DNA of 64,000 nucleotides from positions 1 to 64,000 of the forward strand of contig JAADVB010000010.1 of NCBI GenBank assembly GCA_023334545.1, written 5' to 3'. This document shows positions 1 through 64,000 of the stretch, piece after piece. Source of the stretch: Salisapilia sapeloensis CBS 127946 (Eukaryota > Protista > Oomycota). The notes beneath the pieces were generated by a model. The model had not been told where the DNA came from. It made no database searches and was given only the letters and a program-made list of their open reading frames with translations. The position numbers and the translations under genes are program-made. Within the stretch, counting starts at the first letter, position 1, and each line of letters starts with the position of its first letter.

Positions 1-990
1 CCGAATACTAGACTTAGCGTTTCTATATACCTACTAAATCCTAATACAATCTCCTTAACCTTCATCTTAGTATGGAAAGGTCTAACGACCATTCATGTTC
101 CTTGTACCTTTGTATTTGCATCACATGTTCCAATACAAGGCCCCACTTCAAGATCCGGAATGTTACCCCAGCTTGGGATACATTCATGTAACTTCTCGTT
201 ACATACGAACTTGATCTGCATTAATAACACCTTCTCGCGCGTTTATTTTCGACTACTTTTGTTGCGCAAATTTTTTAAATGAGGGAGTTTTAAGTGTTTG
301 CAGACTAATCACATACGCAGGTAAATATAAGGCGCGTGGCTTACATAATAAACTTGAACTTTGTATGTAAGTCAATTAAGTGCAAATTTAAGTTCCCTTT
401 ACTGATTATTGTAGGTGTAAATATCTCTATTATAAAAAATATAAGCCGTCTGCCTTAAGTTCCCATACATTTGCCAAGTATATTTTACGAAAGTAGGATA
501 ATGTTGCATTAAAATTTAGCTCTCATTCAATCGAACATGATGCGAAAGAAGTAGAATGCTGTGTCCGAATTCATGGATCTGTAGTTCTATAGAGTCGTGC
601 TTAAGAAAATAATGCAAAAATATTAAAATGTTCTGAATTTGAAGAGATGATTGTGAATGTAAAACAACGCATTCGATCCGAACAGCTTAAATACGATAGC
701 GACCACAGTTTTTTGCATATACCTACCCTTACCCTATCCGATAGATATCCGATCTGGACCTTATCCGGTAACGACCAGGCTCTTGTGGTGATAACGGTGC
801 TGACAGTAGGTCCTCATTCTCTAGCTTTATTGGCTGACGAGATATAGAGTCTCAAAGTCGCTTGCGTGGTTTCATTGGGCCAGCACTACAGTAGATTTTC
901 CATCTGATTAACTTGATTTTTGTATAGACGTGCGAAGCTAGAGAAGAATCCAATCTAAACTTCCACTGCAATATCACAAGGAAGAACGAG

Positions 991-3798
991 ATGCTTGGAA
1001 TCGGATTTAAGATCAGCGATACGCCGTTGGATGGCCTCAAGCGACCACTCGAGGAATACATCAAGCGCGAATACTCTACGTCAGAGTCTGGAAGTAGGTC
1101 GGACGAGCTATCGGAAGAGCACCGTGAGGCGTTGGACCGATTCTTCTCGCTCAAGGCCGACGTTGACGCTGTGCGTACAGCCTCAACACTATCCCGCCAC
1201 GTCCTGCTTCAATATTATGCTCAATTGGAACGCATGGCTGCTCGATTTCCATTACAAGAAAACTTAAATAGCTCTCGACCTGGTCTAAAGCTCCAATTTA
1301 CTTGGAATGATTCGTTCTCTCCTCGGAAAAAGATCACGCAGTCTAACATCAAGTATGAACAAGCGGCTATTATGTTTAACTTTGGTGCACTGGAAAGCCA
1401 ACTAGGCGTACATACGGACCGAAACTCGGCGGAAGGATTGAAAAACGCTTGCCGACATTTTACGCTAGCGGCCGGTGCGTTCGAGTACGTGCACGAGAAG
1501 CTCGTTCATGATCTTCCGGGTGCTGCGACACCTGATTTAAGCCAAGAAGGCCTGGGCATGCTCCGCCACTTGATGCTAGCCCAAGCTCAAGCCTGCTTTT
1601 ATGAGAAAGCGATTAAAGACCAGATGAAGCATTCTATTAAAGCCAAGCTCGTTGCACAGGCGCACGACATGTACAAGCAAGCATTACGCTACTGCACTTC
1701 CTCCAAATTGGTACGCTTGATCGACAGGTCGTGGGCGATGCATCTCAGTTTCCAGGTCGAGTGCATGGCGGCAGCTACGCAGTATTGGGCGGCTAAAGCT
1801 GCGAATGATCGTGCAAAGACGTCTGGTGAGGGCTACGGAGAGGAGATTGCTCGGTTGACGGCAGCTGGTGCCCGTTGCAAAGAGGCAGTCAAGATTGCGT
1901 CCGAGGCCAAGTTGCCTAACTCGCTCTTGCAGTCGGCAAAGTCATTGCAAGATGTGTCCAAGGAAAGCCTTGACGCTGCTCAAAAGGACAATGCTAGTGT
2001 TTACATGGAGCAAGTGCCTAACTTTGGAGACTTGGCAGAAGTCGATAAGGCTTGTATGGTATCTCCGACGCAATTGAGTGCAAGTGAGCTACAGGAAGAA
2101 TTGAAAGAAGATTTATTCGAGCCTTTTGTACCGCGTGCAGTCCTTGAGAAGGCTGCGAATGTGAAGAAGGAAATCGAGGAAATGCTTCAGAAGGCAAAAG
2201 CCAAGGTGGATGAACGTCAGGATCTGTCAAAAAAGACACTGCAAGAGCTCGGACTCCCTGCCTCGATCGAAGCATTCGAAGACACGAGTGACAATGGCAT
2301 CCCAGCGAACGTCTGGCGTCGCATCGAGCAGCTCCAATCCTTTCATCACTTTTCAGATGGAGAGAATGCAGTGAGAATGTGGATAGACAGCAGACTACAA
2401 GAGAATCAGGGCGTCTCGGATGCGGTGGAGAATAAATTGCGCTTGATTGAAGACACACTTGCCGAAGAAGAGACCGAAGATAACGTCTGTCGTCAAAACT
2501 ATGGCAACGAGCGCTGGCTAAGACCCGTGTCGAGTGCGTTGAACCAGGGCTTTCGAGCCGACGTCGATCGGTACTACCGTCTCTTGCGTGAAGCTAAGCA
2601 GTCGGACGAAGTCGTACGGCAGAAGTATCGCGACAATGAACACTTGTTGCGCCTGCTCTCTCAATCCAAGCAAGAGCTCGATGATCAACTGCCGAATAGA
2701 AAGGAAGAGGGGTCCACTTGCAATATGGAAATCACGGAACTTTCAGATCTACTGGCAAAAGTCAATGCTCTTTCAGAGGAAGAGAATCAATTGATCCAAG
2801 AATTTGACGCAGCAGTCGACATGCTCAACGTCCTCCCGGTGCTTCTAAACCATGATGATGATGACGCAGCTGATTCTGCCGTTCAAAAGGAGAAGCATTT
2901 CTTCCAGGAACAGTACGTTGATAAGGCAGACACGCTGTGCAGCGAAGAGGAAAGTCTTGTCAACGACATTAGTTCTGTGAACGAACGTTTCGATGCTAGA
3001 AAGGAGCAAGACCCAGTACTCGTATCTCGTCAGGCGTTCCTGCAGCAAACGGGTGATGCTGTAGACGTCTTCCAGCAGCTAGAGTCGCACCTCCAAGAAG
3101 GAGGTCGCTTCTACCAAGAACTCTTTAACCGCATTGAGCAGTTGCGACAGACAGTAGAAGATCATTGCTCTGCGCGAGAGTTGGAAAAGCGAGAGATCGA
3201 GCTCAACCTCAAGGCCGATCAAGACCGTCGCAACCGAGAGGAGGAGGATGCTCGGATGGCACAGCACATGATGCAGAATTTGCAATTCCAGGAAGGTCGT
3301 CCACGAGACAACACGCAGATTCGCAATGACGAAGAGTTTGCTCGGCAGCTTCAGGACGAAAGCCGGCCAAGAGATTCGACGCAAGTTCGACAGGACGAAG
3401 AGCTGGCGAGGCAACTGGCTGGAGAAGCTGCGCAGCGGTATCCTTCGATGGGCTGCCAGAACCACACACCTGACTACGTTCACGTCCAGTCTCAATCGAA
3501 GCCATCTCACACGTACGGTAATACGCAATGGCAGCATCCGTATAGCTCATACGAACAGCAGTATGGATCAAATGCGCCTCCTCCTCCAAATCCGCGCGTG
3601 AGACAGTCTCCATCCAACGCACCACCTCCAGGCCAAGTCATGGGACTCTTCGGAAATTATTATGATCCACAAGCCCCTCCTTCCCCACCAAATCCTACTC
3701 AGCACCAAACGTACGGATACCAGCAATACCCTGGTGCACAACCAAGTGGGTACGACAGTCGTGCCAACCGTCACAGTCCGCCTGGGAGTTCTGTTTAG
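991..3798 (+). CDS. BRO1: BRO1/ALIX-family ESCRT accessory protein (Bro1 domain, V domain, MIU-like motifs, Pro/Tyr/Gln-rich tail)
   Basis: 935-aa intronless ORF. Contains the Bro1 signatures FTWNDSF, YEQAAIMFNFGALES and LAQAQACFYEKA, followed by a helical V domain with FYQELF and a proline-rich C-terminus. Confidence 0.92.
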   Translation: MLGIGFKISDTPLDGLKRPLEEYIKREYSTSESGSRSDELSEEHREALDRFFSLKADVDAVRTASTLSRHVLLQYYAQLERMAARFPLQENLNSSRPGLKLQFTWNDSFSPRKKITQSNIKYEQAAIMFNFGALESQLGVHTDRNSAEGLKNACRHFTLAAGAFEYVHEKLVHDLPGAATPDLSQEGLGMLRHLMLAQAQACFYEKAIKDQMKHSIKAKLVAQAHDMYKQALRYCTSSKLVRLIDRSWAMHLSFQVECMAAATQYWAAKAANDRAKTSGEGYGEEIARLTAAGARCKEAVKIASEAKLPNSLLQSAKSLQDVSKESLDAAQKDNASVYMEQVPNFGDLAEVDKACMVSPTQLSASELQEELKEDLFEPFVPRAVLEKAANVKKEIEEMLQKAKAKVDERQDLSKKTLQELGLPASIEAFEDTSDNGIPANVWRRIEQLQSFHHFSDGENAVRMWIDSRLQENQGVSDAVENKLRLIEDTLAEEETEDNVCRQNYGNERWLRPVSSALNQGFRADVDRYYRLLREAKQSDEVVRQKYRDNEHLLRLLSQSKQELDDQLPNRKEEGSTCNMEITELSDLLAKVNALSEEENQLIQEFDAAVDMLNVLPVLLNHDDDDAADSAVQKEKHFFQEQYVDKADTLCSEEESLVNDISSVNERFDARKEQDPVLVSRQAFLQQTGDAVDVFQQLESHLQEGGRFYQELFNRIEQLRQTVEDHCSARELEKREIELNLKADQDRRNREEEDARMAQHMMQNLQFQEGRPRDNTQIRNDEEFARQLQDESRPRDSTQVRQDEELARQLAGEAAQRYPSMGCQNHTPDYVHVQSQSKPSHTYGNTQWQHPYSSYEQQYGSNAPPPPNPRVRQSPSNAPPPGQVMGLFGNYYDPQAPPSPPNPTQHQTYGYQQYPGAQPSGYDSRANRHSPPGSSV

Positions 3799-4156
3799 GA
3801 CATCTTTTTTTCAAATCGGCGCCTAGTCTCAAAAAGTAACCGAAATTTCATCTTTGCTTGTCCATCGCATATCAGCGTCTTGATCTTCTTCCCATGATGA
3901 GATGCAAGCATGGGACTCGATTGTAGAATTCAGCACACTGCAAAAGGCAGGCATGAGGCCTTTTGGTGCGATGCAGTTTCCCAACAAACGTGCTTTTGTA
4001 TACAACATTTCCCATGGAGAATATTCCATACTGCCGCGATCTACCACAAAGGTGCTAGCTAGTCGATACCTGCACAGCAAAGCATTCTACAGAGGTCGTG
4101 GACCGAATGGCAGTTCATTCCAAGATTTACTGACCACCACTCAAGCTACTTCTCAA

Positions 4157-4163
4157 CTCATTC
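4157..4163 (+). promoter_or_regulatory. Oomycete initiator (Inr)-like element
   Basis: CTCATTC lies about 16 nt upstream of ATG 4179 and matches the oomycete YCAYTY core promoter motif. The motif is short and could occur by chance. Confidence 0.35.
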
Positions 4164-4178
4164 AACCAAGTGTCCACG

Positions 4179-5777
4179 ATGCGTCTCCGGCCGATGATCC
4201 AATGTCTTCCGCTCATGATAAGTCTAGTGATGTGCTCTGTCTTCCTGCAAGTCTCACACGGAGAAGACATTGATATCTGTACGACCTACGTCAACAGTGC
4301 TGAAGAGTCAATGGGGGTAAACGCAGTCGAGGATCTTTCTTGTATCGAAGATCCGTCGGACACGCTAGGGTGTTTCCGTCAAATATGCCGCCGTTGCCGC
4401 TTACCAGACTATAGCGACGAAGCGCCAGAGTACCGCTTCTGCTCCGACATCATAGATGACTCTTCGATTCACTCCAATTCAAGCGCCAATGATCCGGCGT
4501 TGAATGTTTCTTGTCCAAGTCTCGTTTCGAAAGGAGACAAGGCTGTGGGTATTACGGCCGAGTTTGATGAGCTCTGCAGTACTGTCGGTGGGTTGGGCTG
4601 CTTTGGTGTAGAAACCAATACTTCTTGCAGAATGTGCAAGATCATGGAAACGCCTCAAAGCCGCCACTTGAATCCGTGCTTGGATGTTCCATTGAATGCA
4701 AGCAGCAACTCTTCCAGTGGCTCCGTTTCAGTAGGAGATTACCTTTGCCCAGAACTCGTATCCGTTGGTGATGCCAGTGTTGGCATCTCGGCATACTTTG
4801 ACGAAGACTGCTTGGAGGAAACTGGCATCGGGTGTTTCCCTCCGACCGACGGCTATGCTTGTCGCTACTGTAAAACGAAGGAAACGAAGGAAAGCATGTA
4901 CTTTTTGCCATGCGATGATGACATGGATAGCTCTGATAACTTTGTCATCGATGAATGCGCCGCTCAAACTTCCGAAGGTAACAACAATGTCGGCATCTCA
5001 GCCTTTGTCGATGAAAGCTGTGAACAAGGCGGTCTGGGTTGCTTTGTTGCGGAAGACAGCTCGAGCAGTAGTAACTTGATCTGTCGCTACTGCCAATTCC
5101 AAGAAACCGATCAAAGTCGCCACCTTCTTTCTTGCCCGCGGAAACCTCAGGACGACATGACCGATTTTTGCCCGAGCAAAGTTCCTGTAGGAGACAAAAC
5201 GTTTGGGATCAGTGCATACCTGGATATGAACTGTGTGGATGGTGGTTTAGGCTGCTTTCCTGAAGGTAACTGTCGTTTCTGCCGCATTGGACAGCAGAAC
5301 GAAAAGAACGATCAGTTTGTGCCGTGTCCGATTGACTGCCAGATGTACGTGGACGAGACTTCATACTCCAGCGTTTCCTTTATCATTGACGATCGCTGCG
5401 CCGGAGATGCTTCGAGCGAATTGCCTGGATGTGAAGCGGGCACATCATGCCGGTTGTGCCACACATCCAAGAAGAGCGAAAGCTCTGACCTGTTGTATTG
5501 CGAGGTGCTAGAAGGTCTGAAAGAAATACTGGCTAAAGATGGAAGTGGTAGCATCGCGGAAGCCACTGGTGTCAATACTCGGACGCAAAATGGAAGTGAA
5601 GATAACCTTCAAGGATCCGTCTACTGGGTATTGGCAGGCATATTCACGATCGCCCTAGTGGTGGCCATCTTCTCGATGTTCCTGATTTCCAAGCATCGTG
5701 CTAGATCAAACGAGGAGCGAGTGGAAGACGTGCCGTTTGTCAACAAATTAGACAGCCATCGCATTGCCACGCTATAG
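4179..5777 (+). CDS. Cys-rich repeat single-pass type I membrane protein (six 6-Cys repeats)
   Basis: First ATG at 4179 inside ORF 4170-5777. Signal peptide (MISLVMCSVFLQVSHG), six repeats of roughly C..VSxGD..VGISA..D..C..GGLGCF..CRxC..C, a TM helix (VYWVLAGIFTIALVVAIFSMFLI) and a short tail. Paralogue at 60832-62430. Confidence 0.85.
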   Translation: MRLRPMIQCLPLMISLVMCSVFLQVSHGEDIDICTTYVNSAEESMGVNAVEDLSCIEDPSDTLGCFRQICRRCRLPDYSDEAPEYRFCSDIIDDSSIHSNSSANDPALNVSCPSLVSKGDKAVGITAEFDELCSTVGGLGCFGVETNTSCRMCKIMETPQSRHLNPCLDVPLNASSNSSSGSVSVGDYLCPELVSVGDASVGISAYFDEDCLEETGIGCFPPTDGYACRYCKTKETKESMYFLPCDDDMDSSDNFVIDECAAQTSEGNNNVGISAFVDESCEQGGLGCFVAEDSSSSSNLICRYCQFQETDQSRHLLSCPRKPQDDMTDFCPSKVPVGDKTFGISAYLDMNCVDGGLGCFPEGNCRFCRIGQQNEKNDQFVPCPIDCQMYVDETSYSSVSFIIDDRCAGDASSELPGCEAGTSCRLCHTSKKSESSDLLYCEVLEGLKEILAKDGSGSIAEATGVNTRTQNGSEDNLQGSVYWVLAGIFTIALVVAIFSMFLISKHRARSNEERVEDVPFVNKLDSHRIATL

Positions 5778-6042
5778 TTTCGCAATAATTCTTTCGAATA
5801 CAAGCCAAAATGGAGTTCTGCAAATACTTGATTGCCTTCATCTTCGCTACGAATGCCGCTTCATCTTTACAGCCCCAAGGAATAACTCTGCATTACAACA
5901 GAAGAAGACACGGCCACAAGACACCATCGGTTCATGCCGTTGCAGAACACAAAGTCCAAAAGTATTTGATCTTGCGGCAGTTGACTTTGATGTTTATTTT
6001 GATAGTCTTTTTAATTGCAAAGCTATCTCGTCCTAGCTTTGC

Positions 6043-7943
6043 TCAACTCTGATGAAGATCCACATGTTGAGCCTGCTCAATCGCCGGTTCAGACGTTTCA
6101 TCAGATTCCAAGTCCCGTTTCACTTCCGCGCGGGACGAGTCTTGGCTCCCGCGACTCGGTCTACCTCCGTGTCGAATGCATAACAAATTTCGCACTGCTC
6201 CTTTGTTACAACCTGGGTGTGTGCATCGTTTGCCACCGCCATGGCGCGTGCAATACGTGCCACCCACAGCGCTTCGGCTGCAATCTTCAAACTGGCAGCG
6301 CTGACCGCCGCCATGCGCAATGCACTTGCCCCCTTTTAACGCTCCTTTCTGGCATCCCTCTACACTACAACGCCGAATGCCCCCGTGCGCACCACACAAG
6401 CCACTCGTCAATGCCGACTTGGTGCACCCATGACGTTTGCACCGTTTGCCTATGGAATAAAAGTAGCAACGCCAATGTTAGTTAAGCCGACGATGGTGCA
6501 CATGAAAAGACCAAGAGATAGCTGAGCATGAAGCTATAATGGGGCAAGAAGAGCGATCTGAAGGCGTTGCGAGACTTAAAAATCATGACACGTAGAGTGT
6601 AGGTAGTGCTGAAACTCATCAGATCATCCAACTGGTTGAAAGGTTCATTCCCCCAATTGGCTCTAGTTTTCCTCTTCCCACACCCAGCTTTTGAGTTCAG
6701 ATAGTGGATGAAGGGTCAGGATTTGCACATAAGAGAAGCAGCAAATCCTTCGCCCTTGATCCATCCCCACTTTTCGAAATACATAAACACAAAAGCCCGG
6801 TACGTACCTCCGCCGTGCAAAGCGCACAGACCTCCTTTCTTGGCGCTCGATGTGCAGCAGGATATCCGACAGCGCACGCCTACACAAGAACGTTTAGTCC
6901 GTGTTCATTTCGTTTAGACCAATATGGAGTCGAATTCGTAAAGGCTGTGGCATCGATTGAATGAGCTCCCAGCCTTTCTTTCGACATTATATGCAATTGC
7001 GCGTAGTACTGATGACATGCAGATACACATAATATGCAGGTGCCATGTGAGACCCTTTCTTTCGTGGTGTGGTCGCTATTCCGTAGGCACCACCGCACAC
7101 AAGGCGCGTGAACTTATAATTACAGCCTGTAGCTCTGGAGAGCGTACGAGACTCCAATCGAATCGAAAAGATAAACACAGCTTCCACGTATGGTGGAATG
7201 CAGGATAGTCGTAATCTTAGGTCCGAAAACGGTGGAAATCGTGTCCGCCGGAATTTACGGTATTTTGATCACTATCCCGTCCATCACGGTTTTTAACATT
7301 TTAAAAAGCATGGCGGTAACTGTGACTTTTTCGTTCAGTGGAGATAGATACATTCGCCATGCATAGCACCTCGAATCGTACGCCTCCACTATGCCCCGCA
7401 TTCCCATACGTTCGTATCGAATGGCAGACCATCGTCGCTCCTTTTATGGAAGAGTACTATGGTCCACCCAGAAGCAAAATGTGCATGTAGAGACGATGCA
7501 TGGCACCAATGTTAAATGCTTGGTTCATCTATTTTCCAGAACGGCATGCTTTGTGTGCCACGATCGCCCCGTAAAAGGATCAGTCTCCGCCTCATGTGAT
7601 AACAAGTTGTAAACTGTACATCGTTGGACATGCAATGGATTTCATGAATGCATGTACCTCCTCCGTGGCTCACGCAATAGCCTCCTGTCTTCGCGTGCTT
7701 GGCACATCCTTCCGCCCGACAGCGCCGGCTCCGATCCTCGCTGTGGACTTCGCAGTAGTAGTGGTATCGTGATCGCGGGGGCTTGTAACAGCCCTGCTGT
7801 CGGCAGTAGGTTCTGTCCGGGGCCGGGTCCGGCGTGCCGTCGTCGTCCTCGGCGTCCTCTTCCATGGGCTCGGGGTGGATGATGAACGACAGACTCATCC
7901 GGTTGAGCTGACTGCTGTAGGAATCCGAATTTTTGGCACCCAT
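6043..7943 (-). CDS. WRKY19-like Cys/His-repeat (C..GC.K.A..GG.C..HGGG) protein, two exons
   Basis: ORF 7512-7943 breaks off at CVSHGG-G before a GT at 7657. ORF 6043-6411 extends upstream to an AG at 6450. Splicing them restores HGGGKRCKRHGCTKSALTSGLCGAHGG in phase. Confidence 0.75.
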
Positions 7944-8527
7944 CTCGATAAATAATTCGACTGTCGAAGTAGTGCCACGGGACGGCGGAAACCGCTAGGT
8001 GAGGAAAAGTTTGATTCTTAAGTTTTTCAAATATTGCAGTCTTACCGGCAGAATATTCAGCCAAAGCAAGGGCTGCGCGACGCTGGTCCGGTCGAAAAGA
8101 AACTTTGAGCAATGGCGCTGGGCAAAGCTCAGGCGATGGTGGGAGTGGCTTCAACTGTGCAAGTCACCAAGATAAACTTCCACCCAAAGCCAGACACTTT
8201 CGACCGGTCGAACTCGCGCGTATCAGGTTAAAGTCAGGTCGCCACGACTCGCAGACGTGGATGTGGAAACTGGTGACAGCCCGGCAGAATCGGACGTGCG
8301 TTCGGGATCCTGCCTTTCTCTATTCACTCCGCCACGGAGATAAATTATTCCTCCGGCATGCTCTCTTGGCCAGGAAGGCGATATTTCGCCTCATCTTTGT
8401 CATACGTGCATGTCACATGAAGGTGGTACGATCGTGTAAAATGTTTAGTTTGGTGAACACAGAGCTGGCGGCGTCATACCGGAGGCAGGTCAAAACCCTT
8501 CCTGTATTATCTCTTATACAAAAGAAC

Positions 8528-10129
8528 TTATTCCGCCGTCTCCATCTCGCCGTCTCCACCCTCCATCCCGTGCGATCGGTCGGACGATCCTGATGACTTG
8601 AACTTGTCACTCGTAACAAACTCTGCATCCAACTGCCGGAGCTGCTGGGCTACAGAGCCGACCATCTCGACGCCTTCCAAGAGTTGGACGAGGTCCCCAT
8701 CGCTCGATGTCGTCTCGTCCGTCTCGAATGTAATGACGCCGGACGCCCGGTCTACGGATGCGGACAATCTTCGCTCCGCCACTAAACGAGTAACGAGCTT
8801 TTCACTTTTCAGCTGGCCGGGCCCATCTTCCACGCCGGCAGACGAGGCCAGTCCGAGATGAATTGGCAACTGCGCAAGTGGGAGCTTCACAAATGTACGG
8901 TGGAGTTGTCGTAGTCTGTGCTCGTACACTGCCTCCAAGCACTGCTTCGCCAGTCCTGCATCTCCATCCGCCTCGACCTTGTCCTTCTGCTGTCGGAGGA
9001 TCTCTCGAGCCTTTTCTTGCCCTTTCATGCCACTGTTGAATCTGCAGCTATCACTTAACGCAATAACGAACTCTTCATGCCATCCAGACGACGTCTGCTC
9101 GATGCGGGCCACTGGGAAGGATGTGTACTTTGGAAGAGTTAGGACGCTGCCGTGCGAGATGAAGTGCACCAAAAGCGCCTTCTTGTACGCTACGACGGCA
9201 AAGGCGGAGAGAGTGATCGCAGGCGCTGTCACTGCTAACAGTAGAAATTCCTCTGCCTCCTTCCACCGCTTCTCTCCAATCAAAAGCACTCCTCCAAAGT
9301 ACGCATACCGCATGAAATCGACTGTCGAAATAGAGTTCTTGTCAGGCAGCTCGAGGATCGGTCTGTCGTATGGAAAAATAAAGAATGAGGGTAAAGTCAA
9401 TACACCAACATGTATTCAATACGTACACTTGTAGCAAGTTGGAAGCAGCAAAGTAGGCCTTTGCTCGCACGCAGACATGGAAAAAGTGGCCGTGTAGGGG
9501 CGTCAAGACGTTTGAGTTTTGTCCGTGCATTCGAGTTAGGAGGGAACGGAGTGGGAAGACAGTCGCCAAGAAGCACTTTCGGGACTCTGCCATTTGGACG
9601 TACCGCTCACACAGCTTACCGACTACACAATTGCGTTCAATGTGAGAATGATACTTTTAGACCTTACGGATGCAAATATAAAAGTACCTTGTGCCATTTC
9701 TTTCATCACGACCGACACTGGTACTTGGTAGAAGAAATGGGACAGCTGGGCCATTGTCGACCGCTCCAGCTCGCTGTATTGTGCATCGTTTTGTCCGTTC
9801 TGTTGTTGCTGCCAGCGTCGAAGTTTCGCTGTCTTGGTTTCGCTAGTACAGACTGCTAAGACCATCTCAACCATTATACCTATATTTTTATAGACGTACA
9901 GCAAAAGAGAGCAGCAGAACGGCTTTTGTTCGACCGCTAGCGCGTCGTGTCGAAGCGCAAGATCGACCTGCTCGACGGTAGCCTCCGTCAGCGCAGCACC
10001 GAGTCCTTCGGTGGAGTTCAACTCGCGGCACAGCGAAAGGTCTGGCTGTTTCCGGTCGTTTTCGCTTCCAGCATCGGCCTCGACCTTTGTCAGCAGCGCC
10101 TGCAGCGGTCCCCATGCTTCCGTATCCAT
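8528..10129 (-). CDS. CSN3: COP9 signalosome subunit 3 (PCI domain), about 4 exons
   Basis: Motifs LTPLHGHFFHVCVRAK, FMRYAYFGG and AVTAPAITLSAFAVVAYKK plus a C-terminal PCI winged helix. ATG at 10129; exons joined through GT-AG introns. Confidence 0.85.
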
Positions 10130-10248
10130 CCTGGTCTTTGCTCTCGATAGTTTTGTACAATTTCGCTTCGGCTATTTCTACCCTCGAGTATAAACCCACG
10201 CTGACCGGAAATACATGGGAAGCAACTTGTTTCTAGCTAGACTCTATG

Positions 10249-13200
10249 TTACTGTAGGACGAATGCCAGTTGGGCCTGACGCTGCTTGATGAGGGCGAGA
10301 GGGTTCTTGAGCTTCACGACTCGACATCTCGACGGATCGCCAGCGCTGTAGACTCGGTAGATAACGTAGTCGGCACCGGAAGTCTGGGCCAGCTCCAGCT
10401 CGTTCCAACTGATCTCGAACAGGTTCTTTTCACTCGTCCGAGTCGCTTTCACTTCCGCGTACTCTGCAATGCTTCCGTTTCTCCACACTAAAATATCGTA
10501 CGGAAGACCGGATTCTGCATCAGCGTTTACCCACTCCACTTCCATCTCAGGCTGGCTTGCTAGCGTACTGCTTAATTGCTCATAGACGTACTGCTCGCCC
10601 CATCTGCCGATCGCTTTCTTTTCCTCGTCAGACATGGTGTTCATGCCAGTCGGTGGCAACATGGACAGGCCTCTTTCGTAAGCTGGGGGAATCGCTTCCA
10701 TCGGATTAAATGAACGTGTCGGGGGTTCCGGCATTTGCGGTCGGATGTCACTACCGGTCTTGAAAGCTTTGTTGTTTCCCTCATCTTCCACTTCTCCGTC
10801 CTCTAGCATCACCGAATGGCTTCTCTTTCGAGACGCCGTCTCTGTCTGTTCTTTCATCCATTCCACTTCTTCTGCCTCCAGCTCCATTGGAGAAATCTTT
10901 TGAATATCACTCAACCACCTCTCTCGCAGCTCTGGCTCTGGCTGCAGAGAAGCTAAATAGAGCACATTGGTCACTGTCGGCGCTGCAAGTGCGCCTACTA
11001 CTTTATTACTTAGTTCCATCACCACATCCAAGAAGGAGCTTCCATCTTCAAGAGCAACGCGTTCCGTCACGTACAAGGTTCCTTGCTGACGGTCCAAGAA
11101 ACAGTTCTTCCCTTCTCCATGAGGAATTGTCAAAGCATGCACCACATGTCCATTCGCAGAGCTCTGCACCAGATCGTGTGATAACGACAGCGGCTCTGGA
11201 CCTTCTAGGACACTCACTTGCAGCTGAGCGAATAATGTTGCGATGGCGTCGTGGTCCAGATGATCATACGTCTGCTTGTGAAGGTGACGCATCACACGCT
11301 GCATCAAGTGCAGGCTCATTCGGATTTTACTGTCAAAGGCAAGAGGCGGCGGAATCTCTCGTCGATTTTGGTCCCGCTTCACTCTTGCATGCAACTCCTT
11401 CCGAAGAGATCGCACACCACAAATGCTGACGAGGAACTCGTGCAGACTTTGCTTCGCTTCCAGCACTTCTTTTGAGAACAAGGACAGCAGAGGTAAGTCC
11501 ATCGACCCATCCACTCTCGCTCCTTTCACTTCACCAGCCGAAAGCTCCCGCTGGTCGTCCACGTAGCACTCCATCGGGATCAAAAAGCGCCTGCTTCCGT
11601 CTGCCACAGCAACAGGGAAGATTGCTGCATTAGCCAGTGCGTGCTCTGGTCCTTGCTCGTCTTTTGCACTCCACATCTTTGCCCATAGTTTTACTACTTC
11701 ACCCACCAGCTTTTCCATCTTTTCCTTGTTTGGAGCGTTCTGGCACATGAGCTCCAGTCCGTTGATCCACTTAGGAGCGTCCGCCATGATCCGTGAAGAC
11801 ACATCCGAGAACTCCATCAGTTCCAGAAGAGGTTCCAGATCCGCATCATTCGGCAAATCAACAACAGTAATCATCTCGTTCCCACGATGTGATTCCTCCC
11901 ATATGGACGTCATAAGCTTTACCACCTTCTTCTCCGCTTTACTGTTCCTGAACGCCATGCCCGAGTCATAGTGCTGAATGCTTTTCTTCCATCCTCCGTC
12001 TGTGTAGATTTGAAGCACTGGAAGCCACTTGGTCTTTTGTCCTTGAAGCTTTCTTCGTAGCTCTTTCGCCTCTTTCTTCGGTAGAAGATTGCTCTTCATA
12101 CTTTTAGAGAGAGCACGTAGCAGCGGCAACACCTTGCCATCCCAACTCGATCTGGTAGTTGCTTTTACTTTCGACAATGTCTTCATCACGAGCTCTATCG
12201 ACGGACGTTTCGGCACCTTTAGCATGTCTGTGAAGAAAGAACGGAGGGATGATGGATACATGGACTTAAGCGCATTCACGAACGGCAAGTCTGCACCTCC
12301 AGACCAAACGACGTCGTTCGAAGTGACAAAAGAGTGCTTTGTCGGTAGATACAAGAGAGGTTCGGCAACAAAAGCCTCATAAACCTCTTCCGTCGAATCT
12401 TGTTCGTCCTGTAAAAACTTGTAAAGCTTGAAGATATGCTCCAACTCTAGCACATTCGTCTTCACATCTGATAACTGTTTCAGCACGACCAAGACGTCAG
12501 ACGCACGTGGCTCTTTCCTCAGACCCAAGGCAGCCACCATTTGCTCTGACGTCCAGGAGTAAGCGCAAAATGGAACCATGTAAGGCTCGAACACTTTCTT
12601 GGCGTTTTCAGCCCACAACTCGGTGGGTTTGTAAAGTCCAGAATCAGACGCAAGGAGCCATTTGTGCTGTCTGCATGTATCTCCAACTGTATCGTTTAAC
12701 GAGGACGAAGAGGAGTTGAAAAAGGAAGCAAGCTCAAGAGACAATTGTTCCCGTATCGTTGCATCCTCTTCCTTCTCCAACGCTTTTAGAACCATTGTTA
12801 TGCCTGGTGCAGATTGAGCGTCGTCCAGTGCCAACAGTACTGGTAGCCTGCATAGGTCCACGAGGGTCTTTTGCCAGTCGCTGTCTTTCGTCTCAACGCT
12901 ATTAGCTGCAGATGGAGTGATCTGACAAATTTTATTATCGTCTACCCAGTCCATCAGCTGCGTCAGTTTCTGCCGAGTGGATGGTAAAACCACAAATGTG
13001 TTCTTCTTTACGAAGACACGATCTAAAGCTACCTTCATAGACTCTCGCAGTGGACAGTTTCGACAATCCGATAAGTGTTTTGCAAGCACCTGTACTCCAG
13101 CCACAGTCTCTCCAAGCGCCGGAAGCACCTGGCTTGTAATGATACCATGGTCGTCCAGCACATTCACCTTGAGGTCGTCCACCAGAAGCTTTTTCAATTC

Positions 13201-16200
13201 CACTTCTTCCTCAATTTGATTCGCAAACTCGCTTTCTGCCACAAACATGTCACTCCCGCCAGCCAGCCACTCTTGGAGACTGCTAGACACTTTCGTTCCA
13301 GGAAGGAAGAGCTGTCGCTTACACGACATAAACGAAACCCACTTCTTCTGCTTGTCGACGCTAACAGCAAACACTGGTAGATACGAAAGCTCCTGGAGCA
13401 GCAAATCCTTGGAGCTGCTTCGCTTGTACAAGGTCGTAAAGGCAGATAGAAGCGCTACCTTGTTATCCGTCTTGCTAGTTGCCAGCATCTTGAGCACATG
13501 GCTCGCACTCAATCTCTCGACACCGAGCTCTGCCTTCATGACTGCGTCCATTCTGTTTGCTAGAACGCCATCCAGTGCACTTTTCCCGGTCGCTTGCACT
13601 ACTAGCTCTTGGTCCAAGTCCAAGGACGTGTCTCCTGCATCCAGAATATCCGTCGGCTTTACGAGGTCTCCATTGGCAGCCAGTAGCAATGGCAGCTGTC
13701 TCAAGTGACGCAGCATGTCCTGCACAACTCCTCTGAAAGGCGACTGAACCTCAGTCGGTCGAGGTAGAAGAGACAAAAGGTACGCAACTGAATCAGACGT
13801 CGCGCCTTCTACCTTCAAGTACGACTGAACTGCCGTCGCGAACAAAGATGGAAACTTGGAGACGAGCCATTGGTTCCAGTCACTGCCTTCCACCACTGCT
13901 TCTCGAGAGCTCACAACATCAAAGTCAGCATGTAGGACGAAACGAAGGCCGTAGGATCGCAGTGGCAAGAAAGCAAACACTTGCTGGAGATCCGGAACAG
14001 TATCATCGTCCAACGTGTGAAGTGGTAGAGCGATGCTGATTTGAGTTGATTTGCGCTTAAAGCTTACTGGGGGATGAAGCTTGTCATTGACCATCAGCCA
14101 TCTTCTTTCCAGTCCACTCGAAGACAGCTTGAGCACACTCTCGTACTTTCCCGACTGTTCCACCTGCTTTTGAAAGCGCAGCCGAGTGTTGTTCACTTTG
14201 TCTTCCAGTTCCAGCACGAGCACTTTTCTCAAAAACAGCAAGATCGACGCGTCCCAATGGCCAAGACTCTTCGCCACGCTATCCAAGCGAATTGCCTTTC
14301 GCAACGGCAGCACCAGCGTTGTTCCTGCTCCCGTCCACTGGTCATTGCCTACCCAGTGAGGCAATATGTAGCCAAGCCCATCATCTCGTTGGGCATCGAA
14401 ACGCAAGTGGAAGCCATTCGAGTGCACTTCAGGGGCGTCTGAAAGCTTAAACACGCTCTTAAAGCCGATACCTTTCCTTCCAATAGCTCCGTTGTCTGTC
14501 TTTGTGGACGCTCCGACGTCGCAAATGGCACGTACATTGTCTTCAGAGAAGCCGCGCTCATTGTTGTGGAAGACGAGCTTCCCGTCTTTTCGAAGAGAGA
14601 ACAGAGCGGTTGGCGTCACACCGGACGGGTAGACGTTGTCGTCTGCATTCTGTAGCAGCTCCAGCACGAAGTGAGTGTCGTCACTGTAAAGCTCGTCGCT
14701 CAAACGCTTCAGAGCCCGTTGGAGACGATGCCTCTGTATCTCAAGAACGTTTTTCGTGGCTTCGTCTGCCGTCTCGAGACCGATGCCAAACTGGTGCTTT
14801 CGCAAGCCTTTAATGAACCCTTCCGGATCCTCTGTTGATGCTGCATCTACTTCTACAGAAGGCTCTTGCATTTGGACATCTTCCTCTTCAGTGTCAGAGG
14901 AGACCTCAGGCTCCTTTTGGTGACTTGACGGTACTTGCATCACTGGCTTTGGCGCAGTCGCTTGTAGTTTAATCCAGGCTGAAATGGAAAGGTGAGCGCC
15001 AAGAAGCCTCAGTCGACTTCTTTCTGTCTCTGTACTGCATGCCTCTGCGAGCTTCGCGTCAGTGCCATCGCCTTCTATGGCCGAATCCAGCACGTTGTAC
15101 ACCATGCTTGCAAAATCCAACGGTGCGTAGATCAAAGCTTCCAAGAGCATTCTCTGAGGCTCTTCCACTCTCTGGGCGAGCTCTTTGACATGCATCTGTA
15201 CGAGTTCTTTCGGAAACTGTTGCTCGCCGCCGCAATTGACATACACAGACACGAGTTCGGTCGCTACGTTCCACCCTGTCGCATTTTTCGGTAGCAACTG
15301 CAGCGACGACGGAGTGGACTCTGCATTCACTCGTATCACTGATCCATTTCTGCACTGGACGAACCTGAAAGTGCCAGACATTTGCGATGCCAAAAATGGC
15401 TTCAAAGGACCGCACGTTGATGCAAATGCTTTGCCCCACTCGACATGCTCTGCAACGTCCACAAGAAATGGGACTTGTGCTAAGGCAGCACGTGCTCTCT
15501 CTCCTGTCCATTCACCTTCATCCGCAAGCACTGCCGAGTCCGAGTTTTTCCCTGAATCCGTCAAAATGGTCGAGTATTTTGTTATCGAAGACGCTTCTGT
15601 GTCATTCGATGCAGTTTCCATCACATCCTGGAGTTCGCTCTCTGACAAGCCATCGTACCATGCACTTCCAAATTGAGCTAGCAATCTTTGTTGCAAAGTT
15701 TTGATGTCCATTTTTTCAAACCCTTCTTGTTCTTGCAGCTGCCGCACGAATGCAGCAGCTTCTGCAGACGGCATGGTCTGCTTTTCAACGGTCTCAAGGT
15801 TTTTGGTTAAAAGCTTCACCCACTCGTTCTCTTCTCCTTTGCTCTGCAGAGTCTCTTGCATGAAAGGAAGCACTAGCTTTCTCCACTTGCCATCGCCAAA
15901 CTTTTTCTCAAGTCGAGTATGCAGACCAATTAGCCAGCTGAGCAGGCCGTCCGGAGTATTTAAACCTAACATGTTGCTCTCTTCATTTAGGTACTCTTCC
16001 ATCTCTTGCTTTAACTGCTCTTGGTCGATTTCTTCTTTGACCTCCCCTTCTTGCTCTTGCTCTTCCTCTTCTTCACTGTCATCTGACAATACGTGACATT
16101 CGCATTTGCAGTCACACTGGCAGCTATCTTCACCTACGCAGCAACAGTCACACTCTTCTTCATCAAAATCGACTTCTTTCGTCCCTCCTTCTCCCTTAAC

Positions 16201-17520
16201 ATCCCCATGACTATCAGGAACCTGATCACTATGCATGAGCACAGCATGAGCCTTGGCTAGTAGACCACACAGGACCCACGTGATCACTTTGATCCGTGAA
16301 AAGTTCTTGGAGTTCTGTGTTCGCTGAACGAAAGGTGCCAAGAGGTTCCGGAGCTTCGAGTCGGCACTCGAGATCTCGGCGGAAGAGATGGCTTTCTGCT
16401 TCGTCGGCCCTCTATCCGTCGTCTTGGACGAATGTCGTCGATAGAGTATATTGTCCAAGAACACATCCACTTCCGTCACTCTCCGGAGTACCTGGACAGA
16501 TAACGAGACGCCACTCACTGCCGTCTTCCCTTTACTACCATCAGTTGGACCATTATGCAAAAACTCTTCAAGAGCTCTTTCCCGATTCTCAATGGTAAAT
16601 CTGTTCTTGGTGACTTCAAACACCTTTTGCTCAATACCTTTCATAAAGTCGGCGTCTAGCTTGCCCATCTCTCTACTCTCGTGCTTGGACAGTTTCTTGA
16701 CTAGCCGAACGTACTTGCCAAACCCAGCCGGGTCAAAGTAGACGCCCATGTCGGCAATACTTCGCTGCTGATGCTGCTCTGCCAAGAACTGCAGAAATGC
16801 GTTGTAGTCCAAACCGTGTCCTTGTCGAGGTCTAAACTCATTCTGCTGCTCCAAGTGGTCGAACCGAGTCAAAGCTGATAGGACGTCCTTGGTTCGCGTC
16901 TGAGGCATCCTGTACAAATGTCCATAAAAGCGCTTGGCTGCATCTGTCGCCACGAAGGAATTGCCAATCTGCAGTCTTATAAAGTCATCGATATTCTCTT
17001 CCCTGAGGAATTGCTCATGGCATTCTCGAATCGTGTGCAGCGGATGCGTGTGGGCGTAGCTCGTGATAAACATCCATAGTCGCTGTACAGTCTGATGAAG
17101 TTGCTTGAGCGCCGGTAGCGACAGTGGGTCCCAGCCCATTAGTTCCTCAAAGCTCGATACTCGAAAATGACGGCAGATCGCCTGCACGGCCGACTCGAGT
17201 GTGATGGCAGTCGGCGGTCCATCCATCGACTGCGCATACCGATACTCTTCAATAAACGCAACTACCTCTTGCTGCAACTGTGGAGATGGGCCTTGGTGGC
17301 GATTCATGCCTCTGTATGGGTCGTATTCGGATGGCATGGGTGGTTGTGGCGGTGGCAATGGCGGTGCATAGCCATTGGGTGGTGGCAATGGCTGACGAGG
17401 CCTCATGCTGTGAATATTCCTTGCAGAGGTCTCTTGCATCTGACCTTGCTCTGCATTTACATTGTGGCCATCGACGTTACCACCCACCTCGTGCATCCTC
17501 TTCTTATCACTTTTGCCCAT
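10249..17520 (-). CDS. NOV: NO VEIN-like protein: sacsin/MORC-type GHKL ATPase plus C-terminal DUF3883 (NOV_C) nuclease-like domain
   Basis: 2423-aa intronless ORF. GHKL motifs FVLELLQNADD, ICDVGASTK, IGRKGIGFKSVF and GTT. C-terminal IGRWGEQYVY...GLPYDI...YAEVKAT. Confidence 0.85.
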   Translation of the reverse strand: MGKSDKKRMHEVGGNVDGHNVNAEQGQMQETSARNIHSMRPRQPLPPPNGYAPPLPPPQPPMPSEYDPYRGMNRHQGPSPQLQQEVVAFIEEYRYAQSMDGPPTAITLESAVQAICRHFRVSSFEELMGWDPLSLPALKQLHQTVQRLWMFITSYAHTHPLHTIRECHEQFLREENIDDFIRLQIGNSFVATDAAKRFYGHLYRMPQTRTKDVLSALTRFDHLEQQNEFRPRQGHGLDYNAFLQFLAEQHQQRSIADMGVYFDPAGFGKYVRLVKKLSKHESREMGKLDADFMKGIEQKVFEVTKNRFTIENRERALEEFLHNGPTDGSKGKTAVSGVSLSVQVLRRVTEVDVFLDNILYRRHSSKTTDRGPTKQKAISSAEISSADSKLRNLLAPFVQRTQNSKNFSRIKVITWVLCGLLAKAHAVLMHSDQVPDSHGDVKGEGGTKEVDFDEEECDCCCVGEDSCQCDCKCECHVLSDDSEEEEEQEQEGEVKEEIDQEQLKQEMEEYLNEESNMLGLNTPDGLLSWLIGLHTRLEKKFGDGKWRKLVLPFMQETLQSKGEENEWVKLLTKNLETVEKQTMPSAEAAAFVRQLQEQEGFEKMDIKTLQQRLLAQFGSAWYDGLSESELQDVMETASNDTEASSITKYSTILTDSGKNSDSAVLADEGEWTGERARAALAQVPFLVDVAEHVEWGKAFASTCGPLKPFLASQMSGTFRFVQCRNGSVIRVNAESTPSSLQLLPKNATGWNVATELVSVYVNCGGEQQFPKELVQMHVKELAQRVEEPQRMLLEALIYAPLDFASMVYNVLDSAIEGDGTDAKLAEACSTETERSRLRLLGAHLSISAWIKLQATAPKPVMQVPSSHQKEPEVSSDTEEEDVQMQEPSVEVDAASTEDPEGFIKGLRKHQFGIGLETADEATKNVLEIQRHRLQRALKRLSDELYSDDTHFVLELLQNADDNVYPSGVTPTALFSLRKDGKLVFHNNERGFSEDNVRAICDVGASTKTDNGAIGRKGIGFKSVFKLSDAPEVHSNGFHLRFDAQRDDGLGYILPHWVGNDQWTGAGTTLVLPLRKAIRLDSVAKSLGHWDASILLFLRKVLVLELEDKVNNTRLRFQKQVEQSGKYESVLKLSSSGLERRWLMVNDKLHPPVSFKRKSTQISIALPLHTLDDDTVPDLQQVFAFLPLRSYGLRFVLHADFDVVSSREAVVEGSDWNQWLVSKFPSLFATAVQSYLKVEGATSDSVAYLLSLLPRPTEVQSPFRGVVQDMLRHLRQLPLLLAANGDLVKPTDILDAGDTSLDLDQELVVQATGKSALDGVLANRMDAVMKAELGVERLSASHVLKMLATSKTDNKVALLSAFTTLYKRSSSKDLLLQELSYLPVFAVSVDKQKKWVSFMSCKRQLFLPGTKVSSSLQEWLAGGSDMFVAESEFANQIEEEVELKKLLVDDLKVNVLDDHGIITSQVLPALGETVAGVQVLAKHLSDCRNCPLRESMKVALDRVFVKKNTFVVLPSTRQKLTQLMDWVDDNKICQITPSAANSVETKDSDWQKTLVDLCRLPVLLALDDAQSAPGITMVLKALEKEEDATIREQLSLELASFFNSSSSSLNDTVGDTCRQHKWLLASDSGLYKPTELWAENAKKVFEPYMVPFCAYSWTSEQMVAALGLRKEPRASDVLVVLKQLSDVKTNVLELEHIFKLYKFLQDEQDSTEEVYEAFVAEPLLYLPTKHSFVTSNDVVWSGGADLPFVNALKSMYPSSLRSFFTDMLKVPKRPSIELVMKTLSKVKATTRSSWDGKVLPLLRALSKSMKSNLLPKKEAKELRRKLQGQKTKWLPVLQIYTDGGWKKSIQHYDSGMAFRNSKAEKKVVKLMTSIWEESHRGNEMITVVDLPNDADLEPLLELMEFSDVSSRIMADAPKWINGLELMCQNAPNKEKMEKLVGEVVKLWAKMWSAKDEQGPEHALANAAIFPVAVADGSRRFLIPMECYVDDQRELSAGEVKGARVDGSMDLPLLSLFSKEVLEAKQSLHEFLVSICGVRSLRKELHARVKRDQNRREIPPPLAFDSKIRMSLHLMQRVMRHLHKQTYDHLDHDAIATLFAQLQVSVLEGPEPLSLSHDLVQSSANGHVVHALTIPHGEGKNCFLDRQQGTLYVTERVALEDGSSFLDVVMELSNKVVGALAAPTVTNVLYLASLQPEPELRERWLSDIQKISPMELEAEEVEWMKEQTETASRKRSHSVMLEDGEVEDEGNNKAFKTGSDIRPQMPEPPTRSFNPMEAIPPAYERGLSMLPPTGMNTMSDEEKKAIGRWGEQYVYEQLSSTLASQPEMEVEWVNADAESGLPYDILVWRNGSIAEYAEVKATRTSEKNLFEISWNELELAQTSGADYVIYRVYSAGDPSRCRVVKLKNPLALIKQRQAQLAFVLQ

Positions 17521-17623
17521 GCCACAGCAGTAGTAGAGCTGATGGAATGTCTAGTTTTCACGATTATTCACAGTTTTGATTGGCTAAAAAGACGCAATAC
17601 TTCTTATCGCCACACTTGGGAAT

Positions 17624-19249
17624 ATGCGGCGCCCGCTTCTTACCTGTGTGGAGGCCGTCTGTGCGTCCGACGACCGCATCGGAGCCCTCCAGCACGTTAA
17701 GCTGCTACTAAACGCCTACCTAGACTACTCGTATGGCTGGACGATGGAAAAGGCGGCCTTCCATGGCTACGTCCACCTGCTACAGCACCTCGCGAATGTG
17801 CGTCGCCTGCAGGTATCTTCTACAAGAGACCTGTACGCCACCCATCGACAGCAAGTCCCTCGACTCGACCTGAATCTAGCCATGATAGGCGCCGCCAGAA
17901 ACGGTCATTTCGACGCCATCGTCTGGCTCCACACGTACGCACCACACGACGCTGCTTCCGTCTTTGTCATGACCATAGCTGCCGAAAAGGGGCACTTGAA
18001 CACCGTCGAGTGGCTCCATTGGAACCGAACGGAGGGATGCACGTCGGCAGCAATGGACCGAGCGGCCACCAACGGACATCTTCGTGTCGTCCAGTGGCTG
18101 CACTGGAATAGGGAAGAAGGCTGCACCGTCGAAGCGATGAACGGGGCGGCCGGAAACGGGCATTTGCGTTGCGTCCAATGGCTGCATAAGCACCGAACGG
18201 AAGGCTGCACGGTGGATGCTATGGTCGGAGCAGCGGCCAACGGACACCTAGATGTCGTCCAGTGGCTTCACTACAATCGGAATGAGCCTGGGAGCAAGCG
18301 TGCAATGGATAAAGCTGCAAAAGGGGGTCATTTGGACGTCGTGAAGTGGCTGCATGAGCACAGAGAAGAAGGATGCACGACCCTAGCAATGGATTCTGCG
18401 GCATCCAACGGTCACCTGGAAGTCGTCCAATTCCTTCACAGAAACCGCTTGGAAGGATGCACGCGCGGCGGGATATGTGCAGCTGCCCGTAACAACCACT
18501 TGGATGTACTTAAATGGCTGTTTGAACGTTATTCGCTACTCTTTGTGGACAACGAGGGAAAACTTATGAATGAGGCCGCCGCACGAGGCCAGCTGCAGGT
18601 CGTCCAGTGGCTTCATCAGCTCAAGATCGAGAGTTGTACAACTGCTGCCATGGACGGCGCAGCGGCGCGAGGGCATCTCGAGACCGTCCAGTGGCTGCAT
18701 GCGCACCGGACCGAAGGTTGCAGCGTCAAAGCCTTGAATCTTGCTGCGTGTAACGGGCATTTGCATGTACTGAAGTGGCTTCACTATAACACGAACGCCA
18801 GGTGCTCCACGGATGCCATGGACCTTGCAGCCAAAAGCGGTCATCTCGAGATTCTGGACTTTCTCCACCGCTATCGGACGGAAGGATGCACTTTCCGAGC
18901 AATGAATCACGCGGCTGAAAACGGACACCTGGATGTCGTCCAGTGGCTGCATCATAATCGGTCGGAAGGATGCACTGCCGACGCCATGGATGCCGCAGCT
19001 CGCAATGGCAATATGGAGCTGCTTCAGTTCTTGCATGAGAACCGAAATGAGGGATGCACCTCCCGAGCGATGCACCGTGCAGCTTACACTGGTCAGCTCG
19101 GGGCTGTCATGTGGCTCCTTCGACACAAACCGGAGCAATTCGACACTCGTGAGATGGTGGCAGAGGCCATGGAAGTCGCTCAAACGGGCCACGCAGAGCA
19201 TGTCTACACGTGGCTGATGCAGTACCAGGCGCAGCGCCAAAACTCGTAA
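17624..19249 (+). CDS. Oomycete-type ankyrin repeat protein
   Basis: 541 aa with more than 12 repeats of AA.NGHL.VVQWLH.NR.EGCT..AMD and the family-typical N-terminus PLLTCV...HVKLLLNAYLD. Confidence 0.9.
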   Translation: MRRPLLTCVEAVCASDDRIGALQHVKLLLNAYLDYSYGWTMEKAAFHGYVHLLQHLANVRRLQVSSTRDLYATHRQQVPRLDLNLAMIGAARNGHFDAIVWLHTYAPHDAASVFVMTIAAEKGHLNTVEWLHWNRTEGCTSAAMDRAATNGHLRVVQWLHWNREEGCTVEAMNGAAGNGHLRCVQWLHKHRTEGCTVDAMVGAAANGHLDVVQWLHYNRNEPGSKRAMDKAAKGGHLDVVKWLHEHREEGCTTLAMDSAASNGHLEVVQFLHRNRLEGCTRGGICAAARNNHLDVLKWLFERYSLLFVDNEGKLMNEAAARGQLQVVQWLHQLKIESCTTAAMDGAAARGHLETVQWLHAHRTEGCSVKALNLAACNGHLHVLKWLHYNTNARCSTDAMDLAAKSGHLEILDFLHRYRTEGCTFRAMNHAAENGHLDVVQWLHHNRSEGCTADAMDAAARNGNMELLQFLHENRNEGCTSRAMHRAAYTGQLGAVMWLLRHKPEQFDTREMVAEAMEVAQTGHAEHVYTWLMQYQAQRQNS

Positions 19250-19263
19250 AAGTATATTTTAAT

Positions 19264-19914
19264 TTAAAGTTCGTACACGAAAGAGCCTTTTGGTTGCTGC
19301 CCTCCCTTGTTTGTTTGTTCCTGACCAGCTTCCACGTCCGGAGCTGCTTGCGCGTTACCTGACTTCTTGCCGAACTTGGGCACAATATCAAAGTCTAGTC
19401 CGTGCGCCCTCGCAGTCGTCATCTGTGCATGCCCATCTTCCTGCTGCAGTTCCTCCTCGTCCTCTATCAGCCGATGGATCTCCATTTCAAAGCGCGCTAA
19501 ATCGCATACGCAGAAGATGGCGGCTACTTTGAGTCCCGGACCGTCCTTGAACTGCATGTCCGGGTCGTTGATTAGAAATATAAATGCGGCGATCCAGGTC
19601 AGAATCTTGGATCGACGGAGATTAATGTCAAAGTTCTGTCTTGACGGCCGAAACTTTTCCGGTATGCACGTTAGTCGGAAACCGAATGCGATAAAGATGC
19701 TCAGGAAAAGCGGGACCCAGGACATGGTGTACAGCGTCTGCAAATCCTGCTCATCTTGCATAGCTTCCACCGGACACTCGAAGAACGACTGGGACAACGA
19801 CAGCGATAGCGTCAGTTCGAACCCAGACACGACAAACTCTTTCCATGGCGCTGATTTGATCTCTCCAGACAGCTCGTCGAACTTGACGGCGACCTGCGCG
19901 CCCGCTGCGTTCAT
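19264..19914 (-). CDS. Uncharacterised multi-pass membrane protein (paralogue of 20305-21043)
   Basis: ORF with 3-4 hydrophobic segments. First in-frame ATG is at 19914, although an upstream exon is possible. Aligns without gaps to part of the neighbouring gene product. Confidence 0.65.
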   Translation of the reverse strand: MNAAGAQVAVKFDELSGEIKSAPWKEFVVSGFELTLSLSLSQSFFECPVEAMQDEQDLQTLYTMSWVPLFLSIFIAFGFRLTCIPEKFRPSRQNFDINLRRSKILTWIAAFIFLINDPDMQFKDGPGLKVAAIFCVCDLARFEMEIHRLIEDEEELQQEDGHAQMTTARAHGLDFDIVPKFGKKSGNAQAAPDVEAGQEQTNKGGQQPKGSFVYEL

Positions 19915-20038
19915 TAGCTGCTTATGAAAAAATGTCTGGTCGTCAGGAAGATCAATCCATTTGGAAATGTCGCCACCCACAACCCGACGACAAATTCAGT
20001 TCCAATATGAAATCCAGTAACGATACTGATCCGCGTCT

Positions 20039-20299
20039 CATAAGCCACCGCCGAAAGTCTCACTCGTGCTTTGCCAAGCACAAACTGTTCCTGTGAGGCT
20101 CCGTCGCGCCTACATCGATCGCAAACTGCCACTGGAAGCCTCACTTGTGCTTTGTCAAGCATTGGCCGCTTTGAGGAGGCTCCATCGTGCCGATATTGAT
20201 CATAAGCCACCGCTGAAAGACTCACTCGTGCCTTATTGAGCATAAACTTCTTCCGAAAGATTTCATCGTGCATATATCGATCATAAACCGCCACTGAAG
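20039..20299. repeat. Degenerate 81-bp tandem repeat, about 3.2 copies
   Basis: Units start at 20039, 20120, 20201 and 20282 (cataagccaccgccgaaag, cgcaaactgccactggaag, cataagccaccgctgaaag, cataaaccgccactgaag). Full units share tcact.gtgc and end in at.gat. Confidence 0.85.
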
Positions 20300-20304
20300 G
20301 TATC

Positions 20305-21043
20305 ATGGGCAGGCGACGCAAGCTGAATGAGATGCTCACGATCTCAGACGGGTACGTGGGCTTCGTGAACAAGAAACGCTTCTGGCGATTCCTCTTCGCG
20401 ACGCTCACATTCTTCGCCATGTTCGCCGTCGTGGTCAGTTTCTTCGATATTGAGTCAGGAACTAAGTATGCGTACAGCAATTCAAAGTTCATGGCGGAAC
20501 ATGCCGACTTGACGCGAGGCGAGATGGAGGAGAATGAACGAGTACTTGCTTATATCTACATCTTCTTCCCGACTCCTCTCGCTGCAGCATGGGTGATCGT
20601 CTACTTTGGAAAATTTTGGAGTATCTGCAAGGTATGTTCCTCAAGCGCTTACTGTTTTGATCTATAGACATACGTTAAGTTTAGCTTACTAATGAATCTG
20701 TAAGGTTGAAAAACTTAGGAATAGCAAGAACTACAAGTACAACCTGCTAGTGGCATCGCTCGTCATGGCAGCCATCTATGCCGCATTTCTCCGCGGCGTC
20801 ATGGGTATTCCAATTGCAGGCGGCTCGCGCCTTCGAGCTGCTTGTCTCCTGGCTTTCTGTGAATTCTCGCTCATCATGATCGAAGTGTTCACTGAACGAA
20901 AAGCTCGACAGCAACGGTATCAGAAGAAAAAACTAGAGCAGCAACAGGATCAGGCGGAAGATGGAGCTGCGGACGATGCTGCCCCATCAGCATCGCCTGT
21001 GCCGTCGACCGTGGCGTATTCTCAGCCAGGAGGCATGTTGTAA
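20305..21043 (+). CDS. Uncharacterised multi-pass membrane protein, 2 exons
   Basis: Exon 1 ends ...SICK before gtatgt at 20632. A ctaat branch point and AG at 20704 follow. Exon 2 (VEKLRNSKNYKYNLL...) is in frame with ORF 20750-21043. Confidence 0.7.
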
Positions 21044-21304
21044 GATGTACCCATCCGAGCTACTACCTCGTGAGATTTTCTTGGAAGCTGGACCGGATAA
21101 ATGCTGCTCTTGAGCGCAAAATCGAACGCAGATAGCTTTCAGGCGCGCCATCGAGCGTAGATAGCTGTCTTGACACGAAACGTTAAGACTTGTCTGTCAG
21201 TTGTACCCATCCGGATAAATTGTGTCCGGATAAATAAAGTTCCAGGATTTTTTCTTTGACACGAGTGGGTTCAGTACATTTCCAATTATTAACAACACAG
21301 TAAG

Positions 21305-22936
21305 ATGGGGAACTCACCAAGCTCACGAAGTAAAGCACGCCGCAGCAGCAGCGCTCGTGCACGCCCAACGCAAGTTCCTATCGGCCACACGGGGGGAACG
21401 CAGCAGCAGCAGCCTCCTGCAAGCTTTAGCCCAATACCGGATGAATTTCGATCATTAAATGAAGTGACTGCAGGTATCTGCTATCGATTTCGCTGCTGAC
21501 TCGCACACTCTAACGCTTGCAACTTGTAGCTCTCCGTCGCCACGGACTCGAAAGCAGCAACCTCATCCTCGGCATTGACTGTGAGTCCACTACTGCCCAT
21601 CATGTCTTCTTCATTTTGTCACTTTTTTATACATAGTCACCAAGTCCAACGAGTGGAGTGGCAAGAGCACTTTCAATGGGCGCAATCTCCATTGCACTGC
21701 CGACCCCAATGTGCTGAACCCATACGAAGAGGTGATCGAGAGTATTGGCAAAACGCTTCAAGACTTTGGTACGTCCGCAAAGACTTTTTGATGCTGTATC
21801 CATTCTAACTATAGTCGAACGTAGATGATGATAATATCGTCCCTATCTACGGCTTTGGCGATGAGATGACGAGCGATCACTCGGTCTTTACCTTTGCAGA
21901 GCATGGTGAGCCCGGATTTCCGTTCGAACAAATACGATCTCGATACCGACAAGTAGTTCAAAATGTCAACATGGCCGGCCCAACATCCTTTGCTCCCCTC
22001 ATCCACGAAGCTATTAATGTGGTGAAGCGCACAGGCGAATATCACATCCTGGTCATCGTCGCAGATGGCCAAGTCACACGGTCCGTGGATGTCCCACCGC
22101 ATGCAGTGTCTAAGAACGAAAAGGAGACGATCGATGCCATCACACTGGCGAGCCATTTCCCACTGAGTATTGTCATGGTCGGCGTCGGGGACGGACCATG
22201 GGAGTCCATGATCTACTTTGACAACTACCTCGTCCACCGCCAATTCGATAACTTCCAATTCGTCCAGTTCCATGAAATCGCATCTCCTTACTCTAACTAC
22301 AGCGTTCGAGAAACCCAATTTGCTCTGCATGCGCTCATGGAGATTCCGCAACAGTATGCCTGCATCAAGAAATTGAATCTGCTTGGTGGACGCTACCCAT
22401 ACCATGTCCTCAACCGTGTCCCTCAGGTTATGGTCTACCCAACGCCTCAGCCTCCAGTTCCTTCGGAGAACTCGTTTGCTCACGGCGTCTACCAACCCGC
22501 TATTCAACGGCACAACACAGAACCCTTCTCAAACGAACACACTTCGTATGAACCTCCTACGCACATGCCCAGTGCCGTGCCTCACAACCTTGCTAGTGCC
22601 CACGACGGCACTCTCCACACCTCATCCTACCAGCCTTCAACCAATCTATCTGCGTCACTTTCAAATCACAATACAAACGCTTGGGCATCTCACTCCAACT
22701 CTGCGTCTGCTCCTGCGATGATGTCGTCCCATCCAAGAGGACTTGCTTCACAAGCTTCTGCCGAGCTGGAGCTGTCCAGACTACAAGAGGAGATGCTGTG
22801 TGCCATCTGCGAAGATCGGAAGAAAGACACCGTGTTCCAATGTGGCCACGAGACATGTCATGCGTGTGCCCAATACCTGTCCCAGTGTCCAAATTGTCGA
22901 CAGGAGATCCAGGTACGGATCAAGCGGTATAGTTGA
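21305..22936 (+). CDS. RGLG: RGLG-type E3 ligase (N-myristoyl site, copine/vWA domain, C-terminal RING), about 4 exons
   Basis: Starts MGNSPSS. Spliced GLESSNLILGIDFTKSNEW, GPTSFAPLI, SIVMVGVGDGPW and FDNFQFV. RING: CAICEDRKKDTVFQCGHETCHAC...CPNCR. Confidence 0.9.
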
Positions 22937-23194
22937 GTTTAGTAACCTGCAATCCAATGTAATTCTTTCAAAACTTTTCTATTTAAGCGCAACGGCTAGG
23001 AGCTTCAGCTGCCAGCAGGGATACCAATGTCCCTGTTTGCTCGACGTCTCCGAACCCTGCAATCTATTATATTGAGGCGTTGCGAAGCGATGGTCAGTAC
23101 AACGCTCCGCCATTTCCTCTTCTATATAAGTTTTCACTACGTCGGTTATAAGATTGCATGAGGACGAAGATGCTGGACGGCAGACTGATAGGCA

Positions 23195-24172
23195 CTACGC
23201 CTCTTTCTTTGCGCCATGGCGAATGCATTTTCCCTGACGCACTGCTCCTTTCGTGCATCCGTCCACTTGACAGCGCTTTCCGCCACCATGACCGGTACAA
23301 AATGTGCCTCCGACGGCACTCTTCGTGCATCCGTTCTTTTGACAGCGCTTGCCTCCGCCGTGTCCGATGCAGAGGCCGCCTTGGAGAGCCGTCTTGGTGC
23401 ACTCTGGCTTGCTGCACTTGCGCCCGCCCCCATGGGCGGAGCAGAAACCGCCAACCAGTGCCGACTTGGTGCATTCTGGTACTTGACAGCGCTTGCCGCC
23501 GCCGTGTGCGATGCAGTATCCTCCTTGCTTGGCGCTCTTGATGCATTCTTCGACGGCGCATCGCTTGCCTCCGCCATGGGAAATGCAGTATCCGCCCGTC
23601 TTGGCGCTCTTGGTACAGCCAGGTGACCGGCAGAAACGACTCTGTTTGTGGTATTTGCAAAAAGACCCAGCCGCACCTCGGACGAGTCGGTCGCAATCTT
23701 CCCTTGCACATACGTTGTTCAATAGTTTGGACATACTGTCATGCTGACGCACACGCGGCTCGGCTGCCGGTTTCACAATAGGCGACGATGCCTCTGTCTT
23801 TATCTCCACTTCATCCGCCTGTGGTGTCGTTAGTGTTGGATTGTCCACGATGAAGCTGAGGCTCATAGCCGACGTCGTTCTTCTAGACGTCGTTGATGTG
23901 TTCATGTTGGTTGAGTCGTGGTTTTCATCCGAGTGGGATGGTGATGCTTGGCCCTGGTTGAAGGACATGGCGCGCAGTGGTCGTAATAGCGACTCTGTCT
24001 GGCAGCTGGAGTTAAGTGTGTATGGGTTGGTAATCTTGCCCTCGAGTCGAGGATGACACGAGATGGATGAGAGGAAGACGCCTTGGCTGGGCGAAGGCGG
24101 AGAGCTATATCTGCTGGCGAACGTGTTTGGACGGCCGAAGTCGAGTTCTTGTGGAAATGGTTGCCAGGACAT
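23195..24172 (-). CDS. WRKY19-like Cys/His-repeat protein
   Basis: Six tandem C...GCTKSA..GG.C..HGGGKRC repeats after a low-complexity N-terminus containing MSLSFIV. Confidence 0.85.
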   Translation of the reverse strand: MSWQPFPQELDFGRPNTFASRYSSPPSPSQGVFLSSISCHPRLEGKITNPYTLNSSCQTESLLRPLRAMSFNQGQASPSHSDENHDSTNMNTSTTSRRTTSAMSLSFIVDNPTLTTPQADEVEIKTEASSPIVKPAAEPRVRQHDSMSKLLNNVCAREDCDRLVRGAAGSFCKYHKQSRFCRSPGCTKSAKTGGYCISHGGGKRCAVEECIKSAKQGGYCIAHGGGKRCQVPECTKSALVGGFCSAHGGGRKCSKPECTKTALQGGLCIGHGGGKRCQKNGCTKSAVGGTFCTGHGGGKRCQVDGCTKGAVRQGKCIRHGAKKEA

Positions 24173-26861
24173 GAGTTGCTGCTACGTGAGTTGGAACGTA
24201 GCAGTCGACAGAGTACGAGTAGAGTGTTGATCCAAATTAATCAGACTTGAAGGCGCTGTTGCTGATGTCTGGATATAAACTGTGGTGCTTGGATGTGGCA
24301 GATGCAGTTGGTTGATACGGTGAATTGGTCCGTTGGTTTAAGTACGTGTCACGCGTAGCAATGCACTCGCAACAAGCGTAAAGGTCACGAGATAGTCGAT
24401 GGTCTCGGACGCTAGAGTGAAGTATCCTCTCGGTTGAGAGAGATGTTCGATCCTAGTGGAAAGAATTGGAATGAGCGGAAGAAACTCAATGCCGATGGCT
24501 TTGTCGGCGCCACGACCCCGACAACAGCTGTGAGCAACACCCTTACGTAACTTGTAGCCACTGGAAAAGCTCAACGTCGTCTCAACGCGAAGTGGGGAGA
24601 TCTTGGGACACTATGGTCGAAAAGAGCATCTTCTGCGAAGCAGAATTAGCTCACCGCAATATCCAAGTAGTTGACGAGAACTATCGCGGCTAGCGCATCA
24701 TCTGATAATCTGACCGAAGCAAGAGTAATGACGATTGAGCACAGAGTTACTTTTGGTCCGATCTGTCGCTTCAGTTGCTGTCAACTAGAGTCAGCGGGTG
24801 AAACGAGTCAATCCCGGCGGAAGATTCTAAATGTCACGAAGGAAAAGCTTCAGATGATCGCTGGATTGAAATTGCTACATCGCGTTGAATTTGAGTGTCC
24901 ACAAGGTCAGATCGATGATTTTTAAATTTTCATTGATGTGGGAGCGATGCGCACCCGCGCTTCCGACGAAGCGTGGTAATGTATCGATATTACGAAGATA
25001 ACGCACAAGCGCGACCTACTACAGCAGCTTCAGCGCTTCAATAAAAGTGCTTTAACACTCGATCATCAGAAGGATTGCCGCGTGGGACGGTTTACCTAAA
25101 ACTTATTGTGTGTTCGTATGGCAGGATATCTCGGGGGTCGAATACTCGTCAAATTGCAGCGCATCCTGCAGAAATGTCTACGCGAATGAAACGCGCGTTT
25201 GAAGTATCCACACTCGGTTTCGGAATCGTAACGGGAAATCTGACTAAGGGACAGCTCAAGTATCCACTTGGGCTCTCGAATGATATGAGTGTGCTCGCAT
25301 GCAGGCATTAGTGGCAGCGTCCAAACGGCACAACTGTGGCTGCTGCGACAATGCTCTCTCCAACTTGCCACTCGTTCCTGCAGGCGCGATAGGACTGTGT
25401 TCCCTCGCTGTAAGTGCTGCTAGATATCCGTATCTCTTCTCTATCTATTACAAGACATTCCCTATCTGAGTCGACATCAAAGTGTCAAGATGCGACCAAG
25501 TCGTGCCTGCATAGTCGTAAAGTTTACGTATCATCACGACGTGGCTAGAGCGGAAGACGCTACAAACTGTTGTCGTTGACACTGCCTTGGTTCATGCTGA
25601 CACCTACTGAGTTGGACTTGAAGGTGCTCGATGATATCGTCGAGCTAGTCATTCAAGGGGTTTGCGACACATGATTTGGCACAAACAGCTTCTTACTCCC
25701 CTCCTCCTTTCACTTCGTTACTCGAGCCAAATGGAGCGAAGTCATGGGTGTAGCTCCTGCCGAAAGATTGAAGTGCACGTCGTAGTTGGAGCGTTCGTTC
25801 TCTACGCCCAGCGACAAGATCGAAACTAAATGCCGCGTACTGTATATTGTTCTTGCCACCTACTTCTTTGGATGCACGCTCCGATGCTTTGCTGAAACCG
25901 GCGTCGACTGAACACTCGATCGATCGTAAAAGCCACAAGTCCTGCAACAAACACTTTGGCAGCAAAGCACGTAATGCCAACAAAAGGATGTGGAGATAGG
26001 GTTGGAAGACTTAATGGCTGACATATAACTCATCAAGACGTTAGCTGATACTATCGCGAAATTCAGTGCCACTGGTTGTGCTCCGGATGAATCGTAGAAG
26101 AAATGCGCACTGGACGCACCGAGCACAGCGCAAGTCTAGCCAAAGCTGTCGTCAGCAATTTCGGAACACATTGCGAAAGGTGATAAAGAGGCTTTTGCAA
26201 TTGAAACCAAGTCGACTTTCTTTGGCGAGGACCCAGCGAGTTCCAGGAATGATCAACGGTTGTACATTTGAAGTGGAAATGGCGAAAAGTTGGGTGATCG
26301 ACCATCCAACGTCGCAGCATACGACATGTTTGCTTCTTCGAGCTCTAGCCCCGACGAGTCAGTACGCCTTTCCTTCCAAAGGAGACTATTTTTAGTTGTT
26401 TTGAAAGGAAGCGAGGTGAGATGCTACGCGACGGGTAAGATAAAATGTATGTATCTATACTTGCTGCGGGATGTAGTCGTCGTTGTACTAAAAATCGCAG
26501 CTACAAAGCCTGCATTCGAGCTACAATCCCGAAAGAAAATGCGTCTGGTGTTTAAGACGGCATGTATCCTCCTATCACATCGCTCCTCTCCAACAGGTCA
26601 TGCCTGTAGCTCCGCCAAAAGTACTCTCGTCATAACTGTGTATCAAGTACCTGCCGCCAGTGATCAAGTGCACCTCCGTCGCGGACCAAAGTGCCTTGCT
26701 ATCGCCCCATCCTGTCCAACGTTCCTCGACACCGGCATTTAGCAGTTCGCGCATCTTCGCCGAGATTACCACTTGGGTTGTATCCGTTCTAACTGCTATC
26801 CTGTTACGAACACCTGATCTCGGATTGCCAAAACCACATTGAGCCTTTTTCTGCGGACGAT

Positions 26862-29678
26862 ATGCTACGTCGGTCTCTATTGCCGCTGCGCACGCGCTCG
26901 CTCGCCGGATCTCGGTCCATCCACGCCAGCCGAACCAACATGGCTCGCATCCTCTGCAGCGACCCCATCGACGTCTCTGGCCCGGAGCTCCTTCGCGCCG
27001 CTGGACACCAGGTCACGACTTCGGACGCGTCGCTCTCGCCGTCCGCTCTGCGTGAAGCGATCCCAGACTACGATGTCTTGCTAGTCCAGTCTGCCACCAA
27101 GGTCGACTCGGAGCTCTTGGCTGCTTCTCAGGGCAGACTGCAGCTCATCGGGTCTGCAGGCGCCAGAACCGCCAACATCGACTTGCTGTCCGCCGCTCGT
27201 GCAGGCGCACTGGTTGTCAACTCTCCCTTTGGCAGCACGGCCGTTTCAGCCGATGCAGCCATCGGATTGCTGTCTAAGGTCTCTGGTAAGTCGAACGTGG
27301 CATTCGACCAGCAATTCCAAGGTCAAACGCTTGGCATCGTCGGACTCGGACGTGTCGGACGTGAAGTCGCTCGTAAATGCAGTGCTCTGGGCATGAAGGT
27401 TGTAGCGTGCGATCCTGTGATGCCGTCGTCGAGCAGCAGTCCGCATGCAGAGTCCGTTTCCTTTGACGATCTCGTGCAGCAGAGCGACTTCATCTCCCTC
27501 CACACTCCAGTGAACGCCTTGACCCGTCACCTGGTCTCGAAGGACGCTCTTGCTAAGTGCAAGCAAGGCGTAAAGATCGTAAACAATAGTCGCTCTGCCT
27601 TGGTCGATCTCAATGCGCTGGCGGAGTCGATGGAGAAAGGAGTCGTGGGTGGCGCTGCTTTCGCCAAGCCTCCGCAAGACACGACTGCCGCCTGGAAGTC
27701 TCTTTTAGGTCGTGAAGACTTCTTCGTGAGTCCCACCTCTACGATCGACGAGAAGATTTCGACAGATTTGGCTTCGAAAGTCGACTCGGCTCTTTCTGGT
27801 GATCGACTCTCCGGTGTCATCAACGCTCCGAATCTAGATCTCTCCCGTCGTCAGGAGCTGGATCCTTTCCTGTCGCTAGCGCAGAGACTGGGAAGTCTTC
27901 AAGGCCAGCTCATCGACCAACCGTTGAAGCGAGTGGTAGTCGAGAGCAAGGGTCGTGAGCTCACGTCCTCTGAGATGTCCGGTCAGGTGGTAGATGGAGT
28001 CCTCAAGGGACTGCTGACGCACTTGCTGGATGAAGAGGTCGACATCTCGAACGCATGGGAAGTCGCGGATGATCTAGGCGTCGAGTGCGTCGACCACAAG
28101 CACGAAGTGGACTCTGCCAACGTCTTGAGCGTGACGCTGGTGAGTCAGGATGGAACGTCTCGCAAGGTCTCCGGCACTGTCGTCGGCGACAAGCAGCCAA
28201 AGTTGATGAGCATTAACGATCTCCAGATGGACGCTCTGCCAAGCGGAGCCATGCTCTTCTTCAATAACCAGGATGTGCCAGGTGTCCTCCACAGTGTCAC
28301 GACCGTACTGGCAAAACACCACGTCAACATCGGTCGCTTCGGTCTGGCAAAAGAACCCAACTCTTCCTCCGCCACCAGTCTACTCAACGTCGATGACATC
28401 ATCCCAGACGCTGCGTTGCGAGAGCTCGAGACGCTGGACACGGTGCACAACTTGCGTCGAGTCTCTCTCCTAGAGTTCAATACGCAAAATACCGGCAACC
28501 TGCTGCAGCTGAACTCGCACCGCCAGGCTTCTCGTCATGAAAAACCGTCTGTAAGACCGTCGTCGCCTTTCTTTGGCTCTGGTCCGTGCAAGAAGAGACC
28601 TGGATACTCCCTCTCGAAGCTCTCCTCTCGTTCCCTCGGTCGTTCCCACCGATCCGTTCTAGGTAAGGGCATGCTGGAAGACGCCATCGAGCGCACGAAG
28701 AAGATCCTCCGTCTCCCGTCCGACTACCACTTGGGCATCGTTCCTGCGTCAGACACTGGAGCCTTCGAGATGGCCATGTGGAACCTCCTCGGCCCTCGAC
28801 CGGTGGACATTTGCTACTGGGAGACCTTTGGCCAGCAGTGGTTCAAGGACGCCACGCAAGAGCTTCATCTAGAGAACATCAAGGAGGTCAGCGCTCCCTT
28901 TGGCAAGCTGCCAGACCTCTCTCAAGTGAACTTTGACCACGATGTCCTGCTCACGTGGAACGGGACGACGAGTGGCGTGAAGATCCCGAACGGAGACTGG
29001 ATCCCAGATGACCACCAAGGTCTGATCTTTAACGACGCGACGTCGGCTGCCTTTGCCATGGACATTCCGTGGCACAAGATGGACGTCGGCACCTTTAGTT
29101 GGCAAAAGGTCTTGGGCGGAGAAGGAGCGCACGGCATGCTCATGCTGTCTCCTCGTGCAGTCGAACGCCTCGAGAGCTTCAAGCCAGAGAACCGACCGAT
29201 GCCAAAGATCATGCGCTTTTCTAACGCTTCGACTGGGAAGCTGTCCAAGGGCATCTTTGAAGGCAGCACCATCAACACTCCGTCCATGCTGTGCGTCGAG
29301 GACTACTTGGATGCGCTCACGTGGTCGGAAGACATTGGCGGCCTCGACGCTCTCATCGCCCGATCCGAAACGAACTTGAAGGTCGTGGAGGACTTTGTCC
29401 AGGAGAACTCGAGCTGGATCAAGTTCCTCGCCGAGAGCAAGGACGTTCGGTCCAACACGTCCGTCTGCCTCCTGCTGGAAGACGTCAGCAAGGAACAGGT
29501 CAAGCAGATGACTGCTTTGCTAGCCCATGAAGGCGTGGCCTTTGACATTAACTCGTACAGAGATGCTCCGCCAGGCATCCGCATCTGGTGTGGCGCGACC
29601 GTTGAAGCAGAGGACCTGCAGGCGCTGCTGCCGTGGATCAAGTGGGCGTATGCCAAAATCAAGGCACAGGGCGCATAA
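26862..29678 (+). CDS. serA-serC: Fusion of a D-3-phosphoglycerate dehydrogenase-like region (with ASB and ACT domains) to phosphoserine aminotransferase; mitochondrial-type presequence
   Basis: Arg/Ser/Leu-rich N-terminus, then ILCSDPI, GIVGLGRVG and DFISLHTP, the ACT motif NQDVPG, and a SerC half with FGSGPCKKRPG, LGRSHRS, NDATSAAF and the PLP lysine in TFSWQKVLGGEG. Confidence 0.92.
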   Translation: MLRRSLLPLRTRSLAGSRSIHASRTNMARILCSDPIDVSGPELLRAAGHQVTTSDASLSPSALREAIPDYDVLLVQSATKVDSELLAASQGRLQLIGSAGARTANIDLLSAARAGALVVNSPFGSTAVSADAAIGLLSKVSGKSNVAFDQQFQGQTLGIVGLGRVGREVARKCSALGMKVVACDPVMPSSSSSPHAESVSFDDLVQQSDFISLHTPVNALTRHLVSKDALAKCKQGVKIVNNSRSALVDLNALAESMEKGVVGGAAFAKPPQDTTAAWKSLLGREDFFVSPTSTIDEKISTDLASKVDSALSGDRLSGVINAPNLDLSRRQELDPFLSLAQRLGSLQGQLIDQPLKRVVVESKGRELTSSEMSGQVVDGVLKGLLTHLLDEEVDISNAWEVADDLGVECVDHKHEVDSANVLSVTLVSQDGTSRKVSGTVVGDKQPKLMSINDLQMDALPSGAMLFFNNQDVPGVLHSVTTVLAKHHVNIGRFGLAKEPNSSSATSLLNVDDIIPDAALRELETLDTVHNLRRVSLLEFNTQNTGNLLQLNSHRQASRHEKPSVRPSSPFFGSGPCKKRPGYSLSKLSSRSLGRSHRSVLGKGMLEDAIERTKKILRLPSDYHLGIVPASDTGAFEMAMWNLLGPRPVDICYWETFGQQWFKDATQELHLENIKEVSAPFGKLPDLSQVNFDHDVLLTWNGTTSGVKIPNGDWIPDDHQGLIFNDATSAAFAMDIPWHKMDVGTFSWQKVLGGEGAHGMLMLSPRAVERLESFKPENRPMPKIMRFSNASTGKLSKGIFEGSTINTPSMLCVEDYLDALTWSEDIGGLDALIARSETNLKVVEDFVQENSSWIKFLAESKDVRSNTSVCLLLEDVSKEQVKQMTALLAHEGVAFDINSYRDAPPGIRIWCGATVEAEDLQALLPWIKWAYAKIKAQGA

Positions 29679-29881
29679 ATTTCTGTCTTCCTTTGACGCA
29701 GCAGTTTCTCCTTGATCTAGCCTACGAATATAGGAATATACAATCGAGCAGCACCTCCTGCCTTCCACATGCACTTGCCTCTCTCTAGTCTTGGCATCGT
29801 ATCCCCATTAATGGTACTCTGCAGGTACGATGCGCATTTAACAAACACGAAGACGCAGTATCGCAACTCCACGCTGCTAGG

Positions 29882-30617
29882 ATGGTAGATATCCCCCAGC
29901 CTTCCTCCGACGTCCTTCCAACTGGCTAAATAACAACATAATGAATAGATTGAGACTGTGCTTCTCATGAGCCGGCAAGGCAAAACGCGCCTTTCGAGAT
30001 GGTATGAGAGCGCCACGCCGCCGCTCAAGGAGCGGACGCGAATCATCCGGGAAATCACGTCCCTCGTGCTCTCTCGTCCGAGCAAACAGTGCAATTTTAT
30101 CGAGTTTAAGGAAAAGAAAATCGTGTACAAGCGGTGGGTCTACTAAGCCTTATAACATGCACGACAAACTCATCGTATTCGTGTCAAACAATAGGTACGC
30201 CAGTCTCTACTTCATCGCAGTCATCTCCAAGGACGACAACGAGCTCGTCACGCTCGAGACAATTCACATGTTCGTTGAAGTCTTGGACCGCTACTTTGGA
30301 AACGTACTTAAATTGGCTCTGTATATACCCAAAGCACTCCTTCACACACTTCCTATCTTTAGGTCTGCGAGCTGGACATCATCTTCAACTTCCACAAGGT
30401 GTGTCATTCCTTCCACAGTGATAGTCAACCAAAATATTAATCTTACTGCTTCATGGCGTCCTCGTAGGCATACTACATCCTGGACGAAGTCATCGTCGGA
30501 GGCTACCAGCTTGAATCAAGTAAGAAAGAAGTGCTCCGGGTCTGCTCTCAGCAAGAGGACTACATGGACGAGTCAAAGGAAGAGGGATTCTCTCGCTCTC
30601 GAACGCGTTCTCGCTAA
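29882..30617 (+). CDS. AP1S: Clathrin adaptor small (sigma) subunit, AP-1 type, 5 exons
   Basis: Spliced [24 protein letters not shown] and [18 protein letters not shown]. The first coding exon is inferred to be ATG alone (29882-29884), followed by intron 29885-29948. Confidence 0.88.
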
Positions 30618-30764
30618 TCTTTCTATCGCCTTTCAATCGTGGCTGAATACAACCTTGACATTGACGGTTTTCCACTCGTGACGTTCCTGCCCATCTTGAT
30701 CCAAAACATTAAACGGTCCTAAATGAAACCGCCTTAGTACTAGGTGCGAAATACGTGAAAGCGC

Positions 30765-33232
30765 ATGCGAGGTGGTCGAGAGCGACAAACCACCGTCGCA
30801 AGTAATAAATCTAGCAAATGACCCTTCATAGGATTGATGCTGACTAGACTACTGCAGATGACCGTCGGTCTGTCTTTCGAGCGACTGCCAAGTTATCCCT
30901 TCAAGAACAGCTTCATGTGGCTCGCCATCTAGAGTCCTCTAGTACGACCTTTTTGAATGTAAAGTCTCTCTATAAGACCCAAAGCGTAGACTTGGAGTTT
31001 ACCAGTTACCACCGCCATTCTGTAGACACTGAATAAAGTCCGAGCGACATCGAAAAGCCATAAAGCAGCGAGTCGTTCGAACCAGCTCAAGGTCCATCCA
31101 GTATTACTAGATCGATAACATATTTCTTTAACACAGTGCACAACAGTACGAATGGTTTCAAGAAGACGCCAACTTGACCAAGTTGGAGCAGGTATGTACA
31201 GCGTTAGGACGATACAGCGCACAAGCTTGATAATCAAGAAGACGCCTGTAGGACTGCTCGAAAGACCTGGAATCCTTGCTTTTGCGCATGCATAATGAGG
31301 CATGCAGTAAATCTCAGCTGCCCGGTGAATCTCAGTTCATTGACGATATCACGGACCTACTATCACTCGAACAAGAATATCAGCAAGCTAGAGTAGAGCA
31401 GATTCAATCTCATCGTGAGCAAGTACGACTTTAATGTCTATGCGCAGTCGGTCAACTAACACGACCTAATTACTATCAGGAGATAGCATTGAAAGCATAC
31501 TTGGCAAAGGTGGGCTCCAATCAGCCTATCGATGGCGATGACGGCAACTCTCAAGCGAATGTAGAGCTTCTTTGTAGCTTCAGTGCTAGCTTCTTGATAA
31601 GATCAAGCTCACGTTCCTCACGAAATGAATAGGAGAGCGCACAACGCTTGATCTTTGATGCGATTGTCGGAAATGAACTGGTGACGTCAGCTCTAAATGA
31701 CCAAGTATCTCGAGCGGAAGAAGAGTGTGCAGCATTACGCAAAATTGTTATCGCAAGTGAATCTAATAGTACGTCAGAAGAGTGCTCCAGACCCTCTATC
31801 GAGGAGTTTCTATCGTCTGTCGGTGGTGAAGATTGTACGAATCATGATCTTGCCCTTGAAATCACAGCCAGCTATACAGCATTGTGTGAAGAACTGGAAG
31901 CCGACCTCAAGGAGCTCAAGGCATCGCTTAGGACTGTCAGCGAGTCCGCGACGGACATGGAAGGCACTAAGGCATGGTCAAAAGACGAAGAGGAAAAGTT
32001 CGATACGGCACTGAAGAACACACGACAGACCTTGAGACCGGAGTTGCTATATAGGCAACTACAAGCCGTACTACCCGCTCGTTCTCTCCAGCAGATCAAA
32101 GTCCATTTGAAAAGTTATCAGGGTGCGAAATTCTATGAAGAGAAAAAGAAGGATCGTCGTCAAGAATTTCAGCGTCGGTTAGAAGAGCTGAAGATAGAGG
32201 CGAAGGACAAGTTTCATCGCGACAAGGAGTTAGAACAGACGAAAAAACGGAAATGTGCAGAGATGAAAGACATGGTCGGTCGATGTACGCAGCTTCGTGC
32301 AAAGATGGATGACTTGAAAGCAGTGAAAGAAGCAAAAGAGAGGATAGCTCAGCAGCAAAAGGAGATGGAGGAGCTTCACGCTAGGCACTTGCAGGAACAA
32401 CAGGAAGAGTCGTTTAAGAGGCAGCATACGACCAAGAAGCGGCTTGTGGAAGACTTTAGGAGACGCAAGTTGCTGGACCAGATAGCTATTGAAAAACTCG
32501 AGGCTGAAGAAAGGGAACGGATGGAGAAGGAGAAAGAAGAGGAGCAAGCTATAAATGCCGTTCGAGTCACGTATCGTCGGCAGCAGTTCGAGGTATACTC
32601 AGCAATCATGTCCTTCCATGTCATGCACAAAAATCTGACACAAGTGTAATAGCACAAAGTGGAGCAAGACGTGCTTCTCAAGCATCGACAGCAGGAGTCG
32701 GAAGCTACCAAAAGAGCACGTCTCGAGGCACTGAAGCAACAAACACCCTATGCGGAAACCCTGGCCAATTTGACTGTTCGATTTCTATTCCAATAACCTC
32801 TGCACTGTACAACCGAGTAACTTGCTGTCCATGACGTAGATCGATCCAGAACGAACTCGACAAGAGACCGCTGCTTTTCGATCGAACGTCTCAGCGCTTG
32901 AAGAGGGCACCCCAGTCCACGTGCGTTATGCGCTTGCTGTCGTAAAACTCTTGTTGACACGTAACTCACTACACTCTGTTGTAGGAAACTGGACTCTTTC
33001 CTTCGCATGGATATGACTGCGACAAGCTTTTCAAGAATGCACAGTTCAAGCTTGGCATTGCACTTCGAGTAAGTACAAGCACACAATCGCTAGATGTCTG
33101 ATAATGCTGACGAAAGAGTAGAACGCTGGTATATCAAACTCCGACTATACGCGCCAGGCGATGGACAGGATCCGCAGGAACGATGCTGGATCGTATCGTC
33201 ACCATCCCTCTCAGCCGACGCAGCTGTGGTAG
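30765..33232 (+). CDS. CCDC148: CCDC148/CCDC112-like coiled-coil protein, multi-exon
   Basis: Core ORF 31648-32649 (WSKDEEEKF...LPARSLQQIKVH, long coiled coil). Downstream exons give RLEALK, DPERTRQETAAF, LFPSHGY..FKLGIALR and NAGISNSDY, resembling the CCDC148 C-terminus. The 5' exons and start codon are uncertain. Confidence 0.6.
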
Positions 33233-33261
33233 TGTCTAGAGAGCACCTTACAGATAACAAT

Positions 33262-34053
33262 TCATTCATTCGACTGCACTTCGTCTAAACTCATATCGCA
33301 TAGCATCCGTACACCATCAGCTAGTTTCCGATTCGCTTTCTTTAACGCCCGCCGATAGCGACGATTGAGCATGTACTTTTCATTTTCCAAGTTCATGACC
33401 ATCTCCGTCGCGTTTCCAAGTTCACGCTGGAGCTCTGCCATGGAGCTGATACTATCAGCAGCATTTATGGAGGCAGTGGCTGCCACCTGCCGCCGTTGAG
33501 ATCGGTTCATACTGGTCACACAATTCATGAGACTTGACCTCGCTTGCTTCTGGTGTCTCTGACCGCGATTGACTTGCTCAACGTCTTCACGCAGCCGCGC
33601 CTTCTTCCGTCGCCACTGCTCGCACTTTTGCTTACAGTCATCAAACTGCGCCTTGTCTTTCCTATACGCTGTTATCGCCTATCATCATCACACGTTAAAA
33701 GCTGCTGGTGAGATACGGTAAAGAATCTTGACCTTGGACAGATCGCGATACCATTGGCACCAAAAGTCCGAGTCGGTGGTGCGTATGCTGCCTAGACTGG
33801 GGAGTGGCTTTATGCTGTGCGGTGGTAAATCTTCCTGACCACGCTGGCCGCGTCGTCGGCCTATCTCCATCTGCCCTCCAGCTTCGACTATCGTTTTCGC
33901 TCGGATGAGCGCGAGACTGCGGTCGAACCAGAGTCTAGCGTCTCGCAGGTCCTCGTGCGTGACTCTGGACACGCTAGCAAGTCTGCCGAGGTCTCGAATG
34001 GATAGATAGGACCAAATCTGTCGCTTCGTCTCAATCGCGACGTTCGTCTGCAT
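33262..34053 (-). CDS. F-box-like coiled-coil protein, 2 exons
   Basis: N-terminal ETKRQIWSYLSIRDLGRLASVSR resembles an F-box. An open second exon (KDKAQFDDCKQ...) runs into ORF 33262-33528. Intron boundaries are ambiguous. Confidence 0.6.
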
Positions 34054-34229
34054 GGGCTCTAGGGATTACTCTGGAGCAGGACGACGTCGAGTCAAATTAC
34101 GTGCAGCTGTCCCACTGAAGCTTAGATTACGAACGGACCAGCTCTCATTCGTCTTGCACAGATAGAAATCACTCCGACGCGATTTGAAAAGAATAAGCAT
34201 TGCTCCGACTCCATTTCTCATCTTTACCC

Positions 34230-35150
34230 ATGCCGGCACCACAAAAGAAAGCCAAAGGCAAGTTCAAGCTCTCGGCCAGAGACCTGCGGCAGTCTCGCAA
34301 GTGGAATGCAGAGCAAGACATCTTGGCGCTCAAGCAGGAGATTCACACGCTGCGAAATTACCAGGCCTTCCTCCACACGCGGTCGCTCAATCGAGCCGAC
34401 ACTGGTGGAGACTACTACATGCGGCTCGTGAACGAGTACTTTCGTCTATTTTCGTGTGGCATTCTCATCCAGCAAATGAAGAAGGTTGCACCCGCAGCTA
34501 CGGGCAACTCGGACGACGTTGTTACGGCCAGCAAGCAAGAGCAGTTTGTGCACCAGAACTTGGTCCCGGATGTAATCACCGGCCGGTACCGAGGTCTTTC
34601 CTTCCTCGTCGACCAAGGCAGACGATGGACAGCTTCTCTCTACCGAACGCGTTGGGAGATGGAAAAGTGCTTCATCGTGCCTCAGTCGACCAAGGATAAA
34701 CAACGAAAGACCCCTATCGTCATCCACATCGATTTCAACTGGTCTGGATACTTTTGCGAAGAAACCGTTCGCTACTTGTTCCCGAAATTAAATCCAAAAT
34801 GCTCTGTCGTAACTGCCTTGTACGGAACAAAGCTGGAGGGACATACGACTGCACTCTTCACCTTCAATCCGGACACTCGCATGATGACAGAGATGACATT
34901 CTCGGTGAACTTTGTGGAAGCGATGATGAAGCAGGTTCAAGACCTCCAGGTCTTGTCCTCCCTCTTTTCCAACTTTAGTCTTGTGGACGAATGTATCATC
35001 GGGCAAGAGGAAGCAGCCCAGAATGACACAACCTTTGCAAATGAAGCGCATAAAGACGTGAATTTGGAAGCAGGTGTACATGGCGCTCGCTATGAGCCGA
35101 AGATGACGGAGTCTCCATGGCAGATGCAAATGACCAGTATCCTCAACTAA
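34230..35150 (+). CDS. Oomycete bZIP-like / M96-type putative transcription factor
   Basis: Basic segment and heptads (RDLRQSRKW..ILALKQEIHTL), the family motif LVNEYFRLF, and a terminal MQMTSILN. Confidence 0.6.
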   Translation: MPAPQKKAKGKFKLSARDLRQSRKWNAEQDILALKQEIHTLRNYQAFLHTRSLNRADTGGDYYMRLVNEYFRLFSCGILIQQMKKVAPAATGNSDDVVTASKQEQFVHQNLVPDVITGRYRGLSFLVDQGRRWTASLYRTRWEMEKCFIVPQSTKDKQRKTPIVIHIDFNWSGYFCEETVRYLFPKLNPKCSVVTALYGTKLEGHTTALFTFNPDTRMMTEMTFSVNFVEAMMKQVQDLQVLSSLFSNFSLVDECIIGQEEAAQNDTTFANEAHKDVNLEAGVHGARYEPKMTESPWQMQMTSILN

Positions 35151-35879
35151 CAACTTTTGTCCGGTTCCGACCACGATAGTAATGCGCTCAACGTGCTGTC
35201 GTGTAAACCACCTATATGCATAAATCGTCGACCTAGTCAAAGCTTTCTGTCCAAACATTTAATACATCCATCTACTTTTGACGGGTCATAGTTCTTGGCA
35301 ACGTACTCATGTTCGGCTTAGCTCACACTGCGTAGTACCCTCGACATAAGAGCTTATACACAATAATCTCGGCCATTTCTTGTGGAAATCGTAAGATGTT
35401 CATCGCCTGCATCCAGCCCACAGTAGCTATGGATAATTGCACTGAGATCATGTTTGCAGCGTCGTCGAATCATAGCATCAAGAAGATAGAAATGCTCACA
35501 TCACCTCGTTTCGTGTACCAAGCTTCGCTACCGGACGTATGTACTCAAGTCTGGGTGCTCATAGTAACAATGTAGTACAAAATGAATAGCAAAGCTCACA
35601 TGCCGATACCTGTGGCTACTCACATAACAATCACAGAAAATGGAGTAAGGATCTGAGCTCGTTTTCCAAGAAGCAAAAGATGTATTTACTTACAGAGCTA
35701 CTTGACGAAACCTGGATGAAAACTCGAAAGGTAAAACTTCAAACACTTACTCTACCATCGCCTCTTTCTTCCTGTCCCAAATGAAGCGGCAATACTTGTC
35801 CTCTAAACATGCCGGAACGCATGCTGCAGTAGACAGAAGTATAGAGCTTGCCGAAGGCATACGCAGCTAGCAAGTAAAA

Positions 35880-37805
35880 TTAAAGGATGGTAACGCGGCC
35901 ACGACACAACTCAGCTCCTGCACTTGAAGTCTCTTTCCTCTTCATGGTCACGTTGAAACTCTTCGAAGCCATTGTGCTAGCGACAGGATAGGTACCAGGT
36001 CCCACTTCGGGTGGAACAGCATTGTTAACACGAAATCTGAGCTCATTGCCGATCGTTCTTCGCCTACCCAGCGACCTCGTTTCCGCCCACTCATGGCGAT
36101 CCTCTCTCTCGCTGTATGCACCAGGTCCAGGCAACTCTCTTGCCTCACTCGCATCAAAGACTCTTCGCTTACTTGTTGACAAGAATCCCGGGCGTCGTGT
36201 AATCTTCGGCACTTCATACTCAACATCGCTGATAGTCGAATCCCACATCATGGGTGTTGGAGTCAGTAGACTGTCTTCCATCACAGACTTCTGACCAGAA
36301 ACTTCGAGTGAATAGTGCCCCACTCCAGGTGTAGAGTCATTTCCAATATACTGGACATAGGGAGAGGCATGCGAATTCGGAGGCTTGATGAACCTGCTCG
36401 AAGACGACTTGAACGTTGCTGTACGATACATAGCAGCTTGGGCGGGGTCCAGATCGCGAATAGATGACGCCTGAAGCGCGCAGCTTCCATATGCTCCTGG
36501 TCCTGGACCGGAGCCTTCACCGATTGCATGCTGTCTTTGCAGTTGGTCCCACACATTCCTTTCGGAGGTTGTTCCAAACACTCCGTAGCGACCAATTGCT
36601 CGCTTGCTACTGATATTGCTCCCAAGCGACCGAGGTGTTACGTCGCCATAAGCCCCAGGACCAGGCAACGCACTTTGCTCCGCTTTCGAAAGGCAGTAGC
36701 GTTCACTGGCACTCGTAAATCCAACGCCTTCCTCCATTTGCCATCGCTCCCGGTGATTGTTCACTCGAAGCACCGATCTCTTTCCTGCCTTGGAGTAGTT
36801 TCCTGGTCCAGGAGCAGTGAGGTACGTAGGTTTGCTATAAGGAGCATCCACTCTTGTGCACAATTCCGACCGGCCTGCTTTCGATCCAAAGCTACTAGCT
36901 ACATGCTTTGCGGTTTGACTTTCCTTTTGCTGACGACGTCTTCTCCATCGCTCTTCTTTCTCTTGTTGCTCCATGGCCTTCTCCTCATCTGGAGCAGTAG
37001 CTTTCTGGTAACCATTGAGAATGGGTACCTTGGACGAAAACACCGCACTTGCACGTTGCTTCCTCGACACGACATTTCCGCTGTCGTACTGACCTGGTCC
37101 AGGTACCTTTAGCCGTGGCGTGTTCATCTCCCAAAGCTCTCGCTTGGAAGTGGAGACGAGGGAGGCCGCTGCATTCTTTTTTTCGTTCCAAATAGACTTG
37201 TGGGAGCTGTAGGCTGCCGGACCAACCGTATCGTCTCCAATGCCAGAGTACGACTTGAAGGGAGGTGCTTGTCGACGGAATTCGCTGCCAGACATGACGT
37301 ATCCATAGCTTTGGTCCTTTCGTGGAATGGTCGGAATCGATTCTTTCGGCGGTTGCTCCGGGTCGACTCGAACGCCGGTGATAAAGGTCTGGACTTGATT
37401 GCTCCTCCTTTTGTTTCGCTTCGATTCTACGTAGTCGTAGCTACCAGGTCCTGGGTTTGTCTCGATGCTGGACGGAAGATATATGGTCGAGCCAGGTGCT
37501 GAGGGGGCTAAGCGAGATATTTTCGTAGCAAAGACATTGGACATGTGAACACCGTGGGCAATCTGATTGTCATTACTATAGGCTCCAGGCCCTGGCGTAG
37601 TGGCTGACGTGGTCTTGTTCGCATTCAAGTTTCTGTCCTGGGAAAAGCCAAAGCCAGAGAAGCCTGGCTTGACCTGCACGCCGAGTCCATGCGCGTCATC
37701 GTGCGAAGACTCGGGAGAAAAGTAGGATCCTGGGCCAACTGCCGTGGGAGTGTTCTTATGGACGGTCTCAAAGTACGAGACGCGCTTCGACCGAGACGTG
37801 TTCGC
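35880..37805 (-). CDS. Sperm-tail PG-rich (SHIPPO/STPG/ODF3-like) repeat protein
   Basis: About ten P/V-GPGxY repeats (VGPGSY, TPGPGAY, PGPGQY, PGPGNY) separated by F.S..R motifs. Confidence 0.85.
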   Translation of the reverse strand, partial: ANTSRSKRVSYFETVHKNTPTAVGPGSYFSPESSHDDAHGLGVQVKPGFSGFGFSQDRNLNANKTTSATTPGPGAYSNDNQIAHGVHMSNVFATKISRLAPSAPGSTIYLPSSIETNPGPGSYDYVESKRNKRRSNQVQTFITGVRVDPEQPPKESIPTIPRKDQSYGYVMSGSEFRRQAPPFKSYSGIGDDTVGPAAYSSHKSIWNEKKNAAASLVSTSKRELWEMNTPRLKVPGPGQYDSGNVVSRKQRASAVFSSKVPILNGYQKATAPDEEKAMEQQEKEERWRRRRQQKESQTAKHVASSFGSKAGRSELCTRVDAPYSKPTYLTAPGPGNYSKAGKRSVLRVNNHRERWQMEEGVGFTSASERYCLSKAEQSALPGPGAYGDVTPRSLGSNISSKRAIGRYGVFGTTSERNVWDQLQRQHAIGEGSGPGPGAYGSCALQASSIRDLDPAQAAMYRTATFKSSSSRFIKPPNSHASPYVQYIGNDSTPGVGHYSLEVSGQKSVMEDSLLTPTPMMWDSTISDVEYEVPKITRRPGFLSTSKRRVFDASEARELPGPGAYSEREDRHEWAETRSLGRRRTIGNELRFRVNNAVPPEVGPGTYPVASTMASKSFNVTMKRKETSSAGAELCRGRVTIL

Positions 37806-37959
37806 CATCCTACGACGCCGAAAGCAAAGCAAAAGGCAAAGTCAGTGGCATGGACGTGGCAAAAGTATTTATAGCTTTCACTTGCTGGAATAAAAATACA
37901 TACTGCAGGATGGTACGCAATCGAGATATCGCCCACGCGTCCGTGGCTTCTAGGCAGAT

Positions 37960-40108
37960 TTACTCGCTATCGCTGTCCAACAGAGAGATGACGTCCATCG
38001 GGTTCAGAGCAGGCTCATCGCGCTTTACTGGTGGCTGGTACTGAGGCATGGCTGGCCCGAGACCGGATGGCATGGCGTACACGTGGCTCCAGTTAGGAGC
38101 CTGGATCGGCTGTGGCGCTTGCGACGACACCATTCTGGAGCTGTCGTTCACGACGCCGATCGACGCGAGCAGACTCTCGTCATCCAGCAGCTCGTAGCTC
38201 GTCCCAGACCCAGTGTTTCCTTGACTAGTATTGATAAATCCATTCGACAAGCTATCCCAACTGTCGTTGTCCACTGTACGTACGAGCTGCACCTCGTCCT
38301 CATCCACGACGCCTCCAGACTCGGTGGACGAGTCTGCCACGGACGCAGGTGCGCTTGCACTCCCACCCACAGGCTCCTCGTCCTCTGTGTCGCTCGACAG
38401 TAGATCGATCTCGACTGGTTGCCCAGCAGACGACCCAGCGCCGGCGCCTGCACTCGTCTTTTCTTCCTTGACCTCGCTCTTAACCTTTCGCTCCGTCTCT
38501 CGAGTCTGCTCCTCCTCCTCTTTCCTTCTTTTCCAAGTCGCATCGGCGTAAATCTCCACTTCCTCTAGCTCCTCCTCCCCCTTGACCTCTGTCAACAACC
38601 GCAGCAAGTATGGATCGATCCGAAGGTCCGTCGCTCGAACGAACTTGTGACAGACGGCGCACCTCCAGGCCCTGCTTCTCGCTTTCTTGCTGAACTGGAG
38701 AAAAGTCTTTAGGTCAAAGCACTGGAGGTGGCGACACTGCTTTCCCCTCGCAGGCTTCTCGATGACGCACAGACCGAGGGGACACCGGACGCTGAGTACA
38801 GTGCTCGTGACGACAATGTCTTCGTCATCACCGAAGCTCTTGACGACCTCCTCCTTGGCCTGTTCGTAGCTAATGTCTCTCGAGTTCGACACCACTTCCT
38901 CATAAAGCTCCTCTGCGCTTCGGAACGTTACCTTTTGGACTAGAAAAGCAAAGAGTGCAGGATTCTCATTCGTTCGAACCTCCACTGTATTCTTCCCTTG
39001 TCGGACGTGGTTGAGTAAAGACGCCGGGAGCTCTCGAAGGACCTTGGACGGATTGTTATGTCCTGGAGGCGCTCGCTGGATGATTGGCATGGTAAAGCCA
39101 TTTATAGTGACGTAGGTCGTGGCTGGCCAACAGTGACCGTCGGACAAAGCTCCCTTCATATTGAAGCAACGCAACTGGAGGTCGACTGTGCCAGGCGTCA
39201 TGTTCGACGGATTCGCACTTCGCCGACTGAGCATATCGGTGAGCTCCGTGTCGCTGATGACAAAGTCTAAACTGTAGAGCGCGTCGGCTCTGGAGAACTG
39301 AACAAAAGTGGCGTCTTGCACTGTCCCTAGAACTTGATAATACGGCTCGTAGTGCTTTGATCGACACGTCTCACACACCCACGCAGCATCGTTCACGTAG
39401 TCCAGCTGGTGGCACTTGGCATGCACCTGTCGCTCGCACATGATGCACCCCACGACCTTACCAGAGGATGCCACAGGAGTGCAAAAGCATCGGGCGTTGT
39501 TCAGAGTGACAGAAATATTCGGCGTGAACGTTTCGATGCCAAGGGGCGGCCGAGGCATGGTTGGCAGCCCTACCGCGTGGTCCATCTGTGTCATATACCT
39601 CGCGGGGGGGTATGCGGGCACTTGTGGGGCGAAAGCATTCGGCGGAGGAGCAGATGCGTAGCGTGATGGCATTGGGGTTGTCATCGGAACCGTTTGGCCT
39701 CTGCTACTGGCGTCCATATACCTGTAAGGCGGAGGGTATGGTGCTGGATGAGGGCGCATATGTCTGTAGTCGTTGGAAGCAGACACTTCTTCCAAGGCAG
39801 TCATGGCACTCGACAACTGGTCTTGATAAAATCGCGTCGTGGCGACGTTCAGACTAGGATCCTGTATTTTATCTTGGAAGCTCTAATATACATGTGCAGT
39901 TAGTACCTCTCGACAGCATGTACGAAAGCAATGCAGATGATGCATGCCGAGGCGTTAGTACCTCGAGAGCGACGGCGATGCGCTCGATCAGTTCATTCTT
40001 CTTGCCGTAGCGATTAATATTGAGCTTGGCTAGTATGTTCTTGAGCTCCGGGACGCGCAAGTTCCGTAGCCGACTGCGGATATTCCGTAGTCTGTGGTCT
40101 CCGTCCAT
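37960..40108 (-). CDS. SIZ1: SIZ/PIAS SUMO E3 ligase (SAP, PHD, PINIT, SP-RING, SIMs), 2 exons
   Basis: SAP (LRVPELKNILAKLNINRYGKKNELIERI) in exon 1; intron about 39862-39961. C4HC3 PHD, SP-RING (SVRCPLGLCVIEKPARGKQCRHLQCFD...WRCAVC) and SIM-like VEIDLLSSD and VISLLDSD. Confidence 0.9.
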
Positions 40109-40633
40109 TCGGCGTCTCATGCTGCTTATAAATAGCAAAAATGGAAGTGGGCAAAGGCAGTCTGTGTCTAGATGGCGCGCTCTGTTTGCTTCTAGGAGGC
40201 AGCACTCGCGAGCGAATGCCAAGTCGGTGGTGGAAAAGAGGGGCCGGCCACGCGGACGTCGATACAAGCGAAATCAACCCGAGCTTTCTTTGACTTGCTT
40301 TGACGACGAGCGGAAGCGATACACGCACATCCTCGATCTGTTTTAAATGCGTTTCTGCCGGTTGTGTTTAACACACAATATACTCTGTTTACAGTCAGCC
40401 AAAGGTCTCCAGTGAAAATATCACAAGTACAGTGTCTCTTCACAGATAGGTGACAAAAGCGGACGACTTGTGATATAGAAACCACCTGTACAGATTCTCT
40501 TTCTGGCAAATGACAAAAGGTACAAGCGTGGCACTATGTACTAGCAAAATGGGTACAATAGTTCCTTCAGCTTATCTTGGTTCTACTATGCAAGTCGTCC
40601 CTGTCCTGGACGTGAGCTGCCTCGCTTCCTTGT

Positions 40634-41958
40634 TTATGAAGCACGACGCGTCGTTCGCTTGCGCATCGCCAGTGGCTGAAACCACGGATGGTTCTTTATC
40701 TCTGGAATGGACGGACGTTGCTCCGGTTCCTTTTTCAGTAGCTACAGGCACAAATAGTATCAAGAACAAGTAAACACTTTATACATCTTGACAGGATTAC
40801 CTTTCGGATGAGGTCTCTAGCTGGAGGCGTGACACTCGGTGGTACGTGAAAACTTCCCTCTTGGATCTGCGTGATCGTCTCGTCCTGTCTCGGCGTCTCA
40901 AACGGCGGTCTCCCCGTCAGTAGCTCGTACATGATGATCCCGACCGCCCACACTGACATGCCACAAGCGTTACATTCCACCACCAACTTGGTATATCGAC
41001 AGCACACTCACAGTCTACACTTTCGTCGTACTTGTCGCCTCTGATCATCTCTGGTGAAAGGTAATCTAGCGTCCCACACAGCGTTTCCCGACGACTCTGC
41101 TCCGTCACATTGGCCGCCGACCAGCCAAAGTCCGCCAACTGGATCTCTCCCTACATCCAAAGGAAATCAGCTACAACTTCAGACTTCAATACGACACGGT
41201 GCGTACTCGATTGGAAAGTAGCAGGTTCTCGGGCTTAATGTCGCGATGGATTACGTGGTGCTGGTGACACGCCTCCAACGCACTAGAGTTCACTATCAAG
41301 TCAGTCAAGTTCCATCTACCACGTACATTTGATCTACCAACCTAACAAGCTGCGCAATGTAAACCATCGTCTGCTTTTCTGGGAATCTATAAAACCAGTC
41401 AATTCGATCTTCTTTCACATGATTAAAATCAATAAAGACGTACTTGTGTCCTGGCATGGACTTCATCTTTCTGTACAAGTCACCTCCACCGGCGTATTTG
41501 AGCACCAGGTACACTCGCGTCTGGTCTTGGAATGTAGCGTACAGCGGCAGAATGTTAGCATGGCGGATGCGAGAGTGGATCTCCACCTCCTTCTTCAACT
41601 GCTTCGCCACACCATTAGCCTTGAGCTGACTCTTTACCAGCACTTTCAACGCCACCACCTTCTTACTCGACTTCTCCCTCGCCAAAAACACTTGACCGAA
41701 TTTACCCTTCCCGAGCTCCCGGCCGATCTCAAAGTCGTCAATCGTCCACGCACGAGGCGCCATGTCCCCTTCACTAGCTTCCGAGTCGGCATACTCCACA
41801 TTCTCCGCCGGTAAAGACGACTGGGAGGAAGCGTTGCTACTCTTCCGCGGTCGCTCTTTTGGAAGGGCAGACCGGTAGCGGTCGTTAGCGGAGCGGGCAG
41901 AGCCTCCTGTGTTGCGCCTGTAATTGCCTAGACTAGAAAGATCGCTGCTATCGCTCAT
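40634..41958 (-). CDS. AUR: Aurora-family Ser/Thr kinase, multi-exon
   Basis: [68 protein letters not shown]. The last exon reads [10 protein letters not shown]...HPWF. Confidence 0.93.
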
Positions 41959-42318
41959 TTGACTGCTATTCGGATCATATCTCCGTCGTCGAGGACCTAA
42001 CGCAGTTTAGTATATCACTTCGTACGGACAGACGAAAGCCATAGGAAGAAATGGTTGGTGCTTACCCGAAGCGTTCCTGCCGGAAGAAGAGCTGCGGGCA
42101 GACCCGTCGGAGGCGCTACTCATGCGCGGCGGACGGTTCTCTTCGCTAGCCGTCGCCGTCGTCGTACTCATTCCTTGTTGTTTTGTAGTTCGGCCAAGTA
42201 TTCAAGTATACAAACGTCAAGTGAATCACAAAGTGCGCTTCGTTCAAATGTCAATTAGTGCGATCTTGAAAAGTAGCTCTCCTCAAGTCTCTTCATGGAA
42301 GCCAACAATTCGTCTACG

Positions 42319-43561
42319 CTACTTTGAACGACTGTGTCGTTGTGGAGAAGTGTTGAAAACTATGGGCATGCATAGTATTAGACTTGGGAGGAGAATCTTC
42401 AAAGTACCCAGTGTAGAAACCTCTTTGAATGTCGAGCTCATCATGGCAGCAGCCTCCACTGCCTCCATGGGTGGTGTGAGAATACTGTGTATAAGCACAT
42501 GAGTTCCTAGCAGAAATTCAAGTAGCAAAAGCTTTTATACCTGCTCTGTTGAGCGATTGCTCGAAGGCGGGGAAGGATATGATTCGCCACATGAGTCTGA
42601 TTTATCCTAGAATGCAAACATGACCATGTAGATATAAGCACAGCATAAAGTAGATACATCGATATATATACCCTTCGGGCGCATCATTGGCTTTAGGCGA
42701 GAGCAAGGCAGTTGCCTCTTGTCCGTAATGGTCAGAGTACGCATCGAATGACTTGCAGAGATACTCTATCAACGAGTCAGTCGTGACGGAAGACAGCGCA
42801 GTGCAAAGCATGTTACCATTGTACAAAAAGCAAACACGAAAGGCCTTTATGAACGACTCCAAACTTTCAGTGCACTCGGCAGTCTCAATTTCTTTCAGAT
42901 GAGCACTGGCTTGCTGGAGTAACTGGACTGGAAAGTCACGACAATGCCACCATACCACTTGCTTAAAATCTTCAGATGTCAGCTCTAATCCAGTTCGGAT
43001 AAATTCACGTATGCATTTAAATCCAGGTTACCAAAGCAACGTACGGAGTTGTTGGTCAATGTCCGCGTAGGCATTTGCCAATAGAGCGATAAAAGCCAAT
43101 CGGTTGTGCATCGTTGCATTGATATAGTGAAAGGTCTGCTGCTCTACATTTCTACCGCTAACGATGTTTTCAAAATAGGCAACGATAAATGCAGCAGGCG
43201 CATCCGGCTCGAGCTCTTGGAGCTTTCTCACAAGATCTTCCAAGTAAAACTGGACACCTGACTGCTGCAAATAAAACTCGGAGGAATTGATTGCTGCCAT
43301 CGGTGGTCCCCGAGAGAGAGTGCGTGAGAATTTCAGTCTCTCCACGGCAGTCGAGCCCTCTTGGGGTCGCTGATATGAAGAAGAACAAGATTTCTCAGAC
43401 TGACTCTTGTCGTGGTTAATCAGTCTACATGCTTTTGCCAGCTTGCGTCCTGCTCGACCCCGAGTCATCTCGTAGCTACTAGTAGTTGCAGCAGGAGTAT
43501 CGGTATCAGCGGGAGACGTCATGACCGATCGTTTTACAATGCGATCATGAGAAGTCGTCAT
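42319..43561 (-). CDS. CSTPP1: CSTPP1 (C11orf49)-like centriolar satellite / tubulin polyglutamylase regulator, multi-exon
   Basis: YLQQSGVQFYLED..., AYFENIVSG...FHYINATMHNRLAF and CRDFPVQLLQQA...SFIKAFRVCFLY resemble recalled C11orf49 motifs. The 3' exons are uncertain. Confidence 0.6.
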
Positions 43562-43683
43562 TGCTTCAATGAAACTTCAATATAACGGACACAAGTTGAC
43601 AAGACTGTGCTTGATTTCATTGACATCCATAACAATTCAAGTCGAAAACTACTACTTCTCAGTGACGACCATCAATGCCGAAA

Positions 43684-44651
43684 TCAAGCGCTCGTGCCAT
43701 AATCTTGACGCGTAGGACTCGAAAGCACCGTAATGTCGGCGTTGTCACGCGAAGCCGGTTGGCGACGAACGAGCACTCTCGGGCGAGTGTCTGTGGATGG
43801 TTTGCTGTGATTGTATTTGACATCAGTACCTACAATAAACAAATTTGCCCTACAAAAGAAACATACTGTTCAACGAACCCAATGCGAATCATCCACACGA
43901 TCAGGATACCAGCGAGCAATCCTGCTCCTTCCGCTGCGCATGCCTTCATGGCTTCATACCTGCCTGTCTTATCAGGATCCAGGCCCAAAGGCTTCACGAC
44001 GACAGCAAACAACCACCAAATGGTTGTAATCGCTAGGATTGGTTCGTTTCCGACTAGCAAGCCCAACATCGCAATGATTAAGACGGCCACGAGCATGCTC
44101 ACGTACGTAGGTAGCGAGAGCGTCGAATGATACATCGTTTGGAGCATCACGGCGTTTTGAATTGTGACGATTGCATTGACCCATCCAAAGTAGACAGCGA
44201 CGGGCAGATCATTGCAGATGTATTGTGACCATCCAGCAGCACCTCCCGACGGGTTGTCCTTTTCCGCGATCGTAACTGTATAAAGCACGAGTACCGCAAA
44301 CCAGAGGATGTAGAGAGAAACGGCCGCTACTTGTATGTGGTCGTAGACAGTCGACAACACCCAAGTGATGTTTGTGAGACAAGCAACAGCAAACCAGAAA
44401 CGTAGGCGGTTTGGTCGTACCGCGTTTGCGTACAAGGAACACTCAGGGTAAAAGACGTCGATGAGGACGAACAGCGTGAGGAAGAAGTAGACGATGAACC
44501 ATATAGCATAGGCGAAAGTGTCGGGGGAGATTGGAGTATCTGCATCGTGTGTCGATTCCAGCAGAGTTTTCGCATAGAGGGCGTTCGTGGCGACCTGAGC
44601 GACGTAGAGCACGACGTTCAGCATTGCCATGTATGGCGCGTCCATATCCAT
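43684..44651 (-). CDS. TspO/tryptophan-rich sensory protein-related membrane protein, copy A (2 exons)
   Basis: PISPDTFAYAIW, NRLRFWFAVAC and VYFGW. Intron 43805-43866 (gtatgt, ctgat, cacag) adds a tail ending QDYGTSA. Confidence 0.75.
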
Positions 44652-44804
44652 GCCTCTGATCAATGTGCTTTCTTGCCGAATGAGGATCGATCGGGGTGGA
44701 TCTGGAAGAAGAATGGGACGAGACGAATATCGTTGGCAAAGAAAAGAATTCAAACAACTAAAGGTCTCTATTTGGAAAGGCTCAAGTACTTTTACCTGAA
44801 ATAT

Positions 44805-45677
44805 CTACACACTACATGTAAGGGCTCCATAGTCCTGCATCTCAACCGTGCTCAAACGCTGTGGCTTCGCCTTGACTGGAGGAGAGAGCAGTCGCTTTAC
44901 ACACGCCGACGTAATCCCTGCGATGAGCAACACCATGATAATACCACTCGCAAACGCAGCGCATGCCTGTACTTTAGCCTGCTTTTCCTTATCTGTATCA
45001 ACGGTGGGTGAGCTGGCTATATCGAGTAGCATCCACGCCACCACCATACCTAGCACCGGGTCTTCGGCAAACGAAATGGCGCAAAGTGCCATTACAACGA
45101 TTGCTCCAAGTAGGAGCAAGTAGGTCGGCACAGAGATGGTCTCGGTGTTTTTCGACATCCAGTCGTCGTAGAGCTGGATGGCGGTTGCCCAGCTCACGAC
45201 TGTGAGCACAGACGCCCAGGCAAAGTAGAGGCGGATGCCGAGTTCACTGAATATCCGCCGTCGCCAGTCAAACTCGGGACTTGCGAATTTCACAGCTTTG
45301 GACACCACAAATAAGTACAGTAGCGACAAAATGAGCCACAAAATAGACATGTGCAGTGCTCCGAGCGCAACGAAATCATGCTGGGCGAGGACTCGCCAGA
45401 AGATGTTGACGGCACAACTCGCTCCGAACGCGATGCGTAGCATATTTGGCTGATCAGCGTCCTTGAAGAATGACAATGATGGCCATACGCAGTCCACAAT
45501 GATGGTGCTTATCAACAAAACGTGCACGAGCACAGCCACATCGAAAGTGGATGCCGACGGTGTCAGCAGCGTCTTGTTATCGACAATAACGTTTTTCTGG
45601 AAAGACAGGACTCCCAAGTAGGTAAATGCGAGCTGGCAAGAAAGCAGCACGAGGTTGAGGTACGATAGAACTGCCAT
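44805..45677 (-). CDS. TspO-related membrane protein, copy B
   Basis: About 8 hydrophobic segments; LLTPS, NMLRIAFGASC, SELGIRLYFAW; tail QDYGA. Confidence 0.8.
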   Translation of the reverse strand: MAVLSYLNLVLLSCQLAFTYLGVLSFQKNVIVDNKTLLTPSASTFDVAVLVHVLLISTIIVDCVWPSLSFFKDADQPNMLRIAFGASCAVNIFWRVLAQHDFVALGALHMSILWLILSLLYLFVVSKAVKFASPEFDWRRRIFSELGIRLYFAWASVLTVVSWATAIQLYDDWMSKNTETISVPTYLLLLGAIVVMALCAISFAEDPVLGMVVAWMLLDIASSPTVDTDKEKQAKVQACAAFASGIIMVLLIAGITSACVKRLLSPPVKAKPQRLSTVEMQDYGALTCSV

Positions 45678-47164
45678 CGTCGAGTTCTAGTGGCGCTGAG
45701 CGTCGGTATCTACACAGCTTGATTTGTGTGAACGCTTTACAGTGTATATCGCTATTATTTCGGACGGGTATTTTCTACGGAAAATGGCAGGAAGCGCGTC
45801 AAGTAAATCGAGATGCTATAGAGTTAGTACAAAATCTGAAGCCACCACGAACGGGCACTGAAACGGCAGTATCAGCGTGTTTCATGGTATCCAGCTCTTA
45901 GTTCGCTTTCTTAGACTCTTCTCCTGTGAAGGCGAAATTAGCAGTCGATATGCGCTAGTAGGCTTCATGATTGCAATAACTTTTTTGATGAAGTAACGAC
46001 GATGGACACCTTATCTTCAAACAGATCACTTGCTTCTGCTGTTGCCTCGAAAAGTCCTAATTCTTTATCGCCCTTGCCGAGCTTAATTCGATCAAAATGT
46101 ATTGGCTGAATGCCAGAGCCAAGAACCTTTAGTCAACTCTTCTATCTTTCGAGCAACTTGTAGTCACTACATTCCTAGGTTACCATGCTGCTTTCATTGA
46201 GTGGATCATAATTGCATCGGAGGAAGCAAAGGCGGAAATAAACATCTACTACCATCAAGGATTAGTTTATTTGCTGTGTGTAACTCATAGTTTTGGTATG
46301 GACTTGCAAGCACGTTGTCAGCCGAGTAGTGAGCTAAGCATAAAGCATCACGACAAACATATATCTTCAGCATCTCTAATTTTGCTATTAACGCAAAGCA
46401 GTAAGCAATATCACTACATAAATCGTTGCACCAGAATCTACTGATAACAAGTACATATTGGTCATCGTTTGAACCTTTAGCAAATAAAAACATATCTCGA
46501 GCATGCTCTAGAATGTCCTCATGACCATCTCTGTAGTAGTGATTCAATCGTCTTCTCACAGCAAAGTTACAATTCCAAAGAGCGTGTGATGTGCTGCTAG
46601 AAGCAGATAAACGACAGTAAGAGGTCGACTATCATAAAACGTACCTATATTTGATTTGGCGTTGCTGTAGATCCCACAAGTACTAGATACTATGCGAAAT
46701 CCTCAGCAGCTCAAATGTCAACTGAACTACAAACTGATAGTTTATGGAGGTGCATAAAGCAGATGAAAGGCACCAAAAAGATATCTGTCTCTTTATATAG
46801 CATTTTCGATACTACTCTAGGTTTCCGGACCAATGATTGCATTCAAGTGCAAGAAACAGCACGTGGCCTTATCCACATTGGCCCAGTTCATGATATGTTA
46901 CTAAACACGAAGCACCTATTTCAAAAGAAATTGTGCATACATTCATAATCACAGTTGGCTCGCTCTAGATGCCTGGGCTGTTGTCTTTGTATATGGGATT
47001 GGCCAAAGCGCTCGAAAAGGTATGCTACAGGAACCAAAAGACCATCGAAGAGAAAGCAGAGCATCAAAGATACAGCACAGATAACGCAACGAACCTACTA
47101 ACTATACGTCAATGTATTTCAGCATTAAAGACACTACTACCCGCTTGTAAACGCACAACTTTAT

Positions 47165-48037
47165 CTATGAAGAGGCAGCCGCAGCTGCTCCATAACGATG
47201 CACTTCGATGCGATTGACATTTCTTAATGGTTCATGCAGCATCTTGGCTCGATCCTGCTGTAGCACTTGGACAAATCGACATAGGAACACAAGAGGCACT
47301 GCACAGGCTAATACAAGACAACACACAAGAGCAGATATTTGAACCTGCATAGTCACGTCATTTAGCGCTGATGACACAGCCAGCTTCTTCCACACCAAGG
47401 ATATCAACGTCCACATGGTCATACTTAAAAAGCTCAAATCTGCGTCCTTTGCTAATGCATACAGTGCTGCGCAGCAGAGTAGGACTGTGTAACCAACGTA
47501 GCATGCTGGATGGATGTATCTGTTAAGCGATGTCTGAGCAGAGACGGCAAAGGTACCAGGAGCGATACTGGCCGAAACCCAAGCAAAGTAGGTGGTAATC
47601 GCCATTTCACTCATCCAGAGTCTGGTAAAGGCGCCTCCATGGGCTCTCCTGCATAGCATGATGTGTCTATACAGAATAAAGAGCAGTGCCCACATGACAA
47701 GTGATGCGAAGGAAGCGCTGTGTACATAATTGTTTGCCAAGAATATCACCCATGCAATGTTGGCGACGCAAGCGCCTGCAAAGCACAGTCGAAGTCTGTT
47801 CTGAGAGTCCTTTGCGTGAGCGAAAAAGGAGTTGGCGGGTGAAGTGCAGTCAATGGCGACGCAGCAGAAGAGCAGGATGTAGATCCAGTACCAGATACGG
47901 AAGACATAATAAGCTGGTGTAATCGGTGTCTCATACTCGTAGCCATAAAGCAAAGGGACATTCTCATAGCGAACGAATACGCCTACAAAACCCAGGACGC
48001 TAGAGACGCCTGCGTTTCCCAATGACAGCGCTCGCAT
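47165..48037 (-). CDS. TspO-related membrane protein, copy C
   Basis: TPITPAYYVFRIW, NRLRLCFAGAC, SEMAITTYFAW; tail HRYGA. Confidence 0.8.
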   Translation of the reverse strand: MRALSLGNAGVSSVLGFVGVFVRYENVPLLYGYEYETPITPAYYVFRIWYWIYILLFCCVAIDCTSPANSFFAHAKDSQNRLRLCFAGACVANIAWVIFLANNYVHSASFASLVMWALLFILYRHIMLCRRAHGGAFTRLWMSEMAITTYFAWVSASIAPGTFAVSAQTSLNRYIHPACYVGYTVLLCCAALYALAKDADLSFLSMTMWTLISLVWKKLAVSSALNDVTMQVQISALVCCLVLACAVPLVFLCRFVQVLQQDRAKMLHEPLRNVNRIEVHRYGAAAAASS

Positions 48038-48151
48038 GTCAATTTGGACCTTGGTCCCGTTGAGACTGATTAGACAACAAAAGCGTCGGGAAATAAAAGA
48101 ATAAAAAAGACAGACTAAAAGGGAATGTACCGCGTAGGTACCACGTTAAGC

Positions 48152-49006
48152 TTAGCTGCCATAGTAGATCGTTTCCTGGTTCTTGTCGCTCATGAGCGGA
48201 CGTGCAGTGGAAGGAGTCTTCTTTGTGCTGTGACGCTTCATGCAGTGATGGAGCAGCACGACGACACTGTAGCACAAGATGATCGAAGCACAGACAAGGG
48301 CGCAAGTGTGTACCTTCACAAGCAAACCTTCCGCATCTACTGAAGCGTCAATTGGCTTGCGATAGATACCAATGAGTGCCCACGCTGCTGTCAGTCCGAA
48401 CGCAATATCCGTCGCATAAGTCAACGCTGTGATCGTCGCGACACACAGCACTGCGAGGAAACCAATGTAGACGCCAACGTTGAGGTAACCTCCAGCAATA
48501 TCCTGTCCGGTAACAGAAAAAGAGATCAATGTCGCAGCCGTCGTCCAAGCAAAGTAGACGGTAATGGCCAATTCACTGCACCAGAGCCGAACGGATTTCA
48601 TGGACATTCCACTGTCCCTCCTTCCGGCGAGGACGTGCGCATATAGCAGCAAGAGCTGGAACCACAAGAGTACGATACAAGCAGTTGCGAGATTGACGAA
48701 ACCAGAAGTAAAGAGTACGATCCAACCTCCATTGAAGATGCACGATGCACCAAAGATCATACGGAGGACGTTCGGGTGCTTGGCGTTGTAGAAAATGGAA
48801 AAGGAGGAGCATCCGCAGTCGACAATGACAAAAACAGTGAGCAGTAGATAGATGAAGCCCCAGATCGCGAACGCATACGGCGCGGGGGTGATGGGCGTAG
48901 TATGCTCCTCGCTCATCGGTTTAATTTTGGCCGAGTAGTGGCTGTTTACATAAAGCTGTGCTCCGTACAGCACGGCATTGACCCATGCGAGTGGCTCAAC
49001 TCCCAT
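48152..49006 (-). CDS. TspO-related membrane protein, copy D
   Basis: TPITPAPYAFAIWGFIY, NVLRMIFGASC, SELAITVYFAW; tail IYYGS. Confidence 0.82.
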   Translation of the reverse strand: MGVEPLAWVNAVLYGAQLYVNSHYSAKIKPMSEEHTTPITPAPYAFAIWGFIYLLLTVFVIVDCGCSSFSIFYNAKHPNVLRMIFGASCIFNGGWIVLFTSGFVNLATACIVLLWFQLLLLYAHVLAGRRDSGMSMKSVRLWCSELAITVYFAWTTAATLISFSVTGQDIAGGYLNVGVYIGFLAVLCVATITALTYATDIAFGLTAAWALIGIYRKPIDASVDAEGLLVKVHTCALVCASIILCYSVVVLLHHCMKRHSTKKTPSTARPLMSDKNQETIYYGS

Positions 49007-50135
49007 CTTCCGTTAATAGAATGAAACTGCGTGGAGATCTTCCGCAGACCTCGTTCCAGTTCGGTCTTCTTTGTGTTTTCTTCCCGGAAGAATAGCTTCT
49101 GAAATGGGCCTAAATTTCTAGGATCAACTACCATCATTCCTCGCCTTTGTGCCCGCTCAAGCGTTATGGTATTTGCATATCGCACAGGATCAGCGCGCTC
49201 CCTCGCACGGATGAGTGTTCACTCTTAGCTTCCCCATACTTAGCGCGTATTTGATGACACGGTTGAATAAATCACGGATTCTTTTCTCAACTTGAGACTT
49301 GCTAAAAATTGACTTGGGCTGATATGTACACCAGGATTCCGTCCATCTATCTCTCGTTGGTAATCTTACCCATCTCTTTCTGCATTTCCATGTACGTCCT
49401 GGGCTTCCTGCTGCTGGTGTTATCCAACAGCTTGCGACTCGCGCCAGCGTACTTGACCGAGCTGACAGAAGAGGCGCGTAGTAACAGAAACGAGGCAGCT
49501 CTCTTGGCGATTTTGCAAAGGGCGCATCCTGTTCCGCGTCGAGTCACGCCATCCATCCCGACGTCGATGCAACTACAGCTCTTTGCAAGGCGCAAGTGCA
49601 AGAGAGAGCAGTCAGTGAAACATTCCGAAAACCCTTTTGGCCTGTCTGCAGACGAACGCAAGTCGGTCAGCCGGCAGGCGGTTGAAATTCGAGGATGCCA
49701 TCTCCAGCTGATGCGTAGAACAATTGCACAAATGCGAGGGGGCGATACACAGGGCTAGGGCGGGAAACTTGATGGCTACACGCTGTGAAAAGGTGTAGTA
49801 CTTCAGTCGATCACATTGAAATCCGGACTAACGTCACGCTTGATGACAGGCGTAGAATTGACACACCGTGCGTGAGGAACAAGAACCAAGTTCGATGGAT
49901 GTTTCTTATGAAGATGCGAAAAGTAGATCTGTAGTCGATCGGATATGAGTCTCGATGCTATGCATTATTCACATGCACGCCGTGCAAATATATCACCGGC
50001 ATCCACAGGAATAAGATCGTCTCTACCATCATGGCTTCACGACAATCATAACCTTATTCGAATGCAATACCAAGTCCAAAAATACAAAAGTGCACAGTAC
50101 TTTGATTCACAAATAACGTCGAGTCCGAAGGATTC

Positions 50136-50801
50136 TTAAACTATGGTCGCGCGAAGACTAGAGTTACGCGTCTGCGCATCTGCTGGTGTCTCCATGAGTG
50201 TGCAAAAGATCGCTAGTTCATCATGCGCGAGGCCGAGTGGCGCTTCCTCCAACTTTGTCGGTGTAAAGTCGGGTGCTCGACTCGTCTCCCCCTGCGCCTC
50301 GTGCTTCACGCTCCTGGATTTCACCGTCTTGCGCGTCTTGTTTTTGACGGCGCTATCGTCAACGGACGAGTGGTGGTCTAGCTCTGATTCAGGGCTTGAT
50401 CGCATCAAGCGCTTCTTCCGGTCTAACTTTTTCTGATTGAAATTCGCCTTCTCGCGATGGAACTCGCACAATTTGTGCAGCTTGCCATTGCGTTTAACGG
50501 CCTGCATGTTAGGACACTTGCCTGTCCGGTAGCCACACATCCGTGGCGTGACATCGCTTTCAGACTTGTCGCGACTGCGTTTGCGGCTAGGAGCCGAATC
50601 AAACGACGAGAGGGAGGACGAGGATGCATTGCGTGAAAGGGGTTGCATGAAATCCGGCGGAAAATAGTCAAAGTGCTTCATGTCGACGGCCATGCCGGCG
50701 GCTAAGATGGAGCTTTCCGGGGCAGTGGCGTCCGTGGGGGAAAAGAGGCCATCGTTGAAGTTCATGGACGAAAGCAGGCGTACTTCGTGCTTCACTGTCA
50801 T
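50136..50801 (-). CDS. Oomycete-family putative zinc-binding / DNA-binding protein
   Basis: Motif CGYRTGKCPNMQAVKRNGKLHKLCEFHREKANFNQKKLDRKKR. ATG 50801 lies about 45 nt downstream of an Inr-like CTCATTC. Confidence 0.7.
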   Translation of the reverse strand: MTVKHEVRLLSSMNFNDGLFSPTDATAPESSILAAGMAVDMKHFDYFPPDFMQPLSRNASSSSLSSFDSAPSRKRSRDKSESDVTPRMCGYRTGKCPNMQAVKRNGKLHKLCEFHREKANFNQKKLDRKKRLMRSSPESELDHHSSVDDSAVKNKTRKTVKSRSVKHEAQGETSRAPDFTPTKLEEAPLGLAHDELAIFCTLMETPADAQTRNSSLRATIV

Positions 50802-50844
50802 ACTGATTGAAATGTTCGACTTGAGAGGCAAGATGGAAAAAGAT

Positions 50845-50851
50845 GAATGAG
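50845..50851 (-). promoter_or_regulatory. Oomycete Inr-like element
   Basis: CTCATTC followed by a pyrimidine-rich ATCTTTT on the minus strand, upstream of ATG 50801. Confidence 0.35.
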
Positions 50852-51639
50852 GAGATGTAGTCGTGTGCAAAGGGAGGGGATGGGCTTGTAGACGTAAAAC
50901 CTCCGGCTCTTTCCTCAAGAGTGGGACCTGGAAAGACTCACGCGACACCTGTCACGGACGAGATCATGCATAGTTACTGACAATTGACTGGTCATGATTT
51001 TTACAGAGACAATCAAACGGACTGCTGGAAGTACGGAAAAGCTGGTAGGATACCCTTGGGCGAATTTCCATCCTTTTGTCAAACACCTTCCGGCCAAGTT
51101 TCTGCCGTGCCCCGTGCGAGGACGAGGGTCGCGGCAACCCTTCGCGTGACATGCAGTAACTTGGCGATGACAAAGACCGCTTGGCTGTCTACGAAAAGCC
51201 CCTGTCTATCGGTTGAGGATTTTGATCCATAACGCATCATTCGATCGATCAGCGCGGTGTTACCTATCGCAGCATCCTGGAGGTGCAACTCACGGCAGAT
51301 TTAATCTTCACCAACCGGCGAAAAAACGTTCACGTAGACGAAAACAGTCTTAGTCAATGGCTTCTTTCCTTACTCTTACATGGCTTCCGTTTGGTCTTTG
51401 TCAACGTAGCTTTCGTGCCGCTAGGTCACAGCGCAGAGTCGTGCAACGCAGTCCAGCCAGGATGTAAAGGACCTGTACAATCTGCTGGATGTGGTGCTCG
51501 ATACCATTTGCTGCATGGAGCGCAGTCGATAAAATCCGCTCGTGGGTTTCCCGCAAGTCCCACTGGATCCGCTCCGTGCCGCATTGTTACTCGCTTCTAT
51601 TCCATCATCAGCTCCGTGTTGAGCAAGTACGCCGGCGAG

Positions 51640-51900
51640 TCATTTTCCACTTGAGTCGTCTGCGCTAGGTAATCGGATATCCAAGAGATTGTGACAGTGC
51701 GGACACTCCTCGTCTGCCTCGTCAAACGCCAGTAAGGACTTACGGAACGGACGCCGGCATCGCTTGCAAAAGAACGCGAGCTCCGACGCGGCCTCAATGG
51801 CGTGGTCACTCAGCTCAAAGTGGCATTCACTACAGTCAAACCAGCGCTGGCAACACGGCGCTTGGAAAGCGCATTGGACATTCCCAATGTGCCTGCACAT
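51640..51900 (-). CDS. Small CHY-type zinc finger protein
   Basis: MCRHIGNVQCAFQAPCCQRWFDCSECH...CKRCRRPFRK...ECPHCHN matches the stand-alone CHY family. Confidence 0.85.
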   Translation of the reverse strand: MCRHIGNVQCAFQAPCCQRWFDCSECHFELSDHAIEAASELAFFCKRCRRPFRKSLLAFDEADEECPHCHNLLDIRLPSADDSSGK

Positions 51901-51983
51901 GGTACCTCTCGACTTTCGCAAGAACTTGATCTATTTTCAATCCCGTCTCTTCCACCGTTTCACAATCCTCTCGCACGCCGACT

Positions 51984-53023
51984 ATGCTCACGCCCGAAAG
52001 TTTCTACTCGAAGGCGCACGAACTTGACATCGACCTTGCACTTGAGCCCTTTCTTATTCCGCTAGTCCATGAAGCCTTGATAGCGCCATTACCTCCGCAT
52101 TGGACCTCGATCACATCATCGCGGTATACGAATCAGCTCACTAGGGAAGAGGTGACTACTCGACCTACGCATGACTATTACTTAAGCGAGGCTAACCGCA
52201 TTCGAATGGAAAACCAAGATGGAGCATCGACTGGATGGGTAGCATTTGGTTCTCAAGATACCAAGTACTACTATGACTTTGTGACGCAACGCGAACAATC
52301 GAAACGTCCGAATGCTGTCGTGCACAATGACGATAACCTTCCCGTTCAGGCCGAAGCTGACCCGCAGACCTTTGTCCATGCGCCTCTCATACATGCGAAG
52401 CCTTCGTACCCAAAGTATGTTGCACTCATAATCTAGTCACAGGCATTCATGGATGCAAGCGTAATTTCGATTGTACTTGTTTCAGAATCGAGGAACTAGA
52501 CATTCTGTGCTTCCACTCTTGGTGGAACGAGTCGACGCAGAGCACAGGCACGCAAAGACGCAGTCTGTGTCTCTACTTTTCCGTTTCCACTGGTCAGTTC
52601 CAAGTCATCATCGACGACTCCGACCACTGTCTTACGATTTCGCATCTCGTCACTTTGGTCGGGCAGCGTCTCGTGACAGCTTGGGATCTCTACGTCGGGG
52701 CGAGACTGTCTGTTCTCGGCAAGAAGACGACGCTTCGGCAAGCGTCATCCGTCACTCGCCAATGGCTATTGCACCATGAAGGCAAATTCAGCCGTGTAAA
52801 GGACAGACTGCGCCAAGAGCTCCTGAAATGCGACCCAAAGCACAGCCGCGAGTACGTGTACGACAAGAACGAGCTAAAATTGGCGAAAGACACGATTTGC
52901 TTGCGAAGCATATTAAAAGACATTCAAACCTGGCAAGAGCGCTTAGCTTGTACACAGCCCCAAGTAGCAGCAAAACTCTGCCTACCCGTTCAAGCTCATC
53001 TAGACAGCTTTTGTAATGAATAG
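51984..53023 (+). CDS. CEP164-like WW-domain protein with a DM10-like domain, 2 exons
   Basis: DIDLALEPFLIPLVHEALIAPLPPHW and a second WW (GWVAF..KYYYDF). The intron ends at AG 52485 and exon 2 is in frame with ORF 52655-53023, containing WDLYVGARLSVLGK...TRQWL. Confidence 0.6.
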
Positions 53024-53164
53024 AAGGATGGTATAAACTAGAGATTATGCACATTGTCCGCATATTCGTACGTGGGTGTACAGAATGCATGTTTGCATCC
53101 ACTGCCTTTTGAGACTTCAGTCTCCAATATACCACGCAGTATCTACGTCGCCACGGTTTCAAGC

Positions 53165-53662
53165 ATGTCGGTTTCAGCTGTGACACTTGGCCTCCAAGCG
53201 GCAACCGTCACTTCATCTGGGCTTTTTGCCGGTGCAGCACTCTACATCTCTGCCGTCCAGCAACCGACTTTAGTTCAAGCCCATGACCTCGACCCATCCT
53301 TTCGTCCCCCGTTCTTCCGTGTTATGTATGGACGTGCGACGATTATGCAGGCGTCGCTTGCGGTAGTGAGTGGTGCCAGCGCTTTGGCTACATACGCGCT
53401 AAGCAGTGATGCCATGCCCATGATCGTGTCACGCTTGTATCTTTTCGGTGGGATGCTTATGCTTGGCATCCCCGTCTACACCGTCTTCGTTATGCTGCCG
53501 ACCAACAACCTGCTCAAGGACACGCCAGCAGCAATGAAAAAGGGCAGCGAATGGTTCAACGAGAAGCTCGCTGTGTGGGATCGAATGCACCAGGTGCGCA
53601 TTTTGGCCAGTAGCATGGCATTCGCAAGTTTCATTGCTGCTCTCGTGCTGAATCAAAAGTGA
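53165..53662 (+). CDS. DUF1772 / anthrone oxygenase-family membrane protein
   Basis: GLFAGAALYISAVQQP, YTVFVMLPTNNLL, LAVWDRMHQVR; four hydrophobic segments. Confidence 0.8.
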   Translation: MSVSAVTLGLQAATVTSSGLFAGAALYISAVQQPTLVQAHDLDPSFRPPFFRVMYGRATIMQASLAVVSGASALATYALSSDAMPMIVSRLYLFGGMLMLGIPVYTVFVMLPTNNLLKDTPAAMKKGSEWFNEKLAVWDRMHQVRILASSMAFASFIAALVLNQK

Positions 53663-53840
53663 ACTGAAGGGAGGCCAGCCTTTGGAATACAAGACAGAGT
53701 GCCAAAATGGACTTTTGAATAAAATCGGATCGCTTTGGAAAGCATTTTTACATCAATACGTGCTGCCTTTCGTCTCCTACTTCTTTTTAGTTTCCATATA
53801 AAACAAAAGCTACAGTGCAGCAGGAACGAGAAGTGCTACT

Positions 53841-54458
53841 ATGATGAAGCTGTATCCGCCACCTCCGAGCCACGACATGAGCATTGAAGAAGAGACCAGT
53901 GATCCCGCGGCTGATCGTGCAGCCTTCTACCGTGCCATTGCAGACCACTACATGAAGCACTGCCATCTCATTTACTACCAGAACATCCAGCTTATCGATG
54001 AAAATCGCAAGCTGCGTCATATGCTTGAAAACACCCATGTCAGCGACGCTGAGTTACCACATCCTGCTCCACAGCCATTCCAGCTGCACCAAGTCCACGA
54101 GGAACTTTCGCGCGAACCAGTGAAGGAGTCAGATGAGCATCAACTGCGTCCTAGACGGTCCATCCTGAAGGAACCTTCCATCGAGAGAGGTTCGCAAAAG
54201 GTGACGATAGCTGATAGAAACGCAGCGCCTCCAAGTAGCAGTAGTAACTTGGATGACAATAAATCGTACTACTCGGCACCAGACGAAGCCGAGTCGACTC
54301 GCGCCCAAGTGGATGAACGTGAGGAGGATGAAAGCTACCTAGCGCTCACTCGCATGCACGGCGACGACAATGAAAGTTGGCACCATCGCGCGCTCCGCAA
54401 GCTCTCACTCATGCGCAAAAAGAAACAGGCAGAGAAGAGGACACGAAAAGGGTACTAG
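53841..54458 (+). CDS. Hypothetical protein
   Basis: 205-aa ATG-initiated ORF filling the gap between two genes, with a short coiled coil and a basic C-terminus. Confidence 0.55.
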   Translation: MMKLYPPPPSHDMSIEEETSDPAADRAAFYRAIADHYMKHCHLIYYQNIQLIDENRKLRHMLENTHVSDAELPHPAPQPFQLHQVHEELSREPVKESDEHQLRPRRSILKEPSIERGSQKVTIADRNAAPPSSSSNLDDNKSYYSAPDEAESTRAQVDEREEDESYLALTRMHGDDNESWHHRALRKLSLMRKKKQAEKRTRKGY

Positions 54459-54538
54459 TAGGCACGTGACGTACAGTACATCGATACGACAGTAGCGTTG
54501 CATTTTTATAATTTCGCAATCGCAGTGAAAGCTTTGCC

Positions 54539-56774
54539 TTATCCGAATGGTTTATCCCAATACAGCATCTTCCTGTTCTCTTTCTCAAGTCGTTCATTCT
54601 GGCGTCCTAGCTCTACAATATCGTCTCGAGCCAGTCGTAGCAACTTGATCGCGTGGGCATACTTGTCGTCCATGTGCTGCTTCTCCTTCAAGAACTCCGC
54701 CTTGACTGCCTCGACGTGCTGCACCATCTTTTCTCGTACATCGCGTCGCCACTCGATGTGCTCCGTCTTCATTCGAAACAATTGCTGCTGAAGCTCCACT
54801 GCCCTTGCTCGCTGGGCCTCCACCTCCTCTGCGAGCTTTTGCTCTTTGTCTGCCGTGGCTTCTAAAGCAACACGAAGTTGCTGCTTTTCTTCCTCCGCAG
54901 CTCCCTGTAGCTTCTTTTTCTCTTCTTCCAATGCCTGCTCCAAGTACGCCGCTCGCTCCTGCTTCATTTTCTCCCGCTCGTCCTCCTGAATCGCCTTACG
55001 AAGCTTTTCATCCTCCTCCAGTAACCCGTTCGCAGCTGCTGCCTCAGCTTCCAGATCCGCAATGCTTTCCTCGCATTCCTTCAGCTCATCTTTAACTTGG
55101 ACTAGCTCGTCTCGGTCTGCCAAGACGACTTGTTTAGCCACTTCGATACTCTTGACCAACACCGTCTTCTCGTGAGCGGACAAGGCAGGATTCAACTGGA
55201 AGCTCTCCACTTTCTCCTGTAGTTCTGTCTTGTGAGCAGCGTAGTTAACTTTCACCGTCTTCAGCTTCTTGGACAGCTGAACTCGTTTCTGCTGCAGCGA
55301 CTTTGCTCGTTTCATGTTCTCAAGTTTCTCTTGCTTCACCGTCTGCATGAAACTCAAGATCTTGGTCTCATTCGCCAGACTTTTTGCTCGCTCTTCTTCA
55401 TACAACTTCGTCAGTCGCTCCTTCTCTTCCCAAGATTGTTGTTTTGCTTTCTCAAGATTCGCAATCGTCTCCTCCATCTTTCCCATTGCTTCAGTAGGTG
55501 CTTCTCCGGACGAACTGGTGTCTAGAACAGAGGATGACGTATCTGGACGAACCATCTGCCGTAGCTTTTCAATCTCTTCCCTCAACTCTCGTATAATGCG
55601 TTCGTTGACATCTTCATTCTTCTTCGTCGCGTTCTTGATTGACTTTGCTCGATGAGCATACTGTAGCGTGCTTAGTGTTTCGTCGATATTGTCTTCGGCT
55701 GGAGAGATGGCAGCAACCATGACAGTCAATGCGTTACCACCTAAAGATTCCTGCAAGAGACGAGTAAGTTTCGAGTCTCGATACGGCACATGCATCGCGT
55801 TCTTCCCCTTTGTAGGAGATCCTCCAGCAGGTTTCTCCGCCAGCATGTTTATCACGTTGCCAAGGGCACTGAGACTCTTGTTGATAGAGGCACCTTCTTT
55901 CAGTCGGTCTCCAGTCGCTCCTGTCTTTGACGCTCTCTCAGATCCTGCCAGATCCACTAAGTTCAGTTTGGCCGTCATGCAAGTGTCTTTCATCACGCCA
56001 CAAACTTCCTGAGACCTTTTGGACGCCACCTTGATTGTAAAGCAAGTGTGGGAGCGAGAACTACGTTCATTCATCTGTGTTGCGGCTACTTGTCGAACTT
56101 TATTGCCTTGTTCGAGTAACCTTTGTACGTCTGCTGGTCCATGAACCACCAATTCAGCCAATGGTTCGACGTAGATACCGAGATTGGGATGCTCTCGGAT
56201 CTTCAGTACCCGGTCGGAAGGATTCAGCAGATCCTTTAGTACTTCGTTGTAGATTTCCAAGAATGATACCGTGATCTGGAAGTCGAGTCCTTGGTCACCT
56301 TCCTCACCACGAGCTTCTTCTTGGCACTGGGCGACACGCTTAAATAAATCTTGATACATCAACGGCAGCAGTCCTGGCGAATCATTAACTCCGCCGAGCA
56401 TCGTATGCGTCTTTCCAGAGCTATCGTGTCAGCTTAGCATAAGCAGTGGGAACGACTACAAGAGCCACTTACCCAGTTTGACCATAAGCGAAGATGGTGC
56501 CATTGTATCCCTGCAGTGCCTTTTCAACTAATGGCATTGCCAGTGCCTGATAAACTTCGTCCTGCGTTGAGCCCTCGCCATAGGCGTGGTCGAACGTAAA
56601 CTGTCGAGGTGCATGGCTAGTGGACCCGGTTGAAGTCCCAGGGGCATGCTCTTCATCCAAGAAAATTGTCGATCCATCCACAACACGTACGATCGATCGA
56701 GAGTTGAGCTGTGTCTCGCGCGAGTTCATCGGCCGGCATCGTACCGCCACTCGAACATTGACGTCCGTCGCCAT
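54539..56774 (-). CDS. N-terminal kinesin motor protein (kinesin-3-like) with coiled-coil stalk, 2 exons
   Basis: NVRVAVRCRP; P-loop AYGQTGSGKT split by a 52-bp intron (56421-56472); NERSSRSH, LVDLAGSER, VPYRDSKLTRLLQESLGG. Confidence 0.93.
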
Positions 56775-56895
56775 GCTTCTGTCCGCTAGATCTTGCGTAC
56801 TAGATCGACTCTTTACCAGACGAAACCGACATCGAGTAGCCGTATAGAACTGCAATGCATTCAACAAGGTACAGAAAGCTATTGAAATACACTCC

Positions 56896-57797
56896 TCATT
56901 TCTTTTCCTCTACTGCAGACCGACCAAAGTTGGACTCTGGTTTCGATTCATCAGATACCTTTTGCCCTCCAAACTGACCTCGGAACGGTAGCAAGGGAGA
57001 CACTTTTTCTCGAAACTGCCATTTCAATCGGTCGAATGCACCCTCCATTGAGTCGAGAGCAGGACGAACGTCCAGGTAGACGGACAGCGGACGTCCAGGA
57101 GACGGCTGACCAGAGTAAAAATCTATCACGTATCGGACTTCCTTTCCATCTCGCTCGACGATCCAGTCATGACGATCGAATGGCTCCACCGCCCTACGAT
57201 CGATTCCATTTAGTCTATCAAAGATCTATCCCATACAGCGATGATAAAGGTACCAGCCGAGCGCAGTCATGATCCTAGCTTTAGGACTCAAATCCTTGGG
57301 CTTACCGATGAAGCGCTTTAGCTTCGGAGCTTCCTTTGCTCTGTAGACATCTTGTTAGTACTGATTATTATCATTTGTATGAGACAGACATACGGATGGA
57401 AGCTTTCCCACTCGAGCACTTGCTTCCAGCTCTGCTCGTTCACGGCATTATGAATAGCTACGATGGTCCGCATCTGCTCTGTCTCTGGAGCCCAGCCTTT
57501 GCGCTTCATAGCTTTGAAGTACATGTCTTCCGACGGATATTCCCAATGCTCATTCTTGCCAGTCTGGTGGTCCGGAGTGAACTCATTCGTTTTCGGAATG
57601 CTCGACACTTCACGATCCCTGGACAAAACGTTGCTAGAGCTGGAAGAGTCCGTAGAAACTTCCCATCCGTCCGGGTGCTGAGCAGCTTGCATCAGTTTAC
57701 TGCCAAAACCGCAATTGCCATCTTTGTCGGCACTCTTGGAGCCACTGGACTGTTCGTGATGCGGGCATCCTGCCGGAGATTGCTCTGTCGATGCCAT
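56896..57797 (-). CDS. HCCS: Holocytochrome c synthase (cytochrome c heme lyase), multi-exon
   Basis: N-terminal GCPHH heme-regulatory-type motif, [25 protein letters not shown] and VRYVIDFY. Confidence 0.93.
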
Positions 57798-58086
57798 GTT
57801 TTGCTTTGGATAGTATCAAGTGGATTTACAAAGGTATGGACCGCTGGAATGTACTCGGTACGCTCACTCTTGGGCGATACTTTAGTTGTGGTCGCGAATG
57901 TCTGTCACAAAACACTTGATTCAAGTATGTGCTCGAAGCTATCCAAAAAAGCCATTTTAAAGATACTATTTATTTACATAATAAAGTATGTAGAGTGTAA
58001 ATAAAATCTTAAAAGATAATTAGGATATTTTTAAAATAAATTTTGCACAAAAACAAAACACAAGCGACACAAGTCCAGGAGCGGTC

Positions 58087-59729
58087 ATGTCGTCGACTAC
58101 GCTAGAGCAGCTCCGGTCGGAGCAGGAGAATATTGAGACGCTAGAAAGGCACATTGTTGCCGTGCTAGGTGAGAAGTCCCGCAACGTAAGTGGAATCTTG
58201 TGATGTGCATTATATGACTTGTAATGGCATCCTAACGATCCCGTTCTTGACTGGACAGCATCGAGGGCGTGTGCTGCATGGACACAAAGTCAGCAATCTT
58301 TTGGATGAGGTAGTTCAGCGTAGTCAACATGTAAAGGAGCTATACGACGACAAAGACAAGTACGTTCCCACATATCTTTTCTGTTTCGATCTACGATACT
58401 CACCGAGATACATAAAATAGCACCTTTGCAGACGAGATGGAGAACATGAAAGGCCGTGCAGTATTTACCAGCTTCTACGAGCAGCTCAAGTCCATCCGAA
58501 ACTTTCATAAAAAGTATCCGAATGCGAACGTCCGTCACGAACCGGACGTCCAGAGCGCACTCAATCCACAAGTCAACGTACACAGTCTTCCATTCCATCT
58601 ACCACGTTCAGCCATGATCTAATGCTGTATATGTGTATAGTTTTCAGGAGAAGAGCACTTTGGCAAGTATGTGGACCTGCACGAGTTCTACCTTCGGTTT
58701 ATCAACCTCGAGATCTATAAGCAGTACCATCAAGACCCTGCATCCATGGACTACCTTGCCTACCTCCTAAAACTGAATGATTTTAGTAGTCTCCCTCAGA
58801 CTCAAAAGCTCGCCTCCAACGAATACAAGACCTACTTGGTCGACTTGAAGGTGTATCTCTTGGACTTTTACAGACGCACGCAGCCTCTCGTGGATCTAGA
58901 GGAAGTGTTGGAGGAGACAAAAAATAAATTCGAAAAGGATTGGGCACTCAACCAAGTGGCGAACTGGAATAACGAAGCGACCGTGTCGAATGAACACAAT
59001 GAAAACTACTGCGTCGCCTGTAAGAAGCAGTTCTCTTCTTCAGGGGTCTACCAAGGACATTTGAAGGGTAAAAAACACCGTCGTAACGAAGAAGAGATGA
59101 AAAAGTCTGGAGAGACGTCAACAGAGAGCTCTGCATCTGACGCTAAGGATGTCGCGTTCAATGAAATCCTCATCCGCCGCCTTTACGAGCTCCTGACCGA
59201 AGTCATCCACGCCACAGTTGCGTACTTGGAAGTGAAGCAGACGAGAACGCACGAGGAGCTGCAGGCTGAAGCAGAGGAGGAAGAGGCTGGTGCCTTCTCA
59301 GACGTGGATGAGGAGAACCACGAGGACGCAGACGAGGATGAAGACGCGATAATCCAGAACCCGCTCAACCTGCCACTTGGATGGGACGGCAAGCCCATTC
59401 CGTACTGGCTCTACAAGCTCCATGGTCTCGGCACGGAGTTCAAGTGCGAGATCTGTGGCAACCATAGCTACTGGGGTCGACGCAACTTTGATCGCCACTT
59501 CCAAGAGTGGCGACACGCGTTCGGCATGCGGCGACTGCAGATTCCGAATACGAAACACTTTCATGACATTACGCTTATTAAGGACGCGATCGAGTTGTAT
59601 GCAAAGCTCAAGGACCAGATTGATGGAGAGAACTGGAAGGCTGAGAATGAAGAGGAGTTTGAGGACTCGGAAGGCAACGTCCTGACTAGGAAAACTTATG
59701 AAGACCTTGCGAGACAGGGTCTTTTGTAG
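58087..59729 (+). CDS. SF3A3: Splicing factor 3A subunit 3 (Prp9/SF3a60), multi-exon
   Basis: Starts MSSTTLEQLRSEQENIE. Contains FSGEEHFGKYVDLH, NPLNLPLGWDGKPIPYWLYKLHGL, CEICGN...FQEWRH and EEFEDSEGNV. Confidence 0.95.
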
Positions 59730-59951
59730 TCACGAGAGTAATCCAGCTTCCATTTCACTCACTACTCTTGTTTCCGTCTTGCCTTAGCTTTATGCTAAGC
59801 ATCAAAGTGTAGATGATTAGGTAGTGAACAAGTAGAAAATGTAATCAGGCTGAGGGTCACGGTAGATCCGGAGCTGGTACTCCAGTGATCGTACTTGATC
59901 GAGGGCGGTATTCGATGCGATTCGAAGCAGATTCTGAGTAGATCCAAGTAC

Positions 59952-60709
59952 ATGCTTCGACTGCACCGCCGCCTTCTATCCAATTTCCGACCAAGTTTTA
60001 CAGCAACTACCATGAGCACGCATTCCACACCCACAGCCTTGATTCCGATTGCTGACGGAAGCGAAGAGACCGAAGCCGTGACTTTGGCCGACGTCCTCGT
60101 GCGAGGAGGTGTCAAGGTATCTATGCACGCCGTTTGTATCCGATAGGCCTCGCAATGTATGTCTTACACGCTATACTTAGGTTACCATGGCAACTGTTGG
60201 TCAAAAGACAAATAACGTTGTTGCTATGTCCCGTGGTGTCAAGATCCAAGGCGATGCTGCTATTGAGGATTGTAACGACGTCTCATATGATCTTATCGTC
60301 GTTCCCGGTGTACGTTTGTCCAGATATTAACTTGTATCTATCAACTAATTACAAAATTCGACTGCAGGGAAAGCAAGGAGCGGAGAATTTGAGCGCGTGT
60401 GAGACCTTGACGACTCTGCTTCAGAAGCAAAAGGAGCAAGGAAAGCTATATGGAGCCATCTGTGCTGCTCCTGGTATCGTGCTCGCACCGCATGGACTGC
60501 TTCCGGCCGAAGCGACGGGATATCCTGGCTTCGAGGACCGTATGACGTCCACCCGCCTGAGCGAGGACACAGTGGTGGTGAGTGGTCACTGCGTAACTAG
60601 TAGGGGACCTGGCACGGCGATGGCTATGGCCATAAAGCTCGTGGAGATTCTGTCTGGCAAAGAGACCGCAGACTCGGTTGCCAAGGGACTTCTACATCCA
60701 TTTGCTTAA
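59952..60709 (+). CDS. DJ-1: DJ-1/PfpI family protein with N-terminal presequence, 3 exons
   Basis: ADGSEETEAV, YDLIVVPGG, GAICAAP (catalytic Cys) and VTSRGPGTA. Confidence 0.9.
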
Positions 60710-60831
60710 GACGATGGATGACGCCCAAGTTTCCATGACACTATGAGAATATAAGTCTTCTCGTTTCACTAGACAAGAACAAATTTGCATGCAAATGTAC
60801 ATTGATGACGCTTAAGTAGTATAGAAAAGCA

Positions 60832-62430
60832 CTATAGCCGAACAATCTGGCTGGTGTCAAGCTTGTTGATGAACCACGGAGATTGGCAAATATCCTCTTC
60901 TTCCGACCTTCGGCGTTTCTGGACCATAACGATGATAAGGATCGAAAGGATGATAGCCAGCAGTACGACACAGCCTAGCATCCAGTAGGCGTAGTTATCG
61001 GTATCTGACCCACTAGATGGGCCATTCGACTCAGTCTTGGCCACGGAAATTTTACCCCCAACGTTTTTCTCATCATCTGCCTCACGCAGTGCTTTCTGGA
61101 CACTACAGTAAAGGAGAGCCGCATTCCCGACATTTTTACGCGTCATGCACAATCGGCATTCAGTACCTTGTTGGCATCCAGGCAGATCTCTGGCCATGTC
61201 ACCAGTACATCGGTCGTCGGTAGTATACGACACATCTGTGTAAGAAGACTTGTCGACGTAGCTTTGACACTCGGACGGACAATCGGCAAAGTGCTTGTTC
61301 TTTTCATTCTTGCTTCCGTTGCGGCAGTAGCGACATTGGCTCTCGTAGAAGCAACCGTTGCCGCCATTCGCACATATTTGATCCGGGTAGGCAGATATTC
61401 CCACAGCAACGTCGCCCAGCGACACCTCATCGCCACAATTGGATACCTTGTCATCGCTGTTGCCCTCATCAGTACATGAAGTAAGATGGCGGCTTTCGTC
61501 CGTCTTCTGAAAGCGACAGAAGCGGCAGTGGACATCGTCTTCACCAGCATCACCTTCATGTAGGAAGCAACCATAACCTCCATTCTCACATTCTTCATCG
61601 ATGATGGCTGAAATACCAACTCGAATTTCAGCGTAGGAGACACTGGCAGCACATTCGTCGCTATCCATGCTGTAAGAACTATCGAATCTACCATCGCATG
61701 GTAAAAAGTTCTTGCTTTTCTCTGATATTTCCGTTTTACAAAAGCGACAAGCATGACCGTCACTTGGAGGAAAACAACCGATTCCACCTTCATTCAAGCA
61801 GTCTTGATCGTAGTACGCTGAGATGCCAGCATTGGCATCACCGACTGTCACAAGTTCTGGGCAAGTATAATCGTCATGCTGAACGGATCCGCCTGTAGAG
61901 CTGCTAATGGAAGGCACTTCATCATGCTCACATTTCTCCAAATTGAGGCCTTCTGCTGTATCCTCGAGTTTGCAAAGACGACAAGCCATATTTTTTTCCG
62001 AGTACGTCATGCAGCCAAGACCACCACGAGCGAAGCAGTTCTCATCATGTACAGCCGAGATACTATTCGCTTTATCTTCTTCTGAGACTAACATCGTACA
62101 GGAGTCACCTGGTTCCGGCCATTGCTCAGTCGATGCGTCCGAGCTTTCGCCGACCAGGATTTCACTGCACGGAACAAAGTCTGGTGCAGCATCCGTAGCT
62201 TCTGGAGAGAGGCAGAATCGGCAGATATTGCTAAAGCAACCAAGTGTATCTTGAGACTCCTCAGCACAAGTGACGTCTTCCACTGCACTGACACCAATCA
62301 ATGCATCCGGTTCACTGACAAAGTCGGCGCAATTCTTAGTGCCTTTGTCATCAGCAGCTACAATATATGTCGAGTGCGCCATGACAATAAAGGCAAGTTG
62401 GAGACATGTGTAAATCTGTTGATGGCGCAT
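60832..62430 (-). CDS. Cys-rich repeat single-pass membrane protein, paralogue of 4179-5777
   Basis: Signal peptide, six 6-Cys repeats collinear with the first copy, a TM helix, and the tail PWFINKLDTSQIVRL. Confidence 0.85.
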   Translation of the reverse strand: MRHQQIYTCLQLAFIVMAHSTYIVAADDKGTKNCADFVSEPDALIGVSAVEDVTCAEESQDTLGCFSNICRFCLSPEATDAAPDFVPCSEILVGESSDASTEQWPEPGDSCTMLVSEEDKANSISAVHDENCFARGGLGCMTYSEKNMACRLCKLEDTAEGLNLEKCEHDEVPSISSSTGGSVQHDDYTCPELVTVGDANAGISAYYDQDCLNEGGIGCFPPSDGHACRFCKTEISEKSKNFLPCDGRFDSSYSMDSDECAASVSYAEIRVGISAIIDEECENGGYGCFLHEGDAGEDDVHCRFCRFQKTDESRHLTSCTDEGNSDDKVSNCGDEVSLGDVAVGISAYPDQICANGGNGCFYESQCRYCRNGSKNEKNKHFADCPSECQSYVDKSSYTDVSYTTDDRCTGDMARDLPGCQQGTECRLCMTRKNVGNAALLYCSVQKALREADDEKNVGGKISVAKTESNGPSSGSDTDNYAYWMLGCVVLLAIILSILIIVMVQKRRRSEEEDICQSPWFINKLDTSQIVRL

Positions 62431-62913
62431 TGGAGTAGTTTAGAGGATTGCGTTCCGGCGAGGATGCTTGGGTTGTACAGAGTAAATCGATTAATACGTT
62501 GGTAGTTGGTCAGTAAGCATGGTGTACGGTCATACTCTTGGAAAGAATGCGCCATGAACGAACCTCTGTCCATTGGTTGAAGGCACTGGAAAGTCAGACA
62601 ACCTCCTCATAACATATTTCACATGCTTTTTGAATACTCACAAACAGATACCAGAAGTAAACCACTCGATCGCATCTACTGTGGACAGTCGAGGAAGATT
62701 GCTCGCGGCCACCCGTCACGACAAGTTACATTGGGTGTCCAATACTTATTTATAGCATAAAAAGGTTCTACGAAGTAGCTTGACGCTATATGAGGAAGTT
62801 ACGGATGGGATATGCACATGGGATGATCAAAAAAGCACTCGATGATTGTAGGAGGAACGTTCTTGGTATCTTAATGCTAGTGTGAAGCAGCCGTTGTCCA
62901 CTTTGCTCGGCGA

Positions 62914-63871
62914 TTAATGCCGCCACCTGCGCTCATGCCCTTCTTCCATCGGAGGCTCTAGAAACCCGCGAAAAACAATGTCATCCACGTACCATCGAGC
63001 TCCATATCCTTCAGCAAGTCGAAGTTCCATGACTGCTTGAGAATGTGGAAGACTGTGCACGTTCTTCCAGGTCGTCGAATCGAGGACTTCTACAGCTTTG
63101 GCCAATGCCACAGCATTCTTAGCAGCGTCATTGCCTTTGATCTGTCCCCACCAGCCACTAGAACTACGTTCAGAGTGCTTGCTGAACGCCTTTGCACCAA
63201 CGCTGAGTGTGTTACCACGATGGGGTTGCTGGAAGGATGCTAGGCACTGGGATCGAGTAAGTGGTGCTACCAAGCGACTTCCTACGGTTTCGCGGAAACC
63301 GAGAAGAGTTAGTACACCGCGAGCGCCTCCAATCTTGTCCATAAAAGAAGAGACGGCTTGGATATTCTGCTTCTGCAAGCATCAAATTACGCTTAGACAG
63401 AGGAAGACCATGACAAGGTAGAAAGCAGCAAATGAAAAAAAGATTTTTCTTTGCTAAAGCACCATGCAATAAAAAATAAACTTGATTTACCTCTTGCTTG
63501 CTCGACGAAAGCGATCGCATCAAGCTGGAGACACAATCAGACGGGAGCTCGGATATCATATCGTAAGAAGCTTTACTCTCGGTGACACCACCAATTACTG
63601 GTGGAAGCAGGAGAACAGGATTGACATGAGTTGTGCACCATTTTGCGATGACTACTGCCAGTTGCGCTACGAAAGGCGCAGGATGTAGACCCTGAAGCAC
63701 TTGGTCCACTGTCAGTCTCTCTATTGCATTTGGAGCGCAATCCGGGTCTGCAAGTAGTATCTGCTGGCAAAACTGAACAGGGTCTTCTGCATCCATCAGT
63801 GCATTCTCCGTCTGCAAGTACTCTCGCAGCGCTGATTCCACTAGCGTTATCACTGCCGCTTGATCGTCCAT
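62914..63871 (-). CDS. Homologue of plant ASCH-associated proteins lacking the ASCH domain; toxin-tip-like C-terminal domain; 2 exons
   Basis: ATG at 63871; intron 63373-63490 (gtaaat...ttgcag) splices in phase 0 to give about 279 aa. C-terminus: GAKAFSKH..WWG..G.D..KN..W.N.H..ELR..GYGARW..F.GFLEP..GH..W.H. Confidence 0.7.
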
Positions 63872-64000
63872 TCCGTGCTTTGGTGTCAATTTCGCTGTCG
63901 GCCACCAGCTGATATCGCGTTGGGTACACTTGGACACTTGAAGCTATATTCGGCATATAGCAACTTCTCCAGCAAGAGATATACGGAACCTCCGATGCAA

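What the first reader, a model, noticed from the sequence alone, without database searches (positions are those of the whole stretch)
26940..27840. The PGDH half of the serine-pathway fusion looks catalytically dead (pseudoenzyme or sensor)
Seen: an uninterrupted reading frame in which canonical PGDH motifs are replaced. RAGVGxDN becomes SAGARTAN (substrate Arg lost). N...AEH becomes T...ADA, with a deletion before the Rossmann fold. LDVFxxEP becomes AAFAKPP (Asp and catalytic Glu lost). TPHLGAST becomes SPTSTI (catalytic His lost, and no Lys substitute as in type IIIK enzymes). The NAD-binding GLGRVG...CDP, the ASB domain and the ACT motif NQDVPG...VNI are retained, and the fused PSAT keeps its PLP lysine. 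Known: PGDH needs the His-Glu pair and Arg residues, and its ACT domain binds serine. Inference: the dead dehydrogenase may act as a serine or NAD(H) sensor, or a scaffold that regulates PSAT or docks a separate active PGDH.
Basis: partly seen in the sequence, partly recalled or inferred. Interest (0 to 1): 0.75.

Follow-up and report, generated by a model that had tools for sequence, protein, structure and literature searches.

The report
Dead dehydrogenase half in PGDH-PSAT fusion
In this oomycete's two-enzyme serine-pathway protein, the first enzyme half has lost its catalytic residues yet is expressed and kept under purifying selection, as also in the white-rust parasite Albugo, so it is probably retained as a non-catalytic structural or regulatory module.

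Summary
ORF 26862-29678 (+, 938 aa) is a mitochondrial-type PGDH-PSAT fusion. Its PSAT half is intact: serC_2 scores 556 bits (cut-off 448) and the PLP lysine K749 is present.

Its PGDH catalytic half has lost:
- the proton-donor His, removed by a 5-residue deletion;
- two of the three substrate-binding Arg (Q76, and the deleted Arg134' loop);
- the GRAG Arg, the GN Asn and the nicotinamide-side Asp.

It scores 335 bits on TIGR01327 (cut-off 454).

- About 85 other fusions from ochrophytes, Saprolegniales, Pythium and Phytophthora keep the His and the Arg residues.
- Albugo candida and A. laibachii carry a similarly dead half, sharing several identical replacements with the window.
- Every oomycete fusion already lacks the Glu and the Arg134' loop.
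- The Rossmann core, ASB and ACT signature residues are retained.
- The gene is an unspliced mRNA in independent RNA assemblies.
- A relative 4.4% diverged has no indels, and dN/dS is 0.12 across the dead region.
- Between the two Albugo species, ASB-ACT (94% identical) is better conserved than PSAT (88%).

So this is a selected pseudoenzyme module, not a decaying relic. What it does is inferred, not shown. I could not test whether a stand-alone active PGDH exists in this genome. The scan had noted this fusion before (s1-296913), but not the dead half.

The parts
26840..29768 (+). mRNA extent of the fusion gene (unspliced)
   Evidence: the run X3 contig covers 26840-29768 with 0 differences and 0 gaps. 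There is no depth in the intergenic bin 29856-29982. The runs are RNA-derived, because an upstream contig lacks a 75-nt GT-AG intron.
26862..29678 (+). CDS of the 938-aa PGDH-PSAT fusion, stop codon included
26862..26939 (+). N-terminal Arg/Ser/Leu-rich extension (aa 1-26), a presumed mitochondrial presequence
   Evidence: It aligns with the MLRR... N-termini of Phytophthora and Pythium orthologues. The P. infestans serine-pathway enzymes, including this fusion, are predicted mitochondrial, and two of them were confirmed with fluorescent tags (PMC5715807). No targeting predictor was run here.
26940..27836 (+). Degenerate PGDH catalytic unit (substrate-binding plus NAD-binding domains, aa 27-325)
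   Evidence: Identity to orthologues is 44-58% here against 75% in PSAT.
27087..27089 (+). Q76 in place of the phosphate-binding 'VRS' Arg (human Arg53)
   Evidence: role of the residue from PMC6300728.
27153..27176 (+). SAGARTAN in place of RAGTGVDN (aa 98-105)
   Evidence: S98 and R102 are shared with Albugo.
27234..27236 (+). S125 in place of the conserved 'GN' Asn
   Evidence: Albugo has the same Ser.
27297..27317 (+). Shortened loop (aa 146-152) where Trp and Arg134' of canonical PGDH lie
   Evidence: The loop is shortened in all oomycete fusions, and most of all here.
27342..27413 (+). Retained Rossmann signature GLGRVG ... D184
27591..27593 (+). R244, the retained carboxylate-binding Arg (human Arg235)
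   Evidence: It is His in Albugo.
27654..27674 (+). AAFAKPP (aa 265-271): the nicotinamide-side Asp is absent and the Glu position is Lys
27729..27746 (+). SPTSTI (aa 290-295): a 5-residue deletion removes the proton-donor His
27837..28226 (+). ASB (PGDH intervening) domain, aa 326-455
   Evidence: PF19304, E = 3e-16.
28227..28481 (+). ACT domain, aa 456-540, with D471 and N489 retained
   Evidence: These are the counterparts of the M. tuberculosis serine-site residues D463 and N481' (PMC6300728).
28557..29675 (+). Intact SerC_2-type phosphoserine aminotransferase, aa 566-938, with PLP Lys K749 at 29106-29108
   Evidence: TIGR01365 scores 556 bits against a cut-off of 448; the Lys aligns with the M. 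tuberculosis SerC Lys; 94% of ortholog-invariant columns are kept, and 2 of 110 conserved columns are changed.

Best explanation
The gene encodes the stramenopile mitochondrial PGDH-PSAT fusion. Its PSAT half is a working phosphoserine aminotransferase. Its PGDH catalytic unit can no longer oxidise 3-phosphoglycerate.

The inactivation is old. It predates the split from a relative that is 4.4% diverged, and it is probably shared with Albugo by descent. It was followed by renewed purifying selection.

The dead module still has a confidently predicted four-domain PGDH fold, an intact Rossmann dinucleotide-binding core, and intact ASB and ACT signature residues. The most likely role is non-catalytic: it holds the fusion in a PGDH-type oligomer, probably still binds NAD(H) and/or an amino-acid effector, and so organises or regulates the attached PSAT.

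The 3-phosphoglycerate dehydrogenase step, if the organism still performs it, would come from a stand-alone paralogue, as exist in Phytophthora.

Shown: loss of residues, intact PSAT, expression, selection, occurrence in Albugo. Inferred: absence of activity, ligand binding, the oligomer or regulatory role, existence of a paralogue.
For: Residue losses against about 90 fusions and solved PGDHs:
- Only the window and the two Albugo species lack R53, R75, the GN Asn, D259 and H282.

TIGR01327 scores against a cut-off of 454: Ectocarpus 559, Phytophthora 476, Pythium 465, Saprolegnia 444, window 335, Albugo 300-303.

PSAT is intact.

The acceleration is confined to the PGDH half:
- Its branch is 0.71-0.81 against 0.18-0.28 for PSAT.
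- Ortholog-invariant columns kept: NBD 58%, ASB 60%, ACT 87%, PSAT 94%.

Expression: RNA-derived contigs end at the gene's borders, both in the source organism and in a relative.

Selection:
- The relative has 127 substitutions and no indel.
- In codons 8-241 there are 29 synonymous and 11 non-synonymous changes, giving dN/dS = 0.12 (Fisher p = 3e-10).
- A. candida and A. laibachii are 80% identical in the dead catalytic part, 96% in ASB, 92% in ACT and 88% in PSAT.
- The Albugo tip branches of the PGDH half are no longer than those of PSAT.

Constraint map: all conserved columns between aa 158 and 237 (Rossmann core) and nearly all ASB/ACT ones are kept in both dead lineages.

Fold: the AF2 model has pLDDT 89.5, and its best PDB matches are type I PGDH at E = 5e-44.

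Paralogue precedent: P. infestans has two stand-alone mitochondrial PGDHs besides the fusion (PMC5715807).
Against: - No enzyme assay exists, so activity through unconventional residues, or on another substrate, is not excluded.
- R244 (the carboxylate Arg) and the whole NAD-binding core are retained, which could serve a residual or altered reaction.
- dN/dS rests on the first 40 of 129 differences, the only ones the tool listed. I take them as a complete list for 26885-27581 because their density matches the contig totals.
- No codon-level estimate could be made for the ASB, ACT or PSAT parts.
- The AF2 confidence is driven by an alignment of active homologues and does not prove foldability.
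- Whether this genome has a stand-alone PGDH could not be checked.
- NAD(H) or serine binding is inferred from motifs only.
Confidence: 0.7

Rival explanations
1. Passive relic. The PGDH half is functionless and stays open only because the targeting peptide lies upstream and the needed PSAT lies downstream in the same frame, so stops and frameshifts are purged but amino-acid changes are free.
For: - The architecture does impose frame maintenance without any function of the domain itself.
- The half has in-frame deletions and a branch 2.5-4 times longer than PSAT's.
- The few A. candida intraspecific amino-acid differences all lie in the catalytic part.
Against: - dN/dS is 0.12, not about 1, in the dead catalytic region.
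- There is no indel in 2,860 nt against the relative.
- Albugo ASB-ACT is 94% identical between species, more than PSAT at 88%.
- The Rossmann, ASB and ACT signature residues are all retained in two long-separated dead lineages.
Confidence: 0.1
2. Still an enzyme. The domain catalyses the PGDH reaction, or a new NAD-dependent reaction on another 2-hydroxyacid, with non-canonical residues.
For: - The NAD-binding core and the carboxylate-binding R244 are kept.
- Purifying selection is strong.
- Some type III PGDHs use Lys instead of His (PMC6300728).
Against: - The His position is deleted, with no His or Lys at or beside it.
- Both phosphate-binding Arg and the nicotinamide-side Asp are gone.
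- Albugo has also lost R235, so the one retained catalytic-site Arg is not conserved across the dead lineages.
Confidence: 0.08
3. The whole phosphorylated serine pathway is decaying in a parasite, and the dead PGDH half is its first visible stage.
For: The only other lineage found with the dead half is Albugo, an obligate biotroph. In the relative's runs the gene lies among about 160 Mb of contigs, which may be mixed host and parasite material.
Against: - PSAT passes its equivalog cut-off, and only 2 of 110 conserved columns are changed.
- The gene is expressed.
- The downy mildews Peronospora, Hyaloperonospora and Bremia, also obligate biotrophs, keep the His and Arg residues.
- Unverified scan notes report a mitochondrial-type phosphoserine phosphatase in this genome.
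Confidence: 0.05
4. Assembly or gene-model artefact.
For: None found.
Against: RNA-derived contigs from a different study match 26840-29768 exactly. A related organism carries the same deletions, with no gaps. The N-terminus and domain order match the orthologues.
Confidence: 0.01

Closest known systems
Stramenopile mitochondrial PGDH-PSAT fusion (P. infestans PITG_00133; Abrahamian et al. 2017, PMC5715807; Mendoza & Judelson 2026 preprint, 10.64898/2026.07.27.741032)
   Same: - The domain order is the same: presequence, substrate-binding and NAD-binding domains, ASB, ACT, SerC_2-type PSAT.
- It falls inside the Pythium/Phytophthora/Albugo clade in trees of both halves.
- PSAT is 75% identical.
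   Different: - The catalytic unit is only 44-58% identical.
- It lacks His282, Arg53, Arg75, the GN Asn and Asp259, all of which Phytophthora, Pythium, Saprolegniales and ochrophytes keep.
- It fails the PGDH equivalog model.
- No phosphoglycerate kinase was seen among the eight neighbouring ORFs scanned, whereas mtPGK is adjacent in P. infestans.
Albugo candida CCI44776.1 / KAL0592464.1 and A. laibachii CCA16093.1, which databases name 'phosphoglycerate dehydrogenase' or 'phosphoserine aminotransferase'
   Same: - The PGDH half is dead in the same places.
- Identical replacements are shared at R98S (A. candida), G102R, T112A, N125S and E341Q, and the Asp259 position is deleted in both.
- The Rossmann, ASB and ACT residues are retained.
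- TIGR01327 scores are below cut-off at 300-303.
- A Copine+RING gene lies upstream in both.
   Different: - They are only 36% identical to the window in the catalytic part and 71% in PSAT.
- Albugo has Glu at the His position rather than a deletion, His for Arg235, and Asp for Arg53.
- The PSAT half mildly rejects a window+Albugo clade (AU p = 0.023), whereas the PGDH half (99/99) and ASB+ACT alone (94/87) support it.
Type I D-3-phosphoglycerate dehydrogenase (M. tuberculosis 1YGY/3DC2; human PHGDH)
   Same: The four-domain fold is the same, and these are the best structural and sequence matches. The Rossmann motif and the ACT Asp/Asn are present.
   Different: The window protein lacks the proton donor and two of the three cationic substrate binders, so it is not a functional member of the family.
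Pseudoenzyme domains kept inside multidomain metabolic proteins (general class)
   Same: The fold is homologous to an enzyme, the catalytic residues are lost, and the module is expressed and under purifying selection.
   Different: No dead PGDH module was found in the paper library. Its non-catalytic role here is unknown.

Membership tests
D-3-phosphoglycerate dehydrogenase, type I (TIGR01327 equivalog) | Whole-protein score at or above the curated cut-off (454 bits) | tested here: not met
   335 bits. Controls: Ectocarpus 559, Phytophthora 476, Pythium 465.
D-3-phosphoglycerate dehydrogenase, type I (TIGR01327 equivalog) | Active-site His (or Lys) as proton donor (human His282) | tested here: not met
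   a 5-residue deletion at aa 291/292 removes it. No His or Lys lies at or beside the position.
D-3-phosphoglycerate dehydrogenase, type I (TIGR01327 equivalog) | Two phosphate-binding cationic residues (human Arg53 and Arg134') | tested here: not met
   Arg53 is replaced by Q76, and the Arg134' loop is deleted. Roles of the residues from PMC6300728.
D-3-phosphoglycerate dehydrogenase, type I (TIGR01327 equivalog) | Carboxylate-binding Arg (human Arg235) | tested here: met
   R244.
D-3-phosphoglycerate dehydrogenase, type I (TIGR01327 equivalog) | Rossmann GxGxxG plus Asp, and the four-domain architecture (SBD, NBD, ASB, ACT) | tested here: met
D-3-phosphoglycerate dehydrogenase, type I (TIGR01327 equivalog) | NAD-dependent oxidation of 3-phosphoglycerate | not testable with these tools
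   This needs an enzyme assay or serA complementation.
Phosphoserine aminotransferase, SerC_2 type (TIGR01365 / NF002841) | Score above the curated cut-off, and the PLP-binding Lys | tested here: met
   556 bits (cut-off 448) and 590 bits (cut-off 477). K749 aligns with the PLP Lys of M. tuberculosis SerC.
Stramenopile mitochondrial PGDH-PSAT fusion (PMC5715807) | PGDH N-terminal to PSAT in one polypeptide, orthologous to the oomycete fusions | tested here: met
Stramenopile mitochondrial PGDH-PSAT fusion (PMC5715807) | Mitochondrial targeting | not tested
   An Arg/Ser/Leu-rich 26-aa extension aligns with the orthologues' presequences. No predictor or localisation experiment was run.
Pseudoenzyme (catalytically dead homologue under selection) | Catalytic residues lost, yet the gene is expressed and its sequence is under purifying selection | tested here: met
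   Absence of activity itself was not measured.

The most novel reading that the evidence does not exclude
After losing catalysis, the PGDH module of this lineage and of Albugo was re-purposed. It would act as an NAD(H)- and/or amino-acid-sensing allosteric and assembly unit. It would control the fused PSAT, or recruit a stand-alone active PGDH into a mixed tetramer (a mitochondrial 'serinosome'). That would explain why ASB-ACT became the most conserved part of the Albugo protein after a burst of change.
Probability: 0.25. Interest if true: 0.75.

Novelty: new variant of a known kind. Interest (0 to 1): 0.55.

Why it matters
- **Annotation.** Databases and metabolic reconstructions count this protein, and its Albugo counterparts, as a phosphoglycerate dehydrogenase. 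If the half is dead, the first step of phosphorylated serine synthesis in these parasites depends on another gene or is missing. That changes predictions of auxotrophy and pathway direction.
- **Domain evolution.** The fusions form a natural series: canonical in ochrophytes, Glu and Arg134' loop lost in all oomycetes, His and Arg lost in Albugo and this lineage. This series shows how one domain of a bifunctional enzyme turns into a non-catalytic module while its partner stays active.
- **An open question about Phytophthora.** It raises the testable question of whether the fused PGDH domain is active even in Phytophthora. There, knock-out of the fusion has so far been read as a PSAT knock-out (10.64898/2026.07.27.741032).

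Tried and rejected
1. **'ASB-ACT-PSAT' proteins of about 640 aa.** These appeared and looked like natural fusions lacking the catalytic unit, which would have shown that ASB-ACT works with PSAT alone. Searches show they are gene-calling artefacts. A 304-333-aa 2-Hacid_dh ORF ends 42-73 nt upstream on the same strand, so an intron has split one gene.
2. **Exact-sequence look-ups.** The window protein and the A. laibachii protein are not on record, so no A. laibachii DNA was available and no Albugo dN/dS could be computed. The A. candida cluster members differ at only 2-5 residues.
3. **Earlier scan notes on a stand-alone PGDH in this genome.** None were found. This says nothing about absence.
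4. **First protein search, using PGDH-half words.** It missed Albugo and Saprolegniales entirely because their PGDH halves share few words with the window. They appeared only with PSAT-half words.
5. **One inactivation event or two?**
   - The PGDH half (99/99) and ASB+ACT alone (94/87) join the window with Albugo, but both are long branches.
   - The PSAT half rejects that clade at p = 0.023.
   - The question is left open.
7. **The large representative-library search** was not used. The word searches had already settled the questions it could answer.
Full report
**What is there**

The window holds one uninterrupted ORF, 26862-29678 on the + strand, of 938 aa.
- Pfam finds 2-Hacid_dh, 2-Hacid_dh_C, PGDH_inter (ASB) and ACT in the first 540 residues.
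- NCBIfam finds a SerC_2-type phosphoserine aminotransferase in residues 558-936. It scores 556 bits on TIGR01365 (cut-off 448) and 590 bits on NF002841 (cut-off 477).
- The PGDH equivalog TIGR01327 scores only 335 bits against a cut-off of 454.
- The 2-Hacid_dh_C match ends at profile position 152 of 178, just before the segment that carries the Asp and Glu.

The gene is the stramenopile PGDH-PSAT fusion described for Phytophthora infestans (PITG_00133; PMC5715807). There it is predicted to be mitochondrial, and two stand-alone PGDH genes exist beside it.

**Check of the observation**

I compared the protein with M. tuberculosis and human PGDH, with 24 and then about 90 fusion orthologues, and with three bacterial type I PGDHs.

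| Canonical motif | Window | Residues |
|---|---|---|
| RAGTGVDN | SAGARTAN | aa 98-105 |
| GN | GS | S125 |
| AAE | ADA | D131 |
| Asp/Glu segment | AAF-AKPP | aa 265-271 |
| TPH(I/L)GA(L/S)T | SP-----T | aa 290-295 |

In the last row a five-residue deletion removes the His, and no His or Lys lies at or next to it.

The 'VRS' Arg is Q76, and the loop that carries Trp and Arg134' is deleted.

[quoted passage not shown] Here only the Arg235 equivalent (R244) survives.

Retained residues are the Rossmann glycines G161/G163/G166, D184, H214, the ACT residues D471 and N489 (counterparts of the M. tuberculosis serine-site residues), and the PSAT PLP lysine K749.

The pattern is not chance. Of 58 catalytic-region columns at least 95% conserved in 86 other sequences, 19 are changed in the window, against 2 of 110 in PSAT (p = 2e-8).

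- The 'AEH' His is Leu in all eukaryote-type fusions and in human PHGDH, so that change is not diagnostic.
- The loss of the Glu and part of the pre-Rossmann deletion occur in every oomycete fusion.

**The sequence is real and expressed**

Contigs of two runs from a study other than the probable DNA source match the window exactly.
- One contig spans 26840-29768, which is the ORF plus 22 nt upstream and 90 nt downstream.
- The next intergenic bin has no depth.
- An upstream contig lacks a 75-nt GT-AG intron (minus strand, 26386-26460), so these assemblies derive from RNA.
- The fusion mRNA is unspliced.

**Comparative picture**

The first protein search drew its words from the PGDH half. It found only Peronosporales and Pythiales fusions, about 50% identical. 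A search with PSAT-half words found about 90 full-length fusions, including Albugo, Saprolegniales and many ochrophytes.

A key-residue table shows three grades:

| Lineage | State of the PGDH half |
|---|---|
| Ochrophyte fusions (Ectocarpus, Tribonema and others) | Fully canonical |
| All oomycete fusions | Lack the Trp/Arg134' loop; Ser, Thr, Pro, Gly or a gap at the Glu position |
| Window protein, Albugo laibachii, A. candida | Additionally lack Arg53, Arg75, the GN Asn, Asp259 and His282 |

The Albugo sequences were named. Albugo also has His for Arg235.

TIGR01327 scores follow the same grades (cut-off 454): Ectocarpus 559, Phytophthora 476, Pythium 465, Saprolegnia 444, window 335, Albugo 300-303.

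**Relation to Albugo**

The window and Albugo change 14 of the same conserved catalytic columns, against 7.2 expected (p = 1.4e-4).
- In seven of these columns the state is the same: R98S, G102R, T112A, N125S, the Asp259 deletion, and two gapped columns of the His loop.
- E341Q in ASB is also shared.

The phylogenetic signal is mixed.
- Trees of the PGDH half (99/99) and of ASB+ACT alone (94/87) join the window with Albugo. Both are long branches.
- The PSAT half places the window in an unresolved clade with Albugo, Pythium and Phytophthora. It mildly rejects window+Albugo (AU p = 0.023).
- A Copine+RING gene lies upstream of the fusion in both.

A single ancestral inactivation is the more economical reading. 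Two parallel events are not excluded.

**Relic or selected module**

Frame maintenance alone proves nothing here. The targeting peptide lies upstream and the needed PSAT lies downstream, so any stop or frameshift would be purged regardless. Three other lines of evidence bear on the question.

1. Divergence from a close relative.
   - The relative differs by 127 substitutions in 2,860 nt, with no indel. It therefore shares the deletions.
   - It shows no difference at codons 76, 98 or 125.
   - The tool listed only the first 40 differences (26885-27581). Their density, 5.7%, equals that of the whole PGDH-half contig (74 in 1,285 nt), so I take the list as complete for that stretch.
   - Of those 40, 29 are synonymous and 11 are not, giving dN/dS = 0.12 (p = 3e-10).
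2. Conservation between the two Albugo species.
   - Identity is 80% in the dead catalytic part, 96% in ASB, 92% in ACT and 88% in PSAT.
   - Their tip branches are as short in the PGDH half as in PSAT, and shortest in ASB+ACT, after a long stem branch.
   - This is a burst of change followed by renewed constraint.
3. The constraint map.
   - Every conserved column between aa 158 and 237 (the Rossmann core) is kept in both dead lineages.
   - Nearly every conserved ASB/ACT column is kept as well.
   - The substrate-binding motifs and the catalytic loop are the parts that changed.

An AF2 model of aa 27-540 is confident (pLDDT 89.5). It matches type I PGDH structures best, at E = 5e-44. That confidence leans on an alignment of active homologues.

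**Mechanism**

The supported reading is a catalytically dead PGDH module kept for a non-catalytic purpose. The retained features point to three things: a PGDH-type oligomer, dinucleotide binding, and possibly amino-acid binding at the ACT site. Together these would organise or regulate the fused PSAT. This part is inference.

The dehydrogenase step would have to come from a stand-alone paralogue, as in Phytophthora. I could not search this genome, and earlier scan notes mention none, which says nothing either way.

**Novelty**

The fusion is known (PMC5715807; 10.64898/2026.07.27.741032). I found no paper on a dead PGDH half in oomycetes or Albugo, or on PGDH pseudoenzymes. UniRef names the A. 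candida protein 'phosphoglycerate dehydrogenase'. This is a new variant of a known kind.

**Limits**

- There is no assay and no residue-level inspection of the model.
- dN/dS covers only the first 240 codons.
- The organism's identity is coded, and its position relative to Albugo is unresolved.
- Read laying was given 3,801 letters.

Noticed in passing
P0001-P0024, P0246-P0275 (oomycete fusions), aligned to window aa 146-152 and 265-271: Every oomycete PGDH-PSAT fusion examined lacks the Trp/Arg134' loop. This includes Phytophthora, Pythium, the downy mildews and Saprolegniales. At the position of the conserved Glu in 'EP' they have Ser, Thr, Pro, Gly or a gap. Ochrophyte fusions keep both features. 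Whether the fused PGDH domain is fully active even in Phytophthora is therefore an open question.
   Followed up: partly
window 25666-26685, minus strand; intron 26386-26460: RNA-derived contigs show a spliced minus-strand transcript in the 2.7-kb stretch upstream of the fusion gene. It has a 75-nt GT-AG intron. Another first-stage note calls this stretch gene-free. No ORF longer than about 105 aa crosses it. It may be a non-coding divergent transcript, or a long 5' leader of the minus-strand zinc-finger gene at 23195-24172.
   Followed up: partly
window 21866-22936 (+) and L001:1208-2498 (-): A Copine + RING (RGLG-like) gene lies upstream of the fusion gene both here and in Albugo candida, but in the opposite relative orientation. 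Between it and the fusion, the window also has a protein with six WRKY19-type zinc fingers (23195-24172, minus strand).
   Followed up: no
L002:4958-8049, L003:3282-6373, L005:3538-6477: In several metagenome and Logan contigs, probably algal, the fusion is called as two genes: a 304-333-aa dehydrogenase and a roughly 650-aa 'ASB-ACT-PSAT'. They are separated by 42-73 nt. This is most likely an intron at the NBD/ASB boundary. It creates a false 'PSAT with ACT domain' architecture in protein databases.
   Followed up: yes
P0241-P0244: Four proteins of 735-755 aa score higher than any fusion against the PSAT half (714-821 bits) at only 45-51% identity. Three have no Pfam annotation and one has Aminotran_5. 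They may be tandem double-PSAT proteins.
   Followed up: no
P0291 (Scytosiphon promiscuus, marked partial): This brown-alga fusion shows Val, Asp and Ala at the Asp259, Glu264 and His282 columns, while all other ochrophytes are canonical. The cause is probably a gene-model or alignment problem. I left it out of the statistics.
   Followed up: no
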